Source of the DNA: Patescibacteria group bacterium
GTDB lineage: Bacteria; Patescibacteriota; Patescibacteriia; GWA2-46-9
Length of the DNA: 64,000 bases
Reading direction: 5' to 3'
Assembly (NCBI GenBank): GCA_041675205.1
Contig: JBAYUF010000001.1
Span: 148,863 to 212,862 of the forward strand
Positions 1-64,000 of the stretch are shown in pieces. The notes beneath the pieces are model-generated. The model worked only from the letters and a program-made list of their open reading frames with translations. It was not told the DNA's origin and made no database searches. Made by a program: the position numbers and the translations under genes. Numbering within the stretch: position 1 is the stretch's first letter; every line of letters starts with the position of its first letter.

Positions 1-281
1 TTATCGCGACCCCTACCGCGCCACACGTCGCCTTTCCAATTGGTGAACAAAGTAATGACCCGCTGAAGATGTACTTGGAAGATATTTTTATGAGCCCAGC
101 GTCACTTGCCGGGTTGCCCGCCATTTCGCTGCCAATGGGACTTGTCGCAGGTGGTGATGGCGTTCGTTTGCCAATCGGGTTGCAGCTTATCAGTCGACGA
201 TTTGACGAAGCTGGATTATTTGCGGGGAGTGCGGTATTGGAAAAACAGTTGCCAGCCACCGGTCGTCCGACACTTGGCTAA
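1..281 (+). CDS. gatA: Glu-tRNA(Gln) amidotransferase subunit A, C-terminal fragment (5' end outside window)
   Basis: ORF open to the window edge in the frame of 69..281. C-terminal motif [10 protein letters not shown]...GLPIGLQLI is typical of GatA amidase C-termini. Confidence 0.55.
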
Positions 282-284
282 CGT

Positions 285-713
285 ATGCCAAAGGTCGCGA
301 TTGTAATCTTCGTACTTTTTGCCATAGCTTTCATATTTTTACTTTTCAAGCGGTGGCTGGTTCGAAAACTTCGTTCGCGAGAATTCTCACTTACTGACAA
401 AAAAGCCTGGGCAGAAAAATGGGCGAGCATTGAAGCACTTGTTGACCAGGGTGAAACGCATTGGTCAATCGCAGTGATTGAGGCAGATAAGTTGTTTGAC
501 CGAGTACTGAAAGCAAAGTCGCTGCCGGGAAAAGACATGGGGGAGCGTTTACGGTTTTTAACCCGCAGCAAGCCGCAACTACGTTATGTGTGGCCAGCTC
601 ATTTGACTCGAAATCGTTTAGTACACGAAGCGAACTACCAGCCTGACAGGGGAACAGCTCGCCGAGCTGTGCACACATTTGGTAAAGCGCTTCGCGAACT
701 CGGCGTGCTATAA
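285..713 (+). CDS. hypothetical protein with N-terminal TM helix and HEPN-like T-R-N-R-L-V-H-E motif
   Basis: 142-aa ORF with a hydrophobic N-terminus (VAIVIFVLFAIAFIFLLF). The C-terminal segment LTRNRLVHEANY matches the R-x4-H signature of Swt1-type HEPN domains. Confidence 0.45.
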   Translation: MPKVAIVIFVLFAIAFIFLLFKRWLVRKLRSREFSLTDKKAWAEKWASIEALVDQGETHWSIAVIEADKLFDRVLKAKSLPGKDMGERLRFLTRSKPQLRYVWPAHLTRNRLVHEANYQPDRGTARRAVHTFGKALRELGVL

Positions 714-720
714 TCAGGTA

Positions 721-1707
721 ATGGCAGTTATATACGACACTATAATCATTGGCGGTGGTCCGGCGGCGACGGGTGCTGGGGTGTATGCGGCTCGAAAGCG
801 TATGAAGACGTTACTGCTTACTGAGTCGTTCGGTGGTCAGTCGATTGTTTCGGACGATATTCAAAACTGGATTGGTGAGCCACACGTGTCTGGTATTGAG
901 CTGATGCAAAAGTTGAAAGCTCATCTCAGCGCCTACGCTGATGTTCTTGAAATTAAAGAAGGGGTGCGCGCCACCGAAGTTGTGAAAATAAAGTGTCGAG
1001 AGAATCGCATATGCGACTTTGTTGTTACGACGACGAATGGCACAAAGTACACAACAAAAACCGTCATTGTTACGACTGGTGCGAGGCGGCGGATGCTTGG
1101 GGTGCCGGGTGAAGCAAAACTGAACGGGAAGGGTGTGGCATACTGTTCAACGTGCGATGCGCCGCTCTTTAAAGGTAAAACCGTCGCTGTTGTTGGTGGC
1201 GGGAATGCTGGGTTAGAAGCGGTTGAGGATTTGTTTCCCTATGCGGAAAAAGTTTATTTACTCGTGCATGGCGATGCACCAACGGGCGACCCCGTAGTGT
1301 ACGCGAAAGTGAAGGGCAATGAGAAATTGAGTATTTTAACAAATGCTGAAATAAAAAAAGTGTCCGGTGATACATTTTTAACCTCGATTACCTATACCGT
1401 TGACGGTGCGAAAGAAGAACGTGAATTGCCCGTGTCCGGATTATTTATTGAAATTGGTTCTGTTCCGAATTCAGAGCCGGTGGCTAGTTTAGTTGACCTC
1501 GACAAGGCCAAACAAGTAGTGGTGAATCCTCGTACCTGCGCTACATCCCAAGCTGGTATTTTTTCGGCCGGAGACGTAACTGATGACCCATTCAAACAAA
1601 ATAATATTTCTGCCGGGGACGGCGTGAAAGCAGCACTTTCTGCCTACTATTACCTCATGGAGCAAGAACGGGCGAACCCGATGCTTGAAAGTGCTGACGC
1701 GAGGTAA
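721..1707 (+). CDS. trxB: thioredoxin-disulfide reductase
   Basis: FAD motif IIIGGGPAATGAGVYAARK, redox-active CSTCD, NAD(P) motif VAVVGGGNAGLEA and C-terminal GIFSAGDV. ATG at 721. Confidence 0.85.
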   Translation: MAVIYDTIIIGGGPAATGAGVYAARKRMKTLLLTESFGGQSIVSDDIQNWIGEPHVSGIELMQKLKAHLSAYADVLEIKEGVRATEVVKIKCRENRICDFVVTTTNGTKYTTKTVIVTTGARRRMLGVPGEAKLNGKGVAYCSTCDAPLFKGKTVAVVGGGNAGLEAVEDLFPYAEKVYLLVHGDAPTGDPVVYAKVKGNEKLSILTNAEIKKVSGDTFLTSITYTVDGAKEERELPVSGLFIEIGSVPNSEPVASLVDLDKAKQVVVNPRTCATSQAGIFSAGDVTDDPFKQNNISAGDGVKAALSAYYYLMEQERANPMLESADAR

Positions 1708-1814
1708 AGCTATTTGACACACCAGCTTACCCGCCGTTAAATAAAGAAGTCAGTTCCACAACTTCATCAAGGGGGAGGGCTTTTGGAGTCGCTCTTTCAC
1801 AGGAGGAACGAGTC

Positions 1815-2387
1815 ATGGATGGTTTGGAGCTTGTCGTGCGGTTGGACTACCAGTCGCCGCCGTTGGTGGCGCACTTGCGTGAGACGGGTATGACTGCCCA
1901 CATCATTCGTGGAGGTACGATTATTCATCTCGAGTCTGTGATTTCCGGATATCGAGTGCCTGAGCTTTTGGAGAGCCAGTTGCAGCGAGACACGGGGACC
2001 ATCCGGCTTCAAATCCCTGAACGGGGTGGCAAAGACGTTGGCTTCGGCACTATCGTCTGCGGCCTGAGCGGCTGCAAGATACGGCCGTATTGGTCGTCTG
2101 CGTTTCCCAAAGTGTGCGGTGAACACGCTCGCTTCACTGGTTCAAAGGGCCTCATCACCGTGACGTACCGGCCCAAAAGGAGGTGTTGGACAATCTCTCG
2201 TTACCTGGTGAAACGTACCGGAAATCTCGCCGAGGTGCTGCCCTCGATTCTCTGGCAGGGGTGCGAAGAGGTGATGCCAAGCCACGTGTGGGAACTTTTC
2301 GGTGCGGCATGTGTCGCAGCGCAACAGAAGGCGGAGTGCCCGCGTTGTGTGCACGCGCATTTCGCGCTTCCATTCCGGCACCATTGA
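1815..2387 (+). CDS. hypothetical Cys-rich protein (GC-rich)
   Basis: AGGAGG 7 nt upstream of ATG 1815. Followed by a strong hairpin at 2402-2431. No recognisable family. Confidence 0.4.
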   Translation: MDGLELVVRLDYQSPPLVAHLRETGMTAHIIRGGTIIHLESVISGYRVPELLESQLQRDTGTIRLQIPERGGKDVGFGTIVCGLSGCKIRPYWSSAFPKVCGEHARFTGSKGLITVTYRPKRRCWTISRYLVKRTGNLAEVLPSILWQGCEEVMPSHVWELFGAACVAAQQKAECPRCVHAHFALPFRHH

Positions 2388-2401
2388 GGTGAAATTTTCT
2401 C

Positions 2402-2431
2402 GTGGGGCGGTTGCAACAGCAGCCGCCCCAC
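2402..2431. terminator. bidirectional stem-loop terminator
   Basis: GTGGGGCGG-ttgcaacagcag-CCGCCCCAC, a perfect 9-bp GC stem between convergent genes. Confidence 0.5.
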
Positions 2432-2462
2432 GCCCGTTAATTTGATAAAGAAAAGCGCCGCC

Positions 2463-2739
2463 TCACGGTGGGAGAGGCGGCGACTTCTGGAAGTACTTGC
2501 TGCGGTCCACCCACATGAGAGCGGCGACCCCGAGAACGGCGATTGCGCCGTCAAGCAAGTACATTGTCTTGTAGCCGGCGATGGTGTAAGGAACCAGGCC
2601 GGCGAACGAAAGGATTAGGAGGACGAAGGCGACAAGTGCGCCTCCAACTGCGGCCTTTGATCGTCTGAGTGCCCTCCAGTTGATTCGAATCTTCTTGCGC
2701 CGCCGCCGAGGCCGAGCCGTACGTTTTTTGTTCTTCACG
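2463..2739 (-). CDS. small membrane protein with Arg/Lys-rich N-terminus
   Basis: GTG start preceded by GGAGG (reverse strand 2737-2752). Basic N-terminal stretch then two hydrophobic helices. Confidence 0.4.
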
Positions 2740-2931
2740 GTGAACCTCCAAGCCGTTGTGGCGAACAAACCTTACGCCTGGCAAAGGGGATGGGTCAAGC
2801 AGTGCCTTGCTTCATAAACCTTGAAAACGTATCCTTCGACTACGTTCAGGATAAATAGTGAGCAAGCATACCTCTCTGTTCACTGATTGTGCGTATTTCT
2901 GGTATGATGCGGCAGTCCCAATCTTGAGATT

Positions 2932-2996
2932 TTGGAGAGGTCGCATATCCCTTCACAGGGACTTCCTTGTTGGTCGGTGGTCTAGCGCACTCGATT
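2932..2996 (+). pseudogene. tRNA-Ser 5' fragment copy (degenerate, with ~30-nt insertion)
   Basis: ttttGGAGAGGTCGCATA is identical to the 5' acceptor/D-arm of the tRNA at 3066. It resumes GGTGGTCTAGCGCACTCG (tRNA has AGTGGTCTAGTGCGCTCG) after an inserted hairpin. No anticodon or T-arm follows. Confidence 0.4.
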
Positions 2997-3065
2997 GTTG
3001 AAAATCCTGTCATTCATAGTTATTAAATAATAAGGACGGGAGAAAGCGTTCATTGTATTTTTGGC

Positions 3066-3154
<89 letters not shown>

Positions 3155-3249
3155 AAATAGAATGCATACCGCAAGGTATCAGAGGTGGAGATTTATGGTG
3201 AGTGGGGTGAATCAGTTTCACTCTTGGCGTAAAAGTCGATATTTAAAAT

Positions 3250-4338
3250 ATGAAATTTGAAGGCGCGCCACAATTTAAGCCAGAAGAAAAATTACAGGAA
3301 CGCTTGCAGGCGCAAGTGGAAGTTTTTGCCGACAAAGGCGTAGAAAACTTTACAGAAGAGCAAGCTAAAATACTAAAATATTCTGCCGAACTTTCTAAAA
3401 TAAAAGATTTAAACAACTTACCACCGGATTTGCCGGAAGAGCTTGTTGCTCTAATTCAAAAACATAAAGACACTTATGTAAATTTCTTGCGCCAAGAAAG
3501 AAAATTGGAAACCTCTTTCATTGAAGAAAATATCAAAACGTATAAGGAGAAGTTTCAACCAGTAATCGCCGAATTGAAGGCAAAAATGGCGCATGGAAAT
3601 TTCAAAGAACTTCCTGAATATCTTGGTTCTGGAAGCAATGGCTCAGCCTTTCGAATTGAGGTGGATGGCAAAACGTACGCCGCGAAATTCTCAAAAAGTA
3701 TTACTCAAGTAAATTTTGAGATCAAGCCACTTCTTCGAGCAGAGGGTATTCCACACACTTCCCAGCTTGTCAGCTATTCTTTTGACGATGGCGTGGTGAT
3801 TATGGAGCTATTGGAAGGAACGGAGGTAGCAAATTTTACACCAGAAGAAGCACCAGAATATTCTGACGAACACATAATTCAACTCATTGACACGGTGCGA
3901 GAACTCGACGCGAAAGGACTTGTTATTGACCCGAAGGCGTCTAATTTTATGTATGACCCGGAGCAAGGGTTTTCTGTTTTGGACTACCATTTAAAAACTG
4001 CTGGTAGTAGATACGGACTTCCGCAAGAAATAATTAGCTTGAGAATTGCTCTTACGGCAAGAAAATTTGAAACACTTGACTACAAAGCTCCCGATTTCGA
4101 GGAAAAAGAAAAAGCACAGTCAATAGAACGAAATAAAATTTATTTGCCGTTAATGGTTCGTCTGTTCGGTATTCTAAAAGAAAAATATCCTGATATTCTT
4201 GCAGAGTGGCAAAGACAGCAGGATGAAGATAAGAAAAATCCGAATATGTCAGTTCCCGATTTGATTGACAGAAGATATATTTCACAAAATCCTGAGTTAG
4301 AACCTCATATTAAAAAATTAGAGGAAATGGGTTTTTAA
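3250..4338 (+). CDS. eukaryotic-like (atypical) protein kinase domain protein with N-terminal coiled-coil region
   Basis: Gly-rich loop LGSGSNGSAF, lysine in YAAKFSK, catalytic-loop-like IDPKASNF (D-x-K-x-x-N), and VLDY in the DFG position. AT-rich. Confidence 0.55.
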   Translation: MKFEGAPQFKPEEKLQERLQAQVEVFADKGVENFTEEQAKILKYSAELSKIKDLNNLPPDLPEELVALIQKHKDTYVNFLRQERKLETSFIEENIKTYKEKFQPVIAELKAKMAHGNFKELPEYLGSGSNGSAFRIEVDGKTYAAKFSKSITQVNFEIKPLLRAEGIPHTSQLVSYSFDDGVVIMELLEGTEVANFTPEEAPEYSDEHIIQLIDTVRELDAKGLVIDPKASNFMYDPEQGFSVLDYHLKTAGSRYGLPQEIISLRIALTARKFETLDYKAPDFEEKEKAQSIERNKIYLPLMVRLFGILKEKYPDILAEWQRQQDEDKKNPNMSVPDLIDRRYISQNPELEPHIKKLEEMGF

Positions 4339-4352
4339 GATGTTAGATTTAT

Positions 4353-4808
4353 ATGATTCTTTACCACGGCTCTCGACATAGAGTAGATAAGCTAGAAAGA
4401 CGTCAGGCGCAGGCTGCTGATGGTCTTACTGTTCCAGAGGGAGAACTACTCGAGGCAATATATCTCACCCCGGATCGTGGTTTTGCAATTGCTATGGCAG
4501 CGCGACCCGATGGGCTAACAGAGATTAATGATGAAGAACACAAGATTCATTTTGAGCATCCCGAATTGTTTAACCCAGAGCAAGAGATTTTTCTTTATGC
4601 TATTGCTGCTGAATCCTTAAACGGCGGAAGAATCGAGAAAATTGACGAAAGGCAATACGCAATACTGGATGCCAAAGAAATTATTCCGAGTGCAGTCGAA
4701 GAGCTTCGGGCAGGAGAAGTCGAGAAATACTACGAACTTACAAATTGGAAAAGAGAAAGCGAAAAGGATATAAATAGTGAGATGCGTAATAGTGATTCTC
4801 GAAGATAA
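4353..4808 (+). CDS. hypothetical 151-aa protein; possible minimal PARP/DarT-like ADP-ribosyltransferase fold
   Basis: N-terminal ILYHGSRHR (compare PARP LLWHGSR). AIYLTPD (compare GIYFAD). EIFLY (compare NEYIVY). Starts 15 nt after the kinase-like gene. Confidence 0.35.
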   Translation: MILYHGSRHRVDKLERRQAQAADGLTVPEGELLEAIYLTPDRGFAIAMAARPDGLTEINDEEHKIHFEHPELFNPEQEIFLYAIAAESLNGGRIEKIDERQYAILDAKEIIPSAVEELRAGEVEKYYELTNWKRESEKDINSEMRNSDSRR

Positions 4809-4934
4809 GATATTGACCCAGGTCCGCAAATTCTTGTTTGGCCCAATTGCTTGAAATTTCGTACAATATGCTTACTACAGTAATGCCCGACCTTGGTAGT
4901 CCGAGGAATTTCCTTACTAGCATGGAAAAAATAA

Positions 4935-5162
4935 ATGAAAACTATGGCAAAAAATCTAATAACAATATCGTATCTAACAAAAAATATCTCAACAGTAATC
5001 GGCTTAGTTTTGATTTGGCGCGGTATTTGGTATGTGCTAGATGAGCTAGATATGCTGTTTTTTGATGGTGGTCACATTTGGACCACGGTAGTGGGCATCA
5101 TTGTTGGTTTCCTCATTCTATATATACCAGATAAAGATTTGAAAGAAATTGAAAAAATGTAA
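4935..5162 (+). CDS. small membrane protein (2 TM)
   Basis: 75-aa ORF with two hydrophobic helices. AT-rich island. Confidence 0.4.
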   Translation: MKTMAKNLITISYLTKNISTVIGLVLIWRGIWYVLDELDMLFFDGGHIWTTVVGIIVGFLILYIPDKDLKEIEKM

Positions 5163-5204
5163 TGAAATTGCGAACGACATTGAAATAGAGGACTTGCAAG
5201 TTGC

Positions 5205-5558
5205 ATGATAGTGAATCAGAAAATTCGGGGTGGCATACTAACCACTATTGGCTATATACTTTCACCGCTCTCGTGGTGGAATGATTTGCTTATCAATATT
5301 CCGTTGGCGTATGCATTTGCATTTCCATTCGGACTTATATCGAGAGATTTATTTCTTCCAATGATGGTTTTGGGTTATTGGATAACAAACGTTGTTGGTT
5401 TTATCTTGATGCATCACGGGGTTAAGGACATCCTCTCGAAAGAGGAAGGCAGCTATACACGTAAGGAATTAGTAAAAGATTTTGCTTTTTCACTTGCCTA
5501 CACCGTACTCGTTGTTGCCCTTGTTGCAATAGGCTGGCTAAAATTTCCTTTGGAATAG
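5205..5558 (+). CDS. membrane protein (3-4 TM), unknown function
   Basis: 117-aa hydrophobic ORF. AT-rich island. Confidence 0.45.
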   Translation: MIVNQKIRGGILTTIGYILSPLSWWNDLLINIPLAYAFAFPFGLISRDLFLPMMVLGYWITNVVGFILMHHGVKDILSKEEGSYTRKELVKDFAFSLAYTVLVVALVAIGWLKFPLE

Positions 5559-5594
5559 GTTAGCTAGCAGTAATATGGTTTTGATTTAAACAGT

Positions 5595-6071
5595 ATGGCT
5601 GATAGTAAAAAGTTTGATGAACTCATAGACAATGAGAAATACCAAGTTTTTTTATTCACCAGTTCCGGTAATATACCATTTCATTTTGCGGCTCATCCTT
5701 GGTTTGTGATTAATAATCGTGGCTTAATTTCTAGATGGGAAGTTCTTTTCAGAAAAATGTATCACGAGACGAATGGGGGGCATTTGTATAAAAATTTCTT
5801 TCCGCTATTTCAAGGAATTGAGGTAGTTCATTTTTCGCGCAAGAGTGTTTGGAAGGCAAAGTTGCTTGGTAGCATAGAGGGTGATACTGCGAAAAAAATG
5901 GTGTCGTTTATAGAGAATTCTTATTCCACGTATCCTTTTCGAGATAGGTATTTTTTGACTGGTCCAAACAGTAACACCTATCCGCAGTGGGTTCTTGATC
6001 ATTTTCCTGAGTTTGCAGTGAAATTACCGTGGAATGCCTTTGGTAAGAACTATGCACGCATGGTAAAATAA
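5595..6071 (+). CDS. hypothetical protein
   Basis: 158-aa ORF in the AT-rich island. Motifs HPWFVINNRG and WEVLF. No confident family. Confidence 0.45.
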   Translation: MADSKKFDELIDNEKYQVFLFTSSGNIPFHFAAHPWFVINNRGLISRWEVLFRKMYHETNGGHLYKNFFPLFQGIEVVHFSRKSVWKAKLLGSIEGDTAKKMVSFIENSYSTYPFRDRYFLTGPNSNTYPQWVLDHFPEFAVKLPWNAFGKNYARMVK

Positions 6072-6174
6072 AAAAAGAAAAAAATATGCTGCATAGTCAT
6101 CAAACAACAACCTGGTCTAGCTTCGTTAGCAATAACACCTCCTTTTGATAGAAGCGGGGGTCTATGATGCATTG

Positions 6175-6197
6175 TCCCGCTAACAGGCGGGTTTTTT
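6175..6197 (+). terminator. rho-independent terminator
   Basis: CCCGC-taacag-GCGGG followed by TTTTTTATTTTT. Confidence 0.5.
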
Positions 6198-6225
6198 ATT
6201 TTTACCATTTTCAATAGTCAATACT

Positions 6226-6864
6226 ATGATTACTCTCAGTGAACAGTCGTTTAAAAAATTACTTATAGCGTTAGCGTTGTATCTAACGTCGCTTTTCGCC
6301 GCCAATACGCTGGGGCTTAAGATTATGCCCTTTATTTTTGGTTCTCACTTGTCGGTTGGCGTGTTCTCTTTTCCGGTCGTATTCTTGATGACTGACGTTG
6401 TTGGTGAAGTGTACGGTAAGCGAATTGCCAAACTATTCGTGCTGGCGGGTTTAGTCAGCACACTACTTTTTATTGCGTATTCATTTCTATCCTTAGCGCT
6501 CCCATGGTCTGCTGAAGGCGAGTGGGCGAAGGAGGGGTACAATTTGATATTTGGCATTTCAGCTCGCATTGCCATTGCCTCAGTTGTGGCCTTTGCTATT
6601 GCTGAGTATCAGGACGTGTTTTCTTTTTTCTTGTTACGCGAAAAGTTTGGGGTACGGTTTTTCTGGTTGCGTTCTATGTTGTCAAACCTTTGGTCGCAGT
6701 TACTAGACACGGTAGTATTTATGGTCATTGCATTCGCCGGTGTGTATTCGACGGCCACGCTCATAAGTATCATTATTTCCTGGTGGCTTTTTAAAGTTGC
6801 TATGGGGGTATTGTATACGCCGCTTTCTTACGTCGGCATTTATCTTCTTCGAGAGGCGGAATAA
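6226..6864 (+). CDS. yhhQ: YhhQ/Vut_1 family transporter (queuosine-precursor/vitamin uptake family, COG1738)
   Basis: Six TM helices. Conserved FPVVFLMTDVVGEVYGKR and the C-terminal FKVAMGVLYTPL pattern typical of the DUF165/YhhQ family. Confidence 0.7.
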   Translation: MITLSEQSFKKLLIALALYLTSLFAANTLGLKIMPFIFGSHLSVGVFSFPVVFLMTDVVGEVYGKRIAKLFVLAGLVSTLLFIAYSFLSLALPWSAEGEWAKEGYNLIFGISARIAIASVVAFAIAEYQDVFSFFLLREKFGVRFFWLRSMLSNLWSQLLDTVVFMVIAFAGVYSTATLISIIISWWLFKVAMGVLYTPLSYVGIYLLREAE

Positions 6865-6898
6865 TAAACTACTGTGTTAGCAGCACCATTGTTAATGT

Positions 6899-7612
6899 AT
6901 GAATGAAATGTTTGTTAAAGCAATAAAAACTGGAATTTTTGAAGAAGGGGAGGATTTACTTGCCTTTATAATTCGTTACGTCAAAAGTATTCAGGATCAG
7001 TCCATCATTGTTGTCACTTCGAAGATTGTCGCTTTATCTGAAAACAGAACAGCGATTGTTCCCAATAAGAAAGCAAAAGAAAAGTTAATTCTTGGCGAAA
7101 GCCAATTCGCACTACCAACGAAACACGTATGGCTTACCGTCAAAGACGGTTTATTGATGGCCAACGCTGGAATTGATGAATCAAACGCAAATGGGAAATT
7201 GATACTGCTACCAAAAGATAGTTTCAAAGCCGCGCGATTGCTTCGTAAGAAATTGCTAGTGAAGTACAAAGTGAAAGAGCTCGGCGTGCTCATTACCGAC
7301 AGCCGCACTAGTCCGCTTCGCGCTGGCGTAACGGGCGTGGCACTTGGTTATGCCGGCTTTCGGGGTGTGAAAGATTATCGGGGCAAGCGGGATATTTTTG
7401 GTAGAATCGCCAAATATTCTCGAACTAATGTGGCGGATTGTTTGGCAACTGCCGCGGTGCTTGTAATGGGAGAAGGCAACGAACAACAGCCATTAGCGGT
7501 CATTAAAAAAAGTGGTATAGAGTTTTGTGATACCGTGAATCGTAAAGAGTTAGAAATTGCTATAAAAGATGATATGTATCGGCCATTGTTTTCGAAATTA
7601 CGGAAGAAGTAG
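6899..7612 (+). CDS. CofE-like protein (F420-0:gamma-glutamyl ligase family fold)
   Basis: VVTSKIVALSENR, ANAGIDESNANG, GVLITDSRTSPLRAGVTGVALGYAG. These are characteristic of the CofE/FbiB N-terminal family. Confidence 0.65.
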   Translation: MNEMFVKAIKTGIFEEGEDLLAFIIRYVKSIQDQSIIVVTSKIVALSENRTAIVPNKKAKEKLILGESQFALPTKHVWLTVKDGLLMANAGIDESNANGKLILLPKDSFKAARLLRKKLLVKYKVKELGVLITDSRTSPLRAGVTGVALGYAGFRGVKDYRGKRDIFGRIAKYSRTNVADCLATAAVLVMGEGNEQQPLAVIKKSGIEFCDTVNRKELEIAIKDDMYRPLFSKLRKK

Positions 7613-7619
7613 TAACTAT

Positions 7620-8639
7620 ATGACAACGAAAAAACCATTTGCGCCGCTTCTCGGTCAGGTGTTGCAAAAAATTGCACCTCGCATTGGCGCAAAAGTTGTG
7701 ATGGAGCCCGAGTGGAATGTTGTTGGGCAAATTATCTTTAAGAATGGTCGAAAGCGGTATTTTCGTTATTCCAGTCTTGACTTGAATTCTTTAGGTTCGT
7801 CTGAAGTAGCCAAAGATAAAGACTACGCTAATTTTTTTATGAAACGCATGGGGTACAAAATTATACCTCACAGCAAAACGTTTTACAGAGATGATTGGGG
7901 TAAGGCAATTGGTCAACCACGGCGGAACATTGCGGCGGCGCACAGGCATGCGCAGAAAATTGGTTTTCCTGTTGTGGTTAAACCAAACAGTGGTAGCCAG
8001 GGGTCTGGTGTGTCACTCGCGCACAATAAACAAGAATTTTATCGAGCCGTAAAAGCGGCGTTTACAAATGACCGCATTGTTCTTGTGCAGCCACAAGTGA
8101 AAGGGAAGGACTACCGTCTGGTGGTTCTCGATAAGCGAGTCATTTCTGCTTATGAACGGGAACCTATAAGCGTCGTTGGCAATGGAAAGGCAACCATCAT
8201 GCAGCTTATAAAGCTAAAGCAGCAAGAGTTTATTCTTGCAGGCCGCGACACGCAACTAAGGCCACATGACCCACGTATAAAAGAAAAACTAAAGCGTGAC
8301 GGCCTTACGTTTCGTTCAATTGTGCCGCGCGGCGAGCGCATTTATTTACTCAACAATGCAAACCTTTCAACGGGTGGAGATTCGGTAGACGTTACTGCTA
8401 TTGTTCACCCGAGCTTCAAAAAGCTCGCAGTACAATTAACTAAAGACATGGGGCTCCGACTTTGTGGCGTTGACCTTATGGTACGAGGCGACATTACCCA
8501 AAAACCAAATGAGTATTGGATTCTAGAAATTAATTCTGCACCCGGCCTCGACCACTACGTGCAAACTGGTAAGGCTCAAGAAAAAATTGTTGAAGCGTTG
8601 TATCTCGAGGTTTTAAAAAGTATGGAAAAGAGTGGGTAA
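7620..8639 (+). CDS. ATP-grasp domain ligase (RimK/CofF/glutathione-synthetase-like)
   Basis: PVVVKPNSGSQGSGVSL, DYRLVVLD, and the C-terminal ILEINSAPGL ATP-grasp signature. ATG at 7620, just after the CofE-like stop. Confidence 0.7.
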   Translation: MTTKKPFAPLLGQVLQKIAPRIGAKVVMEPEWNVVGQIIFKNGRKRYFRYSSLDLNSLGSSEVAKDKDYANFFMKRMGYKIIPHSKTFYRDDWGKAIGQPRRNIAAAHRHAQKIGFPVVVKPNSGSQGSGVSLAHNKQEFYRAVKAAFTNDRIVLVQPQVKGKDYRLVVLDKRVISAYEREPISVVGNGKATIMQLIKLKQQEFILAGRDTQLRPHDPRIKEKLKRDGLTFRSIVPRGERIYLLNNANLSTGGDSVDVTAIVHPSFKKLAVQLTKDMGLRLCGVDLMVRGDITQKPNEYWILEINSAPGLDHYVQTGKAQEKIVEALYLEVLKSMEKSG

Positions 8640-8683
8640 TTTTTTAAACTTTCCAAGTTTTCACATTCGAGCCAGAATACAAT

Positions 8684-9310
8684 ATGTCTAAAAATATCAT
8701 TCGTCATATCTGGTTTGATTTTAGCGGCACGCTCGCTTTTTTGAAGCTCGAGCGGCACAACCGCTTACGCTATGAGTCATATGCAAACGTCATGGGTAAG
8801 CCTGTAACCGAGGGCTTGATGAATGACTACGAGAAGCTGTTTAAGCAATGCAATGGTAGTAACGCAAGCGTTTTTCGTTCCCTGGGCCAGTCGTCTAATT
8901 TTTGGTCAGAACAGGTAAATAAGGTAGACCCAGTTGAACTCTATGAGCTTTCGGCAAGCAATGTGCCAGCCATTCTCAAGCAAATCAAGGAACATAGGGC
9001 AATTTCTCTTTTCTCAAATATTGAGGTAGTAAATATTTTGCCCGCATTAGGTATTGACCCGTTACTGTTCACGAATATTTTAAGTGCGGGCATGGTGAAA
9101 GAACCGAAACCTGCTTTGGACGGGTTTCATAAGCTAGTGGAATTAAGTGGAGTACCGGCAAACGAAATTTTATATATTGGTGACAGCGAGGTAAAGGATA
9201 TTATGCCGGCGAAGGCAGTCGGAATGCAGACCGCTATGATGTGGCAGAAATCAGCTGCGGCGAATCATTCTTTTGAAAAATTTGAAGAGATTTTGGATTT
9301 CTTGGAGTAG
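8684..9310 (+). CDS. HAD-superfamily hydrolase
   Basis: Motif I WFDFSGTL. Motif IV YIGDSEVKDIMPA. Confidence 0.6.
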   Translation: MSKNIIRHIWFDFSGTLAFLKLERHNRLRYESYANVMGKPVTEGLMNDYEKLFKQCNGSNASVFRSLGQSSNFWSEQVNKVDPVELYELSASNVPAILKQIKEHRAISLFSNIEVVNILPALGIDPLLFTNILSAGMVKEPKPALDGFHKLVELSGVPANEILYIGDSEVKDIMPAKAVGMQTAMMWQKSAAANHSFEKFEEILDFLE

Positions 9311-9475
9311 CACCAGAAAGCATTAGTGTTGCTGCGACGAAGTATAGTACCTTGACGTTTTGAAGTTTTTTCATTAAGTTACCTTGTCCTTTTGCTAGGA
9401 CAAGGTCTTTGAGAATCGATTATATTCACGTTCGCGAACAGCCACAGTTGCTGGTTCAGCAACATGGAGGGTGTC

Positions 9476-9946
9476 ATGTCTGGATTCGAATGGCTTCTCG
9501 TTCTTTTGGTGGTCAAGCTGGTTGCGGTGACTTACTTCTTGGCGTCCGAGATGCTCAAGAAGTTCGGTTTCATGCAGCAGTTCATCGCGGTGTCGAACTG
9601 CGTCGTTACCTGGGAATGGCGGGCGGATGAGCCTGTTTTTGAGCCAGCAATGTGGAAGGTGATGATTTGCCATCCGGACTGTCGGCAATTCGGCGCCCTC
9701 ATCGGGTTCAAGCTCAACATCCTCGGCTACACCGGGTTTGATTACTACGGCTATGTTCAGTCAGATGAACAGGGCAGAGCCGTTTTTTCAACTTGGCTTG
9801 GTCGAAAGCCGTGCACGTTCCAGTTCTTGGTGGGCATGGACGCGTCTGAGTTTCAGGTCGCTTCGATCTGCGAAGAAACTATCGGCGAGCCAGCTACAGC
9901 CCGGTTCCCACCCCACTGGTGGCAGCGCTTCAGTTTCTTCGCCTGA
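9476..9946 (+). CDS. hypothetical protein (GC-rich, N-terminal TM)
   Basis: GGAGGG 5 nt upstream of ATG 9476. No family recognised. The region is GC-enriched relative to its flanks. Confidence 0.4.
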   Translation: MSGFEWLLVLLVVKLVAVTYFLASEMLKKFGFMQQFIAVSNCVVTWEWRADEPVFEPAMWKVMICHPDCRQFGALIGFKLNILGYTGFDYYGYVQSDEQGRAVFSTWLGRKPCTFQFLVGMDASEFQVASICEETIGEPATARFPPHWWQRFSFFA

Positions 9947-10200
9947 GACAGCGTCGAGACGAGGGCGATACAGTCGCAGAAGGCCCGGAGCTATCACGTT
10001 CCGGGCCTTCAATCGTTTTTAGGTCACAAATAAGGTGTCTTAACAAATAGCTAACGAAGGCTTACTATAAATGTACAAAGTTAGGGTGCCAAAATCTGTT
10101 ACCGTCATTGACGCGTAAGGCGCTTTCTGTAAAGAAAGTGTACTTCTTTTTTATAGATACTTATTTTGGTCGGTCGTTTTGTTTGTAATTAGCTAACACA

Positions 10201-11829
10201 ATGATAGAAATAATCAAAAAAAATTTAAAATCCGGCCTAACCGTTTCACTCATTTCTATTCCGCTCTCTGTGTCTCTGGCCGTTGCTTCAGGCGCGACAC
10301 CAATTATTGGTATCATCACTGCTATTTGGGCTGGTCTGGTGGCCGCTTTGTTTGGGGGAAGTCACTTTAATATTATTGGTCCCACGGGCGCGCTCTCTGG
10401 TGTGGTGGCGACATATGTCATTTTGCATGGGCTTGATGGGTTGCCAATGCTCACCATTCTTGCAGGTGCTTTTATTGTTGCTGCATACCTTCTCAAGTTA
10501 GAGCGATACCTCATTCTAATTCCGTCGAGCGTCATTCATGGCTTTACGTTGGGCGTTGCTTTTATCATTGGTCTTGGGCAATTAAATTTTGCTCTTGGAT
10601 TACGTGCAATTTCACAGCACGAGACTTTTTTTGCCAATATCACCGAATCGCTCCGTCATCTTGGCGACATTTCTTGGCCAACTTTCGGTGTCTTCTCGTT
10701 GTTTTTATTAGGGCTTTTACTTTTTAAAAAAATAACTCCAGCACTGCCGGGCGCTATTGTGCTGGCGCCGGTTGGCATTGTGCTGGGGTACTTAAGTCAG
10801 ACAGGCTTTGTTTCTATCCAGCTGCAAACGCTTGGTGAAAAATTTGGCGCTATCGGTTTTCATTTTTTTGAAATGCCACACCTCGCTTTTTCTTTTTTTA
10901 TGGTGCAAACGGCCGCTGTGGTTGCGCTTATTGCCATTTTGGAAACTATGCTGTCTGCCAAGATTGCCGATGGTATGACAGGAACGAAACACGACCAGCG
11001 GAAGGAAATGTTCGGTCTGGGGCTTGCTAATATCGTGTCTGGTCTTGTTGGTGGTATGCCAGCTACGGCAGCGTTAGCCAGAACTTCACTGAATATTAAA
11101 ACGGGCGCGACAAATCGAGCCTCGGCAATCATTAGTGTTGTCAGTGTTGCTATTATCTCGCTTTTATTTCTTGGGTACTTTAAGTACATTCCCTTAGCTG
11201 TCATTGCGGCAATTTTGGTGTTCGTTGCGATGCAGATGGTGGAGGCAGAGCATTATGAGAAGCTGTGGCGATACGAACGGTCTGGGTTTTATATTTCTTT
11301 TGCAGTTGCGACAGCAACAATCATTATTGACCCCATTGTAGGCATTCTTTTAGGCGCTTCAATTTCGTTACTACTGTTTGTAGATACAATTTCTCGGGGC
11401 CATTTTGATCTTTCTGTTGGTACAGCAGACGAGGGGCTAGTTGATTCAGATGCGGGGGTAACTTTGAAAGAAATTAAAGAGGACACCGGCGTTTTACTGT
11501 ATTCGTTTCGAGGAAAGTTATGCTACATCAACAGTAGCGCTCATGTGAGTCGTTTTGAACAGAATCTAAAAAAATATAAATCTGTCATTTTGCGATTACG
11601 GGAAGTTTACTTCATTGATACTGATGGGGTAGAAGCCTTGGATGAGATTATTTCAATTGTTGAGTCGAGAGGCCAGCAAGTGCTTATAGCAAGCGTTGAT
11701 CAGAGCGCGCTTTACTTACTTGAGCAATTATCGCAGGGATATCGATTGCTAAAAGCAAAAGGATTGGTTTTTAATAAAACAGAGCATGCTTTGCGTTTCT
11801 TGGGCATACCAACACATCATAAAGATTAA
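10201..11829 (+). CDS. SulP family anion (sulfate) permease with C-terminal STAS domain
   Basis: SulP N-terminal signature SLISIPLSVSLAVASGA...GPTGALSGV. About 10 TM helices. C-terminal STAS-like fold (VILRLREVYFIDTDGVEAL). Confidence 0.85.
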   Translation: MIEIIKKNLKSGLTVSLISIPLSVSLAVASGATPIIGIITAIWAGLVAALFGGSHFNIIGPTGALSGVVATYVILHGLDGLPMLTILAGAFIVAAYLLKLERYLILIPSSVIHGFTLGVAFIIGLGQLNFALGLRAISQHETFFANITESLRHLGDISWPTFGVFSLFLLGLLLFKKITPALPGAIVLAPVGIVLGYLSQTGFVSIQLQTLGEKFGAIGFHFFEMPHLAFSFFMVQTAAVVALIAILETMLSAKIADGMTGTKHDQRKEMFGLGLANIVSGLVGGMPATAALARTSLNIKTGATNRASAIISVVSVAIISLLFLGYFKYIPLAVIAAILVFVAMQMVEAEHYEKLWRYERSGFYISFAVATATIIIDPIVGILLGASISLLLFVDTISRGHFDLSVGTADEGLVDSDAGVTLKEIKEDTGVLLYSFRGKLCYINSSAHVSRFEQNLKKYKSVILRLREVYFIDTDGVEALDEIISIVESRGQQVLIASVDQSALYLLEQLSQGYRLLKAKGLVFNKTEHALRFLGIPTHHKD

Positions 11830-11875
11830 ATGAGATCGGTTATAGCGCTTGCTGTATTGGTAGCCAAACGGTATT

Positions 11876-12247
11876 TTGAAATATATGAACAATAGTATGG
11901 ATATATATAAAGGCCATTGTCATTGTGGCGCTGTTACGTTTACTGTCGAAGCTGATTTAGAAAAATCAATTACTTGCAATTGCTCGCGATGTGAGGCGTT
12001 GGGGTTAATCTTGACGTTTGTACCAGCGGCGCAATTCACGTTATTGTCCGGGGAAGAAAATTTAACAAAGTATCACTTCAATAAGAAAACAATCGACCAT
12101 TTGTTTTGTGCAACGTGCGGGGTTGAATCATTTGCAAGGGCTACAAATAAGGCCGGCGTCGCAACTGTTGCCATAAATATTCGCTGCCTTGATAATGTCG
12201 ACCTGTCGGCGTTAAAGCCCACAGCAGTAGACGGTAAAAATTGGTAG
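11876..12247 (+). CDS. GFA family (glutathione-dependent formaldehyde-activating/CENP-V-like) zinc protein
   Basis: CHCGAV...CNCSRC...CATCG cysteine pattern. Confidence 0.65.
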   Translation: MKYMNNSMDIYKGHCHCGAVTFTVEADLEKSITCNCSRCEALGLILTFVPAAQFTLLSGEENLTKYHFNKKTIDHLFCATCGVESFARATNKAGVATVAINIRCLDNVDLSALKPTAVDGKNW

Positions 12248-12259
12248 TCAGTTTTCTTC

Positions 12260-12299
12260 CCAACCCCTCTCTGTTAGCGTTGCTACTGAGAGGGGTTGG
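12260..12299. terminator. bidirectional terminator hairpin
   Basis: CCAACCCCTCTC-tgttagcgttgctact-GAGAGGGGTTGG, a perfect 12-bp stem between convergent genes. Confidence 0.55.
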
Positions 12300-12313
12300 A
12301 GTTCGGCGCTTTT

Positions 12314-12751
12314 TTATGTGATCATGGCCCTGATTTTCGCCGCCGTTATTGCGATCACAAATCGTGCCAGTTCCTTATGGTCATCGACGTCAAAGGGGAA
12401 GACTTGAATGATTCTTCCGCCGTTTACCAGGGTGACATCCAGAACGGTATAGCGACAGCGACGGTGAACTTCACGATAGATCACCGCACACAAAGCTATC
12501 CAACCGATTAACATCGCTAACGCTGCAGTGATTGCCCAGGTTTGGTAAGTCTCAAAGACAATCACTGCTCCAATCACCGCGATGGTAATCCTGTCTTCAG
12601 TGGATACCGTGGCGGAGCGGACTCCCAACCTGCCGCGTTCGATGTCTTCGGCGTAGAAGTTGACGGTGTTGCCGTCAGCAGTAATACTGGCACGTGTGTC
12701 GTTGAGCGAGATGGTCGCCCCGGCCTTGAGGGTAGAAGCGAAATTAGCCAT
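12314..12751 (-). CDS. hypothetical protein with central TM helix
   Basis: Strong RBS GGAGGAGG upstream of the ATG (reverse strand). 145 aa. Confidence 0.5.
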   Translation of the reverse strand: MANFASTLKAGATISLNDTRASITADGNTVNFYAEDIERGRLGVRSATVSTEDRITIAVIGAVIVFETYQTWAITAALAMLIGWIALCAVIYREVHRRCRYTVLDVTLVNGGRIIQVFPFDVDDHKELARFVIAITAAKIRAMIT

Positions 12752-12902
12752 GGCAGATACCTCCTCCTGCCTTTCAAATTTTCAAAGAGGGCCATAGTTT
12801 ATCGATGACAGAGAGGATTGTCAATTACGCATTTGTTCCATTAGTACTCTTCACGTATATTCAATTCACCATACTAAAATTCTTTTTTACATATTAGTTT
12901 CT

Positions 12903-13568
12903 ATGGATACTCGAGATGCTGCACGTGTTGATGTACTTACGAATTGTATTTGGAATTACCACTTGCTTCATCAGGAATTGCAGCCTGCCGATTGCATTAT
13001 AGTGCTCGGCAGTCACGATACGCGCGTTGCTGAATACGCTGCCAAACTTTTCCTCGATGGCTGGGCGCCGCTAATTGTTACCTCGGGTGGCTTCGGTCGT
13101 TTGACGAAAGATATTTGGAGTGTCAGCGAAGCAGAAACTTTTGCGGCTGTCATTCGTGGGTTGGGTGTGCCAAGTGACAACATTCTTATTGAAAACGATT
13201 CAACCAATACTGGTGAAAATATTTCTTTCAGCAGGGCACTCCTTCAATCGAAGGGCTTAATGCCCATGCGCGTTATCGCTGTGCAGAAACCTTATATGGA
13301 ACGACGTGCTTATGCGACGTTTCAAAAGATATGGCCAGAGGTAGAAGTTATAGTAACGTCGCCACCAATTGCATTTGCAGATTATCCGACGAAGTTTCGC
13401 TCTAAAGAAGAAATTATCAATATTGTGGTGGGGGACTTGCAGCGCATCAAAGTATACGCAAAGCGAGGATATGCAATTCCTCAGGAAATACCAGCTACTG
13501 TATGGGAGGCGTATGAAACGCTAGTGGCCATGGGGTACACAAGTCACCTTATTGCGGATGCTACTTAA
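12903..13568 (+). CDS. DUF218 (YdcF/ElyC/SanA-like) protein
   Basis: IIVLGSHD...VTSGGFG...NDSTNTGENI motifs. Confidence 0.65.
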   Translation: MDTRDAARVDVLTNCIWNYHLLHQELQPADCIIVLGSHDTRVAEYAAKLFLDGWAPLIVTSGGFGRLTKDIWSVSEAETFAAVIRGLGVPSDNILIENDSTNTGENISFSRALLQSKGLMPMRVIAVQKPYMERRAYATFQKIWPEVEVIVTSPPIAFADYPTKFRSKEEIINIVVGDLQRIKVYAKRGYAIPQEIPATVWEAYETLVAMGYTSHLIADAT

Positions 13569-14925
13569 TCCAAACCGTTTTGATATTTGTAAATTCCTTT
13601 AAGCCGTAACTAGAGAGTTCTCGTCCATAACCAGATGCGTTGGTGCCACCAAATGGCAGGCGCGCATCTGATTTTACAATGCCATTTATAAATACGGCTC
13701 CAGCGTTTATTTGCGCCGCTATTTTTTCAGCTGCAGCGGTGTCTTTGGTCCAGATACTGGCACCAAGGCCAAAACGGGTGTCGTTTGCAATACGCACTGC
13801 ATCGGCGGCGTCGGTGGCTCGAATGACGCTTGCCACTGGGCCAAAGAGTTCTTCGTCATATGCCGGCATACCTGGCGTTACCCGCGTGAGTATGGTTGGC
13901 GGAAAATAGTTACCAGGTTGGTTTAAAGGTTGTCCGCCCGTTACCAGAACAGCACCCTTTGCGACAGATTCATTTACTTGCCTAGTTAGTTCTTCTACTG
14001 CGCTAGCATTCACAAGAGGGCCAAGCGTTGTTTCGCTAAGCATCGGGTCCCCAATGACAGCATTTTTGACCGCAGTGGTGAAAGCCAAAAGAAACTGTTC
14101 ATACACCGCATCCACAACGATAAAGCGTTTGGCGGCAATACAACTTTGGCCGTTGTTGAGGAGTCGTGCTTTAGCGGCCCATGTTGCCGTTTCTTCAATC
14201 GGAGCGTCGGCCAGAACAATGAAGGCGTCACTGCCGCCAAGTTCGAGCACGCTTTTTTTAACAAGTGAGCTGGCTAGTGCCGCCACCTTGGTTCCAGCTA
14301 CCTCGCTACCAGTCAGTGTGATTGCTTTTACAGCCTCGTGCTGCACTACTCGCTCGACCATTGACGCTGGTATGGGAAGGTTTTGAAAAACACCTTTCGG
14401 AAATCCGGCCTCAATGAATAGTGCTTCAATAGCCGCCGCGCATTGCTGAACGTTTGAAGCGTGTTTTAATACCCCAACGTTGCCTGCCATGACTGCTGGC
14501 GCGGCAAAACGCATAACCTGCCAGTAGGGGAAATTCCAAGGCATAACAGCCAAAACAACACCGATTGCATCAAATCGCACATAGCTTTTGTCGGCGTCGG
14601 TCACGACAAGTTCGGTTTGCAAAATTCGCTCCCCCATGTCGGCGTAGTAATCGCACACCATGGCACATTTTTTAACTTCCGCTATAGCCTCACTAATTGG
14701 CTTTCCCATTTCACGGGTTGCGAGCGTAGCAAGCTCAGCAGCGTTTGTAATGAATAAGGCACCAAGTTTTTTTAGAAGTGCGGAGCGTTCCTGCAGTGTT
14801 GTTTTTTGCCAGCTTACGAAAGCGTCATTGGCACGTTGCAGTGAGTCGCTCAGCTCAGTTTGTGTGAGCTCGACGGTTTCGTGAAATACTTCTCCAGTGG
14901 CAGGATTAGTTGAGCGGAGTGTCAT
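13561..14925 (-). CDS. NAD(P)-dependent aldehyde dehydrogenase, succinate-semialdehyde-dehydrogenase-like
   Basis: N-terminal NPATGEV, catalytic ELGGSDAFIV, GQSCIAAKR (Cys), C-terminal EFTNIKTVWIK. Confidence 0.8.
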   Translation of the reverse strand: MTLRSTNPATGEVFHETVELTQTELSDSLQRANDAFVSWQKTTLQERSALLKKLGALFITNAAELATLATREMGKPISEAIAEVKKCAMVCDYYADMGERILQTELVVTDADKSYVRFDAIGVVLAVMPWNFPYWQVMRFAAPAVMAGNVGVLKHASNVQQCAAAIEALFIEAGFPKGVFQNLPIPASMVERVVQHEAVKAITLTGSEVAGTKVAALASSLVKKSVLELGGSDAFIVLADAPIEETATWAAKARLLNNGQSCIAAKRFIVVDAVYEQFLLAFTTAVKNAVIGDPMLSETTLGPLVNASAVEELTRQVNESVAKGAVLVTGGQPLNQPGNYFPPTILTRVTPGMPAYDEELFGPVASVIRATDAADAVRIANDTRFGLGASIWTKDTAAAEKIAAQINAGAVFINGIVKSDARLPFGGTNASGYGRELSSYGLKEFTNIKTVWIK

Positions 14926-14929
14926 AGTG

Positions 14930-16564
14930 TTAGCACGTCATTGAATAGAGTTCGTCGGTCAGCACTTTTTGATTGTGCGAATAGTCGATTGGCACCTCAA
15001 TTAAATGAACCCCGCCTGCTGCGAAAGCATTTGTAATTGCTACTTGAAGTGCTTCGGCACTTTCAACTTTGAGCCCAGTGGCACCAAAACTCGTTGCGAG
15101 AACAGGGAAGTCTGGGTTACTAAAACTGAGCCCAAAGTCTGGGAGCTGCATGCCGTGTTGTTTCCATTGAATCATCCCAAAGCCATTGTCGTTCAAAATA
15201 AGGATAACCAGGTTTAGTTTTAAGCGAACAGCTGTTTCCATTTCTTGGGCATTCATCATAAATCCACCATCGCCACATGCGGCCAACACTTTTTTTTCTG
15301 GGTTAAGGAGCGCGGCGGCAATGGCTGAAGGAAGGCCAGCGCCCATTGTGGCGAGTGCATTATCAAGCAGCAGCGTGTTTGGTGAGTACGTCGTGAAGGC
15401 ACGAGCAAACCATAATTTATACATACCGTTGTCGAGGCAGAGGATGCCGTCGTCAGGTAGCGCCTTTCGAACGTCGTGAACAATGCGCTGTGGCGCCAGT
15501 GGGAATGTGTCGATAGCAACGTCACGGGTAATATGTTCTTGAAGTTTATTTCGGGCTCGCTCGAAGCGGGTGAAATCCCACTGTGGTTGTGGCTGCAGCT
15601 TTTCTTTAATTTGCCAAATGGAATTTGCTATGTCGCCAATAACTTCGATTTGGGGAAAGTACACAGGGTCAATGGTGGCTGGGCTAAAGTTAATATGAAT
15701 AACTTTTGCGCCGTCCACAGTCATTAAGAATGGTGGCTTTTCAACAACATCGTGACCAACGTTAATGATAAGGTCGGCCGCGCTAACAGCGCAGTGCACA
15801 TGGTCGCCAGCTGATAGGGCAGCAGTGCCGATATATTTTTCGTGCCGTTCATCGACAACGCCTTTTCCGAGCTGCGTGCAAAGGAATGGAATACCAGTTG
15901 CATCAATAAATTCGCGCAACATTTTAGCGGTTAGTTTTCGGTTTGCTCCCGCTCCTATAAGCAGTAGCGGATGCTTGGCTTCGGCAATTGCCGCCACTGC
16001 ATTCTTGATTGCCTTTCCTTCGGCTATTGGTCGCCGAATAGGGTTTACTGGCAAAGGTTCTATTTGAACTGTTTCAGCTGCGATATCTTCCGGTAATTCT
16101 AAATGCACAGCCCCAGGTCGTTCCTCTTCTGCGGTTCGAAATGCTTGGCGTACTAATGCTGGAATAGTGGCACTATCAATTATTTGATGGGTGAATTTTG
16201 TAACCGGCTGCATGACAGAAACAGTATTGACCATTTGAAACGCACCCTGCTTGTTTTGCTTGACTGGTTTTTGACCAGTAATAAATAGCGCTGGCATGCC
16301 GCCAAGATTTGCGTAGGCCGCCGCGGTGATAAAGTTGGTAGCACCCGGCCCGAGGGTAGAGAGGGCTACACCTGATTTACCAGTTAGTCGGCCAATGGTT
16401 GCTGCCATGAAACCTGCAGCTTGTTCGTTTCGTGTTGGGATAAAAGTAACTTTTGCTGTACGAAGCGCTTCAAGCAAATGCAGATTTTCTTCACCAGGCA
16501 CACCAAAGACGTATTGCACGCCCTCATTCTCGAGGCACTTAATGAAGAGTTTAGCTGCGGTCAT
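14930..16564 (-). CDS. thiamine-diphosphate enzyme of the acetolactate synthase/2-oxoacid decarboxylase family
   Basis: N-terminal Pyr domain GVPGEENL...NEQAAGFMA. C-terminal TPP motif ACGDGGFMMNAQEMETAVRLKLNLVILILNDNGFGMI. Confidence 0.8.
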   Translation of the reverse strand: MTAAKLFIKCLENEGVQYVFGVPGEENLHLLEALRTAKVTFIPTRNEQAAGFMAATIGRLTGKSGVALSTLGPGATNFITAAAYANLGGMPALFITGQKPVKQNKQGAFQMVNTVSVMQPVTKFTHQIIDSATIPALVRQAFRTAEEERPGAVHLELPEDIAAETVQIEPLPVNPIRRPIAEGKAIKNAVAAIAEAKHPLLLIGAGANRKLTAKMLREFIDATGIPFLCTQLGKGVVDERHEKYIGTAALSAGDHVHCAVSAADLIINVGHDVVEKPPFLMTVDGAKVIHINFSPATIDPVYFPQIEVIGDIANSIWQIKEKLQPQPQWDFTRFERARNKLQEHITRDVAIDTFPLAPQRIVHDVRKALPDDGILCLDNGMYKLWFARAFTTYSPNTLLLDNALATMGAGLPSAIAAALLNPEKKVLAACGDGGFMMNAQEMETAVRLKLNLVILILNDNGFGMIQWKQHGMQLPDFGLSFSNPDFPVLATSFGATGLKVESAEALQVAITNAFAAGGVHLIEVPIDYSHNQKVLTDELYSMTC

Positions 16565-16724
16565 AGGTGCCTCCTATAATACGGCTTTTTTGCCATTAGC
16601 GGCTAGTATTAAAAGGAGTGTTGCCCGAGTCAGTTACCTTGACGTTGGAGCTCATTGAGGAGTAAGTTTCGTGCGATCCGCGAGAAGCGGAAATTGAAAA
16701 CTTGACGGTTCGGAGGCAAGAACA

Positions 16725-17750
16725 ATGTTAAGTCTAGCAATGCGGGTATGGGATGACTTCCATGTCCATCTTCGATACATCAATGGGCTGCTTCCTGTGG
16801 TGCTGCCTTATACGGCAGCCTACTGCCAGAGAGGTCTGGTGATGCCGAACACCGACCCAGCCATAGCAGACCATCTCATGGCGGCACGCTATGGAAAGGC
16901 CATTCGTGACCTGGCACCCGGGTTTACGCCGCTCTTATCGTTGAAGCTGCTGCCGACGACCACGTGGGAGACCATTTCGTACGCAGCACGGGCTGGCGTT
17001 ACGGCGGTAAAGCTTTACCCTAAAGGTCCGGGTGGAACGACCGGTGCACAAGCTTCGGGGGTCGACATTAACGACCTTGAGGCCTACGACTCGGTTTTTG
17101 AGGCCATGCAGCAGTTCGATCTGGTTCTCTGCGTGCACGGTGAAGTGCCGTGGGTAGAACCGGAATTCGGCGAGCGAGCATTCTTGCCGATTATGGACTA
17201 TCTTGTCGAGCGCTATCCGCGCCTGCGGATTGTGTTCGAGCACGTCTCGAGTGAAGATGGTGTTCGTTGGGTGGAGCGGGCGCCAAAAACGGTTGCGGCA
17301 ACAGTAACGCCGCATCACCCCATTCTGACGGCTGCGGACATCCTCGACGGACCGCACCACTGCTGTAAGCCGCCGCTCAAAGGGGCGGAGCATCGCGCGG
17401 CAATTCGTGGGGCGATGTTTTCGGGTAACCCGAAGTTCTTTTTCGGGTCAGACTCGGCGCCACATCCTGACGAGGCAAAGAAGGCCATTCCACCGGCGAA
17501 TGGCCAGTTCAATGCACCGGTGGCACCTGGACTTCTCATGGAAGAATTCGTCCGCGAGTTCGGGGACGTTCGGGTAGCTATTGGACGCCTCGAGTCGTTC
17601 ACGTCCGAGTTCGGAGCCGATTTCTATAGGCTTGAACGAAATACCGGTAAGATCTGGTTGAAAAACGAGCCATGGGTGGTGCCCATGAACTATCACGGCA
17701 TCACGCCGATGTGTCCTGGTCGGACGGTTGGCTGGCAGTTGGCGGCGTAG
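16725..17750 (+). CDS. pyrC: dihydroorotase (class II, homodimeric type)
   Basis: DDFHVHLRY (HxH), VMPNT, AVKLYP (carboxylated Lys), VLCVHGE, FFFGSDSAPH. Collinear with E. coli PyrC. GC-rich. Confidence 0.8.
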   Translation: MLSLAMRVWDDFHVHLRYINGLLPVVLPYTAAYCQRGLVMPNTDPAIADHLMAARYGKAIRDLAPGFTPLLSLKLLPTTTWETISYAARAGVTAVKLYPKGPGGTTGAQASGVDINDLEAYDSVFEAMQQFDLVLCVHGEVPWVEPEFGERAFLPIMDYLVERYPRLRIVFEHVSSEDGVRWVERAPKTVAATVTPHHPILTAADILDGPHHCCKPPLKGAEHRAAIRGAMFSGNPKFFFGSDSAPHPDEAKKAIPPANGQFNAPVAPGLLMEEFVREFGDVRVAIGRLESFTSEFGADFYRLERNTGKIWLKNEPWVVPMNYHGITPMCPGRTVGWQLAA

Positions 17751-17888
17751 GTTGCGAGGCGAATGGTCGGTGCTGCAAAAGGGGATGCAGCACCGACCAA
17801 AAGACTTGAAATTCTTTTTTAATTTTTTTGTAGTAATATAGAAGTGTACAAATTGGGCATATGCCCAATTTATTTAATAGGATTATTT

Positions 17889-18401
17889 ATGAATAAGAAA
17901 ATCTGGCTTGGTGTGGGGCTTGTTACTCTCGTGTTAGCAGGGGGTCTGGCAGTGGTAAAGCAACGGCAAATGGCATACCGAGGAGAAGATGCAGTTGCAA
18001 CAGATGACGTTCGAGTGGGTAAACCTTTCGACGACGAAAACGAACCATTTGAAGTGTCTGATGAGGATGAAGAGCAAGGTGAGGATAGCGAAAAGGAGAC
18101 AGGGGAAGGGTCTACCACGCCTGTTGACACCACTATTCCTCCAGACCAAGCATCTGCTCCGAAGGTTGCTGGCTACACTTTGACAGACGTAGCCACACAC
18201 AGCACAAAGGAAAATTGCTGGTCAGCAGTTAATGGCAACGTGTACGACCTTACCAGTTGGGTTCCGAAGCACCCGGGTGGTGATGCTGCTATAGCGCAAA
18301 TTTGTGGAAAAGATGGTTCCGCTTTATTCGCTGGTCAACATGGCGGCGCAGCAAAGCAGGCTTCAATTCTCGCAACATTTAAAATCGGCGTTCTTCAGTA
18401 A
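17889..18401 (+). CDS. cytochrome b5-like heme-binding domain protein with N-terminal TM anchor and acidic linker
   Basis: HPGG motif with flanking HST...CW...Y pattern. Confidence 0.6.
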   Translation: MNKKIWLGVGLVTLVLAGGLAVVKQRQMAYRGEDAVATDDVRVGKPFDDENEPFEVSDEDEEQGEDSEKETGEGSTTPVDTTIPPDQASAPKVAGYTLTDVATHSTKENCWSAVNGNVYDLTSWVPKHPGGDAAIAQICGKDGSALFAGQHGGAAKQASILATFKIGVLQ

Positions 18402-18417
18402 GTAACGGCGTAGTTAT

Positions 18418-18455
18418 AAAACCATCCCGCCGTGTGTCGGGGTGGTTTTATTTTC
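18418..18455 (+). terminator. rho-independent terminator
   Basis: AAAACCATCCCG-ccgtgtgt-CGGGGTGGTTTT then TATTTTCT. Confidence 0.55.
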
Positions 18456-18480
18456 TGAGTGGCAGCGGTAGAATCTATGT

Positions 18481-18873
18481 ATGGATACAAAGCCAACAAC
18501 GAACGCAACCGGCTTACCTTCGCGTGAACAAACGGAAGCAGCCGCCAAACGAGCTGCGGCCATGCCGCCAAAGCCCATAGCACCACCAGTTATTCTTCCT
18601 GTCGTTGTACCTGTTCCAGCAACACCGAAACCTACACTACTCAAGCGACTCATCACCATTGTTCAGTTTCGGAAACAGCAGCGGAAAGAGCGAATGGTAC
18701 TATTGGCAGAAGAATTAAAATCGATAACAACCGAAGACGTTCGCCGACGTATTCGTATTACTAAAGTGACTGCTCGAAAATATCTTGAAGAGCTGGTACG
18801 AGAAGGTCGCCTAACGCGTCAAGGGAAGAAAGGTTCGTATACGTATTATTCCGTGACGGTAGGGAATAGTTGA
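18481..18873 (+). CDS. Pro-rich protein with C-terminal winged-helix DNA-binding-like domain
   Basis: C-terminal ITTEDVRRRIRITKVTARKYLEELVREGRLTRQGKKGSYTYYS resembles a wHTH. Confidence 0.4.
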   Translation: MDTKPTTNATGLPSREQTEAAAKRAAAMPPKPIAPPVILPVVVPVPATPKPTLLKRLITIVQFRKQQRKERMVLLAEELKSITTEDVRRRIRITKVTARKYLEELVREGRLTRQGKKGSYTYYSVTVGNS

Positions 18874-18883
18874 GGTGATTTGA

Positions 18884-20116
18884 TTAAAGCTGTTTGGTGA
18901 GCTGAGTTAAAATAGTATTTCGTTCGGTCATGCTTCGGGCGTGCATGATGACAATGATGCTGCCGTTAACTTTCAAAGAAACACAACGCTGGGCTTCAAC
19001 AAGAAAGCCTGTTTTTGCGGCTTCTGCGCCGTACGTACGCAGACTGTAATTTCTGTCAGCAACTGTAATTTTTCGTGACGGTGCATTTTGGGTATTGATG
19101 ATGTACGTGCCGGTGTTGCTCGGTGCGGCAATGTCGGCATTCGCAAATGCCGCCTCAGCAATGAGTGCCATTTCATACGGGGTTGTTACATTTTCTGCGC
19201 TGAGTCCTGTTGGGTCGAAAAATTCACTTTGGGTTAACCCTAGCTGTTTGATTTTTGCATTCATGGCGGCAATAAATTCATTCCGCGTCAGGCCGGAGCT
19301 GTCAACGAGCGCAATGGTGGCTTGGTTTGATGAAGCAATCAGCATGGCCCACCATAAATCACGCTTGGTAAGAACGTCACCAACCTTTAAATTCACTTCG
19401 CTTGTTGTGTCGTCGCCAACAACAGAGATTGGATAGCTGAGGTGAAACTGCGTTACTGCCACTGTGTCGTCCCACTTACTTGCAATGCCGTGGTCTATTA
19501 AAACAAGGGCTGTTAGCAACTTTGTCATTGAAGCCGGCGGCAAGCGGTGCTGCGCGTCGCTGCCAGTCAGAAGTGTCCCGTTTACCACCTTTGCATACGC
19601 AACACTGTTGAACGCTGTGTCAGGCACGAGTTGATTCGGTGAGGTTGGGATAGTAGCGAGGTCAGTGTTTTTAATACCTAATGCTTTGGCACGCATGAGC
19701 TCGTACGCCGCTGTGCCGTCTTTGAGATAGGTGCGGCGACCATCCAGCGGGTTTACGTACCACGCTTCGCCGTTCTGCTCGACGTCTAAAAGTATTCGCC
19801 CAGCCAAGCGCGAGCCGAGGATAGTTTGGCGTGTGGGTTCTGTGTCTGTTGGGATAGTTGCGAGGTTACTGGACGAAATGCCAAGGCCAAGTGTACGCAT
19901 TAATTGGTAGGCGGTTTCGCCATTTTTTAGGTAGTAGCGAGTGCTCGTAAGCGGTTCTATGTACCACGCACGGCCGTAGCTTTCGACCTGCAACACAATT
20001 CGACCAGCGAGGCGGACGTTGAGCGGTACACTAGATGGTGCGGCCGCATGGACAGAGGTGGCAGGAAAAGTTAAAAAAAGTAGTACGCTTAAAAATAGAA
20101 GTTTCTTTTTCATCAT
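18884..20116 (-). CDS. D-alanyl-D-alanine carboxypeptidase (S11/PBP5-like) with two N-terminal GEAWY repeat modules
   Basis: Signal peptide. SxxK PPASMTKLLT, SxN SSNQAT, KTG AKTGF. Two ~55-aa repeats ...GRAWYIEP.../...GEAWYVNP... at the N-terminus. Confidence 0.8.
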   Translation of the reverse strand: MMKKKLLFLSVLLFLTFPATSVHAAAPSSVPLNVRLAGRIVLQVESYGRAWYIEPLTSTRYYLKNGETAYQLMRTLGLGISSSNLATIPTDTEPTRQTILGSRLAGRILLDVEQNGEAWYVNPLDGRRTYLKDGTAAYELMRAKALGIKNTDLATIPTSPNQLVPDTAFNSVAYAKVVNGTLLTGSDAQHRLPPASMTKLLTALVLIDHGIASKWDDTVAVTQFHLSYPISVVGDDTTSEVNLKVGDVLTKRDLWWAMLIASSNQATIALVDSSGLTRNEFIAAMNAKIKQLGLTQSEFFDPTGLSAENVTTPYEMALIAEAAFANADIAAPSNTGTYIINTQNAPSRKITVADRNYSLRTYGAEAAKTGFLVEAQRCVSLKVNGSIIVIMHARSMTERNTILTQLTKQL

Positions 20117-20179
20117 AGGAATACAGTATACTGCTGTAAGTAAGCAATACGCTATACGCTGTATGCTATACGGAATAAA

Positions 20180-21022
20180 TTGAACGTTGAGCATATGAAA
20201 GCATACAAAAAAGAGTTAGAAGTGTGTTTTAGTTTGGTGCCATATTTGCACCGAACACTGCTCAGGCATTACAAACGTGGTGTACGAGGATTAGCATATA
20301 AACCGAATGGCAGCGAAGTAACGGCAACTGATCACGCCCTTGAGCGAACGGTTACGAAAGTGTTGCGGCAGCACTTTCCAAAGGATCAAATAAACGGTGA
20401 AGAATTTGGCGTTACTGGCGGCAATTCAAAAAGGGTGTGGGTGATTGACCCCTTAGACGGCACGGCACAGTTCGTGGCCGGTACGGGAAATTTTTGCAGC
20501 ATGATTGGACTGGTTGAGAATGGTCAGCCAGTGCTTGGGTTCATTCATTTACCAAACAGCAACGAAACGTATTATGCCACCCGTGGCGGCGGGGCATACA
20601 TGCGAAAGAGGGGAGTAACAAGAAAATTGGCTCTGCGACAGGTGCCCGACATAGAGGTAGCAAGATTTAGCGGGCCGAGTGACTGGAATAAAGCCACTAT
20701 ACTTCGGCAAAAGGTTGCAAAAGCGATAGGGTTACCACAGTCACATTATCGTGCCATTGGGAGCATTGGGGTTGAGCACTGTATGGTGGCCAGCCATCAA
20801 CTGGACGTTGTTCTTACAACTCACCCACAGCTTGGCCCGTGGGACGTTGTGCCGTGTGAGGTAATTATTACTGAAGCGGGTGGAACGGTAACTGATTTGT
20901 CGGGCAAGGTAGTGCGGCCCAACGGAACAGCGCGTGTATATAATCGCGGCATTCTTTCCACTTCGACTATAGTACATAAACAAATTTTGAAACGATTACG
21001 AAAAGCAGGCTATAAGCAGTAG
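20180..21022 (+). CDS. inositol monophosphatase family protein (SuhB/CysQ/HisN-like)
   Basis: WVIDPLDGT and GTGNF motifs, WDVVPCEVIITEAGG. Alternative start ATG 20195. Confidence 0.8.
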   Translation: MNVEHMKAYKKELEVCFSLVPYLHRTLLRHYKRGVRGLAYKPNGSEVTATDHALERTVTKVLRQHFPKDQINGEEFGVTGGNSKRVWVIDPLDGTAQFVAGTGNFCSMIGLVENGQPVLGFIHLPNSNETYYATRGGGAYMRKRGVTRKLALRQVPDIEVARFSGPSDWNKATILRQKVAKAIGLPQSHYRAIGSIGVEHCMVASHQLDVVLTTHPQLGPWDVVPCEVIITEAGGTVTDLSGKVVRPNGTARVYNRGILSTSTIVHKQILKRLRKAGYKQ

Positions 21023-21149
21023 TTTGTTTTAATGCTTGACCACTTCAAGCAGGAGCAGTAAGGTTTGCACGATTCGAAATATAACTACGCCTTGCAGTTG
21101 CAGCGTAGAGATGCCGCTCTAACGAGAGCGTTCAATGGAGGACGGATCA

Positions 21150-22243
21150 TGGATCGTTTACAAATCGGTGACTGGCTATGGCGAAGGGTGGTGCAGCCGA
21201 GGTTGTTCGCATGTGACGCGGAAGAAGCACACGCGCGAACCATTGAGTTGCTGCAGCGAATGCAAGATTCGCGTCAGCTTTGGCTGCTCCGTGCACTCTA
21301 CCAGAGTCCGCACGTGGACCAACCGGTAAACATCGGCGGCGCGCAGTGGCGGTGTCCGGTCGGCGTTGCCGCTGGGTTAGACAAGCAGGGTGAAGTCGTC
21401 CCGGCGCTTGATGCGCTGGGGGTTGGTGCCATCGAGGTCGGCACTGTCGTGCCAGAGCAACAAGACGGCAACCCGAGGCCGCGGGTGTTTCGCTACCCGC
21501 AGTTTCGGGCGTTGACAAACAGGTACGGCTTCAACTCCGTGGGTGTGGAGCAGTTCGCGTTGAATCTGCAGAAGGGAATGCGTTGCAATCCCAAGGCTTC
21601 AATTGGGGTGTCGATTGGGAAGAACAAGGCGACGCCCGATGATCGAGCCATTGACGACTATGTCAAAGTTCTGGCTCATATCTTGCCGCTGCTGCGCGAG
21701 GGCGACTACATCGTTGTGAACATTTCGAGCCCGAACACGCCTGGGCTGCGAGATATCTTCTTGCGCTTGTATTCATTTCTCGGTCAGTTCATGGACCAGG
21801 CCGAGCAAGTTGCATTTCAGTTGGGGGTACGTATGCCGCCGGTGCACTTGAAACTACCACCTGACTGGGCTGGCGACATGGCGGCTGATGTCGAGGCGGC
21901 AGTGATGGCAGCGGCCAAGTCGGGGATTCGTGCTATTCAGGCAACCAACACGACCACAGACGAAGCCATGAAGCGGCGGTTGGGTATCATCGAAGCTGGT
22001 GGCCTATCGGGGGCACCACTGCTCGAGCCTTCGAATCGCGTGCTCGAGGTTTGCGCCTATGTCAGGCGGAGGCACGCCCTGGATATTGGGCTGGTCGGGA
22101 TTGGCGGCGTTGAATCGGGGAGCATCGCGCTTGCCAAGATTGGGCTCGGTGCGGACGCTGTGCAGCTTTACAGCGGGTTGGTCTACCGTGGTCCGGGCTT
22201 GGTGCATGAGATTCTGAAGGCTTTCGCTCGTCGGGTAGGCTAG
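21150..22243 (+). CDS. pyrD: dihydroorotate dehydrogenase (quinone), class 2
   Basis: GGAGGA-N6-ATG at 21150. N-terminal membrane-association helix. GVAAGLDK, NRYGFNSVG, NISSPNTPGLR, GIGGV. GC-rich. Confidence 0.85.
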
Positions 22244-22260
22244 TTTGGGTGTGGTATGCG

Positions 22261-22335
22261 GGGGCGGTCGTTTGGAGGAACGACTGCCCCTAGTTTTTTT
22301 AAAATAAAAAAACCGCCCATCGGCGGATTTGTAGC
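22261..22335. terminator. two back-to-back terminators (one per strand)
   Basis: GGGGCGGTCG...CGACTGCCCC plus TAGTTTTTTT for pyrD. AAAAAAACCGCC-catc-GGCGGATTT read from the minus strand for the cold-shock gene. Confidence 0.5.
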
Positions 22336-22411
22336 AAAATTTTTTAGGTAGTGGGGAAGGCGGTAAGACCTTCCCGCGGAAAACTTTTTCCTGCTTACCC
22401 AGGTTTTTGAT

Positions 22412-22912
22412 TCACCTCCTGCGGATGCTGATTCCGGTCGGTATCGGGCCTTTGCCGGGAATCTCCGGCTGTTCGCTGCCAGTTTCGCCTTCGTGACATT
22501 CGACCCTGAAGAGCTCCCCCGTACTTTCACGGAAGACGACAACAATCCAGTTGCCGTAGTTCTCGCTGTTGAAGTCGCACGCGTAGCAGTCATCGGCCTG
22601 GACGCTGTGGGGGTTAATCCACGGAATGTCTTCCAGGTCGACGATCAGTTCCTCGCCTTTCTTGAACCGTGGCGGAACTTCCGTGGCGTAGGCCCACCGT
22701 TTGGCCTTCTGCCGGCCGCCGTGCCCGTTTGCGACCGTGAACGCGATACGGTCGTCCTTCATGGGCACCTTCATCGACCGAGCGCGCGGGGCTTCGGGGT
22801 GCCGGTAATCGTTCTCGTGGAAGAAGATTTGTTCCACTTCTCCCGTGACCCGCACGAACCCGAAGCGTTTGTCGGTGCGGTCGTCAAAGCGCACAATGGT
22901 GCCGTACCTCAT
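22412..22912 (-). CDS. cold-shock-domain protein with C-terminal extension of unknown function
   Basis: AAGGAGAG upstream of ATG (complement of 22910-22912). N-terminus GTIVRFDDRTDKRFGFVRV...IFFHEND resembles a CSD. Confidence 0.5.
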   Translation of the reverse strand: MRYGTIVRFDDRTDKRFGFVRVTGEVEQIFFHENDYRHPEAPRARSMKVPMKDDRIAFTVANGHGGRQKAKRWAYATEVPPRFKKGEELIVDLEDIPWINPHSVQADDCYACDFNSENYGNWIVVVFRESTGELFRVECHEGETGSEQPEIPGKGPIPTGISIRRR

Positions 22913-23404
22913 TTCACTCTCCTTGTCCTGGTTGGTTGTGGTTTGCCTTCCTGTTCCTCTAATACTCCCCAAAAAGGACTCAGCAATGTAGCAATAAATT
23001 GCTGCCATGTCAATGGTTCCTCGTTTGACAATTACTCAGTAAACCTGTACCTTTCTTCTATCGAAACGCCCCAACCGGCGTTTTCGTGTATTTCCGAGAG
23101 AAGGAGAAAGATAACGGATGGATGAGTTGGATGGAGTCGTTGACGAAGACGACAGTGTGAGTCTGCTTGATGAAGTAACTGAGGCGCATTTGCGGCACCC
23201 CCTCGCTCGCGAGGTTTTCGACAGGTGCCACATGCGCATTGCAGTTGGCCCCGGCAGGTGGCGGATACCGCGCCCGGTGGCAGAGACCATCAAGGCCTGC
23301 GGCCAGTAGCTGACCACAGTCAATGGTAACATGGGGGTCCGCACGCAATGCCGTCGCGGACCCTCACTTCTTCTGCTATACTTTCTGAAACTTATAGAAA
23401 AGCC

Positions 23405-24391
23405 ATGATTTATTTTTGGATACTCGTGTTTGTGCTGTCAGTAGGTGCGCTCATAAAAGGTGCTGACTGGTTTACGGTGAGCGCTGAGCGAATCGGACTT
23501 GCGCTGGGGCTCACCCCGTTTATTGTTGGTGTTACAATTGTCGGCGCCGGAACATCGTTTCCAGAACTCATTTCATCTATGGCCGGTGCGCTGCGCGGTG
23601 TAACTGATATTGTTGCCGCAAATGTGATTGGTTCAAATATTGCTAACATTTTGCTCATTGTTGGATTGGCGTCTGTCTTTGCCAAGAAATTGACTGTCTC
23701 AAAAAATCTCATTGATTTAGATATACCGCTTTTGGCAGCCAGCACCGCCTTGCTGTTAGGCGTGGTCTGGGACCAAACAGTAACGTTTGGCGAGGGAGTG
23801 CTGCTTGTGATTGTCTACTGTGTATACTTAACGTATACCGTTGTTCACGTTGATGACGAGGTAGAGGTGGCAGTGCTGCCGTCGAGAGTGACCCGACGGG
23901 AACACATTGTGCAGCCGCAGCAACTTGTTACAGTCCGCCCGACATTACGGTTTTTTGATATCGGGATGCTCGTTCTTGGCCTGCTTGTACTTATTGTGAG
24001 CGCCAAGTACTTAATCGATTCACTTATTGCGCTTTCGTCTCTCACTGGCATTGCGGTTGGTGTTATTTCAATTACGGCTGTGGCGGTAGGCACATCACTT
24101 CCAGAGCTCATCGTTTCGTTGCGTGCGGCGATGCGTGGTAAAACAGAGGTTGCCCTTGGTAATATTTTTGGTTCAAACGTATTTAATGGGCTTATTGTTC
24201 TTGGATTCCCTGGTTTGTTCCGTCAGCTACACGTTGATGATCAGACGTTTATGATTGGTGTGCCGACGTTAATCGTTGCGACACTGCTTTTTGTTATTTC
24301 CGGTATCTCACGCAGAATTCATATGTGGGAAGGTGCCTTTTTTGTTGCTATCTACGTGCTTTTTGTGTCAAAACTCTTTGGCTGGCTGTAA
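23405..24391 (+). CDS. Ca2+/cation antiporter (CaCA, YrbG-like)
   Basis: Two alpha-repeats GTSFPELISSMAGALRG and GTSLPELIVSLRAAMRG. About 10 TM helices. Confidence 0.8.
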   Translation: MIYFWILVFVLSVGALIKGADWFTVSAERIGLALGLTPFIVGVTIVGAGTSFPELISSMAGALRGVTDIVAANVIGSNIANILLIVGLASVFAKKLTVSKNLIDLDIPLLAASTALLLGVVWDQTVTFGEGVLLVIVYCVYLTYTVVHVDDEVEVAVLPSRVTRREHIVQPQQLVTVRPTLRFFDIGMLVLGLLVLIVSAKYLIDSLIALSSLTGIAVGVISITAVAVGTSLPELIVSLRAAMRGKTEVALGNIFGSNVFNGLIVLGFPGLFRQLHVDDQTFMIGVPTLIVATLLFVISGISRRIHMWEGAFFVAIYVLFVSKLFGWL

Positions 24392-24400
24392 AAGAAACGA

Positions 24401-24955
24401 ATGTTTTTTCACCGGTATCACTGGCAGTATAAAAATACAACATTGCTTGTGGCAAGTTTAGTGCTTCTGTTCCTCTTTATCGACACACCTGCAGTAACGG
24501 TATTTATACAGCGATTGAATTCATACGGTGAGCTTGGTGCGTTCATCACCGGCATTTTTTTTGTTTCTACATTTACCGTGGCGCCAGCAGTGATTGTTCT
24601 CTATAACCTTCTCGATGTTTTGCAGCCACTAGAAGTCGCCCTCTTTGCGGGCATAGGCAGCGTTGTCGGGGATTACATAATTTTTCGTTTCTTTAAAGAT
24701 CACATTCTTGAAGAGTTGGCACCACTTTTCCTCCGTTTCGGCGGTACTCATTTTTCTCGACTCATGGCAACGCCGTACTTCGGTTGGCTCGCCCCTGTGG
24801 TTGGTGCACTCGTCATTGCCTCACCCTTGCCAGATGAACTGGGCATTACGTTACTTGGCATAGCTCGACTACGGAATTGGCAGTTCGTTGTATTGTCGTT
24901 CATCTTCAATTTTGCTGGTATTTTTGCTATAGTAAGTCTGCACGAACTTATTTAA
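24401..24955 (+). CDS. membrane protein, unknown function
   Basis: 184 aa, 4-5 TM helices. Confidence 0.5.
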   Translation: MFFHRYHWQYKNTTLLVASLVLLFLFIDTPAVTVFIQRLNSYGELGAFITGIFFVSTFTVAPAVIVLYNLLDVLQPLEVALFAGIGSVVGDYIIFRFFKDHILEELAPLFLRFGGTHFSRLMATPYFGWLAPVVGALVIASPLPDELGITLLGIARLRNWQFVVLSFIFNFAGIFAIVSLHELI

Positions 24956-24970
24956 TGTTACTTTGAATAC

Positions 24971-25357
24971 ATGGAGATGCTTGTTGTTGCTGGTCGCGTT
25001 CTGTTTGGTGGCTACTTTCTCATGATGGCGCTCAATCATTTTAAGAATCGAGCTATGATGGTGGGCTACGCCGCTTCAAAGGGTGTGCCACAAGCCAGCG
25101 TCGCAGTTGTAGGAAGTGGCATATTACTATTACTCGGCGGTATCTACATCGTGTTTGGTTTCTACATTCCAGCCGCAGTTCTGTTTTTAACGTTGTTCCT
25201 TGTGCCGGTATCGTTCAAGATGCATGCTTTCTGGGCAGTAACTGACCCACAAATGAAAATGGCAGAGCAGGTGAACTTTATGAAGAATATGGCGCTTCTT
25301 GGCGCAGTGTGGATGATGTTGGCGATTCCACAGCCGTGGGTGCCGGGCATCATGTAA
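24971..25357 (+). CDS. DoxX family membrane protein
   Basis: RVLFGGYFLMMALNHF... four TM helices, DoxX-like. Confidence 0.6.
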   Translation: MEMLVVAGRVLFGGYFLMMALNHFKNRAMMVGYAASKGVPQASVAVVGSGILLLLGGIYIVFGFYIPAAVLFLTLFLVPVSFKMHAFWAVTDPQMKMAEQVNFMKNMALLGAVWMMLAIPQPWVPGIM

Positions 25358-25375
25358 GATTGTTTCTGTTATGAA

Positions 25376-25409
25376 GAAGCGTCCGCCATACGGCGGACGC
25401 TTTTATTTT
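25376..25409 (+). terminator. rho-independent terminator
   Basis: AGCGTCCGCC-atac-GGCGGACGCT then TTTTATTTT. Confidence 0.6.
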
Positions 25410-25444
25410 GCTATACTGTACGTATAAATTATTAACGTGAACGT

Positions 25445-25951
25445 ATGAAAATTCCTTCTCAGTTCCCGCAGTTTACTGATGTAGCAGCATTACTCATTGT
25501 AACAGGGAAACAAGGAGCGGAATTTTATCTGGGTCACAGTGGTGAACTTGTGGAAGCTGGTGCTTTCGATGTTCCTGCCGCGAAGTATTCAGACAAGGAA
25601 GGATTTTTTGCCGGTCGGGGTGGGGCAAGTGGTTCTGTGAAAGAGGTCGACAAGGCTGGCCACACGAAAGAATTTTTGAAACGGCTGGAAACGGAATTAA
25701 AGAAAATGATTAGCAGTCGCCGCAAAATGAGTGTGTATGTATACGCACCGGAATATCTCATGCGTCAGGTGAAGACCTTGGTGAAGAAATTGGCAGGGGA
25801 GAGTTACGCTATGTCGTTTACTGGTAACTATTTAAAAACGCACCCCAAGAAGCTTCTTGAGATGCTTGAAGTGCGAGTTGAACGGAAGGCGGCAAAGAAA
25901 AAAGTTGTTAGCACGAGCAAAGAAGCGGCGAAGATGTTGAAGAAGCGGTAG
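25445..25951 (+). CDS. hypothetical protein with Lys-rich C-terminus
   Basis: 168-aa ORF. No family recognised. Confidence 0.45.
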   Translation: MKIPSQFPQFTDVAALLIVTGKQGAEFYLGHSGELVEAGAFDVPAAKYSDKEGFFAGRGGASGSVKEVDKAGHTKEFLKRLETELKKMISSRRKMSVYVYAPEYLMRQVKTLVKKLAGESYAMSFTGNYLKTHPKKLLEMLEVRVERKAAKKKVVSTSKEAAKMLKKR

Positions 25952-26028
25952 GTTAGTTTTGGGGTCGAGGGGCGAACGTCGGTTGACGCTCGCCCCTCGC
26001 TTCGTTCGAACCGACTCGGTGTTTCCGC

Positions 26029-26397
26029 TTAGGCTGCCAGGGCTTGGCAGGAGAGCAGGAGATTGTACGGGTGTCGCTGTTTGTAGAGGTGCGCGGCAAC
26101 GTAGCTAGCCGCTTCTGCTGCAGGGGCTTTCACCCGAATCGTTTGTGTGTGTGCCTCTCCTTCATCGGAGAATACGAGCAGTACATCAAACGTCGGACGT
26201 GAAGGATCCACCTTCATTGTTGTCACCGCTACGTGTGCTTGAGCCGGAAGCTCGCACTCTGCGAGGAGCCAGAGCTCTGCTTCTGCATCGGCACCACCTG
26301 CGTTTTCGGCATAGACCAGGTAGGTGTGGCCGACTGTCACTTGTCCTTGGCACCTGGCCGAGGCCACAACTATGAATTGTTGGTATATTCTGTCCAT
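26029..26397 (-). CDS. hypothetical protein (GC-rich)
   Basis: AAGGAGG-N7-ATG on the minus strand. Second gene of a two-gene GC-rich unit. Confidence 0.45.
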   Translation of the reverse strand: MDRIYQQFIVVASARCQGQVTVGHTYLVYAENAGGADAEAELWLLAECELPAQAHVAVTTMKVDPSRPTFDVLLVFSDEGEAHTQTIRVKAPAAEAASYVAAHLYKQRHPYNLLLSCQALAA

Positions 26398-26428
26398 CGC
26401 GTTGCCTCCTTTGGCGTTCGTCCGCAAG

Positions 26429-26695
26429 CTAGTCTAGCTGTCTTGCCGGTTCCATTTCTACGAACAGGTGCTCATGCCTCCCCATGAGTCGATTGTAACG
26501 CACTCGAGCGTTGCGTTCGGCATTCACGGCACTTACAGCCGTCGTTTGGAAGGTAATTGCCTTGCCCGCGTGGCGACATGGCTCTGTAACTTTCACCTCG
26601 AAGCGGTGTCTTTCTCGTTTGGCCTTTTCTGTGGCCGTGGTTGTAGTTGTTGCTGCCTTGAGCGGCAGCGTGAGTTGCAAAACTTGTGCTGCCAT
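26429..26695 (-). CDS. hypothetical small protein (GC-rich)
   Basis: AAGGAGG-N5-ATG on the minus strand. Lies 31 nt upstream of the next minus-strand gene. Confidence 0.4.
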   Translation of the reverse strand: MAAQVLQLTLPLKAATTTTTATEKAKRERHRFEVKVTEPCRHAGKAITFQTTAVSAVNAERNARVRYNRLMGRHEHLFVEMEPARQLD

Positions 26696-27101
26696 TGGTC
26701 CTCCTTCGGCACCCACGCCAAGTTGTCAAAGATACCGAAAACGTATTCCTTTTGCGGTTTGGTGGCAAGTGGTTGACGGAATGATTGGGAGAATAATAAT
26801 TGGGTTCAGTCCCATCAACCGATAGTGGTTGTCTCTAATCAGGAGGAACATTTTTTTCTACGAGTTTTGAATAATCTTACTTCATGTTGGATAAGACCGT
26901 TGGCTATTAGAAATCGCCAAAAAATCTAACCCGATGCGGGTGGGTAAGCTACTGGGGGCGTTGGTTTTGTTCGGAAGCCGAGGCCTTAGCTGCAGGTTGG
27001 CGGAAAGCAAAAAATTGTCCGTAGTAATTGATCTTTTTGCAGTTGTCTCTTTGAGTTAGTTGAGTTTTGCACATGAAACGGTATGGAGGTAAACTATCCA
27101 G

Positions 27102-27392
27102 ATGGACGATCAAAAGAAAGACGAAGGCACGGAGGGCAAGCTCATGTTTATTAAAGAAATCGCTAAATATTTTAGGGATTTTCTTGAGACAGATTTTTAT
27201 AAATATAAATTTCAAAAACGCGCCGGCCAGCTGAAAAATGAGGACGGTGTGCTTATGGGTTTCAATCTTCAAAAGTATCTATCGTTTAGGGCTTCAATAT
27301 CGCAGCTCGTTAACGCGGATTGTGATAAAAACTTTTTTAATAAACTGGAAAAAGTAGTTTATAAAACAAATGAGGGCTACTTTATTTTTTGA
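27102..27392 (+). CDS. small hypothetical protein, first ORF of the AT-rich defense-like cassette
   Basis: 96-aa AT-rich ORF ending about 24 nt before the OLD-family gene. Confidence 0.4.
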   Translation: MDDQKKDEGTEGKLMFIKEIAKYFRDFLETDFYKYKFQKRAGQLKNEDGVLMGFNLQKYLSFRASISQLVNADCDKNFFNKLEKVVYKTNEGYFIF

Positions 27393-27415
27393 GACTGCAT
27401 TCTGAATTAATTTTT

Positions 27416-29488
27416 ATGAAAATTAGATCAATAAAAATATCAAACATTCTAAGTTTTGAGTACAAAGATGATATTGACCTCTGTGAATCGATCGTTTTTA
27501 ATAAGAACGTTAATATTCTGATAGGTCCAAACGGAGTCGGGAAAAGTAATTTTTTGGAAATTATCAATCAAATTTTTAAAAGAATTTTATTTAAGCAGCC
27601 TGATTTCGATTTCGATACTATTTCAAAGCACGAGAACAATCCGGCCGATACTTCTTTGAATCAAACTTTGGATTTGACGCGTCGCTCCGTGAGTCATTTA
27701 AAAAAAAATAAATACAGTAGTTCAAAAATTAAAAAAATTAAAATAGAAATTCTGCTTAATGATAACGATGTTAGCAATTTGAAATTTATTCATTCAAATG
27801 CGGATAAGATAAATGATATTTTGAATAAATATTCACGTATAAAGCTAAATTTTGATGGTAAAATTATTTTTGACGACATTGAAAAGATCAAGTCCCTCAC
27901 CCTTATTTTGGAAGATAAAGAGGATACTAACATTTTTTCTATTTCAGAGTTGTCCGGTAGCACGGCTGGAACTTTTATAACAAAATATTTCGAGTATTTC
28001 GAGTTTGTTCAGAAAATTATTTTCATTGCAAATGAACGAGAAGGTGAAAGTTGGTCAGAGCTTAAAACAAGCTTCGTTTTAATAGGTTGCTACCGTAACT
28101 ATAATAGTTTTTCTAACTCTTATAGTCTTAGTGGTTATCTTGTTAATGCCATCAGGGATGTTGAGAACAAACGAAAAGAAGAAAATACTAAGAGCGCCGA
28201 TGTTGCGGAACCACTAGTTTTCGAGATGGTAAAAAAGATTTTATCATATCGACATTCTCAGCTCCTTTTTTCAGAACAGTTAAACGCTGAAGGAGTATCA
28301 AAAAAAATAAAAGAGGAGCCGTTGCTGACGAATATTAACAATTTATTAAAGCAACTCCCTCTTCAATTAGAATTGAATATTGTAAAGAAGAATCCTCACG
28401 ATATCGTTCATCAAATTTTTTTTATTGACCTCAGGGATCAAAAGAGAATCGAAGTTGAAGAATTGAGCGCTGGACAAAAGAGTGTCCTGCATTTTTTCTT
28501 CAGCATATTTGGATACGATTTAAGTAATGGTCTGCTCATTATTGATGAACCGGAACTTCATCTACATCCACAAATTCAAGAGCAGTACATGTTGTTAATT
28601 GAAAAAGTAGCCCTCGATAATGACATGCAGTTTATTCTGGCGACTCATTCTCCAATTTTTGTATCACGAGAAACAATTAATAATGTCTTCAGATTTAGTA
28701 AGGCTACTCACTTCACGCACGTATCCCATCCTCCCATAGCAGCTTCTGACCAAGAATTGGTCAGAATATTAAATTATACTAATAGCTCAAAAATTTTCTT
28801 TTCTAAAAAAGTTGTACTTGTCGAAGGCGAGTCCGATGAATTTTTTTACCGAAGATTTTATGAGCACTTACAAAAGCAGAATAGAGGAGATGATAATATC
28901 GAATTTCTTGCAATAAAAGGGAAGGGCGCAAAGGAGCTATGGTTTGATTTTTTACAAAAATTTGACGTAATGACCTTCTTTATTGGCGACTGGGATAATA
29001 TTATTGAGTCAGGTCTGCTAAGTAATTCAGAGTTAGAGAAATATAAAAATAATTTTAGACAACAGGCCTTTAAGGGAATTGATAGTGGTGTTTTTTTGCA
29101 AAAAAACAGTAAGGATCGAATAATTTTATTAGAAAATTTGAAAAAATATCTCGAAAAAAATGACCCAAATCTCTTGTCTAGTTTGAGGGATCTTATTGAT
29201 TACTTAACGATAAGACACTTGCCCTGCAGAGAGATTGTTGAGTTTATAAATTTAAACGATCGATCAACTTTAGCCAGCCTCAATGTTCAGATAGAAAGTT
29301 TATATGCTCAGAATCGCTATTATCTTAAACGGGGCGAATTGGAAGATTATCTAGGATTACGAACGAAAAGCTTGCAAGATGTTATCTATTTCATTGAGAA
29401 TGATTTTAATTCCTGGTTAGCGAATACTTCCTTCAAATCGGAAGTTGAAGAGATTACTCAAATATTCTCTGACATTATTAGAAAATGA
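27416..29488 (+). CDS. OLD-family ATP-dependent nuclease: ABC-type ATPase fused to a C-terminal Toprim domain
   Basis: Walker A GPNGVGKSN. ABC signature LSAGQKS. Walker B LLIIDEPELHLHP. H-loop LATHSP. Toprim Glu in VVLVEGESDEF and DxD in FFIGDWDN. About 30% GC. Confidence 0.8.
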   Translation: MKIRSIKISNILSFEYKDDIDLCESIVFNKNVNILIGPNGVGKSNFLEIINQIFKRILFKQPDFDFDTISKHENNPADTSLNQTLDLTRRSVSHLKKNKYSSSKIKKIKIEILLNDNDVSNLKFIHSNADKINDILNKYSRIKLNFDGKIIFDDIEKIKSLTLILEDKEDTNIFSISELSGSTAGTFITKYFEYFEFVQKIIFIANEREGESWSELKTSFVLIGCYRNYNSFSNSYSLSGYLVNAIRDVENKRKEENTKSADVAEPLVFEMVKKILSYRHSQLLFSEQLNAEGVSKKIKEEPLLTNINNLLKQLPLQLELNIVKKNPHDIVHQIFFIDLRDQKRIEVEELSAGQKSVLHFFFSIFGYDLSNGLLIIDEPELHLHPQIQEQYMLLIEKVALDNDMQFILATHSPIFVSRETINNVFRFSKATHFTHVSHPPIAASDQELVRILNYTNSSKIFFSKKVVLVEGESDEFFYRRFYEHLQKQNRGDDNIEFLAIKGKGAKELWFDFLQKFDVMTFFIGDWDNIIESGLLSNSELEKYKNNFRQQAFKGIDSGVFLQKNSKDRIILLENLKKYLEKNDPNLLSSLRDLIDYLTIRHLPCREIVEFINLNDRSTLASLNVQIESLYAQNRYYLKRGELEDYLGLRTKSLQDVIYFIENDFNSWLANTSFKSEVEEITQIFSDIIRK

Positions 29489-30603
29489 CGCACGATCCAT
29501 TAGAACAAATTGAGAAAAATTTGCGCGTTCTTGTGGATGATATATTGACTGATAAATTCGGACCTCTGTGGACTGAAGTTGCCGGTTTGGGTCCCGATTG
29601 GATCAAAAAGATGCAAGAAAAAACTATTGCAGATAAGACAGCGCAAGGAAACACCATCCTGTATGAAAAATTAATTTCATATGCTGAATTTGGAGATTTA
29701 ACTAAGCTTTTGCAGTTACACCAAATACTATTCAAGCCAGTTTTTTCTAAATGGGAGAAGTACTTCACCCTTATTAAGATCGCGGAAGAATTAAGAAATA
29801 CCGTAAAGCATCATCGCGATATAAGCCCCGCTCAAGAGAAATTGCTATTCGGTATTGCCGGTGAGATTGATGATGCTATAAATCTGTGGAGAATTGGTGC
29901 AAGATTAAATATAAAAAGGCTGGTATTTGGCTTTTCTGATTATATACCAACACAACATAAATCTGACGAAGAAATATTAAGAGAATCAGAAAGAAGCATT
30001 CTCGATTGGCAAAAACTGTTTTTAAATTTCTTTGAGGCCAAGGGGCTTGATATAAGTAGAATAGAAAATGTTTATAATTCTCTTAATTTAAAAATAAAGG
30101 GTTATGGTCTTTATCTTCAAACCTCGACCTCTTCACAGCCCAATCCAAACTCTGAAATAAATGGTGTCGAATGTAAGCATATATATACTCAATTGTTGCG
30201 CAACGAAGGTTCTCATATTTCTTTGGATGAATTATTTGCATTTATAAAGAAACAGTATTGGAATATTTCATATGATTTAAGAGATACTATAAATATAGAT
30301 GCCCTTAAAGAATGGTCTAGTGATAGTGCTGGTCGAGAACCTTCTAGTTCAAGCAGATCAAATGGAGTTTACACGGGCATAGAGTATGCTTTGCTGCATG
30401 GAAAAATAAGGATCGGAGCGACAAATTATTCAGACGAAGAAGGCCACGGTGGTAGGTTGCAGATATTCAATGAACAAAATAGCCATGGATGGTTTCCGCA
30501 CAAGATTATAACCCCTCAGCATCTTTTGGGTTTTATTACGGGCAGTGTTACACCCCGATCTATACAATATCTTTTACTCATGTCGTGCAATACCAACGAA
30601 TAA
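29485..30603 (+). CDS. HEPN-domain protein (Swt1-like R-x4-H) with uncharacterised C-terminal domain
   Basis: ATGA overlap with the upstream stop. N-terminal domain carries IAEELRNTVKHHRD (R-x4-H-H), the Swt1-type HEPN signature. Confidence 0.55.
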   Translation: MTHDPLEQIEKNLRVLVDDILTDKFGPLWTEVAGLGPDWIKKMQEKTIADKTAQGNTILYEKLISYAEFGDLTKLLQLHQILFKPVFSKWEKYFTLIKIAEELRNTVKHHRDISPAQEKLLFGIAGEIDDAINLWRIGARLNIKRLVFGFSDYIPTQHKSDEEILRESERSILDWQKLFLNFFEAKGLDISRIENVYNSLNLKIKGYGLYLQTSTSSQPNPNSEINGVECKHIYTQLLRNEGSHISLDELFAFIKKQYWNISYDLRDTINIDALKEWSSDSAGREPSSSSRSNGVYTGIEYALLHGKIRIGATNYSDEEGHGGRLQIFNEQNSHGWFPHKIITPQHLLGFITGSVTPRSIQYLLLMSCNTNE

Positions 30604-30679
30604 CCAATCCAAATTTATTGAGCGAAGTATAATTAATAAGCGTAACAATTTTACCCAAGTCATTTATGGTTAGTGAATT

Positions 30680-30787
30680 AGGACTTTTGTATATTTTTGT
30701 TCGTACTTATTTACATTCTTCAATTTCTCATTTTGGCGATTCATCCAGCGTTGCCTTGATTGACCACGAGGCACGAGAAGGGTACGG
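30680..30787 (+). repeat. ~110-nt intergenic element, copy A (second copy at 33940-34048)
   Basis: AGGACTTTTGTATATTTTTGTTCGTACTT...TTCTTCAATTTCTC...GGCGATTC...GCACGAGAAGGGT, about 70% identical to copy B. Confidence 0.55.
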
Positions 30788-30814
30788 TTACAATGTGATT
30801 TATACGATTTCATT

Positions 30815-33244
30815 ATGAAAAGAACATTCATCAGCGCCTGTTTAGCAGTTTTCATCATTCTTCCTTTTGGGGCGAGTGCTGCAACGCTTTCAAAAAATCC
30901 ATTCTCAGTGATTGATCAGACCGTTTCCATTTATGCGAGTTCGGGGGAGAATTTTGATACACTATCGTCATACAGTTCCGTTTGCTTCAACGATACTAAT
31001 CATTGTTTCCTTAGCACCAGCTTTAGTAGTTCAAGCGTAAAATGGTTATGGACTTCCACCAAAATAACTATCCCCATTCCTTCGGATCTCAACCCAATCG
31101 GGGACATTATCGTCTACAACCAAGGCTCGCGGCAGGTCTGCTATGGGGGAGACTATTGTTATAGCGAAACCTATGCACAAGAGAAGGCTCGAATTAGTTA
31201 TCAGATTCAGCCCGTGATCGTTTCAGTGTCTCCGTTAGTGCCCAAGCAAAATGAACAGGTCGTGATTAATGGTTACGGTTTTGGGCCCACATCGGGTCAG
31301 GTGCTCTTCGATGATTCGGGTGCCTCGGTTATCAACTGGAGCGACCGATCAATTACGGTCATCGCATCGCAGGGGGTAGGCGTGGCAAAAAAAATAAAGG
31401 TAAGCAGTTCAGCCGGAACAAGCACAACCTTCGGACTTTTTGAATATTTAGACCAGATATCTGCACCCCAAGCCTGGCAGACTGTGGGCACTGCCCCCGT
31501 AGTAGTGGCCGTCATCGATGATGGTGTCTATATTAATCATCCGGATCTTTCACCCTATATATGGCGTAATCCTGGTGAGGTGGTGGGTAACGGAATCGAT
31601 GACGATCATAATGGGTACATCGATGATGTGTTGGGCTATAATTTTGTCGATAATTCATCCCGAGTGGATCCTAAGGGCAGTCACGGTACGTTGGTCGCAA
31701 GCACGGTTTTGGCGACCACCGGTCGCGGGGTGATGGGCAATGCTTCAAAGATGAACATTCGCATTATGCCTGTTATCGTGAGTGATGTTCAAGGAAACTC
31801 TTCCTTTCAATCTCTGGCGGCAGGCATTCGCTACGCTGCTGACAATGGTGCGGATGTAATAAATATCAGTCTGGGTAGTCGCGGCACCATTGGTTACACC
31901 GATTCTCTGACGCCCGCAATTCAATATGCTTTTGATCACGGGAAGGTAGTGGTGGTTGCGGGAGGGAACGGGGATTTGCAAGCTAATAATGGTGAGAACC
32001 TTAATTTTACACCCCAGAGCCCAGTCTGCAACAACAATGGGTCACAATTGGCGCTTGGTGTAGGGGCGCTCGATAATACAGACGTGCAAACAAATGGTAG
32101 GGTACGCACGGGTTGGTCAAACCATGGCAGTAATTGTATCAATATTTCTGCGCCCGGAGTGGGTATAGTTGGAGCATCAGTTCCCAGTTTTAATAGCGGT
32201 TCATTTTACAGCCAGGAGGACGGGACTTCTTATTCGAGCCCCATCGTTGCGGGTGTAGCCGCTATGGTGAAAGGGACGACTCCCAAAATGAAAAACTGGG
32301 AAATAATGAATCGTGTTATTGGAACGGCTGATAATATCGATAATGTTAATCTTGGTTTTGCGGGTCAGATCGGAGGGAGAGTAAACGCATACAAAGCTAT
32401 TGGCAATCAATCCACCTCTGGCTCCATTGTGTCTGTCAGCCCTAACGAAGCATTTGCAGGTACTCCGGTGGTAGTTACCATCAAAAATTTTTCTTCGGAT
32501 TATACGCTGCGTATTTCCGGGCAAGGGACACCAGGTGGTAGTACGACTGACTCTCCAATTTCTTGGTCGAGTATCGCACCATTGGCGGCCGATAAGTTCT
32601 CGGTAGTTATTCCAGCAAGCCTGCCGACGGGGACGTATTCTTTCCGTCTAGTTTCTCCGACTGGTAATGAATATGGTACGGGTGAAAATAGTCTACATGT
32701 CACAAATGACGGTCGTTCTGTTCCTAAAAATCCGAGCCCCGAACAAAGCATTCCAACAACGCCTTCAAGTCAGGTGACAGCACCGACTCAAGGCACTCCT
32801 GTGGTAACGCCTAGCACTAAGTCGTTATTGGCCAGGCTGCTAGGTTATATTGTCCTCCAGGTGCAGCAGCATGGGGAAGCGTGGTATATACATCCAGACA
32901 CAGGATTGCGCTACTATATGCAGGATGGTTCAGTGGCTTATCAAATGATGCGGTCATTTGGCCTAGGAATTACAGATACTGATTTGGGCAAAATTCCGAC
33001 TGTGGGTAGTGAGCAAGCGATGAAAGATAGCACGAGCGTTTGTAACGCTAACTCAACCGCTAATAAATTAAAAGGTAAAATTCTTCTGCAGGTTCAACAG
33101 CATGGCGAAGCTTGGTATGTCCACCCAGATAAGTGTCGTAGAATATATATGAAAGATGGGGGTGTTGCTTATCAGATAATGCGATTCTTGAGCCTGGGCA
33201 TCACGAATACTGATTTGACTAAGATACCTGAGGGGAGTTTATGA
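30815..33244 (+). CDS. secreted subtilisin-like serine protease (S8) with Ig/IPT-like domains and two C-terminal GEAWY modules
   Basis: Signal peptide. Catalytic Asp VAVIDDGVYINHPD, His GSHGTLVAST, Ser GTSYSSPIVAG. C-terminal repeats ...QQHGEAWYIHP.../...QQHGEAWYVHP... Confidence 0.85.
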   Translation: MKRTFISACLAVFIILPFGASAATLSKNPFSVIDQTVSIYASSGENFDTLSSYSSVCFNDTNHCFLSTSFSSSSVKWLWTSTKITIPIPSDLNPIGDIIVYNQGSRQVCYGGDYCYSETYAQEKARISYQIQPVIVSVSPLVPKQNEQVVINGYGFGPTSGQVLFDDSGASVINWSDRSITVIASQGVGVAKKIKVSSSAGTSTTFGLFEYLDQISAPQAWQTVGTAPVVVAVIDDGVYINHPDLSPYIWRNPGEVVGNGIDDDHNGYIDDVLGYNFVDNSSRVDPKGSHGTLVASTVLATTGRGVMGNASKMNIRIMPVIVSDVQGNSSFQSLAAGIRYAADNGADVINISLGSRGTIGYTDSLTPAIQYAFDHGKVVVVAGGNGDLQANNGENLNFTPQSPVCNNNGSQLALGVGALDNTDVQTNGRVRTGWSNHGSNCINISAPGVGIVGASVPSFNSGSFYSQEDGTSYSSPIVAGVAAMVKGTTPKMKNWEIMNRVIGTADNIDNVNLGFAGQIGGRVNAYKAIGNQSTSGSIVSVSPNEAFAGTPVVVTIKNFSSDYTLRISGQGTPGGSTTDSPISWSSIAPLAADKFSVVIPASLPTGTYSFRLVSPTGNEYGTGENSLHVTNDGRSVPKNPSPEQSIPTTPSSQVTAPTQGTPVVTPSTKSLLARLLGYIVLQVQQHGEAWYIHPDTGLRYYMQDGSVAYQMMRSFGLGITDTDLGKIPTVGSEQAMKDSTSVCNANSTANKLKGKILLQVQQHGEAWYVHPDKCRRIYMKDGGVAYQIMRFLSLGITNTDLTKIPEGSL

Positions 33245-33762
33245 ATAAATTAATCTTACCAGCAGCCATACTACTATCCAGTATTATTTTGGGCGGATTT
33301 TATTACGCTGCTGAAATTAATGAGCAGAGTTCAATTGAAAGACAACAAGAAGTAACAATTAAAAAAGAAAAAAGCATTGAAGAAACTAGACCGCAATTAC
33401 AACAGAAAGTTGAGGATCAGGAGGAAATTATGAACGAAAAACCAGTCGATATTTACCCGCAAAATAATAATGACCAGATTCTCATTAACTATAGATTGGA
33501 TGTCCAAAATGGAGATGATATGAGAAATAGTTTATTAGAGACTGCCTTTAATTCGCCAGAACAAATGTGTCCCAGTGTCATTGCCACTATGGCTACACGG
33601 CAACATGCCTATTATTATGTTTTAGACGATATTGCCAAACTTACATTAAAGTATGGTCAATATCGTGGATCGATTAACTATATAAAAAACAATCTTGATG
33701 GTTTGGATAATGTAATTTCAATTGTTAAAGATCAATGTGCTTCGTTGGGCTACTCATTCTAA
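33241..33762 (+). CDS. hypothetical membrane-anchored/secreted protein
   Basis: ATGA overlap with the protease stop. N-terminal hydrophobic helix. 173 aa. Confidence 0.45.
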   Translation: MNKLILPAAILLSSIILGGFYYAAEINEQSSIERQQEVTIKKEKSIEETRPQLQQKVEDQEEIMNEKPVDIYPQNNNDQILINYRLDVQNGDDMRNSLLETAFNSPEQMCPSVIATMATRQHAYYYVLDDIAKLTLKYGQYRGSINYIKNNLDGLDNVISIVKDQCASLGYSF

Positions 33763-33939
33763 GGTAAGCAAATTAAACCTATTATATTTGAATAATAAGT
33801 TTGGGTCTCATATACCGTTAATCATCACCTCCCCAGTTGCTGCCCAACTGCTGCCCAAAAAGTGACTAAAGTGGATTAGCTTTGACTATGTCTGAGTACG
33901 TTTGAGACAAACCATAAAGTAGATTTCAATCAATGAATC

Positions 33940-34048
33940 AGGACGTTTATTTATTTTTGTTCGCACTTTTTTGTTTTCTTCAATTTCTCTCTGGGGCGAT
34001 TCGATTCCTACCGCCCCTGGCAAGTTGAGCTAGCACGAGAAGCGTTGT
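33940..34048 (+). repeat. ~110-nt intergenic element, copy B
   Basis: AGGACGTTTATTTATTTTTGTTCGCACTT...TTCTTCAATTTCTC...GGGGCGATTC...GCACGAGAAGCGT. It contains the hairpin GGGGCG-N13-CGCCCC. Confidence 0.55.
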
Positions 34049-34146
34049 TTCAAGACGACACTCTTTAGAGATCGCCCCACGATTTTAGGTTGCGAAAACA
34101 TTCCCTTTCTGTTGTCGCAGCTACGTTGTGGTGCTATATTTAATGC

Positions 34147-34629
34147 ATGTCAGTTAAAAAATTTGGTTGGTATTACGTTGTCATTCCGCTTGCTACGTTC
34201 TTTGTTGCTGCCTTAGGCAGCTTGATAACGAGTGATGGAATGCCTTGGTATGCCACGCTCACGTTGCCATCGTGGACGCCACCTGGGCAGGCAATTGGCG
34301 TGGCCTGGACTGCTATTTATATTCTGACCGCCCTTTCGGCGATTTTGGTGTGGCAACATTTTCCAAGAGACAGAACGCTCGCACTCATCACCGGTGCCTA
34401 CGTTGTGAATGCGCTACTCAACATTTTGTGGAGCGCAGTGTTTTTTGGCCAGCATAATTTGGCACGGGCGGTTGATGTTGCCATGCTGCTGAGCTTGTCT
34501 GTGCTCGTCCTCATCATTCTTATCTCAAAGCATTCAAGATTTGCCGCAACGTTACTCGCGCCGTACTTTCTGTGGGCGTCTTTTGCGTCATACCTGTCCT
34601 ATGCAGTTTGGCGGTTGAACGGGGGATAA
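34147..34629 (+). CDS. tspO: TspO/MBR family (tryptophan-rich sensory protein)
   Basis: Five TM helices. W-rich motifs WYATLTLPSWTPPG and WTAIY typical of TspO. Confidence 0.75.
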   Translation: MSVKKFGWYYVVIPLATFFVAALGSLITSDGMPWYATLTLPSWTPPGQAIGVAWTAIYILTALSAILVWQHFPRDRTLALITGAYVVNALLNILWSAVFFGQHNLARAVDVAMLLSLSVLVLIILISKHSRFAATLLAPYFLWASFASYLSYAVWRLNGG

Positions 34630-34653
34630 GGAGTTTCTCCAAAATAAAAACCA

Positions 34654-35103
34654 ATGACGAAGCATCCGCAACAATTATTTTTTAAAGTAGCCGCTCAAAT
34701 AATGCGGTTTAGTTTTGTCATCATTTTTGCGGTTGCAGGTGCGCGTGCCGCCATGGTTGGCATTGGTGCTTTTGCAGACGACCTTGCGCTCACTGGCAGC
34801 CTAGCCGCTATGCCGTATCGCGATGTTGTTACGCACGTCTATACAGCCATGACCGCGCTTGTTTTTACGTTGGCCAGCATCATTCTACTCATGAACCGAC
34901 ATATTTTGGCCGTGTACGCTGTGGTGGCAGGCTTATATGTTACATTTACTGTTTGGCAAGTAGCGGCCGCACCAGATCTTCGAACGAATGTGGCGCAGTA
35001 TGTTCCGACGCTCTTCGCCCTACTATTCGCTTCTGTTTTTGAACATTTGTCACTTCCTTTCGTACAGAAGGAAAAACGAGACATACAACACGTTGATTTC
35101 TAG
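34654..35103 (+). CDS. membrane protein, unknown function
   Basis: 149 aa, four TM helices. Confidence 0.5.
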   Translation: MTKHPQQLFFKVAAQIMRFSFVIIFAVAGARAAMVGIGAFADDLALTGSLAAMPYRDVVTHVYTAMTALVFTLASIILLMNRHILAVYAVVAGLYVTFTVWQVAAAPDLRTNVAQYVPTLFALLFASVFEHLSLPFVQKEKRDIQHVDF

Positions 35104-35137
35104 TGTTTCTAAGGCTATCCTTCACACACTCTGCACT

Positions 35138-35593
35138 ATGAAACCTGACGAACAGCCAGTTACGCTGGAATTTAGCAAAATCACTGACAATATATACATT
35201 GGCAGCAATGCGTGCTGCCAAATTCGTTTTGCTGAGCCATTACTAAAAGAGGGCATTACTGCAGATTTGTCGTTAGAGGAAGACCACGTTGATATGCCGT
35301 TTGGCGTTTCGTTTTATCTGTGGTTGCCAGTCCCAGACATGTTGCCCCCAACCATTGATCAGCTTGAAGTGGGGGTGGCGTATATGACGAAAGTCATCGA
35401 GCTCGGTCACAAGGTACTGGTGCATTGCCGATGGGGCCATGGCCGCGGGCCCACAATGGTGGCGGCGTATTTGGTGCGTACCGGCATGAGTGTTGACGCG
35501 GCTATCCAACTCATGACTGAAAAACGACCGGTCGTTCATATAGAGGTTGAACAGGTTGCCGCACTTCGACAATTTGCGTTGCGAAAGGTATGA
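35138..35593 (+). CDS. dual-specificity (Cys-based) protein phosphatase
   Basis: Active-site P-loop VHCRWGHGRGPT (HCxxGxxR). Confidence 0.7.
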   Translation: MKPDEQPVTLEFSKITDNIYIGSNACCQIRFAEPLLKEGITADLSLEEDHVDMPFGVSFYLWLPVPDMLPPTIDQLEVGVAYMTKVIELGHKVLVHCRWGHGRGPTMVAAYLVRTGMSVDAAIQLMTEKRPVVHIEVEQVAALRQFALRKV

Positions 35594-36885
35594 GTTTTAA
35601 AGAACGTCGTCGTCAATTTGTGCAGACCGTTCGCGTGGGATGGTTTTTGGCATACCGCACATTAAAACGCTCTAGCCGCGCCACGACTGGTCTCATCATA
35701 TTTATTATGGTGCTGACGTTTCTGAACTTGGTGGTGGTGTCAGGGCTCCTCATCGGGCTTATTAGTGGTTCCTTTCAACAGTTTCGTGATGGGTATTCGG
35801 GAGAAATAATGATTACTGCTTCACCAGGGAGAAACTTTATTGAAAATTCACCGGCGCTTGTTAACTATATTGCTGCTCACCCAGACGTGAAGGCAATGTC
35901 TGTTCGGCATACCTCTGGCGTTCAGGTGCTTGGTACGTTGACTGACTTACCGCGGAACGGAGAACGACCAAATCGTATTAGCGTTCGGTTGGTTGGGCTC
36001 AACGTCAAAGATGAAGAATCAGTTACCGGTTTTTCTCGGTTTCTTGTGAAAGGGAACATGTTGGTTGATGGTCAAGAAGGTGGCATCTTAGTTGGTGCCA
36101 ACATGTTGCGGAAATATTCTTCGTTTGCGGACGCTAATATTCCAGGGCTTGATTTGCTCGACGACGTTGACGTTGGTAGCCGGGTACGGGTGAGCCTGAC
36201 GACAGCCGGCGGGGAAAAGGTATCGCAAGAATTTACCGTGCGCGGCATTGTGAAAAGTAAGGTTGATGAAATATCAACGAGATTTTTCGTCACCGATCCA
36301 GAGCTGAAACGAATGCTGCCGGTAAACAAAGAACAGGTGCAAGAAATAGCCATTCGTATGGACTACGCCGAGGCACCGGCGCTTGTAAGCGAGTTACAGG
36401 GGTTTATGGGTGAACATGATGCGCTTATCCAAACGTACGAAGATGCTATTCCGTCTTTTCTTCGTGACATTGAAACCACTATGGGTGTTCTGGGTAACGC
36501 GCTCTCTTCCATAGCGCTCGTAGTTGCTTCCATCACCATCTTTATTGTCATCTTCATTAACGCCATTACTCGAAGGAAGTATATCGGTATTATGAAGGGT
36601 ATCGGTATTAGCCCGCAGGCTATTCAACTCTCATATGTGTTTCAAGCATTTTTCTATGGCATGGTTGGTTCGGTGGTGGGTATTGCGGTGACGTTTGGTT
36701 TTTTAAAGCCATACTTTGCGGCGCACCCCATTAACTTTCCATTTTCTGACGGCATTCTCGTGGCCACACCAGAAGGAGCCGCATTGCGCATCGCTATTTT
36801 GCTGGCTGTTACGTTGGCGGCTGGCTATATTCCGGCTAGACTCATTGTCCGCCGAAATACTTTAGACGCTATTCTTGGTCGCTAA
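35590..36885 (+). CDS. ABC transporter permease, FtsX/MacB/LolCE-like
   Basis: ATGA overlap with the phosphatase stop. N-terminal TM, large periplasmic domain, C-terminal three-TM FtsX domain. Confidence 0.8.
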   Translation: MSFKERRRQFVQTVRVGWFLAYRTLKRSSRATTGLIIFIMVLTFLNLVVVSGLLIGLISGSFQQFRDGYSGEIMITASPGRNFIENSPALVNYIAAHPDVKAMSVRHTSGVQVLGTLTDLPRNGERPNRISVRLVGLNVKDEESVTGFSRFLVKGNMLVDGQEGGILVGANMLRKYSSFADANIPGLDLLDDVDVGSRVRVSLTTAGGEKVSQEFTVRGIVKSKVDEISTRFFVTDPELKRMLPVNKEQVQEIAIRMDYAEAPALVSELQGFMGEHDALIQTYEDAIPSFLRDIETTMGVLGNALSSIALVVASITIFIVIFINAITRRKYIGIMKGIGISPQAIQLSYVFQAFFYGMVGSVVGIAVTFGFLKPYFAAHPINFPFSDGILVATPEGAALRIAILLAVTLAAGYIPARLIVRRNTLDAILGR

Positions 36886-36889
36886 CACT

Positions 36890-37570
36890 ATGATTCGGGC
36901 AATAGAACTAACAAAAACATTTGGGGAAGGTGAACTTGAGGTGAAGGTTTTAAAAAAAATAACCTTAGAGATTGCCGATGGTGAATTCGTAGCCATCATT
37001 GGCCCGTCGGGTGCCGGTAAGTCGACGTTGATGTATCAGCTTTCACTCCTCGATGAGCCGACGTCGGGTCAAATATTCTTAGATGCTGTTGATACGTCTA
37101 CCTTGGACGTTGCTGAAAAAACGTCAGTGCGATTACGTTCGCTCGGGTACGTGTTTCAAGATTACGCCTTGCTGCCAGAGTTAACGGCTGCCGAAAATGT
37201 GGCCTTACCAATTCTTATGGCTGGCGTGCCTTTTGCCGAAGCAATGCAAAAAGGAGTTACCGCCTTAGAGCGAATTGGTTTAGCGGATAAGCAGCAGAAT
37301 TTACCAAGCCAACTTTCTGGTGGTCAACAACAGCGCGTTTCGATTGCTCGCGCCATCGCGCATAACCCTCACATTTTGTTTGCCGATGAACCAACAGCGA
37401 ACCTCGACACCGACAACGGGCACGTGGTGATGGAAGTTTTTCGCACCTTGCACGAAGCTGGTCAAACGATAATTATGGTGACGCACGAGGATGAGTATGC
37501 GCGTTACGCAGACCGCATTATCACCATGAAGGACGGCGTAATTGTTACGGACGAACGACGAAAGCGGTAA
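36890..37570 (+). CDS. ABC transporter ATP-binding protein (MacB/LolD-like)
   Basis: Walker A GPSGAGKST, signature LSGGQQQR, Walker B ILFADEPTANLD. Confidence 0.85.
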   Translation: MIRAIELTKTFGEGELEVKVLKKITLEIADGEFVAIIGPSGAGKSTLMYQLSLLDEPTSGQIFLDAVDTSTLDVAEKTSVRLRSLGYVFQDYALLPELTAAENVALPILMAGVPFAEAMQKGVTALERIGLADKQQNLPSQLSGGQQQRVSIARAIAHNPHILFADEPTANLDTDNGHVVMEVFRTLHEAGQTIIMVTHEDEYARYADRIITMKDGVIVTDERRKR

Positions 37571-37574
37571 GCCT

Positions 37575-38342
37575 ATGCTGTCGACGACCGCACTGTTACT
37601 TCCTGCCTTCATTGCAGGTTTCATTACCTTCCTTGCACCTTGTACCTTGCCACTCGTTCCGGCGTACCTCGCGTTTATTGGTGGTGTTTCTTTTGGCGAC
37701 ATGGCAGATCCGCTGCGGGCGCCGTTCGTTCGGCGACGTATTTTTTTGAATGGGCTTTTTTACGTTATTGGTTTTAGCACTGTTTTTGTGCTGCTTGGCA
37801 CGTTGTTTGGTTTGGGTGGTGGGGCGCTCGTTCATTATCGAATACCACTGGCGCGCCTCGGTGGGGCGATGATTGTGCTCTTTGGTCTTGCAATCATGGG
37901 TGTGTTTGGTGGACGAATAATGCTTTTTGAACGGTCATGGCATCCGGCATTACCGGCGTGGCTACACCCAGGTACACCGCTTTCCTCGTTTGTATTCGGC
38001 GCAACATTCGCTTTTGGTTGGACGCCCTGCATTGGCCCTATTCTTGCTTCTATTTTGCTACTCGCCTCAAACGTTGGTTCGCTATGGGAGGGCGGTATGT
38101 TACTAGCCGTTTTCGCCGCTGGTCTTGGCGTGCCATTTCTTTTGGTTGCTCTCCTTTTTAGTTCCGTAACGCCGTGGTTGCGCTCGATTAGTAAGTTTAC
38201 CGCGATTGCTTCAAAAATAGCGGGAGGATTTTTGGTGCTGCTTGGTTTCCTTATTTTATTCAATAGTTTTTCAGAGTGGACTTCATTTCTTTTCCGCATT
38301 TTTGGCATGTTTAACTATAACCAAATTCTTCGCTATCTCTAG
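37575..38342 (+). CDS. ccdA: cytochrome c-type biogenesis/thiol-disulfide transporter CcdA (DsbD core) family
   Basis: Conserved Cys in LAPCTLPLVPAYL and WTPCIGPIL. Six TM helices. Confidence 0.7.
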   Translation: MLSTTALLLPAFIAGFITFLAPCTLPLVPAYLAFIGGVSFGDMADPLRAPFVRRRIFLNGLFYVIGFSTVFVLLGTLFGLGGGALVHYRIPLARLGGAMIVLFGLAIMGVFGGRIMLFERSWHPALPAWLHPGTPLSSFVFGATFAFGWTPCIGPILASILLLASNVGSLWEGGMLLAVFAAGLGVPFLLVALLFSSVTPWLRSISKFTAIASKIAGGFLVLLGFLILFNSFSEWTSFLFRIFGMFNYNQILRYL

Positions 38343-38368
38343 CGTAAGCCCCCTGGTATACTCGCTTC

Positions 38369-38920
38369 ATGACTTCACCGCTTTCTATTCCTGTGCTCCT
38401 TGGCACTGTTCGCCAAGGTCGACAGAGTGAGCACATCGCACGATACTTGCACGCAAAGCTCGTTGCTCGTGGGGTGCGTACGACCTTCGTTGACCCACGC
38501 AACTTAACGCTACCCATGACTGACGAAGGTGAAGATTTGAAAGTGCATAACCCGGACTATGTGGCGACCATTACCACAGCGGATGCGCTACTACTCGTTG
38601 TGCCTGAGTACAATCGGGGGTATCCGGGAAGCCTCAAGCGGATGCTTGATATTTGCTATGATGAGTATAGAAATAAACCAGTTGGTTTAGTCGGCGTTTC
38701 TTCGGGCATCTATGGCGGCACCCGGGCGCTCGCGGCACTACTGCCGGTGTTAAAGATACTGGGGCTTATAGCCATGCGACGAGACCTCAATGTTGGGCCA
38801 GTGAGCACCATTTTTTCTGAAGTTGACGGTAAGTTACTTGAACCAGCATTTGAAAAACAAGCCGACCAGTTTCTTGATGAGTTATTAGCGTTTGCGAAAG
38901 CCTTACAAGTCCTCAAGTAA
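38369..38920 (+). CDS. NADPH-dependent FMN reductase family flavoprotein
   Basis: LGTVRQGRQSE...VVPEYNRGYPGSLK motif pattern (PF03358-like). Confidence 0.7.
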   Translation: MTSPLSIPVLLGTVRQGRQSEHIARYLHAKLVARGVRTTFVDPRNLTLPMTDEGEDLKVHNPDYVATITTADALLLVVPEYNRGYPGSLKRMLDICYDEYRNKPVGLVGVSSGIYGGTRALAALLPVLKILGLIAMRRDLNVGPVSTIFSEVDGKLLEPAFEKQADQFLDELLAFAKALQVLK

Positions 38921-38928
38921 AAAAATAT

Positions 38929-39903
38929 ATGTCGATGGAACATGCCCTTCAAAATTTTCCTGAGCAGTTCAATTTTCAGCCAGTTGTTGTTGGTAGTGTG
39001 AATATGTCACAAATAAAACGCATTGTGGTTTGCGGCATGGGTGGTTCACACTTGGCGGCTGATGTACTTTCTGCTTGCTATCCCGAACGGCACATCATCA
39101 TACATAGCGACTACGGTTTGCCGTTTATCCGTGAAGATGAGGAAGCCGACACATTGATAATCGCCTCATCATATTCTGGAAATACCGAGGAAGTACTCGA
39201 TGCGTACGAATTAGCGAAGCGTCGTGGATTGCTACTAGCGGCTGTAGCAGTTGGTGGGGAACTTATCCGTCGCGCCACTGCGGACGGTGTCGCCCATGTG
39301 GTGTTACCAGACGTTGGCATACAGCCGCGGATTGGGCTTGGTTATAATTTACGAGGGTTGTTGGTGTTGCTTGGGGATGAAGCAGGGTTGGCCGAGACGG
39401 CCACACTTGCGACTATACTCGATGTAGCAGCGGCTCAGAAGCAGGGTGAAGCATTGGCGAAAATTATTCGCGGCAAAGTGCCGCTTATTTACGCCTCGAA
39501 TACCAACCGGGCGATCGCAAATATTTGGAAAATTAAATTTAATGAAAACGCAAAGATTCCGGCGTTCATGAATGTGTTGCCAGAGCTTAACCACAATGAA
39601 ATGACTGGCTTTGACGTGGCTCCTGCTGCTGTAAGTCTCAAAGAGCCATTTCATGTAGTTTTCCTCAGTGACAGTACAGATCATCCGAAAATAAAGCGGC
39701 GCATGGATGTTTGCAAAGCCCTTTATGATGAGCGTGGTGTAGGGACTAGTGTCGTGCCGATTGTGGGTGAGACTTTTTGGCAACGTACATTTTCAAACTT
39801 GCTCATTGCTGATTGGACGTCATGGCACTATGGTACGACGATTGGTGCCGAAACTGAGCAGGTCCCTATGGTAGAAACATTTAAGCGTCTTATTGAGTCG
39901 TAA
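38929..39903 (+). CDS. bifunctional phosphoglucose/phosphomannose isomerase (SIS domain)
   Basis: VVCGMGGSHLAADVL and SYSGNTEE SIS motifs. Overall PGI/PMI-family architecture. Confidence 0.75.
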   Translation: MSMEHALQNFPEQFNFQPVVVGSVNMSQIKRIVVCGMGGSHLAADVLSACYPERHIIIHSDYGLPFIREDEEADTLIIASSYSGNTEEVLDAYELAKRRGLLLAAVAVGGELIRRATADGVAHVVLPDVGIQPRIGLGYNLRGLLVLLGDEAGLAETATLATILDVAAAQKQGEALAKIIRGKVPLIYASNTNRAIANIWKIKFNENAKIPAFMNVLPELNHNEMTGFDVAPAAVSLKEPFHVVFLSDSTDHPKIKRRMDVCKALYDERGVGTSVVPIVGETFWQRTFSNLLIADWTSWHYGTTIGAETEQVPMVETFKRLIES

Positions 39904-40721
39904 TGTACCTAGTACTTGATATTGGCGGCACCAACATTCGTATCGCTGCAGCGAACGACACAACTGCGTTGCAAAAAATTGTTGTATTACCGACTCCTCA
40001 GGATTATAAAGAAGCTCTGCAAAAAATTTCCGAGGCAGCTAGGGCACTCGTTGGTGATAGCGTGATTGTGGCGGTGGCAGCCGGGGTGAGGGCATTGAAC
40101 CGTCACACTGGAACAATGCGGGTAAATAAGCACATACCGTTGTGGGACAACGAATCAATTTTGGATGGCTTGAAAGGAGTTTTTGGCGTCCCGGTGTATT
40201 TAGAAAATGACGCCGCAATGGCCGCGCTCGGTGAAGCGGTGTATGGCGCCGGCAAAGGTAAGCGCATTGTTGGCTACATTACCTTAAGCACCGGTTTAGG
40301 TGGGGCGCGTGTGACGAATGGTAAGCTCGATGAAACAGCCTCTGGTTTTGAGCCGGGGTATCAACTCATTACCAGTGGAGACACGGTTGTGCGATTATCG
40401 GAAATAATTTCTGGCGCGTCACTGGCGCGTCGTTATGGTATGCCGGCTAAAGATATTACTGACGTAGTGGTCTGGAATAGTGTGGCAGATGATTTTGCTC
40501 TTGGGTTAGTGAGTACAGTCGTGCATTGGTCGCCAAATATTTTGGTAATCGGTGGGGGTATTGGGTGCAGTGAAAAATTACCCTTCGAACGACTTGTGTC
40601 GCGCGTTGCTGTACTGCAGACAGCTTTTACAACGCCGGAAATTAAGCGGGCGGCCTTAGGCGACGAAGCCGGCTTATACGGTGCTTTGGCGCACCTTAAA
40701 GCGGTCGGCGTGGCAGTTTAG
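39903..40721 (+). CDS. ROK family sugar kinase (glucokinase-like)
   Basis: LVLDIGGTNIRIA N-terminal motif. ENDAAMAALGE. TAATG overlap with the upstream gene. Confidence 0.75.
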   Translation: MYLVLDIGGTNIRIAAANDTTALQKIVVLPTPQDYKEALQKISEAARALVGDSVIVAVAAGVRALNRHTGTMRVNKHIPLWDNESILDGLKGVFGVPVYLENDAAMAALGEAVYGAGKGKRIVGYITLSTGLGGARVTNGKLDETASGFEPGYQLITSGDTVVRLSEIISGASLARRYGMPAKDITDVVVWNSVADDFALGLVSTVVHWSPNILVIGGGIGCSEKLPFERLVSRVAVLQTAFTTPEIKRAALGDEAGLYGALAHLKAVGVAV

Positions 40722-40766
40722 TAATTTTTAAAGACAAAAGGACATCTCGTCCGCTATAGTGTAGGT

Positions 40767-41582
40767 ATGACAACACAAAGAAAAACAGTTGGCCTGGCAC
40801 TGGGTAGTGGAGGCGTTCGCGGCATGGCGCACGTCGGCGTTATTCGGACATTTTTGAAACACGGCATACCAATGGATTTTTTCGCCGGCAGCTCGGTTGG
40901 CGCTTGGGTGGGTGCGCACTACGCGTTATATCAAGACATTGATCGGTTAATTGACGACACGGTTGGGAAGCGGAGAGAAAAAATGAAGGCTCTTTTTGAG
41001 CCGACACTGAAAGGCGGTTTAGTGAAAGGTAGAAAAGTAGAAAAACTGCTCACCTTATTTTTGGCAGACAGCGATTTTTCTGCACTGCGGGCGCCGCTGG
41101 CGGTGGTCGCCACCGATTTACGAACCGGTATGCCGGTGGTGTTTCGTGAGGGGAAATTAGCGCCAGCAGTTCGAGCCAGCATTGCTATCCCAACTTTTTT
41201 TCAGCCAGTGCTGTATGAAGGTCAACTGCTGGTGGATGGCGGTATATCTGACCCAGTGCCGAGCGACCTGGTGCGTAGCATGGGGGCGGACATTGTGGTG
41301 GCCATCAACTTAAACGTTTTACCACCACAAACTGATCGCTTGGCAAATGGTGATTTAAAATTGACGGGTGTCAGCACTCGGACGCTCGATATTATGCGTC
41401 ACTGGCTAGCTGAACAGGCGGTGAGAAATGCCGATGTGGTAATTGCGCCAAGTATTGTGTACGCCGGTTTAAAAACGTGGGGAAAGTATTTTACGAGTGA
41501 AGTGGGGCGACAAATTATGGAGCAAGGCGCTGACGCCGCTGAAGCGGCTGTGCCGGAAATTTTGCAATTACTCCGAGACTAA
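40767..41582 (+). CDS. patatin-like phospholipase
   Basis: GLALGSGGVRGMAHVG oxyanion motif. GSSVG nucleophile (GxSxG). DGG catalytic Asp in VDGGISD. Confidence 0.8.
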   Translation: MTTQRKTVGLALGSGGVRGMAHVGVIRTFLKHGIPMDFFAGSSVGAWVGAHYALYQDIDRLIDDTVGKRREKMKALFEPTLKGGLVKGRKVEKLLTLFLADSDFSALRAPLAVVATDLRTGMPVVFREGKLAPAVRASIAIPTFFQPVLYEGQLLVDGGISDPVPSDLVRSMGADIVVAINLNVLPPQTDRLANGDLKLTGVSTRTLDIMRHWLAEQAVRNADVVIAPSIVYAGLKTWGKYFTSEVGRQIMEQGADAAEAAVPEILQLLRD

Positions 41583-42604
41583 GATTTGTTCGTGTGTTCG
41601 AGTAGTATTTCTGCAAGGCCGTCGCGAAGCGAGATGGTGGGGGTGATGCCGAGCACTTGCTCGAGGCGGTCAATATTGGCCTGACTTTTCCGTGGTTCGG
41701 TAATGGCTGGGCCGAAGGTTGGCTCGACTGATGCACTGGTGAGTTCACGAAGCAGAGTAACAAAATCATTAACCGATATTGGTTTGCCAGTACCAACGTT
41801 AATAGGCATGTCGCACTTTTCGATTGGTGCGGTAAGTGCCGCTATATTGGCGGCAGCGACGTCGCGTACAAAAATAAAATCGCGCGTTTGATTGCCGTCG
41901 CCGTAAATAATAGGGGAGGTATTACTGTGCAGCAGTTCAATGAATTTTGGAATGAGACCAGCGTAGTCGCTCGATGCGTCCATTCGTGGGCCATAGACGT
42001 TGAAGTAGCGGAGGACGACGGTTTCTAGCCCATAGAGTTTTTGATACAACGTGCAGTAGAGTTCACCCACCCGTTTTTGGAGGGCATACGGAGAGAGTGG
42101 GTCAATGGCGGCTACTTCGGGTGTTGGTAAGGTGACGGGGCTGCCGTAGACTGCGGCACTGGAAGAAAAAATGAATCGTTTAACGTTGGCATTGCGGCAT
42201 GCTTCGAGCATGTGCAGCGTACCGCCGACGTTTATCTCGTTTGTTACTTCGGGGTGTTCAATAGATTCACGAACTCGTGGTATAGCCGCCAAGTGGAAGA
42301 CCGCGTCAAAGCGGTTTGGTGGGATAACTTTTGAAAGGTCAGACGTAATGCTTTGCTCGACAATCGTCAATTTTGAATTTTTTTTATGCTGCTCGAGGTT
42401 TTCTGGCTTACCAGAAGAAAAATCATCAAGCACTACCACCTCGGCACCAGTGCTGAGGAGCGCGTCGACAACGTGGCTACCAATAAACCCAGCACCGCCG
42501 GTAACGAGGTATCGGTGTTCGGGAGTTACTGCCGCAACCTTTTTTCGTCGTGGACGAGTACTTTTTGGGGCTATGGGGGTATTTTCTACGGCTGTTATTT
42601 CCAT
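41579..42604 (-). CDS. NAD-dependent nucleotide-sugar epimerase (UDP-glucose/UDP-GlcNAc 4-epimerase family)
   Basis: Rossmann VTGGAGFIGSH, catalytic YxxxK in YALQKRVGE. Shorter start (M22 of the ORF) preferred over 42667. Confidence 0.8.
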   Translation of the reverse strand: MEITAVENTPIAPKSTRPRRKKVAAVTPEHRYLVTGGAGFIGSHVVDALLSTGAEVVVLDDFSSGKPENLEQHKKNSKLTIVEQSITSDLSKVIPPNRFDAVFHLAAIPRVRESIEHPEVTNEINVGGTLHMLEACRNANVKRFIFSSSAAVYGSPVTLPTPEVAAIDPLSPYALQKRVGELYCTLYQKLYGLETVVLRYFNVYGPRMDASSDYAGLIPKFIELLHSNTSPIIYGDGNQTRDFIFVRDVAAANIAALTAPIEKCDMPINVGTGKPISVNDFVTLLRELTSASVEPTFGPAITEPRKSQANIDRLEQVLGITPTISLRDGLAEILLEHTNKS

Positions 42605-42693
42605 ACATTGCTTAAAAAACCAGAAACATCGCAAGACAGCATTATACCATGTGGATTGACCCGTCAAGCGTAGACGGCTACGCTTCGCCTTAT

Positions 42694-43083
42694 ATGCCCC
42701 GCATTTCTCAAAAAATATTGTCAGACGTACGAGGATTCGTTATTCATGGCGCCCACACGGGTCGAACATTGGGTTATCCGACGGCCAACCTCAGTACACA
42801 CTACTTTCGGAATCACAACGTGCCGAAAGGTGTGTACGCTGGGTGGGCAACCATTGGTAATAAGACGTACATGGCGGCGGTTGTCATTGGAGTGGATGAG
42901 AAGCTGGAAGTTCACCTGATTGGTTTTCAATCTCAAATTTATGGCAGATGGCTTCGGGTGAAGCTAGTTGTTCGTTTACGAAATTTGACCCGTTTCACTA
43001 GTCGTCAGGCTTTGATTAACCAAATTGCCCGTGACGTTAAGGGTGCCAGACGACACCTTGCCACAAGCCGAGCCGCCAAGTAA
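42694..43083 (+). CDS. riboflavin kinase (monofunctional, RibF C-terminal-domain type)
   Basis: GRTLGYPTANL flavokinase motif. 129 aa. Confidence 0.65.
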   Translation: MPRISQKILSDVRGFVIHGAHTGRTLGYPTANLSTHYFRNHNVPKGVYAGWATIGNKTYMAAVVIGVDEKLEVHLIGFQSQIYGRWLRVKLVVRLRNLTRFTSRQALINQIARDVKGARRHLATSRAAK

Positions 43084-43092
43084 ATTGCGAGT

Positions 43093-44940
43093 ATGACTCC
43101 AGTCGAAGAAATAAAATCGAGACTCGACATAGTGGACGTACTTTCGGAGTACATTCCTCTAAAGCCGGCTGGGGCAAATTGGCGGGGGCGTTGCCCGTTT
43201 CATGAAGAAAAGACGCCGTCATTCATGGTGAGTAAGCCGAAGCAGATTTGGCACTGTTTTGGCTGCGGCGAAGGGGGCGATATGTTCTCGTTCATTATGA
43301 AACTGGAAGGCTTGGAGTTTCCTGATGCCTTGCGACTCCTTGGTGTGAAAGCTGGCGTTGTTGTTAAGACAGAAGCGCCAGAACGCCGAACCGAACGCGA
43401 GCGGATTGGTCGGGTGATGGCGATGAGCGTTGCGTTTTGGCAGCAGCAACTGTGGGACGCAGCTGAAGCGCGAACAGCCCGTGAGTATTTGCAAAATGAG
43501 CGACATATTTTACCAAACACTATTCGTGAGTGGCACTTAGGATTTGCCGTAAACAGTTGGGACGCTTTGACAAGCTATCTAGCTTCGCAAGGAGTGAGCA
43601 AGGGAGATATGGTAAGCGCTGGCGTCGCTGTGCGAAAAGCGGCAGCGGCTGGTCGCAGCGTCTATGACCGCTTTCGTAATCGCATTATGTTCCCGCTCAT
43701 GAATGCTCATGGGCAAGTGGTTGGTGCCACCGGGAGAATTTTACCAGGCACAGAGGTAAGTGAAACTGGGGTGACCGAGGCAAAATACGTGAACACACCC
43801 GAAACCTTATTATATAAAAAAGGTGAGGTGCTCTATGGCTTGGATCAAGCGAAGCAAGCCATTCGGCAGCAGCAGGTGGCGGTTATCGTTGAGGGAAACG
43901 TGGACGTTGTAACATCGCATCAGGCCGGTATTCGGCATGTGATTGCGGCGTCGGGTACGGCACTAACCGCAGAACACGTGCGCCTGCTTAAGCGCTATAC
44001 GAATCGGGTGGCTTTTGCGTTTGATAGTGACGTGGCAGGGGAGTCGGCGAGCTTGCGAGGTGTAATTACGGCACTTGAGGGTGGACTAGACGTACTTCGG
44101 ATAGTGCTACCTAAACGAAGCGACGGCTCAGCATACAAAGATCCCGATGAGTGCATACGAGACAACCCGCAACTATGGGTTGCTGCAACAGCAGCGGCGC
44201 GCCCGTTCCTCGATGACCTCATGGAGCGAGCCACGACACTTCGTGATTTGCGGGATGTAAACGAAAAGCGAGCGGTGATTGCCGAGTTCATGGCGTTACT
44301 AAAACGTATACCTGATTCGGTCGTGGTGGCGCATTATCGTCAGGAGCTTGCTCAACGAGTCGGTGTTTCAGATGCCGAACTTACCGCCGAGCTGCGGCAA
44401 GCGAAGACCGTGCGAGACAGACCGCAGTTCGCTACTCATGCGCAACCAAAAGCAGCGGCTGATCCAAAACGGCGACTGTCGGAACGACTATTGGCCGGTA
44501 TTATTGCCGCACCAGAGCTGTCGAGCTATGCCTTTGACGTCCTGGCACCCGAGTATTTAGACGAAGTCGTGCAGACGCTGTACAAGGAGATGACCCTCTT
44601 CTATACTACGAATAGCAACCAGCCTATTATTTGGCTTGGACAATCATTTGCAAAATATCTTGCCGAGTTACAGGGTGGCGCCGCCCTCGCTGAGCAACTC
44701 GACGTTTTATCGCTCCTTTTCGATCACTCCATGGGCGACGGAGAGCCAGATGCAATTCGCCGCGATATAACCGAGGCGGTTCGTTTGTTGAAGCGTCATT
44801 TTTTACGCGAACGGTCTGAAGAGCTTGCTCGACGGATTGCCGCCTTAGAACGTCTGCCAGACAAAGATGAGCAGACGCTGAACGATTTACTTACTGAGTT
44901 TCAAAGAGTCAGCTCTTCTCTTACGCATCTAGAATCATAA
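43093..44940 (+). CDS. dnaG: DNA primase
   Basis: Zinc ribbon [11 protein letters not shown]...CFGCG, Toprim EGNVDVV...DSDVAG. Precedes rpoD as in the canonical dnaG-rpoD arrangement. Confidence 0.9.
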
Positions 44941-44942
44941 GC

Positions 44943-46199
44943 ATGACCAAGAAGATAGTGAAGAAGGTGAAGAAACCAATAAAGGCAGTTAAGAAATTGA
45001 AGAAGGTTGTTAAAAAGGCATCGCTGAAAGCGCCTAAGAAGCCTTTGAAGAAAATCGTTCAACCAAAAACTGCTGGCGTAAAAACGGCTGAACGAGCAGT
45101 TAAGGTGCAGGCAGATGAATTACGTATTCAGACACTGCTGACAAAAGGACGGTCACGAGGATTCGTGACCGAAACTGAAGTACTGTATACGTTTCCTGAG
45201 GTCGAAGAATATCTGGATCGTTATGAAGAATTTTTGGATACCCTGGAAGACATTGGTATTCAAAACATTAGCACCGGCACCGGCATTCTCGACATGCATA
45301 GTGCTGCCAAGAAGACTGAAATGGCGCAGCGCATGGGGTCGTCATCTGACAAGCGACGGTTGGATTTGACGGATATTTCCGCGGACTCAATTCAAATGTA
45401 TCTTCGTGAGATTGGTAAGGTGCCGCTCCTTCACGCTGAGGAAGAAATATCCCTCGCCAAGCGGAAAGAGCGGGGCGACGAGGAAGCGAAGAAGAAACTG
45501 ATTGAAGCAAACCTTCGATTGGTCGTTTCTATTGCGAAGAAGTTCACTGGTAAACGACTTTCACTTTTGGACCTCATTCAAGAAGGCAACATTGGTTTGT
45601 TTCGTGCCGTGGAGAAATTTGAGTACCGCAAAGGTTTTAAATTTTCAACGTACGCGACGTGGTGGATTCGCCAAGCCATTACCCGCGCTTTGGCTGATCA
45701 ATCTCGAACCATTCGTATTCCCGTGCACATGGTTGAGACAATTAATAAATTTCAGCAAATTGAACGGCAACTCATTCAAGACTTAGGTCGTGAGCCGTAC
45801 CCTGAAGAAATCGCGGCTGAAATGGGGGAGACGTTAGAGAAAATTCGGCACATCATGAAAATTTCTCAGGACACGATTTCACTAGAAACGTCTGTCGGCG
45901 AAGATGATGAAGATTCAACTTTGGAAGACTTCATTGAGGACGTGAAGAACGTTACGCCCGATAGGGCGGCGGCGCTGCAGCTATTGAAAGACTACGTGAA
46001 AAATATTATTCAAGAGCTGACGCCGCGAGAGCAGAAAATTTTAGAGATGCGGTTTGGTTTGGAAGACGGCGTAGCTCATACCCTGGAAGAAGTGGGGAGT
46101 GAGTTCGGTGTTACCAGAGAGCGTATTCGACAAATTGAGGCTAAAGCTTTGGAAAAAATTAAGAAGCACGAACTCATCGATCGGCTTAGAGATTACTAA
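44943..46199 (+). CDS. rpoD: RNA polymerase sigma-70 (primary) factor with Lys-rich N-terminal repeat region
   Basis: Regions 1.2 to 4.2 present: YLREIG, 2.x [16 protein letters not shown], 4.2 [21 protein letters not shown]. Confidence 0.9.
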
Positions 46200-46218
46200 C
46201 GAAAAGTATTTGAACGTG

Positions 46219-46254
46219 AAAACAGACAGGGGCCTCCGGGTCCTGTCTGTTTTA
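46219..46254. terminator. bidirectional terminator
   Basis: AAAACAGACAGG-ggcctccgggtc-CTGTCTGTTTT, a perfect 12-bp stem between convergent rpoD and the second sigma gene. Confidence 0.6.
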
Positions 46255-47163
46255 CTGCTCGTTTTCAAGTAGTATTTCTAGCGCTCGTTTCTGCCGGAGG
46301 ATGTTCTCCAGCCATGCTTCTGTGTACACGGCGTTTGCAGTTTGCAAGCAGCGCCAAAGCCGCTTGATTGTCTGGTTGACCATTTGACGAGAGACGCCGT
46401 GTTTCTTGCCGACTTCTTCCAAGGCTATTCCATCGTCATTCCAGATGCCGTGACGATCGATGAGGAACGAAGCATTTCGTTCTCGCAGTGCCTTGCGCCC
46501 CCTGGCGTCAGCACGGTAAACGTCGGCGACGAACTGCTCTAGTCGAAGCGTAACGTCGACAAGTTCACCTTTTGCCATTCGTATCGTTTCTGGCGCTGGT
46601 GCACCAGCAGCCATAACGTCGTGAAGTGTGCGACTTTCGCCATCCTCGGTCATTAGCGGTGCATCGAGCGATCGTCCACGTTTCGGAAGCACCGGCTCTG
46701 ATGCGGCATCAATAGCGGCACCAGTTACATCAGCGTGCTTCATAATTTCATCTCGTGTTGGTTTCCTCCCTAACGCAACTTCGAGAATCAACGTGGCTGC
46801 TTTGATGCGCTTGGACGCAGCGTAGAGATAGCTGGGGTAGTGAACAGCAGTATTTGCTGTAGCGTTGGCACTATTTAAGGCGCCGAGTATGTACCAACTA
46901 GCGTACCCTCGAAAATTTCCGCCTTTCCGTTCGTCGAAGCGTATGGTGGCTTCAACGAGGCTGCAGTATGCGATTTGCTCTCGCTCCTCAGCTGTCAGTT
47001 GGCGACCCATGTTCGTAATTCTGGCAGACCACCGTGCGAACCATAGGTTCCTTTCAACGAGCTCGTTTCGGGCGGCGAGATCACGATTTTCTCGCCATCG
47101 TCGCGCTAGCTCTCGTTCGAGTTCTGCGTCTTCACTTTTCGATTTCACTGTATCCTCCTGCAC
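46252..47163 (-). CDS. alternative sigma-70-family sigma factor
   Basis: Region 2 FRGYASWYILGALNSA. Region 4 HTH LEEVGKKHGVSRQMVNQTIKRL. Confidence 0.65.
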   Translation of the reverse strand: MQEDTVKSKSEDAELERELARRWRENRDLAARNELVERNLWFARWSARITNMGRQLTAEEREQIAYCSLVEATIRFDERKGGNFRGYASWYILGALNSANATANTAVHYPSYLYAASKRIKAATLILEVALGRKPTRDEIMKHADVTGAAIDAASEPVLPKRGRSLDAPLMTEDGESRTLHDVMAAGAPAPETIRMAKGELVDVTLRLEQFVADVYRADARGRKALRERNASFLIDRHGIWNDDGIALEEVGKKHGVSRQMVNQTIKRLWRCLQTANAVYTEAWLENILRQKRALEILLENEQ

Positions 47164-47226
47164 CCTATGTTTTGAACTGGGTGCGACGTCGCTACACTAC
47201 CGACAACAGCTGTATAACGTCAAGTT

Positions 47227-47637
47227 TTAAAGAAGCATTTTTAGCGCAAGGAGCGCGATAGCTGTGCAAATGCTGGCAGACAGTAAACACCACGTGCACC
47301 ATTCACGTAAAATGAAAGCCTGAATGGCAGTGAGATAGAGCGAGAAGCAAAAGGCAAATAGTGAAAGGATGAACGTTGCAGTGATGAGCAGCGTGCTTTC
47401 AAGGCCACTAATAATAGCCACTATATGTGCTACTGCGGTAAAGCCATAGTAGGCCATACCCAGGAACTCAAGTGGAATACCGAATAATTTTGAATATCGA
47501 CTGTGCACCACGGTCTCGCACTTGTGTTTCGTTATGGGGCAAAGCAGTGGTACTGGGCCATGTTTGTGCCGGTAGACATAAAGTGCAATGGCAAAGCCGG
47601 AGCTCGCGAGAAGAATTATGGCAAGATGAAATAACAT
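47227..47637 (-). CDS. vitamin K epoxide reductase (VKOR) family membrane protein
   Basis: C-terminal CTWC redox motif plus an earlier CPITKHKC loop cysteine pair. Four TM helices. Confidence 0.65.
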   Translation of the reverse strand: MLFHLAIILLASSGFAIALYVYRHKHGPVPLLCPITKHKCETVVHSRYSKLFGIPLEFLGMAYYGFTAVAHIVAIISGLESTLLITATFILSLFAFCFSLYLTAIQAFILREWCTWCLLSASICTAIALLALKMLL

Positions 47638-47688
47638 AGTTGCGCCATAGTAACGTATGCAGAAGAAACTGCCTAGTCATTCCATCGC

Positions 47689-47716
47689 TTGACATACCCC
47701 CAGGGGGGTATATAGT
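47689..47716 (+). promoter_or_regulatory. sigma-70-like promoter with embedded CsoR-type operator palindrome
   Basis: TTGACA-N16-TATAGT. The spacer is the palindrome ATACCCCC-A-GGGGGGTAT, matching the known CsoR operator pattern TACCC-N-GGGTA. Confidence 0.55.
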
Positions 47717-47722
47717 GTCGGT

Positions 47723-47989
47723 ATGGAATCATCCAATACTAAAAAACTTGTTCGTCGGCTGAAGATAATTGAAGGTCAAATTCGTGGTCTGCAAACTATG
47801 GTTGCAGATGGCACGTATTGTATTGATGTAATTACGCAAACGTCTGCTGTGAAGCAGGCGTTGTCGAACGTAGAAGATATTTTGCTCGAAAATCATCTTG
47901 GATCTTGTGCCATAAAGCAGGTGCAGTCTGGGCAAGTGGAGAAAGCGAAGCGTGAAATACTTCGAGTTTATAAATTAAAACGACGCTAA
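47723..47989 (+). CDS. csoR: CsoR/RcnR family metal-sensing transcriptional repressor
   Basis: DUF156 fold. Metal ligands in YCIDV ... H ... C (GSCAI) arrangement. First gene of the cop operon. Confidence 0.7.
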
Positions 47990-47990
47990 T

Positions 47991-50252
47991 ATGCGCTCAG
48001 AAACGCTTCGTGTTGTTGGTATGCATTGCGCATCCTGTGCGTTTAATATTGAAAAGGCCATTAAAAATAAGCCTGGCGTTGGTACCGTCGCGGTTAATTA
48101 CGCTATGGAGTCTGCGGAAATTACTTATGACGAAAAGGCGACAACTATAGCCGACCTGTCTAAAGAAATTGCGCCACTTGGCTATTCGTTTGCGACTCAA
48201 GATGCGGCAATGGAACATCACGCCGGTGCTGATATGAAAGCTGACGAGCTTACGACGCTTCGCCACAAAGTTGTGGTCGCTATTCCGCTTGTGGTCATTA
48301 GTGTTTTTATAATGGTACTGGAATTTTTGGTGTATCCATTTGCGGTTATTCCTGAATTGCCAGTTGCGGCAGAAGAGTTTATGCACCATCTTATGCCAGT
48401 GCTCGCCACGGTGGCTCTCTTTTTGGTTGGTGACCAGTATATAAAAGGCGTATGGGTATTTTTGCGCCACGGTGTTGCCAATATGGATACGCTCGTTGGC
48501 ATAGGCACGATGACGGCTTTTGCATATAGCTTTATTATCGCTGCTTTTGAGCAGCAGCTCGCACCATACATAGACGTGACCCACAGTTATTATGATGTTG
48601 TCGTCGTGGTCATTGGCCTTATTACGCTCGGCAAGTATTTAGAGGCGAACGCCAAGCGTAGAACTGGAGATGCCATTCGCGCCTTGCTCGGACTGCAGGT
48701 CAAGACGGCGCTCGTCGTGCGTGATGGCGTCGAGCAAGAGCTAGCAGTTGACCAAGTAAAACATGGCGACATTATTATGATTAAGCCGGGCATGCGTATA
48801 CCGGTTGACGGTACGGTACTGTCTGGTAGTTCATACGTTGACGAAGCAATGGTGACCGGTGAACCTATGCCAGTAGAGAAGCGTGTTGGTGAAAACGTCG
48901 TGGCGGGAACGGTAAACACAACTGGTAATTTTACATTCACAGCCACAGGCGTTGGTGAGGAAACCTTGCTGGCAAGTATTGTGAAGCTAGTAGCAGCGGC
49001 GCAAGGATCGCGTGCGCCAATTCAGCGTTTGGCAGATGCCATCTCTCAAGTATTTGTACCGACCGTTATTGGAATTTCTTTTGTAACTTTAGGTCTTTGG
49101 CTTACCGTTGGGCCACAGTATTTGCCTTTTGCTACCGCCCTTTCACTTGGCTTGACGTGTTTTGTTGGCGTACTGGTCATTGCCTGTCCTTGCGCCTTGG
49201 GTTTAGCGACACCAACAGCAATTATTGTGGGGGTAGGAAAGGCGGCGCAAGATGGCATTTTAATTAAGAACGCAGAAGTATTGGAACGATTACACAAAGT
49301 AACAACACTCGTCATTGATAAGACTGGCACGCTCACCGAAGGTAAACCTCGCGTGACAAGTGTGATTCCTTTGGGAGGTCATAGTGAGGACGAAGTACTC
49401 TCGTATGCAGCCGCTCTTGAATCGTTGTCTGAGCATCCCATTGCCACAAGCATTGTGGCTGCGGCAGAAGCAAAACACGTAACAAAAGTACTCGTGAGTA
49501 ATTTTGAAAATATGCCGGGTGTTGGTGTGAGGGGTGATATTGCTGGTGAAGTGTATTACATAGGTGGCCCAGCACTACTCACAAAACTCACTCTTCCTGT
49601 GCCAGCGGAACTTACTGTAATTGCTAACCAAGGTGCGACCGCTGTGGTGCTCGTAGCGAAGCAGCAAATTCTGGGTGTCATTGCTGTGGGAGATGAAGTG
49701 AAGGCCGGTGCGAAACAGGCAGTTCAAGAGCTGCAACACCTTGGTGTCAATGTGATTATGGCTACAGGAGATCATGTTATGTCGGCAAAATTTGTGGCGG
49801 CTGCGGTGGGCATTGAGCCAGAAAATATTATTGCTGGATTACTTCCAGCAGATAAACTGACGTTGGTGCGTGAATGGCAAGCGAAAGGTGCGATTGTGGC
49901 GGTTGCTGGAGATGGCGTGAACGACGCGCCGGCGCTTGCGCAGGCGAACGTTGGAATTGCCATGGCAACCGGCACAGATGTTTCTATTGAGGCAAGCGAT
50001 GTAACGTTGCTTCATGGCGACATAACGAAAGTTGCCAAAGCTATTCTGTTATCGCGCCGTACTATGAGAACCATTCGGCAAAATCTTTTCTGGGCATTCG
50101 CGTACAATGTCATTGGTATACCGCTCGCGGCTGGTCTCTTTTATCCAGTGTTTGGGTGGCTGCTTTCACCGGTTTTCGCTGGGTTTGCTATGGCGTTCTC
50201 TAGTGTGTCTGTATTAGGTAACTCCCTACGCTTGAAATTAATACGTTTATAA
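47991..50252 (+). CDS. copA: copper-translocating P1B-type ATPase
   Basis: [21 protein letters not shown] ([11 protein letters not shown]), [17 protein letters not shown]. Confidence 0.9.
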
Positions 50253-50255
50253 ACT

Positions 50256-51281
50256 ATGGCATCTACCACAAAAACTTTTTCCGTTCACGGTATGCACTGT
50301 GCGTCGTGCGTTGTAGTTATTAACGATACGCTGAAGGCAATGCCAGGTGTGGCGGCGGTTGATACTAATCTTGCGAAGCAATCAGTTACCGTAACTGGTG
50401 AATTTGAACAAAGCGACAACGAACTTGCCGAGCGTTTTACGGAAGGTGTAAAGCATCACGGCTACACCATAACTGAACTCGGTGTTGTTCCGTTGAAAGC
50501 CGTGCTGTGGCGAGATTTTGCAATTGGCGGGATTATTGCTTTTTTGATAGTTGCGGGATTTCTCGCGCTACAGAAAATGGGCATCGGTAACATTTTAGGC
50601 GGCACTGGAATGAGTTACCTCACCGCATTTCTTGTGGGTATTGTTGCTTCACTATCTACATGCCTTGCTATTGTTGGCGGCTTGGTCCTCACGTTGTCGT
50701 CAACGTATGCGCAGAGCGGGAAGAGTTGGCGACCACATGCTGCATTCCATGTAGGTCGACTTGTGGGCTTCTTTATTTTGGGTGGGCTTATTGGTATTGC
50801 GGGTAGCACGTTTCAAATAGCCACCAGTTGGACTGCGGGCATAAGTATTGCTGTTGGTGTTGTTATGTTCCTACTGGGCCTTAGTCTTCTTGAGATAATG
50901 CCTGCGGCAAGTCGGTTGTTACCGCGTTTACCAAGCACGCTGCACAAGCGACTTTCTACTCAAGGGAGTGGCGGTGCAGCTGCACCATTCTTTATTGGTG
51001 CCGCAACATTTTTCTTACCCTGTGGATTTACGCAGTCAATGCAGCTATATGCGCTTTCAACAGGAAGCTTCATAACCGGTGCGCTTACTATGTTCATATT
51101 TACCCTTGGAACGTTGCCAGTACTCCTGTTACTTTCGTTTGGAGCATTTGAGGTGCGTAATAGGTCTTGGCGCGGTATCTTTTTTAAAGCAGCCGGTCTT
51201 CTGGTAATTATACTGGCGCTCTTTAATGTTTATAATGCACTAGCTGTGTTAGGATTTGTGCAGCCAGTAAACATTTTTTAG
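50256..51281 (+). CDS. HMA-domain (GMHCASC) fused to a polytopic membrane protein
   Basis: N-terminal metal-binding HGMHCASCVVVI. C-terminal about 8 TM helices, TauE/SafE- or CcdA-like. Confidence 0.55.
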   Translation: MASTTKTFSVHGMHCASCVVVINDTLKAMPGVAAVDTNLAKQSVTVTGEFEQSDNELAERFTEGVKHHGYTITELGVVPLKAVLWRDFAIGGIIAFLIVAGFLALQKMGIGNILGGTGMSYLTAFLVGIVASLSTCLAIVGGLVLTLSSTYAQSGKSWRPHAAFHVGRLVGFFILGGLIGIAGSTFQIATSWTAGISIAVGVVMFLLGLSLLEIMPAASRLLPRLPSTLHKRLSTQGSGGAAAPFFIGAATFFLPCGFTQSMQLYALSTGSFITGALTMFIFTLGTLPVLLLLSFGAFEVRNRSWRGIFFKAAGLLVIILALFNVYNALAVLGFVQPVNIF

Positions 51282-51287
51282 GAAAAT

Positions 51288-51689
51288 ATGAGAGGTTTTA
51301 TTCTTGTCTTTGGCGTTGGTATGGGGGCTGCTTTAATAATGGCGGTACTATGGTTTGCTGTGCCGGACAATAACGTAGATGTGGCAACTACTGGAGACGC
51401 CGTGACAGTTCTCGAAGATGGTAGTCAGCGCATTACCATATTGGCCCGGGGAGGTTACTCGCCACGGCAGGTAACAGCAAAGGCTGGTATTCCTACGACG
51501 CTGCGTATGAAGACAAATGGTACGTACGATTGCTCGGCCAGTCTTGTTATACCGTCCTTAGGCTACGAAGCGACGTTACCCTCGACAGGTGAAAAAGATA
51601 TTCAGATTTCGGCCAGTCAAGCTAAAGGAACGTTGGATGGCCTCTGTAGTATGGGCATGTACAGTTTTCGTATAAGCTTTGTTAATTAG
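51288..51689 (+). CDS. membrane-anchored cupredoxin-like domain protein
   Basis: N-terminal TM. ITILARGGYSP...C...C..GM pattern common to small cupredoxin-like proteins in copper operons. Confidence 0.5.
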   Translation: MRGFILVFGVGMGAALIMAVLWFAVPDNNVDVATTGDAVTVLEDGSQRITILARGGYSPRQVTAKAGIPTTLRMKTNGTYDCSASLVIPSLGYEATLPSTGEKDIQISASQAKGTLDGLCSMGMYSFRISFVN

Positions 51690-51776
51690 AGTGTTGAATA
51701 TTTTGGAGGGTCGTGTATGATTGGCTTCATTACCTATCAGAGGGTGATTTTTTAAAAAATGTATTCTCGGTAAAGC

Positions 51777-51848
51777 TCCGGGGTAGCTCAGCGGTAGAGC
51801 AGTGCGCTGTTAACGCATTGGTCGTGGGTTCGAGTCCCACCCCCGGAG
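51777..51848 (+). tRNA. tRNA-Asn (anticodon GTT), CCA not encoded
   Basis: Acceptor TCCGGGG/CCCCGGA. D-arm GCTC-AGCGGTA-GAGC. Anticodon stem GTGCG/CGCAT with loop CTGTTAA. T-arm GTGGG-TTCGAGT-CCCAC. Confidence 0.9.
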
Positions 51849-52202
51849 CTTTGGAGAGAATACGACAAAGAGAAGGGGGAGCGAATGAACTGCTTCATTC
51901 GCGTTGGGGCGAGAAAGCCGGAACGATGTCTGAGGAGTACTGCTGACGACGAAGACCGTGAGGCGGGGTCGCGACCAAGGAGGCGGAAGCCGACGAGAGT
52001 TGTGACCGAGTCCCACCCCCGGAGCTTTGGAGAGAATACGACAAAGAGAAGGGGGAGCGAATGAACTGCTTCATTCGCGTTGGGGCGAGAAGCGCGCAGC
52101 GATGTTCGACGAGGATTGCCGCCGAGGCGAACCGCGAGCGGCGGCCTGCGAACGCTGAGGTGGAAACCGAAGCGATTTGTAGGAGAGTCCCACCCCCGGA
52201 GC
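51831..52202 (+). repeat. three direct copies of the tRNA-Asn 3' end (19-20 nt) bounding two ~175-nt tandem units; the first 86 nt of each unit are identical
   Basis: CGAGTCCCACCCCCGGAGCT at 51831, 52007 and 52183. The 66 nt following (TTGGAGAGAATACGACAAAGAGAAGGGGGAGCGAATGAACTGCTTCATTCGCGTTGGGGCGAGAA) is perfectly repeated at 51851 and 52027. Confidence 0.75.
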
Positions 52203-52251
52203 TATCAAAGGACGTCTGTTACTAGCAGGTGTTTTTTGTTACCCTCTACGC

Positions 52252-52560
52252 ATGGCGCCGTATCAATCGTTTAAAATATTCTTGATTGACACGGTTGGAT
52301 TATCTAAAAATGGCTTTCATTTCCTCTTGGGTATTTTTGTCTATTTGGGGGCAGCAAAGGTCTTTAAGATTAAGCTTTCCTCAGCGAAGTCCTTGATCGC
52401 GCCAGCTGTTTTCGCTTTGCTAATGGAAGTGATGGATTTTCGTGACGCAACAGCATACGGTTCGCATTTAAATTGGGTCGATAGTGCAAATGATAGCTTA
52501 TTAACTATTTCACTGCCGTTAACTATCTGGATATACATAAAGCTGCGTAACAGGTTCTGA
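52252..52560 (+). CDS. small membrane protein (AT-rich islet after tRNA-Asn)
   Basis: 102 aa, three TM helices. Confidence 0.4.
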   Translation: MAPYQSFKIFLIDTVGLSKNGFHFLLGIFVYLGAAKVFKIKLSSAKSLIAPAVFALLMEVMDFRDATAYGSHLNWVDSANDSLLTISLPLTIWIYIKLRNRF

Positions 52561-52595
52561 TATCGTCCGCGATTCGGAGTTTTGGTAAAAATATT

Positions 52596-53018
52596 TTGTG
52601 CCACTACAAATCTACATTAGATATGCCAAACGGTAAGGAAGAAAATTTTTCTGAAGGTCACGAGCCGTCAGTTGCTGATGGTGATATGAATACGGAAAGA
52701 GAAAGAACTGAAGCGAGTTCTTCGGGTGAGTTTTCATTTCGCGACGAGGGTAATGTAGCTGAAATACGAATTGATGACCCGGACCGCCTTTGGCGAGTGT
52801 GCCGATCCATTTGTGCAGTCTTGGGAAATGAAATAGCAGATAATCGGCGAGATTATTTTTTCAATAAAGAAATGGGCGGCGAGTTGCGGCCTGGTGGGGT
52901 ATTCTGTGTAACTTTGACAAGCCCAGGTGTTATTTGGGCCTCCGTTCGAAATAATAAAGGAAATCCCGAATACGTTGCCTTGCTACGAAGAGCTGTTGAG
53001 GAAGCGTGCGCATCATGA
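52596..53018 (+). CDS. hypothetical protein
   Basis: 140-aa ORF. No family recognised. Confidence 0.4.
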   Translation: MCHYKSTLDMPNGKEENFSEGHEPSVADGDMNTERERTEASSSGEFSFRDEGNVAEIRIDDPDRLWRVCRSICAVLGNEIADNRRDYFFNKEMGGELRPGGVFCVTLTSPGVIWASVRNNKGNPEYVALLRRAVEEACAS

Positions 53019-53102
53019 ATCGGAATGTATCAAATGCCCAGCTTTTAATCTCAAGCGCATGCTAGTTATTGCGGCAACGGTAGTAAAAAATGTAGAGCAA
53101 CA

Positions 53103-53537
53103 ATGAAAATAATAATTTCTAAATCGGTTAAAAAAGCATCGGAGACCAAAGTACCTGCTGATCTTCGGAAAGCCCTTGCGGCTACTCCTAAGGTAGGAAG
53201 GCTTTGGGAAAATCTCACACCAATCGCTCGCAGAGACTTTATTAGCTGGATTGTTTCAGCCAAACAGCCAGAGACGCGGCAGCGCCGAATCGAGCGAGTT
53301 CCAGACATGCTTATGTCCGGGAAGCGTCGCCCTTGCTGCTATGCGCTTGTGCCAATGGATTTATATAGGGTTGTTGGGGCGAGTGCAAAGGCGAAGGCTA
53401 AGTGGCACGAGCTTACTTCGAATCAACGTAGAGATTTTATTGATTGGGTAGAATCAGCAAAGGAGTCGGAGACGCACAAGAAAAGAATTCAGAAAATTTG
53501 CAGTACGTTGGCAGCTGGAAAGACATTAAAAATTTAG
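53103..53537 (+). CDS. YdeI/OmpD-associated (DUF1801-like) protein, internally duplicated
   Basis: Two copies of the LTPIARRDFISWI..AKQPETRQRRIE / LTSNQRRDFIDWV..AKESETHKKRIQ module. Confidence 0.6.
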   Translation: MKIIISKSVKKASETKVPADLRKALAATPKVGRLWENLTPIARRDFISWIVSAKQPETRQRRIERVPDMLMSGKRRPCCYALVPMDLYRVVGASAKAKAKWHELTSNQRRDFIDWVESAKESETHKKRIQKICSTLAAGKTLKI

Positions 53538-53587
53538 AAGGTAAAATTGTTAAAGTGTTGAGCGTATAAAAAGATTTTAAAATTGAC

Positions 53588-53622
53588 GAGGGGCGGGAAG
53601 ATGCGATGATCTTCCCGCCCCG
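53588..53622. terminator. bidirectional terminator
   Basis: GGGGCGGGAAGAT-gcgatg-ATCTTCCCGCCCC, a perfect 13-bp stem between convergent genes. Confidence 0.65.
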
Positions 53623-53645
53623 TCGAACTTGCCCCCCGGGGTCTC

Positions 53646-54758
53646 CTACTTTGGGGGGTAGGTCTTCAGGAACGTGGTCCTGAAGGTTTCGAAAACATCT
53701 TTGCCTCTCCGCCGCCACCAAAGGCGGGCGTAGGCGTCGTCTCGGTTCATGCCAGCCCGCTTCTGGAACAGTTCGTCGGCCTCCTCCACTACCAGCCGGA
53801 ACTCATTGATCTCGAGAAGGGTGGGGTCGGTGGCGGCGACCTCATCCCACGTGAGGTTTGTGAGGTATCGCCCCACGACCTCGTTCGAGATTTGCATCTC
53901 CTTTGCCATCCGCACGAGGATGGCGGCGGCCTGTTCTCGCAGCAGTAGCCGGATTGGATTCGGACTCGTGACGTAGAACTCCCATGCCCAGTGCATGGGC
54001 CACGATACGTGGTGCAGTGCCAACTTCCATTGCTCCTCCGGCAGGTCCTCTTCCTCCGATACAGCGGTCAGAGACGATTGCAGCCTCTGAAGCTGTTCGG
54101 TCAGGCCGCTCTGGTCGAGCGCCGCTCTGATACCTGTGTTCAAGTCGTCGCCTGCCGCCTTGACGGTGTCCAGCGGTCGTGGGACCGCGAAGAACCGTTT
54201 CTCGATGTCGTCGACGTTCACCGTCCAGGCCATTTTCCCGTCGACAATTTGTCCGTACGAGAGAAAAACGACTTTGTTCTCCTCGTAGCGGTCGCTGACG
54301 AGGATGGGCGTGTTTCTCGGTAGGGGTCTCGGGACCCAGTTGATCTTGACGAGGGGGTTTCCGGGGTCCTTCCATCCAACCTCGTAGTCAAACCCTTCGC
54401 AGTTGGACACAAGGCCACTGCTGTCCAGGTCGATGAGCGAGAAGGTGTCGGCGGATGAAACCACCTTCCAGCATTCACTCCCGACGATGTTTCTCCCCCT
54501 GACGACGTTCCAGATGCGGAGCACCTGGCTGGCCACCGAAAGCCGGTAGAGGCCGTCGGTCATCTCAGGTTGGTTCTCCGTGTTGCACTCGATCTCGGCA
54601 CCCGTCACCTTGCAGAGATCGAAGTTGTTTTTGCCCTGGATCTCCACCGCCGGCTGGTAGAACGGCTCGACCATCTGCGCAGGCGATGCCGTTGCCGTGA
54701 ACGTGAATACGACGACGAGCGCAGCCAGCAGCCGCGCCAATGAAAACAAACTGGCCAT
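53646..54758 (-). CDS. secreted hypothetical protein (GC-rich)
   Basis: GGGAGGA-N6-ATG on the minus strand. Signal peptide MASLFSLARLLAALVVVFTFTATASPA. 370 aa. Confidence 0.6.
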   Translation of the reverse strand: MASLFSLARLLAALVVVFTFTATASPAQMVEPFYQPAVEIQGKNNFDLCKVTGAEIECNTENQPEMTDGLYRLSVASQVLRIWNVVRGRNIVGSECWKVVSSADTFSLIDLDSSGLVSNCEGFDYEVGWKDPGNPLVKINWVPRPLPRNTPILVSDRYEENKVVFLSYGQIVDGKMAWTVNVDDIEKRFFAVPRPLDTVKAAGDDLNTGIRAALDQSGLTEQLQRLQSSLTAVSEEEDLPEEQWKLALHHVSWPMHWAWEFYVTSPNPIRLLLREQAAAILVRMAKEMQISNEVVGRYLTNLTWDEVAATDPTLLEINEFRLVVEEADELFQKRAGMNRDDAYARLWWRRRGKDVFETFRTTFLKTYPPK

Positions 54759-55059
54759 GGTATTTCCTCCCTGGCTTTTCTTTGGAAAGAGCAGTGAATG
54801 TTCGTCCTTGCTCCCTCCTGTTAATCGGTACAGAACGAACCCAATTTTTTACACTAATTTTATTCATTTGTCAATGGTATATGAATAAAATTCTTCCTTT
54901 TTAAATTTATTGACGTTCGATAGTTTTTAGAACAAGATGAGGTGCTCTTTGACAATGTAAGAGTTGGGTATTCTGGGTAGCTTTTTGCCGCTTAGGGTAT
55001 CCAGCTCTTGCAAAAAGAGATGGAAATACGAACTGCAGAGAACCAGAAGGAGATTTGAG

Positions 55060-56028
55060 ATGGAATCCATTTTGATTTTTGGACCCAACGTGGCAGAAAC
55101 CCTGGTGGAGGATATCACCACAGAGCTTCGTCGGCGATACGGCCACGACGTGGTGTCGGTGCCGGTTACGTGGAGAGCGTTCACAGACGGTGAATCAACA
55201 CTGCGACTAGATGGCAATGTTCGTGGGCGAGATACGTACGTCATCCAGTCAACGAATGCTCCTGGTAACTTGATGGCGATGAAGTTGCTCCTTCAGGCAG
55301 CCAACCTTGCTTCGGCAGGACGGTTGACTGCAGTCATTCCGTACTTTGGGTACGGACGACAAGACCGTAAGGATCAGCCACGTACGCCGATTACGGCAAA
55401 GCTTGTGGCTCGTGAGATCGAAGCCGCAATGGGTGTTTCGCAACCACGACACGTGGTTCTCGTTCATCCTCACTTTTCGCAGTTGCAAGGTTTTTTCGAT
55501 ATTCCTTCAGACGTGCTTTTCCCGACGGAGGAGTTCGTTGGTGTGATCTCAAAGCTCGACACTGGTGGTAAGCCGTTGGTGTTCGTCGCGGCTGACATTG
55601 GTGGCGTCAAGCAGGCAGACGTGTTCGCTAAACGGCTTAAAACTCCAATGGCTATCGTTCACAAACGCCGCGACCCAACAACTGGCGAACTTGGTGAGGC
55701 AACGGTTATCGGTGATGTTCGTGGATATGCCTGCATCGTCGTTGACGATATGTTCGACACGTGCGGGACTCTGCGTCATGCGGCGGTCGCATTGTGCGAA
55801 GCTGGAGCAGCGTCGGTGTATGCTTGTGCGACGCACGGTATATTCTCCGGCCCTGCCGTCGAGAGAATTGCTGCTGCGCCTGTGCAGCAGATTATCGTCA
55901 CCGATACGTTGCCGCAAGTAGATGGTGGTTTTTCTGGTCGTGTTCGAACAATCGGTTGCGGAAAGCTCATTGCGACGGCAATTTGGTGCGATAACACTGA
56001 CAACAGTTTGTCGAGCCTAACCGTTTAG
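55060..56028 (+). CDS. prs: ribose-phosphate pyrophosphokinase (PRPP synthetase)
   Basis: AAGGAG-N7-ATG. PRPP-binding VVDDMFDTCGT, IPYFGYGRQDRK, FVAADIGGVK. Confidence 0.85.
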   Translation: MESILIFGPNVAETLVEDITTELRRRYGHDVVSVPVTWRAFTDGESTLRLDGNVRGRDTYVIQSTNAPGNLMAMKLLLQAANLASAGRLTAVIPYFGYGRQDRKDQPRTPITAKLVAREIEAAMGVSQPRHVVLVHPHFSQLQGFFDIPSDVLFPTEEFVGVISKLDTGGKPLVFVAADIGGVKQADVFAKRLKTPMAIVHKRRDPTTGELGEATVIGDVRGYACIVVDDMFDTCGTLRHAAVALCEAGAASVYACATHGIFSGPAVERIAAAPVQQIIVTDTLPQVDGGFSGRVRTIGCGKLIATAIWCDNTDNSLSSLTV

Positions 56029-56073
56029 CAAGGAATTGTTGAGTTACGCCAACACAGAGAAGGAGGAACTGGA

Positions 56074-56271
56074 ATGGTCAAAGGAAGGCCGCAAGTGGCG
56101 ATCCGTCGCTCTCTCAAGCGTTTGGCTGCGAACGCAATCGGCTGCACTGTCGCGTCGCTCGGGTGGCGCGATGCCCAACTCGTCGATGTCGCTACGGGGG
56201 TGCCGATTCCCGGCATTCCTAGGGTACCGAAGTATCCTGCGCCGACGAGTGCATCGAAACGTCGGCAGTAG
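56074..56271 (+). CDS. small hypothetical protein (65 aa)
   Basis: AAGGAGGA-N6-ATG upstream and a perfect terminator hairpin downstream. No homology recognised. Confidence 0.35.
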   Translation: MVKGRPQVAIRRSLKRLAANAIGCTVASLGWRDAQLVDVATGVPIPGIPRVPKYPAPTSASKRRQ

Positions 56272-56330
56272 TCGACTATAACCCAGGGCACATCTGGGAA
56301 CAACGAGGGGAAGAACTATAAGGAAATCAA

Positions 56331-56362
56331 AAAGAGGGAACATGTGCCGTTCCCTCTTTTAT
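56331..56362. terminator. bidirectional terminator
   Basis: AAAAGAGGGAAC-atgtgcc-GTTCCCTCTTTT, a perfect 12-bp stem with A/T tracts on both sides. Confidence 0.65.
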
Positions 56363-56469
56363 AGTGATTGAAAACGTAGAAGGTGAATTACTGTTTGCAA
56401 GTAGTACCACCGAGCTCAGAGCGGACGAGTTAATGGAGAAAGCGTACCTGAGTTGAGGTTCTTGGTGCG

Positions 56470-57144
56470 TTAGCGTGGTTCGGTAAACAAGACGCGTTTA
56501 GGGCCAGCAGTATACTCTTTGTTTGCAAGGTAATCGTGCAAAGCTGAAAGGAGAACATCGTATGCATAGCGGTAGTTTTTACCTGCTTCAGTACCTGGGT
56601 CGTTGGTAATAAATTCGTTGGTTGCGTCGTCGTAACCAGTGATGACAATAACATGATAGTCTGGGCCGCTACCGGTATAGTTTGGGTTGTTAAGCAGCGG
56701 GGCATAAACGGGAGCAATAATTGGGTGATTACTCGTTAGCTCAGTTTTGATGTCCTCTAGACTGGGGTCGTTCACTACACGCGCTTTCCAAATAAGGTCA
56801 CCGCTATTAATAATTTCTGCGATGCGCTCAAGTGATTCGTCTTTTGATGCGGGGGCAGTGTCTTTTTTCAATTGAAAGACAGCAAGTATTTGTTGGCGTG
56901 CTTTTTCAACCGTCAGCCCCTCGTCTTTGTAAAAGTTTTGAATCATGACAATCGAAGCTTCCTCACAAGCATTTTGCCATGGCTCTTGCCATTTGCCTTC
57001 TGGTGCTTGACTCGTGAACGGTACGTCGATCTCTTTGGCGACTGGTGAAAAATTTTGAAACCTTACTATTGCTGCTACGGCGAGCAGCGCACATAGGGCA
57101 ATGAAGCCAAATAGTCCGGTAACCACTTTTTTAGAAAAATGCAT
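56470..57144 (-). CDS. secreted/membrane-anchored papain-like cysteine peptidase (C39-like family)
   Basis: FTSQAPEGKWQEPWQNACEEAS (Cys) and PDYHVIVITGYDD (His, Asp) arrangement typical of the Peptidase_C39_2 group. Confidence 0.55.
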   Translation of the reverse strand: MHFSKKVVTGLFGFIALCALLAVAAIVRFQNFSPVAKEIDVPFTSQAPEGKWQEPWQNACEEASIVMIQNFYKDEGLTVEKARQQILAVFQLKKDTAPASKDESLERIAEIINSGDLIWKARVVNDPSLEDIKTELTSNHPIIAPVYAPLLNNPNYTGSGPDYHVIVITGYDDATNEFITNDPGTEAGKNYRYAYDVLLSALHDYLANKEYTAGPKRVLFTEPR

Positions 57145-57184
57145 GCTGTAAGTCTAGCATTGATTGTTCTGTTATACTTTATAT

Positions 57185-58300
57185 ATGCACCTCAGCTCTG
57201 CCAAGATTGTTAGTATAGTGTTCGTGCTCGCTTTATTATTGAGTGGCGTGTATTCGTTTGGATCAAGATATTTTTCAATGTCAATTGAGCAACCAATAGC
57301 AGTACAAACAGAACAAGAGGTCAGTGATAAAGAAGAAAAATTAGGAACTGTTCAAACAATTTATTTTCCGGTAGACGGCTATCTCAGTCGGCGAACATTT
57401 AAATCATTTGGTGAGTATATTGAAGATCGATTTACCGGTTATCATGTAGCTGACGACATAGAATTTACAGATGTTACGGATGATGTGCCGGTCGTGTCAA
57501 TCGCCGAAGGAACAGTTCGCCGTGCGGAGCACATATCTGGATATGGTGGCTTAGTTATCATTCGGCACACGCTTCCGACTGGCGAAGTGAATGCGCTCTA
57601 TGGTCATTTGGATTTAGCGAACACAAAACTGCAGGTTGGAGACGTTGTTGCTGCAGGGTCGCGCGTTGGCGTTCTTGGACAAGGGGGAAGTACTGCCACG
57701 GATGGCGAGCGTAAGCATTTGCATTTCGGGCTTTATAGTGGCGAAGATGTGCGGTTACAGGGGTATGAAAAGATTGCCTCACGTGTTGCTAGCTGGATAA
57801 ACCCAACAGATTTTTTCACAGACAACGGTGTGGTGCTTGAAGAACAGGGTAGAATGTTTGACCAAAAGAGTGAGCGTGACGGGGAGGAGTTTCCTATTCA
57901 ATTTTGGTTACCTCGCGGTGCTGAGGTTGAGTATGTGCCGCAAATAAAAGCGTTGAATGTTTTTTCTCTCAGTGGCAGTGGTACGGCTCGTGAACGGTCA
58001 CTTTTCTTTATTCGCTTTTTTGATGCTGATTCTTTCCAGACACTGAGTACGGTTATGGTGCATTCTAAAGAAAATACAGTTGTCGGCGCGGAGCAATATA
58101 GCGCCCGGCGTTATGACATTGAGAAAAAAGACAGTGCGACAGATTTCCCTTTTCAGCCACTATGGCGGAACGAGCGGCATATTGTCACAGACGTTACGAC
58201 AGGCTCGGGTTTTCGTCGGTATTATGTTGTCGCAAAGAATCCTACGATTTCAGAGGATACGTATAAAGATTTTTTAAAAAGTTTGGTGATTTTGAAGTAA
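57185..58300 (+). CDS. M23 family metallopeptidase (LytM domain)
   Basis: HVADDIEF (HxxxD) and HLHFGLY (HxH) zinc motifs. N-terminal TM/signal. Confidence 0.8.
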   Translation: MHLSSAKIVSIVFVLALLLSGVYSFGSRYFSMSIEQPIAVQTEQEVSDKEEKLGTVQTIYFPVDGYLSRRTFKSFGEYIEDRFTGYHVADDIEFTDVTDDVPVVSIAEGTVRRAEHISGYGGLVIIRHTLPTGEVNALYGHLDLANTKLQVGDVVAAGSRVGVLGQGGSTATDGERKHLHFGLYSGEDVRLQGYEKIASRVASWINPTDFFTDNGVVLEEQGRMFDQKSERDGEEFPIQFWLPRGAEVEYVPQIKALNVFSLSGSGTARERSLFFIRFFDADSFQTLSTVMVHSKENTVVGAEQYSARRYDIEKKDSATDFPFQPLWRNERHIVTDVTTGSGFRRYYVVAKNPTISEDTYKDFLKSLVILK

Positions 58301-58345
58301 CGAATATTCAACAAGATTTACTTTGCTTTTTTGGGTCGATTTCAG

Positions 58346-58421
58346 TAAGGTGCATTCGTTCTTGAATCATTCATCGGTCACTTGGTCATTGAAATGTACT
58401 CGCCACATGGCGGGGAATAAC
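58346..58421 (+). promoter_or_regulatory. conserved promoter/leader element, copy 1 (upstream of the purC/purE fusion gene)
   Basis: TTGCTT-N17-TAAGGT then GCATTCGTTC...GGTCATTGAAATGTACTCGCCACATGGCGGGGAATAACG. It is paralogous to 60017-60091. Confidence 0.45.
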
Positions 58422-58439
58422 GTAGGTAGGAGTATAACG

Positions 58440-59912
58440 ATGGCTGTACTGTCACCAGCGCGGGCCGCATGGCCTGTGCTTAAAGGATTGAAACTCGTCA
58501 GTCGTGGGAAGACCCGCGACGTCTACGATATAGGAAGAGGATTTCTGCTGATTGTTGTCACAGATGCAATCAGCATTTTCGACATCATCCTGAATGCGAT
58601 GGTGCCCGGCAAGGGGACCATCCTGAACGTGATGACCGTATTCTGGATGCGGCTGCTCGAAGCTGAGCTCGAGACGAAGACGCATCTCGTTGCGGTCGGT
58701 TCACAGGTTGATTCGCTTTTGCCTGAACCGTTGCGTGGCGACGTTGAGCTCCAGTCTCGGGCCGTCGTGGTACGTCGTGTCGACATGGACCCAATCGAGT
58801 ACATCGCCCGTGGCAATTTAACGGGCACTGGCCTCGAAGCGTATCAAACAACGCGTGCGGTGTGTGGCCAGCGGTTACCCGCCGGGCTACAGGATGGTGA
58901 CGAGTTGCCATTCCCACTCTTCACACCGACCACCAAGGCTGAGGCGGGACATGATGAGCATATCAACGCCGTTACTGTCACTGGCGGGCATCCTATGGCT
59001 GCGCTTTCGACACTCGGCATCTACGGCTTTGCGAGGGCATACGCCGCATCGCGAGGCATCGTCATCGCCGACACCAAGTTCGAGTTCGGGCGCGATGACG
59101 ATGGTAGGGTGGTACTTGCTGACGAGGTCTTGACGCCGGACTCGAGTCGCTACTGGGCGTATTCGGCGTGGCAGGTGAGTCAGCGGCAGATGGTGCGAAC
59201 GTCGCCAGCCAGTTTCGACAAGCAATTGGTTCGCAACTGGGGAAGCAGGGTAGGGGTGAAAGGGCCGCTAACGGCAGAACACATTGCGCGAGTGCATGGC
59301 ATTAAGGTGCCGCAGAGGATTCTGAAGGCAACCGCGCAGGCCTATCGCTACATCTTCTGGCGCCTCACCGAACAGCGCGTGGAGGGGTACCTCAATGACT
59401 ACATGAAGGTACGGGTACCATCGGTGAAGCAACGTGTCGCCGTTCTGCTGGGTAGCAGGTCCGATCTCGAGAGCGTGCGCGCGGCGCTGAGCCAGGCGGA
59501 TGCGGTAAACGACTTCGCGAGGCTTGACGTTCATGTGGTGAGTTGTCACCGGAATCACGATGCACTTCGGCAGTTCGTCGCTTCAAACTGTGATGGTGCT
59601 GACACTATCATCGCAGCTGGTGGTAAGGCGTTCGCTTTGCCGGGGGTGGTTGAGACACTGGTGCACGATGCCGGTAGGGAGCAACGGGTGATTGGTGTGG
59701 CACTTGGCGAACTCGGCAGCGAAGGGTTGCGAGCGGCGGAACTTTCGATTACGGAGTTGCCGGGGCAAACGGTCGTGATCGACGAAATCGCCGGTAGAGC
59801 CTATAGCGGTTTCAAGGGTATGCAGGCCGCATTACATCGTGTTGCCAACGGTGAACTGCCACCGCCGCCTGATCGGAAGGAGGCTCCGGCAGAGTTCAAC
59901 ATTTCGTTCTAG
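58440..59912 (+). CDS. purC: bifunctional SAICAR synthetase (PurC) / PurE-like AIR carboxylase-mutase fusion
   Basis: N-terminal GKTRDVYDI...LLIVVTDAISIFD (PurC). C-terminal VAVLLGSRSDLESV...IIAAGGKAFALPG (PurE GSxSD fold). Confidence 0.75.
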   Translation: MAVLSPARAAWPVLKGLKLVSRGKTRDVYDIGRGFLLIVVTDAISIFDIILNAMVPGKGTILNVMTVFWMRLLEAELETKTHLVAVGSQVDSLLPEPLRGDVELQSRAVVVRRVDMDPIEYIARGNLTGTGLEAYQTTRAVCGQRLPAGLQDGDELPFPLFTPTTKAEAGHDEHINAVTVTGGHPMAALSTLGIYGFARAYAASRGIVIADTKFEFGRDDDGRVVLADEVLTPDSSRYWAYSAWQVSQRQMVRTSPASFDKQLVRNWGSRVGVKGPLTAEHIARVHGIKVPQRILKATAQAYRYIFWRLTEQRVEGYLNDYMKVRVPSVKQRVAVLLGSRSDLESVRAALSQADAVNDFARLDVHVVSCHRNHDALRQFVASNCDGADTIIAAGGKAFALPGVVETLVHDAGREQRVIGVALGELGSEGLRAAELSITELPGQTVVIDEIAGRAYSGFKGMQAALHRVANGELPPPPDRKEAPAEFNISF

Positions 59913-60016
59913 TCGGCGGAGGACCGACAGGACAAGTGAAAGTGGGGTGTGCGGAAGGCTCAACTGAGCAACCGTACACCCCCTTTTCGTTCCTTGCTTT
60001 TGGCTTACTTTTCTAA

Positions 60017-60091
60017 TAAGGTGCATTCGTTCCAGGAAAATTGTTTCGTGGTCATTAAAAAAATGTACCCGCCGCTTTGGTGGGGAATAGC
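60017..60091 (+). promoter_or_regulatory. conserved promoter/leader element, copy 2 (upstream of the PurM-family gene)
   Basis: TTGCTT-N17-TAAGGT then GCATTCGTTC...GGTCATTAAAAAAATGTACCCGCCGCTTTGGTGGGGAATAGC. Compensatory stems CGCC/GGCG versus CCGCC/GGUGG. Confidence 0.45.
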
Positions 60092-60118
60092 TTCAAGTTT
60101 GTTGGCAAGGAGAAAGTC

Positions 60119-61249
60119 ATGACCGATAAGTCACATGGCGAATACGCCAAAGCGGGCGTTGATTACGGGAATATTCGGAACTGGAAAGCGATGATCAAGC
60201 AGATGGGGCGTCAAACCCTGACGTTCCCGAATGCTCGGCATGTGTTCGTCGAGTCAGACGCGCACGCCGCCTCGTATGAGTATCGAGGCGGCAGACCGCA
60301 CCGGTGGGGCAAGACGCTGGAAGGTCTTGGTAATAAGGAGTGGATTGCCGAGCTGATGTACTCGCTGACTGGCGATACAAAGTACTTCAGCGGAATTGGT
60401 GTTGACGCCGTGCTCATGAGTGCCAACGATGTCGTTGCTCATGGCTATATGCCGGTCGTCGGATTGGATGAAATCGCTGCTGGTGACGATGCCTGGTTTG
60501 CGGATTCATTTCGCGCAGAGGCCTTGATTGGCGGGTTCTTTGATGCCTGCCAAATGCTTGGAATGGCGTTGGCTGCTGGAGAATCCCCAGCGTACAAGTA
60601 TCTCATCAAAGCAGAACCGCCGGTGGTAAGCGCGCCGACCTTCAGTGCATGTGTTACTGGGATCGTCATCGATCCGGAACGGCGTTACATCACTGGGAAG
60701 AAGCTTGCCGTGGGTGACGTCATCATCGGCGCGACTTCATCCGGCGGTCACGCAAACGGTGCTTCGCTTCTCATCAAACGAGGTATGGCCTTACCGGAAG
60801 GGTTCCTTACCAAACTGCCAAACGGTGAAACGCTCGGTGCAGAGGCGCTCATTCCGACCCGGTCGTATGTCGCCTTGGTGGAGGCGCTGCTCGACGCCGA
60901 AATCGACGTGCACAAGTTTCTGCCGGTAACAGGTGGTGGGGTCGCCAAGGCGGCTGCAGATTCTCGGCTGTTCAATTATCGAATCCACACCTGGTGTGAT
61001 GATGTGCCACCGTTGTTCCGTTTCATGGCTGAGCTCGGTGTCAGTCGTGAAGATCTGCTGACGACCTTCAACTGGGGAATCGGATGGCTGACATTCGTTC
61101 CCCGTTCTGAGGCCGTTCGAACGATCCAGGTTGGCACCAAGGCCGGCTACGAGATGTTCGTGATCGGACGAGTCGAAGAGGGCGACCGCAGGGTCATTTT
61201 TCAGCCGGATGGTGAAGAACGAATCGATTTGCGGCCGCCGGGTGAGTAG
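60119..61249 (+). CDS. purM: AIR synthase (PurM) family protein
   Basis: AAGGAG RBS. N-terminal YAKAGVDYGN. GIGVDAVLMSANDVV. GESPAYKY... PurM-type N- and C-domains. Confidence 0.65.
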   Translation: MTDKSHGEYAKAGVDYGNIRNWKAMIKQMGRQTLTFPNARHVFVESDAHAASYEYRGGRPHRWGKTLEGLGNKEWIAELMYSLTGDTKYFSGIGVDAVLMSANDVVAHGYMPVVGLDEIAAGDDAWFADSFRAEALIGGFFDACQMLGMALAAGESPAYKYLIKAEPPVVSAPTFSACVTGIVIDPERRYITGKKLAVGDVIIGATSSGGHANGASLLIKRGMALPEGFLTKLPNGETLGAEALIPTRSYVALVEALLDAEIDVHKFLPVTGGGVAKAAADSRLFNYRIHTWCDDVPPLFRFMAELGVSREDLLTTFNWGIGWLTFVPRSEAVRTIQVGTKAGYEMFVIGRVEEGDRRVIFQPDGEERIDLRPPGE

Positions 61250-61348
61250 ATGGTAGTTTCCAACTAGCCGATGAACTGACGGGAGGCAGTCATTGACACA
61301 GTGCAGGTGCGGGGGTCGACGTGAAAACGTTTACCCCCGCACAGCCTT

Positions 61349-61858
61349 TTAGCGGACTTCCAGAATTTCAAAAGTAATCTGTGCGTCGTTAATTTTTAAA
61401 CTAAATGTGTCGCCTTTCTTTTTTCCAATGAGTGCTGAACCAACAGGGGAATGATGAGAGATGCGACCCTGCGAGGGTTTTGTTTCTTGTGGGCCAACCA
61501 GTTGATACGTTACGGTTCGACCATTCTGTTTTAGTGTTACTGTTGTTCCTAAAGTAATTTTGCCAAACGCGTCTGGACCAGCTGCAATGGGTATGGCGTT
61601 ATTTATGCGAGCACGGAGCGAGAGCACACGGTTGTTCATTCGGCGTAGGGTATCTTTGGCGTGCTGGTAGGCGGCGTTTTCTGATAGGTCACCCATTTCG
61701 GCTGTTCGTCTGAGTTCAGCTGCTGCCGGAGGCAGCAAGTTTTTTTCCAGGTCTTCCAGGTCTTTCTCTAAGCGAGCAATTTTTTCAGGGGTGAGGTGGT
61801 TATCAAATACACGTTTTTGCTGTGATTCAATTTCTCCTCGTCTTTTAGGAATACGCAT
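61349..61858 (-). CDS. greA: transcription elongation factor GreA
   Basis: N-terminal coiled coil with GDLSENAAYQHAKD. C-terminal FKBP-like fold. Confidence 0.85.
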   Translation of the reverse strand: MRIPKRRGEIESQQKRVFDNHLTPEKIARLEKDLEDLEKNLLPPAAAELRRTAEMGDLSENAAYQHAKDTLRRMNNRVLSLRARINNAIPIAAGPDAFGKITLGTTVTLKQNGRTVTYQLVGPQETKPSQGRISHHSPVGSALIGKKKGDTFSLKINDAQITFEILEVR

Positions 61859-61934
61859 GCGAATAGCATACCTAGGCTTGCCGCACGGCGCAATTTATCT
61901 TGTTACTACTGTACGCAAGGTATAGGATAAAAAT

Positions 61935-62357
61935 ATGCAGTGGGTAACGTATGCAATTTTGTCAGCCTTTTTCGCCTCACTTGTTGCCATATTTGGGAAG
62001 ATTGGCGTTAAGGGGGTTGATAGCAATTTGATGGTGGCAATTCGCACCGCCATTATCGTGGTTTTTGCTTGGGGAATTGTATTTGTGCAGGGGAATAGTA
62101 GTGAACTTTTTCGAATCTCGCGTCATACCTATGTGTTTATTGTGCTCTCGGCGATTGCCACGGGTTTGTCATGGCTGTTCTACTATAAGGCACTGCAAAT
62201 GGGTGAAGCTTCGCGCGTAGCACCGATTGATAAATTAAGTGTCGCTCTCACCATACTTTTAGCTTTTCTATTTTTAGGGGAGCGACCAACGGTTGGCAAT
62301 GTGTTCGCTGGAGTTTTAGTTACGGCTGGCGTCCTTGTAGCGGCATTTGTTAAATAA
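61935..62357 (+). CDS. EamA-like (DMT superfamily) small transporter
   Basis: Four TM helices. LSAFFASLVAIFGKIG. The C-terminal TM ends GERPT. Confidence 0.6.
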   Translation: MQWVTYAILSAFFASLVAIFGKIGVKGVDSNLMVAIRTAIIVVFAWGIVFVQGNSSELFRISRHTYVFIVLSAIATGLSWLFYYKALQMGEASRVAPIDKLSVALTILLAFLFLGERPTVGNVFAGVLVTAGVLVAAFVK

Positions 62358-62371
62358 TTTAATTTATTCCT

Positions 62372-62770
62372 ATGAAAGGATACATTGGTCACATAGAGCG
62401 TCTTACGCAGGAGAATACATCATTTCGTCAGGTGCTCCATACGACCAAGCACATGCAGCTTGTGCTGATGGTGCTTCAACCAAGTGAAGCAATTGGTGAA
62501 GAAGTACATAGCGATGGGGACCAGTTTTTTAGGTTTGAAAAAGGAAATGGGAAAGTAGTTATTGACGGCGTTGAACACACGGTTACAGATGGCGATGCAG
62601 TAGTTGTGCCAGCGGGGGCAAAGCACAATGTTATAAATACCTCGACTTTAGAATCGTTGTTCCTTTACACCATTTATGCACCACCACATCACCGCGATAA
62701 AGTTGTACACGAAACAAAAGCTGAAGCGGAGGCAGACAACGAATCTTTTGACGGTGTAGTAAGCGAGTAA
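62372..62770 (+). CDS. cupin domain protein
   Basis: Cupin_2 two-motif pattern (G..H.H....E...G .. G....P.G..H). Confidence 0.6.
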   Translation: MKGYIGHIERLTQENTSFRQVLHTTKHMQLVLMVLQPSEAIGEEVHSDGDQFFRFEKGNGKVVIDGVEHTVTDGDAVVVPAGAKHNVINTSTLESLFLYTIYAPPHHRDKVVHETKAEAEADNESFDGVVSE

Positions 62771-62780
62771 AGTTAGTCGT

Positions 62781-63188
62781 ATGATCCGTAACTTTATCGT
62801 TTACTTGCTATCGCTCGCTAGTCTAATAATCGTTGATGCGACCTGGCTCCGCGTGATGGCACCGCGATTTTATGCCCCTCGATTGGGGTCACTTATGCGC
62901 CATTCTCCTGATTGGATTGCAGCCGGATTTTTCTACATACTATATGCGCTTGGCGTCGCTGTTTTTGTTATACAGCCAGCACTTCACTATGGTTGGAGCT
63001 TTCCCAAGATCGCGCTCCTAGGTGGTCTATTTGGTCTCGTGGCATATGCTACGTACGACCTAACGAATCAAGCCACCGTTCAAGGTTGGCCAGTGATAGT
63101 CACTGTCGTGGATCTTATCTGGGGTGCTGTGCTTACCGTACTCGTTTCTGTATGTGTCGTAGGCTTAAGTCGTTGGTGGTCAGTATGA
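62781..63188 (+). CDS. DUF2177-like membrane protein
   Basis: Four TM helices. Commonly paired with the DUF1295 gene that follows (ATGA overlap). Confidence 0.5.
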   Translation: MIRNFIVYLLSLASLIIVDATWLRVMAPRFYAPRLGSLMRHSPDWIAAGFFYILYALGVAVFVIQPALHYGWSFPKIALLGGLFGLVAYATYDLTNQATVQGWPVIVTVVDLIWGAVLTVLVSVCVVGLSRWWSV

Positions 63189-63961
63189 GCATTTTTCTTT
63201 TAACTTTTTCTCTCGCATCACTCGCTATATTCGTTTTTATGACGGCAGCTTTTGGACTGTCGCTTATTTTTAAGCGAAACGACAGTGCTGACGTGGCCTG
63301 GGGCCTCGGCTTTATCGTTGTGGCTATAACAGGAATAGTGGTGAACGGTACTTCACGTTTGAGTTGGTTAGTTTTGCTTTTGGTAAGCGTTTGGGGAATT
63401 CGATTGTCGCTCCATATTTTTTCTCGCTTGTTACGAAGTCCAGAAGACAAACGGTACGCAGCCTGGCGCGTGGCTTGGGGAAAGTGGTTCATGCCTCGGA
63501 GCTACGGCCAAATTTTCTTACTGCAGGGGGCACTTCTCCTCATTGTTTCACTCCCGGTAACTATCGCTCTTTTGTTTGGCTACCGACCGCCAGTACTGCT
63601 GGTGTTCGTGGCAGTGCTATTGTGGGTCTTTGGTTTTGTGTTTGAAGCTGTGGCCGACTGGCAGCTTAAAAAATTTTTAGCGAGTAGGGTCACGGTTGGT
63701 GGCGTTATGCAGCACGGACTTTGGCACTACAGTCGGCACCCAAATTATTTTGGCGAAGTTACACAGTGGTGGGGGCTGTGGCTAATGACTGCTGCTTCAC
63801 CGTTGTGGTTTTTGTCGATTTTAGGACCGCTCCTCATTACGTTCCTCATCCTTCGGATTTCTGGTGTGCCAATGCTGGAGGCTAGCTACGTCGGCAATCA
63901 GGAGTATGATGCGTATAAGCGACGCACAAGCATGTTTATTCCATTACCACCGCGGTCATAG
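63185..63961 (+). CDS. DUF1295 / steroid-5-alpha-reductase-like membrane methyltransferase-fold protein
   Basis: YSRHPNYFGE signature near the C-terminus. Polytopic membrane protein. ATG at 63185 preferred over the long overlapping 62912 start. Confidence 0.65.
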   Translation: MSIFLLTFSLASLAIFVFMTAAFGLSLIFKRNDSADVAWGLGFIVVAITGIVVNGTSRLSWLVLLLVSVWGIRLSLHIFSRLLRSPEDKRYAAWRVAWGKWFMPRSYGQIFLLQGALLLIVSLPVTIALLFGYRPPVLLVFVAVLLWVFGFVFEAVADWQLKKFLASRVTVGGVMQHGLWHYSRHPNYFGEVTQWWGLWLMTAASPLWFLSILGPLLITFLILRISGVPMLEASYVGNQEYDAYKRRTSMFIPLPPRS

Positions 63962-64000
63962 TATTTACCATATGATAGTAAGAAGATTTATTGCAGCTTT

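Follow-up and report, generated by a model that had tools for sequence, protein, structure and literature searches.

Two purine-biosynthesis genes with paralogous upstream regions

Two genes of one pathway, purine biosynthesis, lie on the + strand between 58440 and 61249 of the window, by which we mean the whole 64-kb stretch of DNA that was analysed. The first (58440..59912) encodes a PurC-PurE fusion of 490 aa, with matches to Pfam SAICAR_synt (2e-57) and AIRC (6e-11) and to NCBIfam PRK13961 (274.5 bits, above cutoff). The second (60119..61249) encodes a divergent PurM or AIR-synthase-related protein of 376 aa, which matched Pfam AIRS and AIRS_C and, below cutoff, TIGR00878 (8.6e-40); the best solved relatives of this product are PurM enzymes. 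Between the genes, a long hairpin followed by CCUUUUCGUU was found on the + strand at 59938..59988. Its folding energy is -32.4 kcal/mol (z=-6.0), and none of 200 shuffled sequences folded as well. Because this strong hairpin is terminator-like, purC-purE and purM are considered separate transcription units, and since it ends just before the upstream region of purM, that region needs a promoter of its own.

Each gene is preceded on the + strand by a copy of the same promoter-leader cassette: copy A (58323-58439) belongs to the purC-purE fusion, and copy B (59994-60118) to the divergent purM. The position upstream of two purine genes had been given in a preliminary description of this DNA and was confirmed by the domain matches. 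Against the 64-kb window, the two copies matched each other with 69.6% identity over 102 columns (E=1.2e-7). Identical columns numbered 68 of 103 in the alignment of A and B, and the matches were clumped (runs test p=0.0014). Copies A and B are paralogous copies of one cassette, which arose by duplication, and the conservation between them starts exactly at the -35 element. The conserved blocks are TTGCTTTT, TAAGGTGCATTCGTTC, GGTCATT, AAATGTAC, a GC-rich hairpin of 6 bp and GGGGAATA; the 17-nt promoter spacer, the middle of the leader, the hairpin loop and the linker to the ribosome-binding site have drifted. Since the duplication is old enough for functionless positions to have drifted, we conclude that the invariant blocks are held by selection.

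Promoter architecture and conserved leader blocks

In both copies a -35-like TTGCTT lies within TTGCTTTT (58323..58330 in A and 59994..60001 in B, identical), and a -10-like TAAGGT follows 17 nt downstream of it (58346..58351 and 60017..60022). The combination TTGCTT-N17-TAAGGT was present at 58323 and 59994 and nowhere else in the window, in agreement with the preliminary description. The two hexamers at this distance, the divergent spacer and the location upstream of a gene together describe a sigma70-type promoter in each copy. Only 7 of the 17 spacer positions were identical between the copies, compared with 16 of 16 in the 16-mer TAAGGTGCATTCGTTC, which begins at 58346 in A and at 60017 in B. 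A simple promoter scan missed both sites, since TAAGGT fits TATAAT at only 3 of 6 positions. Among 39 relatives' loci, TAAGGT was enriched upstream of purC-purE (5 loci, with 1 expected); TTGACA was likewise enriched and was correctly arranged with TAAGGT, which lay 17-18 nt past a perfect TTGACA in loci L014, L021 and L034. In the relatives, TAAGGT is a genuine -10 variant.

Directly after the -10 hexamer, the copies share the invariant GCATTCGTTC (58352..58361 in A and 60023..60032 in B), which lies within the 16-nt identical block and extends from the discriminator across the predicted start into the first transcribed bases. If transcription begins, as is usual, about 7 nt past the -10 element, the predicted starts are at about G58358 and about G60029, giving leaders of 82 nt in A and 90 nt in B. 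The six nucleotides between the -10 element and the predicted start are identical in A and B although they would not be transcribed, suggesting a constraint at the DNA level beyond the two hexamers. With these starts, GGTGCATTC would be present in DNA only, and most of the best-conserved block (-10 element, discriminator and predicted start) would lie outside the transcript. The preliminary description had spoken of about 80 nt of 5' UTR conserved between the genes; conservation was found instead in blocks, of which the strongest, the -10 element plus GCATTC, is upstream of the predicted start. We also considered GGTNCATT as a genome-wide site, and rejected it because its 11 matches in the window were no enrichment over the 8.9 expected.

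The remaining blocks lie in the predicted transcript, and they were found where they had been reported. GGTCATT is at 58384..58390 in A and 60050..60056 in B, AAATGTAC is directly 5' of the hairpin at 58392..58399 and 60061..60068, and GGGGAATA, which consists of the 3' arm of the hairpin and an unpaired GAAUA tail, is at 58412..58419 and 60082..60089; all three are common to both copies and on the + strand. GGGGAATA occurs three times on the + strand of the window and not on the - strand, and two of these three occurrences are the leader copies. GGTCATT follows GGTGCATT at a distance of 34 bp in A, compared with 29 bp in B. The leaders end with normal ribosome-binding sites as read from the sequence, AGGAG at 58428..58432, separated by 7 nt from the ATG at 58440, and AAGGAG at 60107..60112, separated by 6 nt from that at 60119.

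The hairpin of copy A is CUCGCC-ACAU-GGCGGG (58399..58414, -10.2 kcal/mol, z=-2.56) and that of copy B is CCCGCC-GCUUU-GGUGGG (60068..60084, -11.2 kcal/mol, z=-1.37), and they scored 44.3 and 46.6 bits, respectively, with R1, a covariance model of the hairpin block. The loops differ in length by 1 nt, and the flanks, AAAUGUAC and GGAAUA, are invariant. Two stem pairs differ between the copies, U-G in A being C-G in B and G-C in A being G-U in B. Each change is one-sided, and no pair is changed on both sides; the compensatory change proposed in the preliminary description was therefore a misreading of two wobble changes. Both substitutions are C-to-U on the sense strand and keep the pairing in RNA, which mildly favours a role of the hairpin at the RNA level. 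Since the stem is nearly invariant and not covarying, sequence-specific recognition is suggested rather than structure alone.

The reverse complement of AAATGTAC resembles GGTGCATT at the -10 element, with 8 bp of complementarity (shuffle p<=0.002). GGTGCATT and AATGTAC[C/T] at about +36 are inverted copies (duplex shuffle p<=0.002), the latter partial and 41-43 bp, or about four helical turns, downstream. In RNA, the 8-bp helix GGUGCAUU/AAUGUACY would form only if transcription started upstream of the predicted site. A second hairpin, GGUCAUU/AAUGUAC, was rejected, as it was weak in both copies (-3.3 and -4.6 kcal/mol, p=0.13 and 0.03) and was not predicted by folding.

Searches for RNA families, switching structures and further copies

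The whole window was searched with Rfam 15, whose families include the purine, ZTP, PRPP, ppGpp, xanthine, preQ1, THF and guanidine riboswitches. At the gathering score only two tRNAs were found. At E<=10, three weak matches were obtained in 58200-60250, all of them outside the two leader cassettes and to families other than riboswitches, so that the Rfam scan suggested for the leaders assigned them to no known RNA family. The folds of the whole leaders were no more stable than those of shuffled sequences (z=-0.19 and -0.05), and the sole structure common to both copies was the 6-bp hairpin. A multi-helix aptamer with covariation is not what the leaders contain, as there are two representatives and one 6-bp helix.

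Folding of the leaders for terminator and antiterminator alternatives had also been suggested. A simple scan of 57900-60500 gave no terminator-like site, the leader hairpin carries no terminator tail, and no alternative fold was common to both copies, the candidate pairings being inconsistent between A and B. In copy A, the hairpin state and a state sequestering the ribosome-binding site and start codon had nearly equal energies (-26.9 vs -27.2 kcal/mol). Pairing against the ribosome-binding site was seen in A only and was at chance level in B (p=0.35). A switch at the ribosome-binding site and start codon was convincing in copy A only.

Further copies of the cassette, for which a search upstream of pur and gua genes had been suggested, were found nowhere in about 80 kb of the genome or in about 70 related loci, and the number of copies in this material remained two. 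Neither blastn nor nhmmer detected a third copy in the 64-kb window. None was present in 55 purC-purE loci from genome contigs, in 16 kb of extra flank of the same genome (L056 and L069), at relatives' purM loci, or at the closer purC-purE relatives (loci encoding P0002, P0004, P0010 and P0012). The R1 model recovered only A and B; its next match, at 39463-39491, is an antisense coding site (E=1.5) and was rejected. In the purC-purE leader of locus L005, R1 matched ATGTACCGCCGTTTTGGCG with 13.2 bits (E=6), a weak lead that is suggestive by its location only. Locus L015, the only one of the 55 with both purC-purE and purM, had no leader common to the two genes beyond the ribosome-binding region. 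A metagenome scan with TAAGGTGCATTCGTTCN{20,45}ATGTAC returned three matches, all of which were unrelated large perfect palindromes. The hairpin block had no match in viral sequences, and ten viral matches to the 16-mer, in three phage sequence families, were attributed to chance. The cassette does not have the character of a repeat or mobile element (REP, MITE), being present twice in about 80 kb, in the same orientation and directly upstream of pur genes, and no terminal inverted repeats were found. With its two copies in a single metagenome-assembled genome, the cassette is an orphan motif of limited general importance.

Explanations for the conserved blocks

The preliminary description had left the choice between a cis-regulatory RNA and a shared operator. 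A selected cis module shared by two purine units is what stood of this, and the riboswitch part found little support. The similarity also goes beyond a shared promoter, as the transcribed blocks are conserved too. We tentatively propose that selection has maintained the sigma70-type promoter plus leader because one trans-acting regulator, most likely a protein, recognises it in both copies. Each copy would drive one purine-biosynthesis transcription unit from TTGCTT-17 nt-TAAGGT, with a start about 7 nt past the -10 element, a leader with the hairpin and a normal ribosome-binding site. The invariant blocks would form the recognition surface for one sequence-specific regulator, which would control purC-purE and purM together. 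The strongest constraint would be on GGTGCATTCGTTC, which spans the -10 element, the discriminator and positions +1 to +4, and a repressor bound there would block RNA polymerase. A role of the hairpin within the RNA is probable, be it that of a generic structural or stability element of the 5' UTR or that of a second contact site. That there is such a regulator, and which target it would have, DNA or RNA, we infer. Several observations count against this reading. With two copies only, covariation and regulon-wide enrichment are out of reach; the block spacings differ between the copies, which is awkward for a rigid DNA-binding dimer; the conservation of the discriminator and start could reflect contacts of RNA polymerase rather than a separate repressor; and neither a regulator gene nor a PurR-type box was identified.

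Such polymerase contacts are central to a possible, if rather unlikely, alternative in which the cassette is not regulatory, the duplicated promoter and 5' UTR being kept because they give a suitable constitutive level of expression. The discriminator and start would tune promoter kinetics, and the hairpin would stabilise the 5' region of the mRNA. Stable leader hairpins are indeed common in these genomes: at -80 to -13 they were found in 41% of 133 genes with long upstream gaps and 56% of purC-purE genes, compared with 14% of shuffled sequences. The ordinary stability of the whole leaders, the failure to find further copies or a regulator, and the lack of a terminator or sequestering structure common to both copies are all consistent with this alternative. 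However, many sequences could meet a need for strength or stability alone, and the relatives' leaders do use quite different hairpins, so the nearly invariant stem is left unexplained, as are the invariant single-stranded GCATTCGTTC, GGTCATT, AAATGTAC and GGAATA, whose neighbours drifted. We regard it as unlikely that the hairpin and its flanks (AAAUGUAC and GGAAUA) are instead bound in the mRNA by a PyrR-like protein that alters translation or mRNA decay of both genes. In both copies the element is indeed located downstream of the predicted start and upstream of the ribosome-binding site, its flanks are invariant, its stem is kept through the two pairing-preserving C/U changes while the loop varies in length and sequence, and RNA tolerates variable distances to the other blocks. 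The untranscribed, invariant discriminator would be unexplained, though, and neither a candidate protein, nor a terminator, nor a consistent sequestering of the ribosome-binding site for it to act on was found, in a comparison of two sequences only.

A small metabolite-sensing riboswitch, in which the initiation-blocking pairing of GGUCAU with the start codon region would depend on a ligand bound around the hairpin, seems slightly less likely again. In favour of it, GGUCAU is complementary to the start codon and the next 3 nt (AUGGCU or AUGACC) of each gene (shuffle p=0.003-0.008) despite the unrelated coding sequences, RNAalifold picks this helix, the two states of copy A are nearly equal in energy, and the genes belong to purine biosynthesis. 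The probability of the pairing is 0.35 in copy A but 0.003 in copy B, where the pairing against the ribosome-binding site was at chance; the single 6-bp helix has no conserved loop, pseudoknot partner or compensatory change; and the motif matched no Rfam family and is absent from the homologous genes in the relatives' loci. The related proposal that the conserved core (GGUCAUU, AAAUGUAC, the hairpin and GGAAUA) is a very small, lineage-specific aptamer for a purine intermediate, switching translation of both genes through the release of GGUCAU or its pairing with the start codon, is improbable; if true, it would be a new riboswitch class in Patescibacteria. A leader peptide starting at the conserved ATGTAC, read as a start codon and a Tyr codon of a short regulatory ORF, is very improbable. 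ATG TAC does open an ORF in both copies, MYSPHGGE* from 58394 in A and MYPPLWWGIASSLLARRKS* from 60063 in B, the stop of the latter overlapping the purM start as ATGA, and the leader of L005 also contains ATGTAC. Yet the peptides diverge after 4 residues and neither ATG has a Shine-Dalgarno sequence before it. Because of the 1-nt indel in the loop, GGGGAATA is in different frames in the two copies, which shows that nucleotides are conserved and amino acids are not.

The Patescibacteria, most of them uncultivated, are ultrasmall bacteria whose genomes are reduced, and to our knowledge no gene regulation has been characterised in the phylum. The literature searched described no native regulatory RNA elements in Patescibacteria and contained nothing relevant on purC or purM leader motifs. 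A cis-element common to two purine promoters would give a testable entry point and a handle on the regulator or ligand, and the genetic tools now emerging for these bacteria would gain from the cassette a native promoter and leader that are regulated.

Among known systems, the proposed regulator site is like the PurR operators (the E. coli PUR box and the PurBox of Bacillus and Lactococcus) in being a short DNA element repeated at separate purine promoters for coordinated control. The E. coli operator overlaps the promoter, as does the conserved -10 block, but this block is not palindromic. The PurBox AWWWCCGAACWWT, usually an inverted pair upstream of the promoter, had 34 matches within 2 mismatches in the window (38 expected), none of them in 58323-58439 or 59994-60118. 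The E. coli PUR box, a 16-bp palindrome near ACGCAAACGTTTGCGT, matched the window once when up to 3 mismatches were allowed, at 47834 and thus outside both modules, and the approximately 80 kb examined yielded no PurR homologue. With the purine riboswitches (purine RF00167, ZTP/pfl RF01750, PRPP and ppGpp ykkC subtype 2, and xanthine NMT1), the leaders share the location 5' of purine genes and a conserved stem with unpaired flanks, but they have a single 6-bp hairpin rather than a multi-helix aptamer and no expression platform common to both copies. PyrR-type leader hairpins are similar as small stem-loops with sequence-specific nucleotides that are repeated in the leaders of one nucleotide pathway. 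PyrR sites use terminator/antiterminator alternatives, whereas no terminator is present in these leaders, and the loop sequence is conserved in the PyrR site but is the variable part of the hairpin here. Generic stabilising stem-loops of 5' UTRs, frequent in related Patescibacteria, are likewise GC-rich leader hairpins upstream of the ribosome-binding site. Unlike these, the hairpin described here begins not at the predicted 5' end but about 41 nt downstream of it, and, unlike in purely structural stem-loops, both its flanks and its stem sequence are conserved between the paralogous copies.

A duplicated cassette upstream of two purine genes

The purC-purE fusion gene (58440-59912, plus strand, ATG at 58440; SAICAR_synt 2e-57) is preceded by copy A of the cassette (58323-58439), and a divergent purM gene annotated as an AIR-synthase-related protein (60119-61249, plus strand, ATG at 60119) is preceded by copy B (59994-60118). 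Past the stop codon of purC-purE, and ahead of copy B, comes a long terminator-like hairpin (59938-59988; -32.4 kcal/mol, z=-6.0) followed by CCUUUUCGUU. The two genes are therefore transcribed as separate units, and copy B must have a promoter of its own. The same DNA of this uncultivated Patescibacteria (CPR) genome was also present, at 99.99% identity, in an ENA assembly and in a Logan assembly.

All the elements named in the preliminary description were found in place, and the TTGCTT-N17-TAAGGT pattern reported there for both copies had just two regular-expression matches in the 64 kb, at 58323 and at 59994. The two copies are 69.6% identical over 102 columns (E=1.2e-7 against the window), and neither blastn nor an nhmmer profile detected a third copy in the window. 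In a 103-column alignment the 68 identical columns are significantly clustered (p=0.0014 by runs test; the longest run is 16), and the conserved blocks are TTGCTTTT, TAAGGTGCATTCGTTC, tGGTCATT, AAATGTAC, CGCC and GG-GGGGAATA. The mid-leader has diverged, as have the hairpin loop (ACAU vs GCUUU) and the linker preceding the Shine-Dalgarno. Judged from these sequences, duplication with block-wise purifying selection on the cassettes is well supported, and the cassette is probably a functional shared cis-module. The motif, a promoter and leader in two copies before two purine genes, is real and specific to the lineage.

The fusion's PurE half has diverged strongly (AIRC 6e-11; TIGR01162 covers just positions 1-75 of 156), and the PurM-like protein scores under the NCBIfam purM cutoff. 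In relatives, the PurM-like gene adjoins a second AIRS-family gene (locus L064) or an AIRS_C fragment (locus L065); purM lies beside purC-purE in only one of 55 related loci. A strong hairpin at 61300-61347 (-31.6 kcal/mol, z=-6.3), in the gap where purM and greA converge, is probably their bidirectional terminator.

Known families and further copies

The cassette is outside all known RNA families and known PurR operator types. Rfam 15 gave no match in either leader, at the gathering score or at E<=10, and no PurR-type box was present in either cassette. Among 5.8 billion proteins searched, the closest purC-purE homologue was 53% identical; the closest purM-like protein was 63% identical. The leaders of about 45 purC-purE loci and three purM loci showed no similarity to the cassette, and the leader blocks of the window were not enriched among the relatives' leaders. 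The hairpin block's covariance model scored the two copies at 44-47 bits, and the next match was a coding-antisense site (E=1.5). Its match in the purC-purE leader of one relative, L005 (ATGTACCGCCGTTTTGGCG; 13.2 bits, E=6), is a weak lead, notable for position only. No copy beyond A and B was found in the roughly 80 kb covered of a contig of at least 246 kb, and others may lie elsewhere in the genome. The metagenome scan returned three matches, all unrelated palindromic elements: the 16-mer matches on three JGI contigs (L061, 12058-12115; L062, 1304-1361; L063, 781-838) sit in the middle of large near-perfect palindromes of >200 nt, of foldback type. Viral sequence scans returned nothing related to the cassette.

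Promoter DNA and its symmetry

Conservation between A and B starts exactly at TTGCTT, and the 17-nt spacer between the hexamers has kept its length while its sequence drifted (7 of 17 positions identical), which is the behavior of a promoter rather than of an RNA element. In 39 non-redundant regions upstream of purC-purE homologues from other Patescibacteria, TTGACA occurred in 14 (1.8 expected) and TAAGGT in 5 (1.0 expected), and three regions (L014, L021 and L034) carried a perfect TTGACA followed by TAAGGT at 17-18 nt. This enrichment and spacing indicate that TAAGGT is a genuine -10 variant in the phylum; it was absent from the output of a simple promoter scan because only three of its six positions match TATAAT. 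By the usual spacing, transcription would start at about G58358 in A and about G60029 in B. Such a start leaves GCATTC, identical in both copies, outside the transcript, so that part of the constraint would act on DNA.

The -10 and discriminator are overlapped by GGTGCATT, an inverted copy, over 8 bp, of AATGTAC[C/T] just 5' of the hairpin (shuffle p<=0.002, uncorrected for the few block pairs compared). They are separated by 41-43 bp, roughly four turns of the helix, and GGTCATT is a direct copy, one base shorter. The spacings differ between A and B, and GGTNCATT was not enriched in the window (11 matches vs 8.9 expected). This symmetry is a lead rather than a finding.

Leader folding and possible modes of action

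The two leaders share a single structure, a 6-bp hairpin (-10.2 kcal/mol, z=-2.56 in A; -11.2 kcal/mol, z=-1.37 in B). The covarying pairs claimed for it were absent: the stems (CUCGCC/GGCGGG in A, CCCGCC/GGUGGG in B) differ by U-G vs C-G and G-C vs G-U, and no pair changed on both sides. Both differences are sense-strand C/U changes that keep the pairing in RNA, for which we estimate a chance of roughly 0.03 to 0.06 without structural constraint; they lend mild, not decisive, support to pairing in RNA. The hairpin has no U-tract after it, and the leader region contains no terminator-like site. Stable hairpins at -80 to -13 occurred upstream of 56% of purC-purE genes, vs 41% of all 133 genes in those loci that have 95 nt or more of upstream gap, and 14% of shuffles, and therefore a leader hairpin as such is ordinary in these organisms.

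We tentatively favor, as possible, a sequence-specific trans-acting regulator, probably a protein, for which the cassette would be the site, because the strongest constraint falls on promoter DNA that is not transcribed, at the footprint of the polymerase, because the stem and its flanks are conserved in sequence and not merely in pairing, and because the leaders have no multi-helix fold and no expression platform in common. A non-regulatory expression cassette is the next reading, and an unlikely one. A site for an RNA-binding protein would draw on the retained stem pairing and is doubtful next to the constraint upstream of the predicted start. More doubtful still is a small riboswitch working through start-codon pairing. 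RNAalifold pairs GGUCAU with the start codon and three further nucleotides (AUGGCU in A, AUGACC in B), a complementarity above shuffles (p=0.003-0.008), but the pairing probability predicted for A is 0.35 and for B 0.003. The segment of copy A that runs from GGUCAUU to the hairpin's 5' arm is strikingly complementary to the Shine-Dalgarno/start region (-18.2 kcal/mol, p=0.003), and this alternative is nearly isoenergetic with the hairpin state, but the equivalent pairing in copy B is at chance level (p=0.35). Hence no switch architecture is common to both copies, and the folds of the whole leaders were not more stable than those of shuffled sequence (z=-0.19 and -0.05). A leader peptide is very improbable, since the frames of the copies disagree (MYSPHGGE* vs MYPPLWWGIASSLLARRKS*).

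TCCTTGC over the -35 of copy B (59991-59997) is perfectly complementary to GCAAGGA at the purM Shine-Dalgarno (60105-60111); this pairing would matter only in transcripts reading through the upstream terminator, and copy A has no equivalent.

Each Patescibacteria clade compared (L001/L002/L051, L003/L031/L071, L009/L011/L015 and L073/L074) carried, within 150 nt upstream, a conserved purC-purE leader and a hairpin particular to that clade. Examples are CAGGGCTGG-TTTT-AGTCCTG; GGGGATTCTCCCC, then AAAC (GAAC in L031) and a second hairpin; and AAGATTCC-loop-GGAATC-RGAAAGG. Leader-level control of purC-purE may thus be widespread yet sequence-diverse.

Elsewhere in the window, three recurrences of the tRNA-Asn 3' end (GAGTCCCACCCCCGGAGCT) are spaced 176-177 nt apart (51777-52203), and the tRNA is followed by two tandem repeats of about 176 nt that share 87% identity. 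These repeats resemble the scars of successive integrations at the tRNA, or else a tandem duplication for which the tRNA end was the seed.
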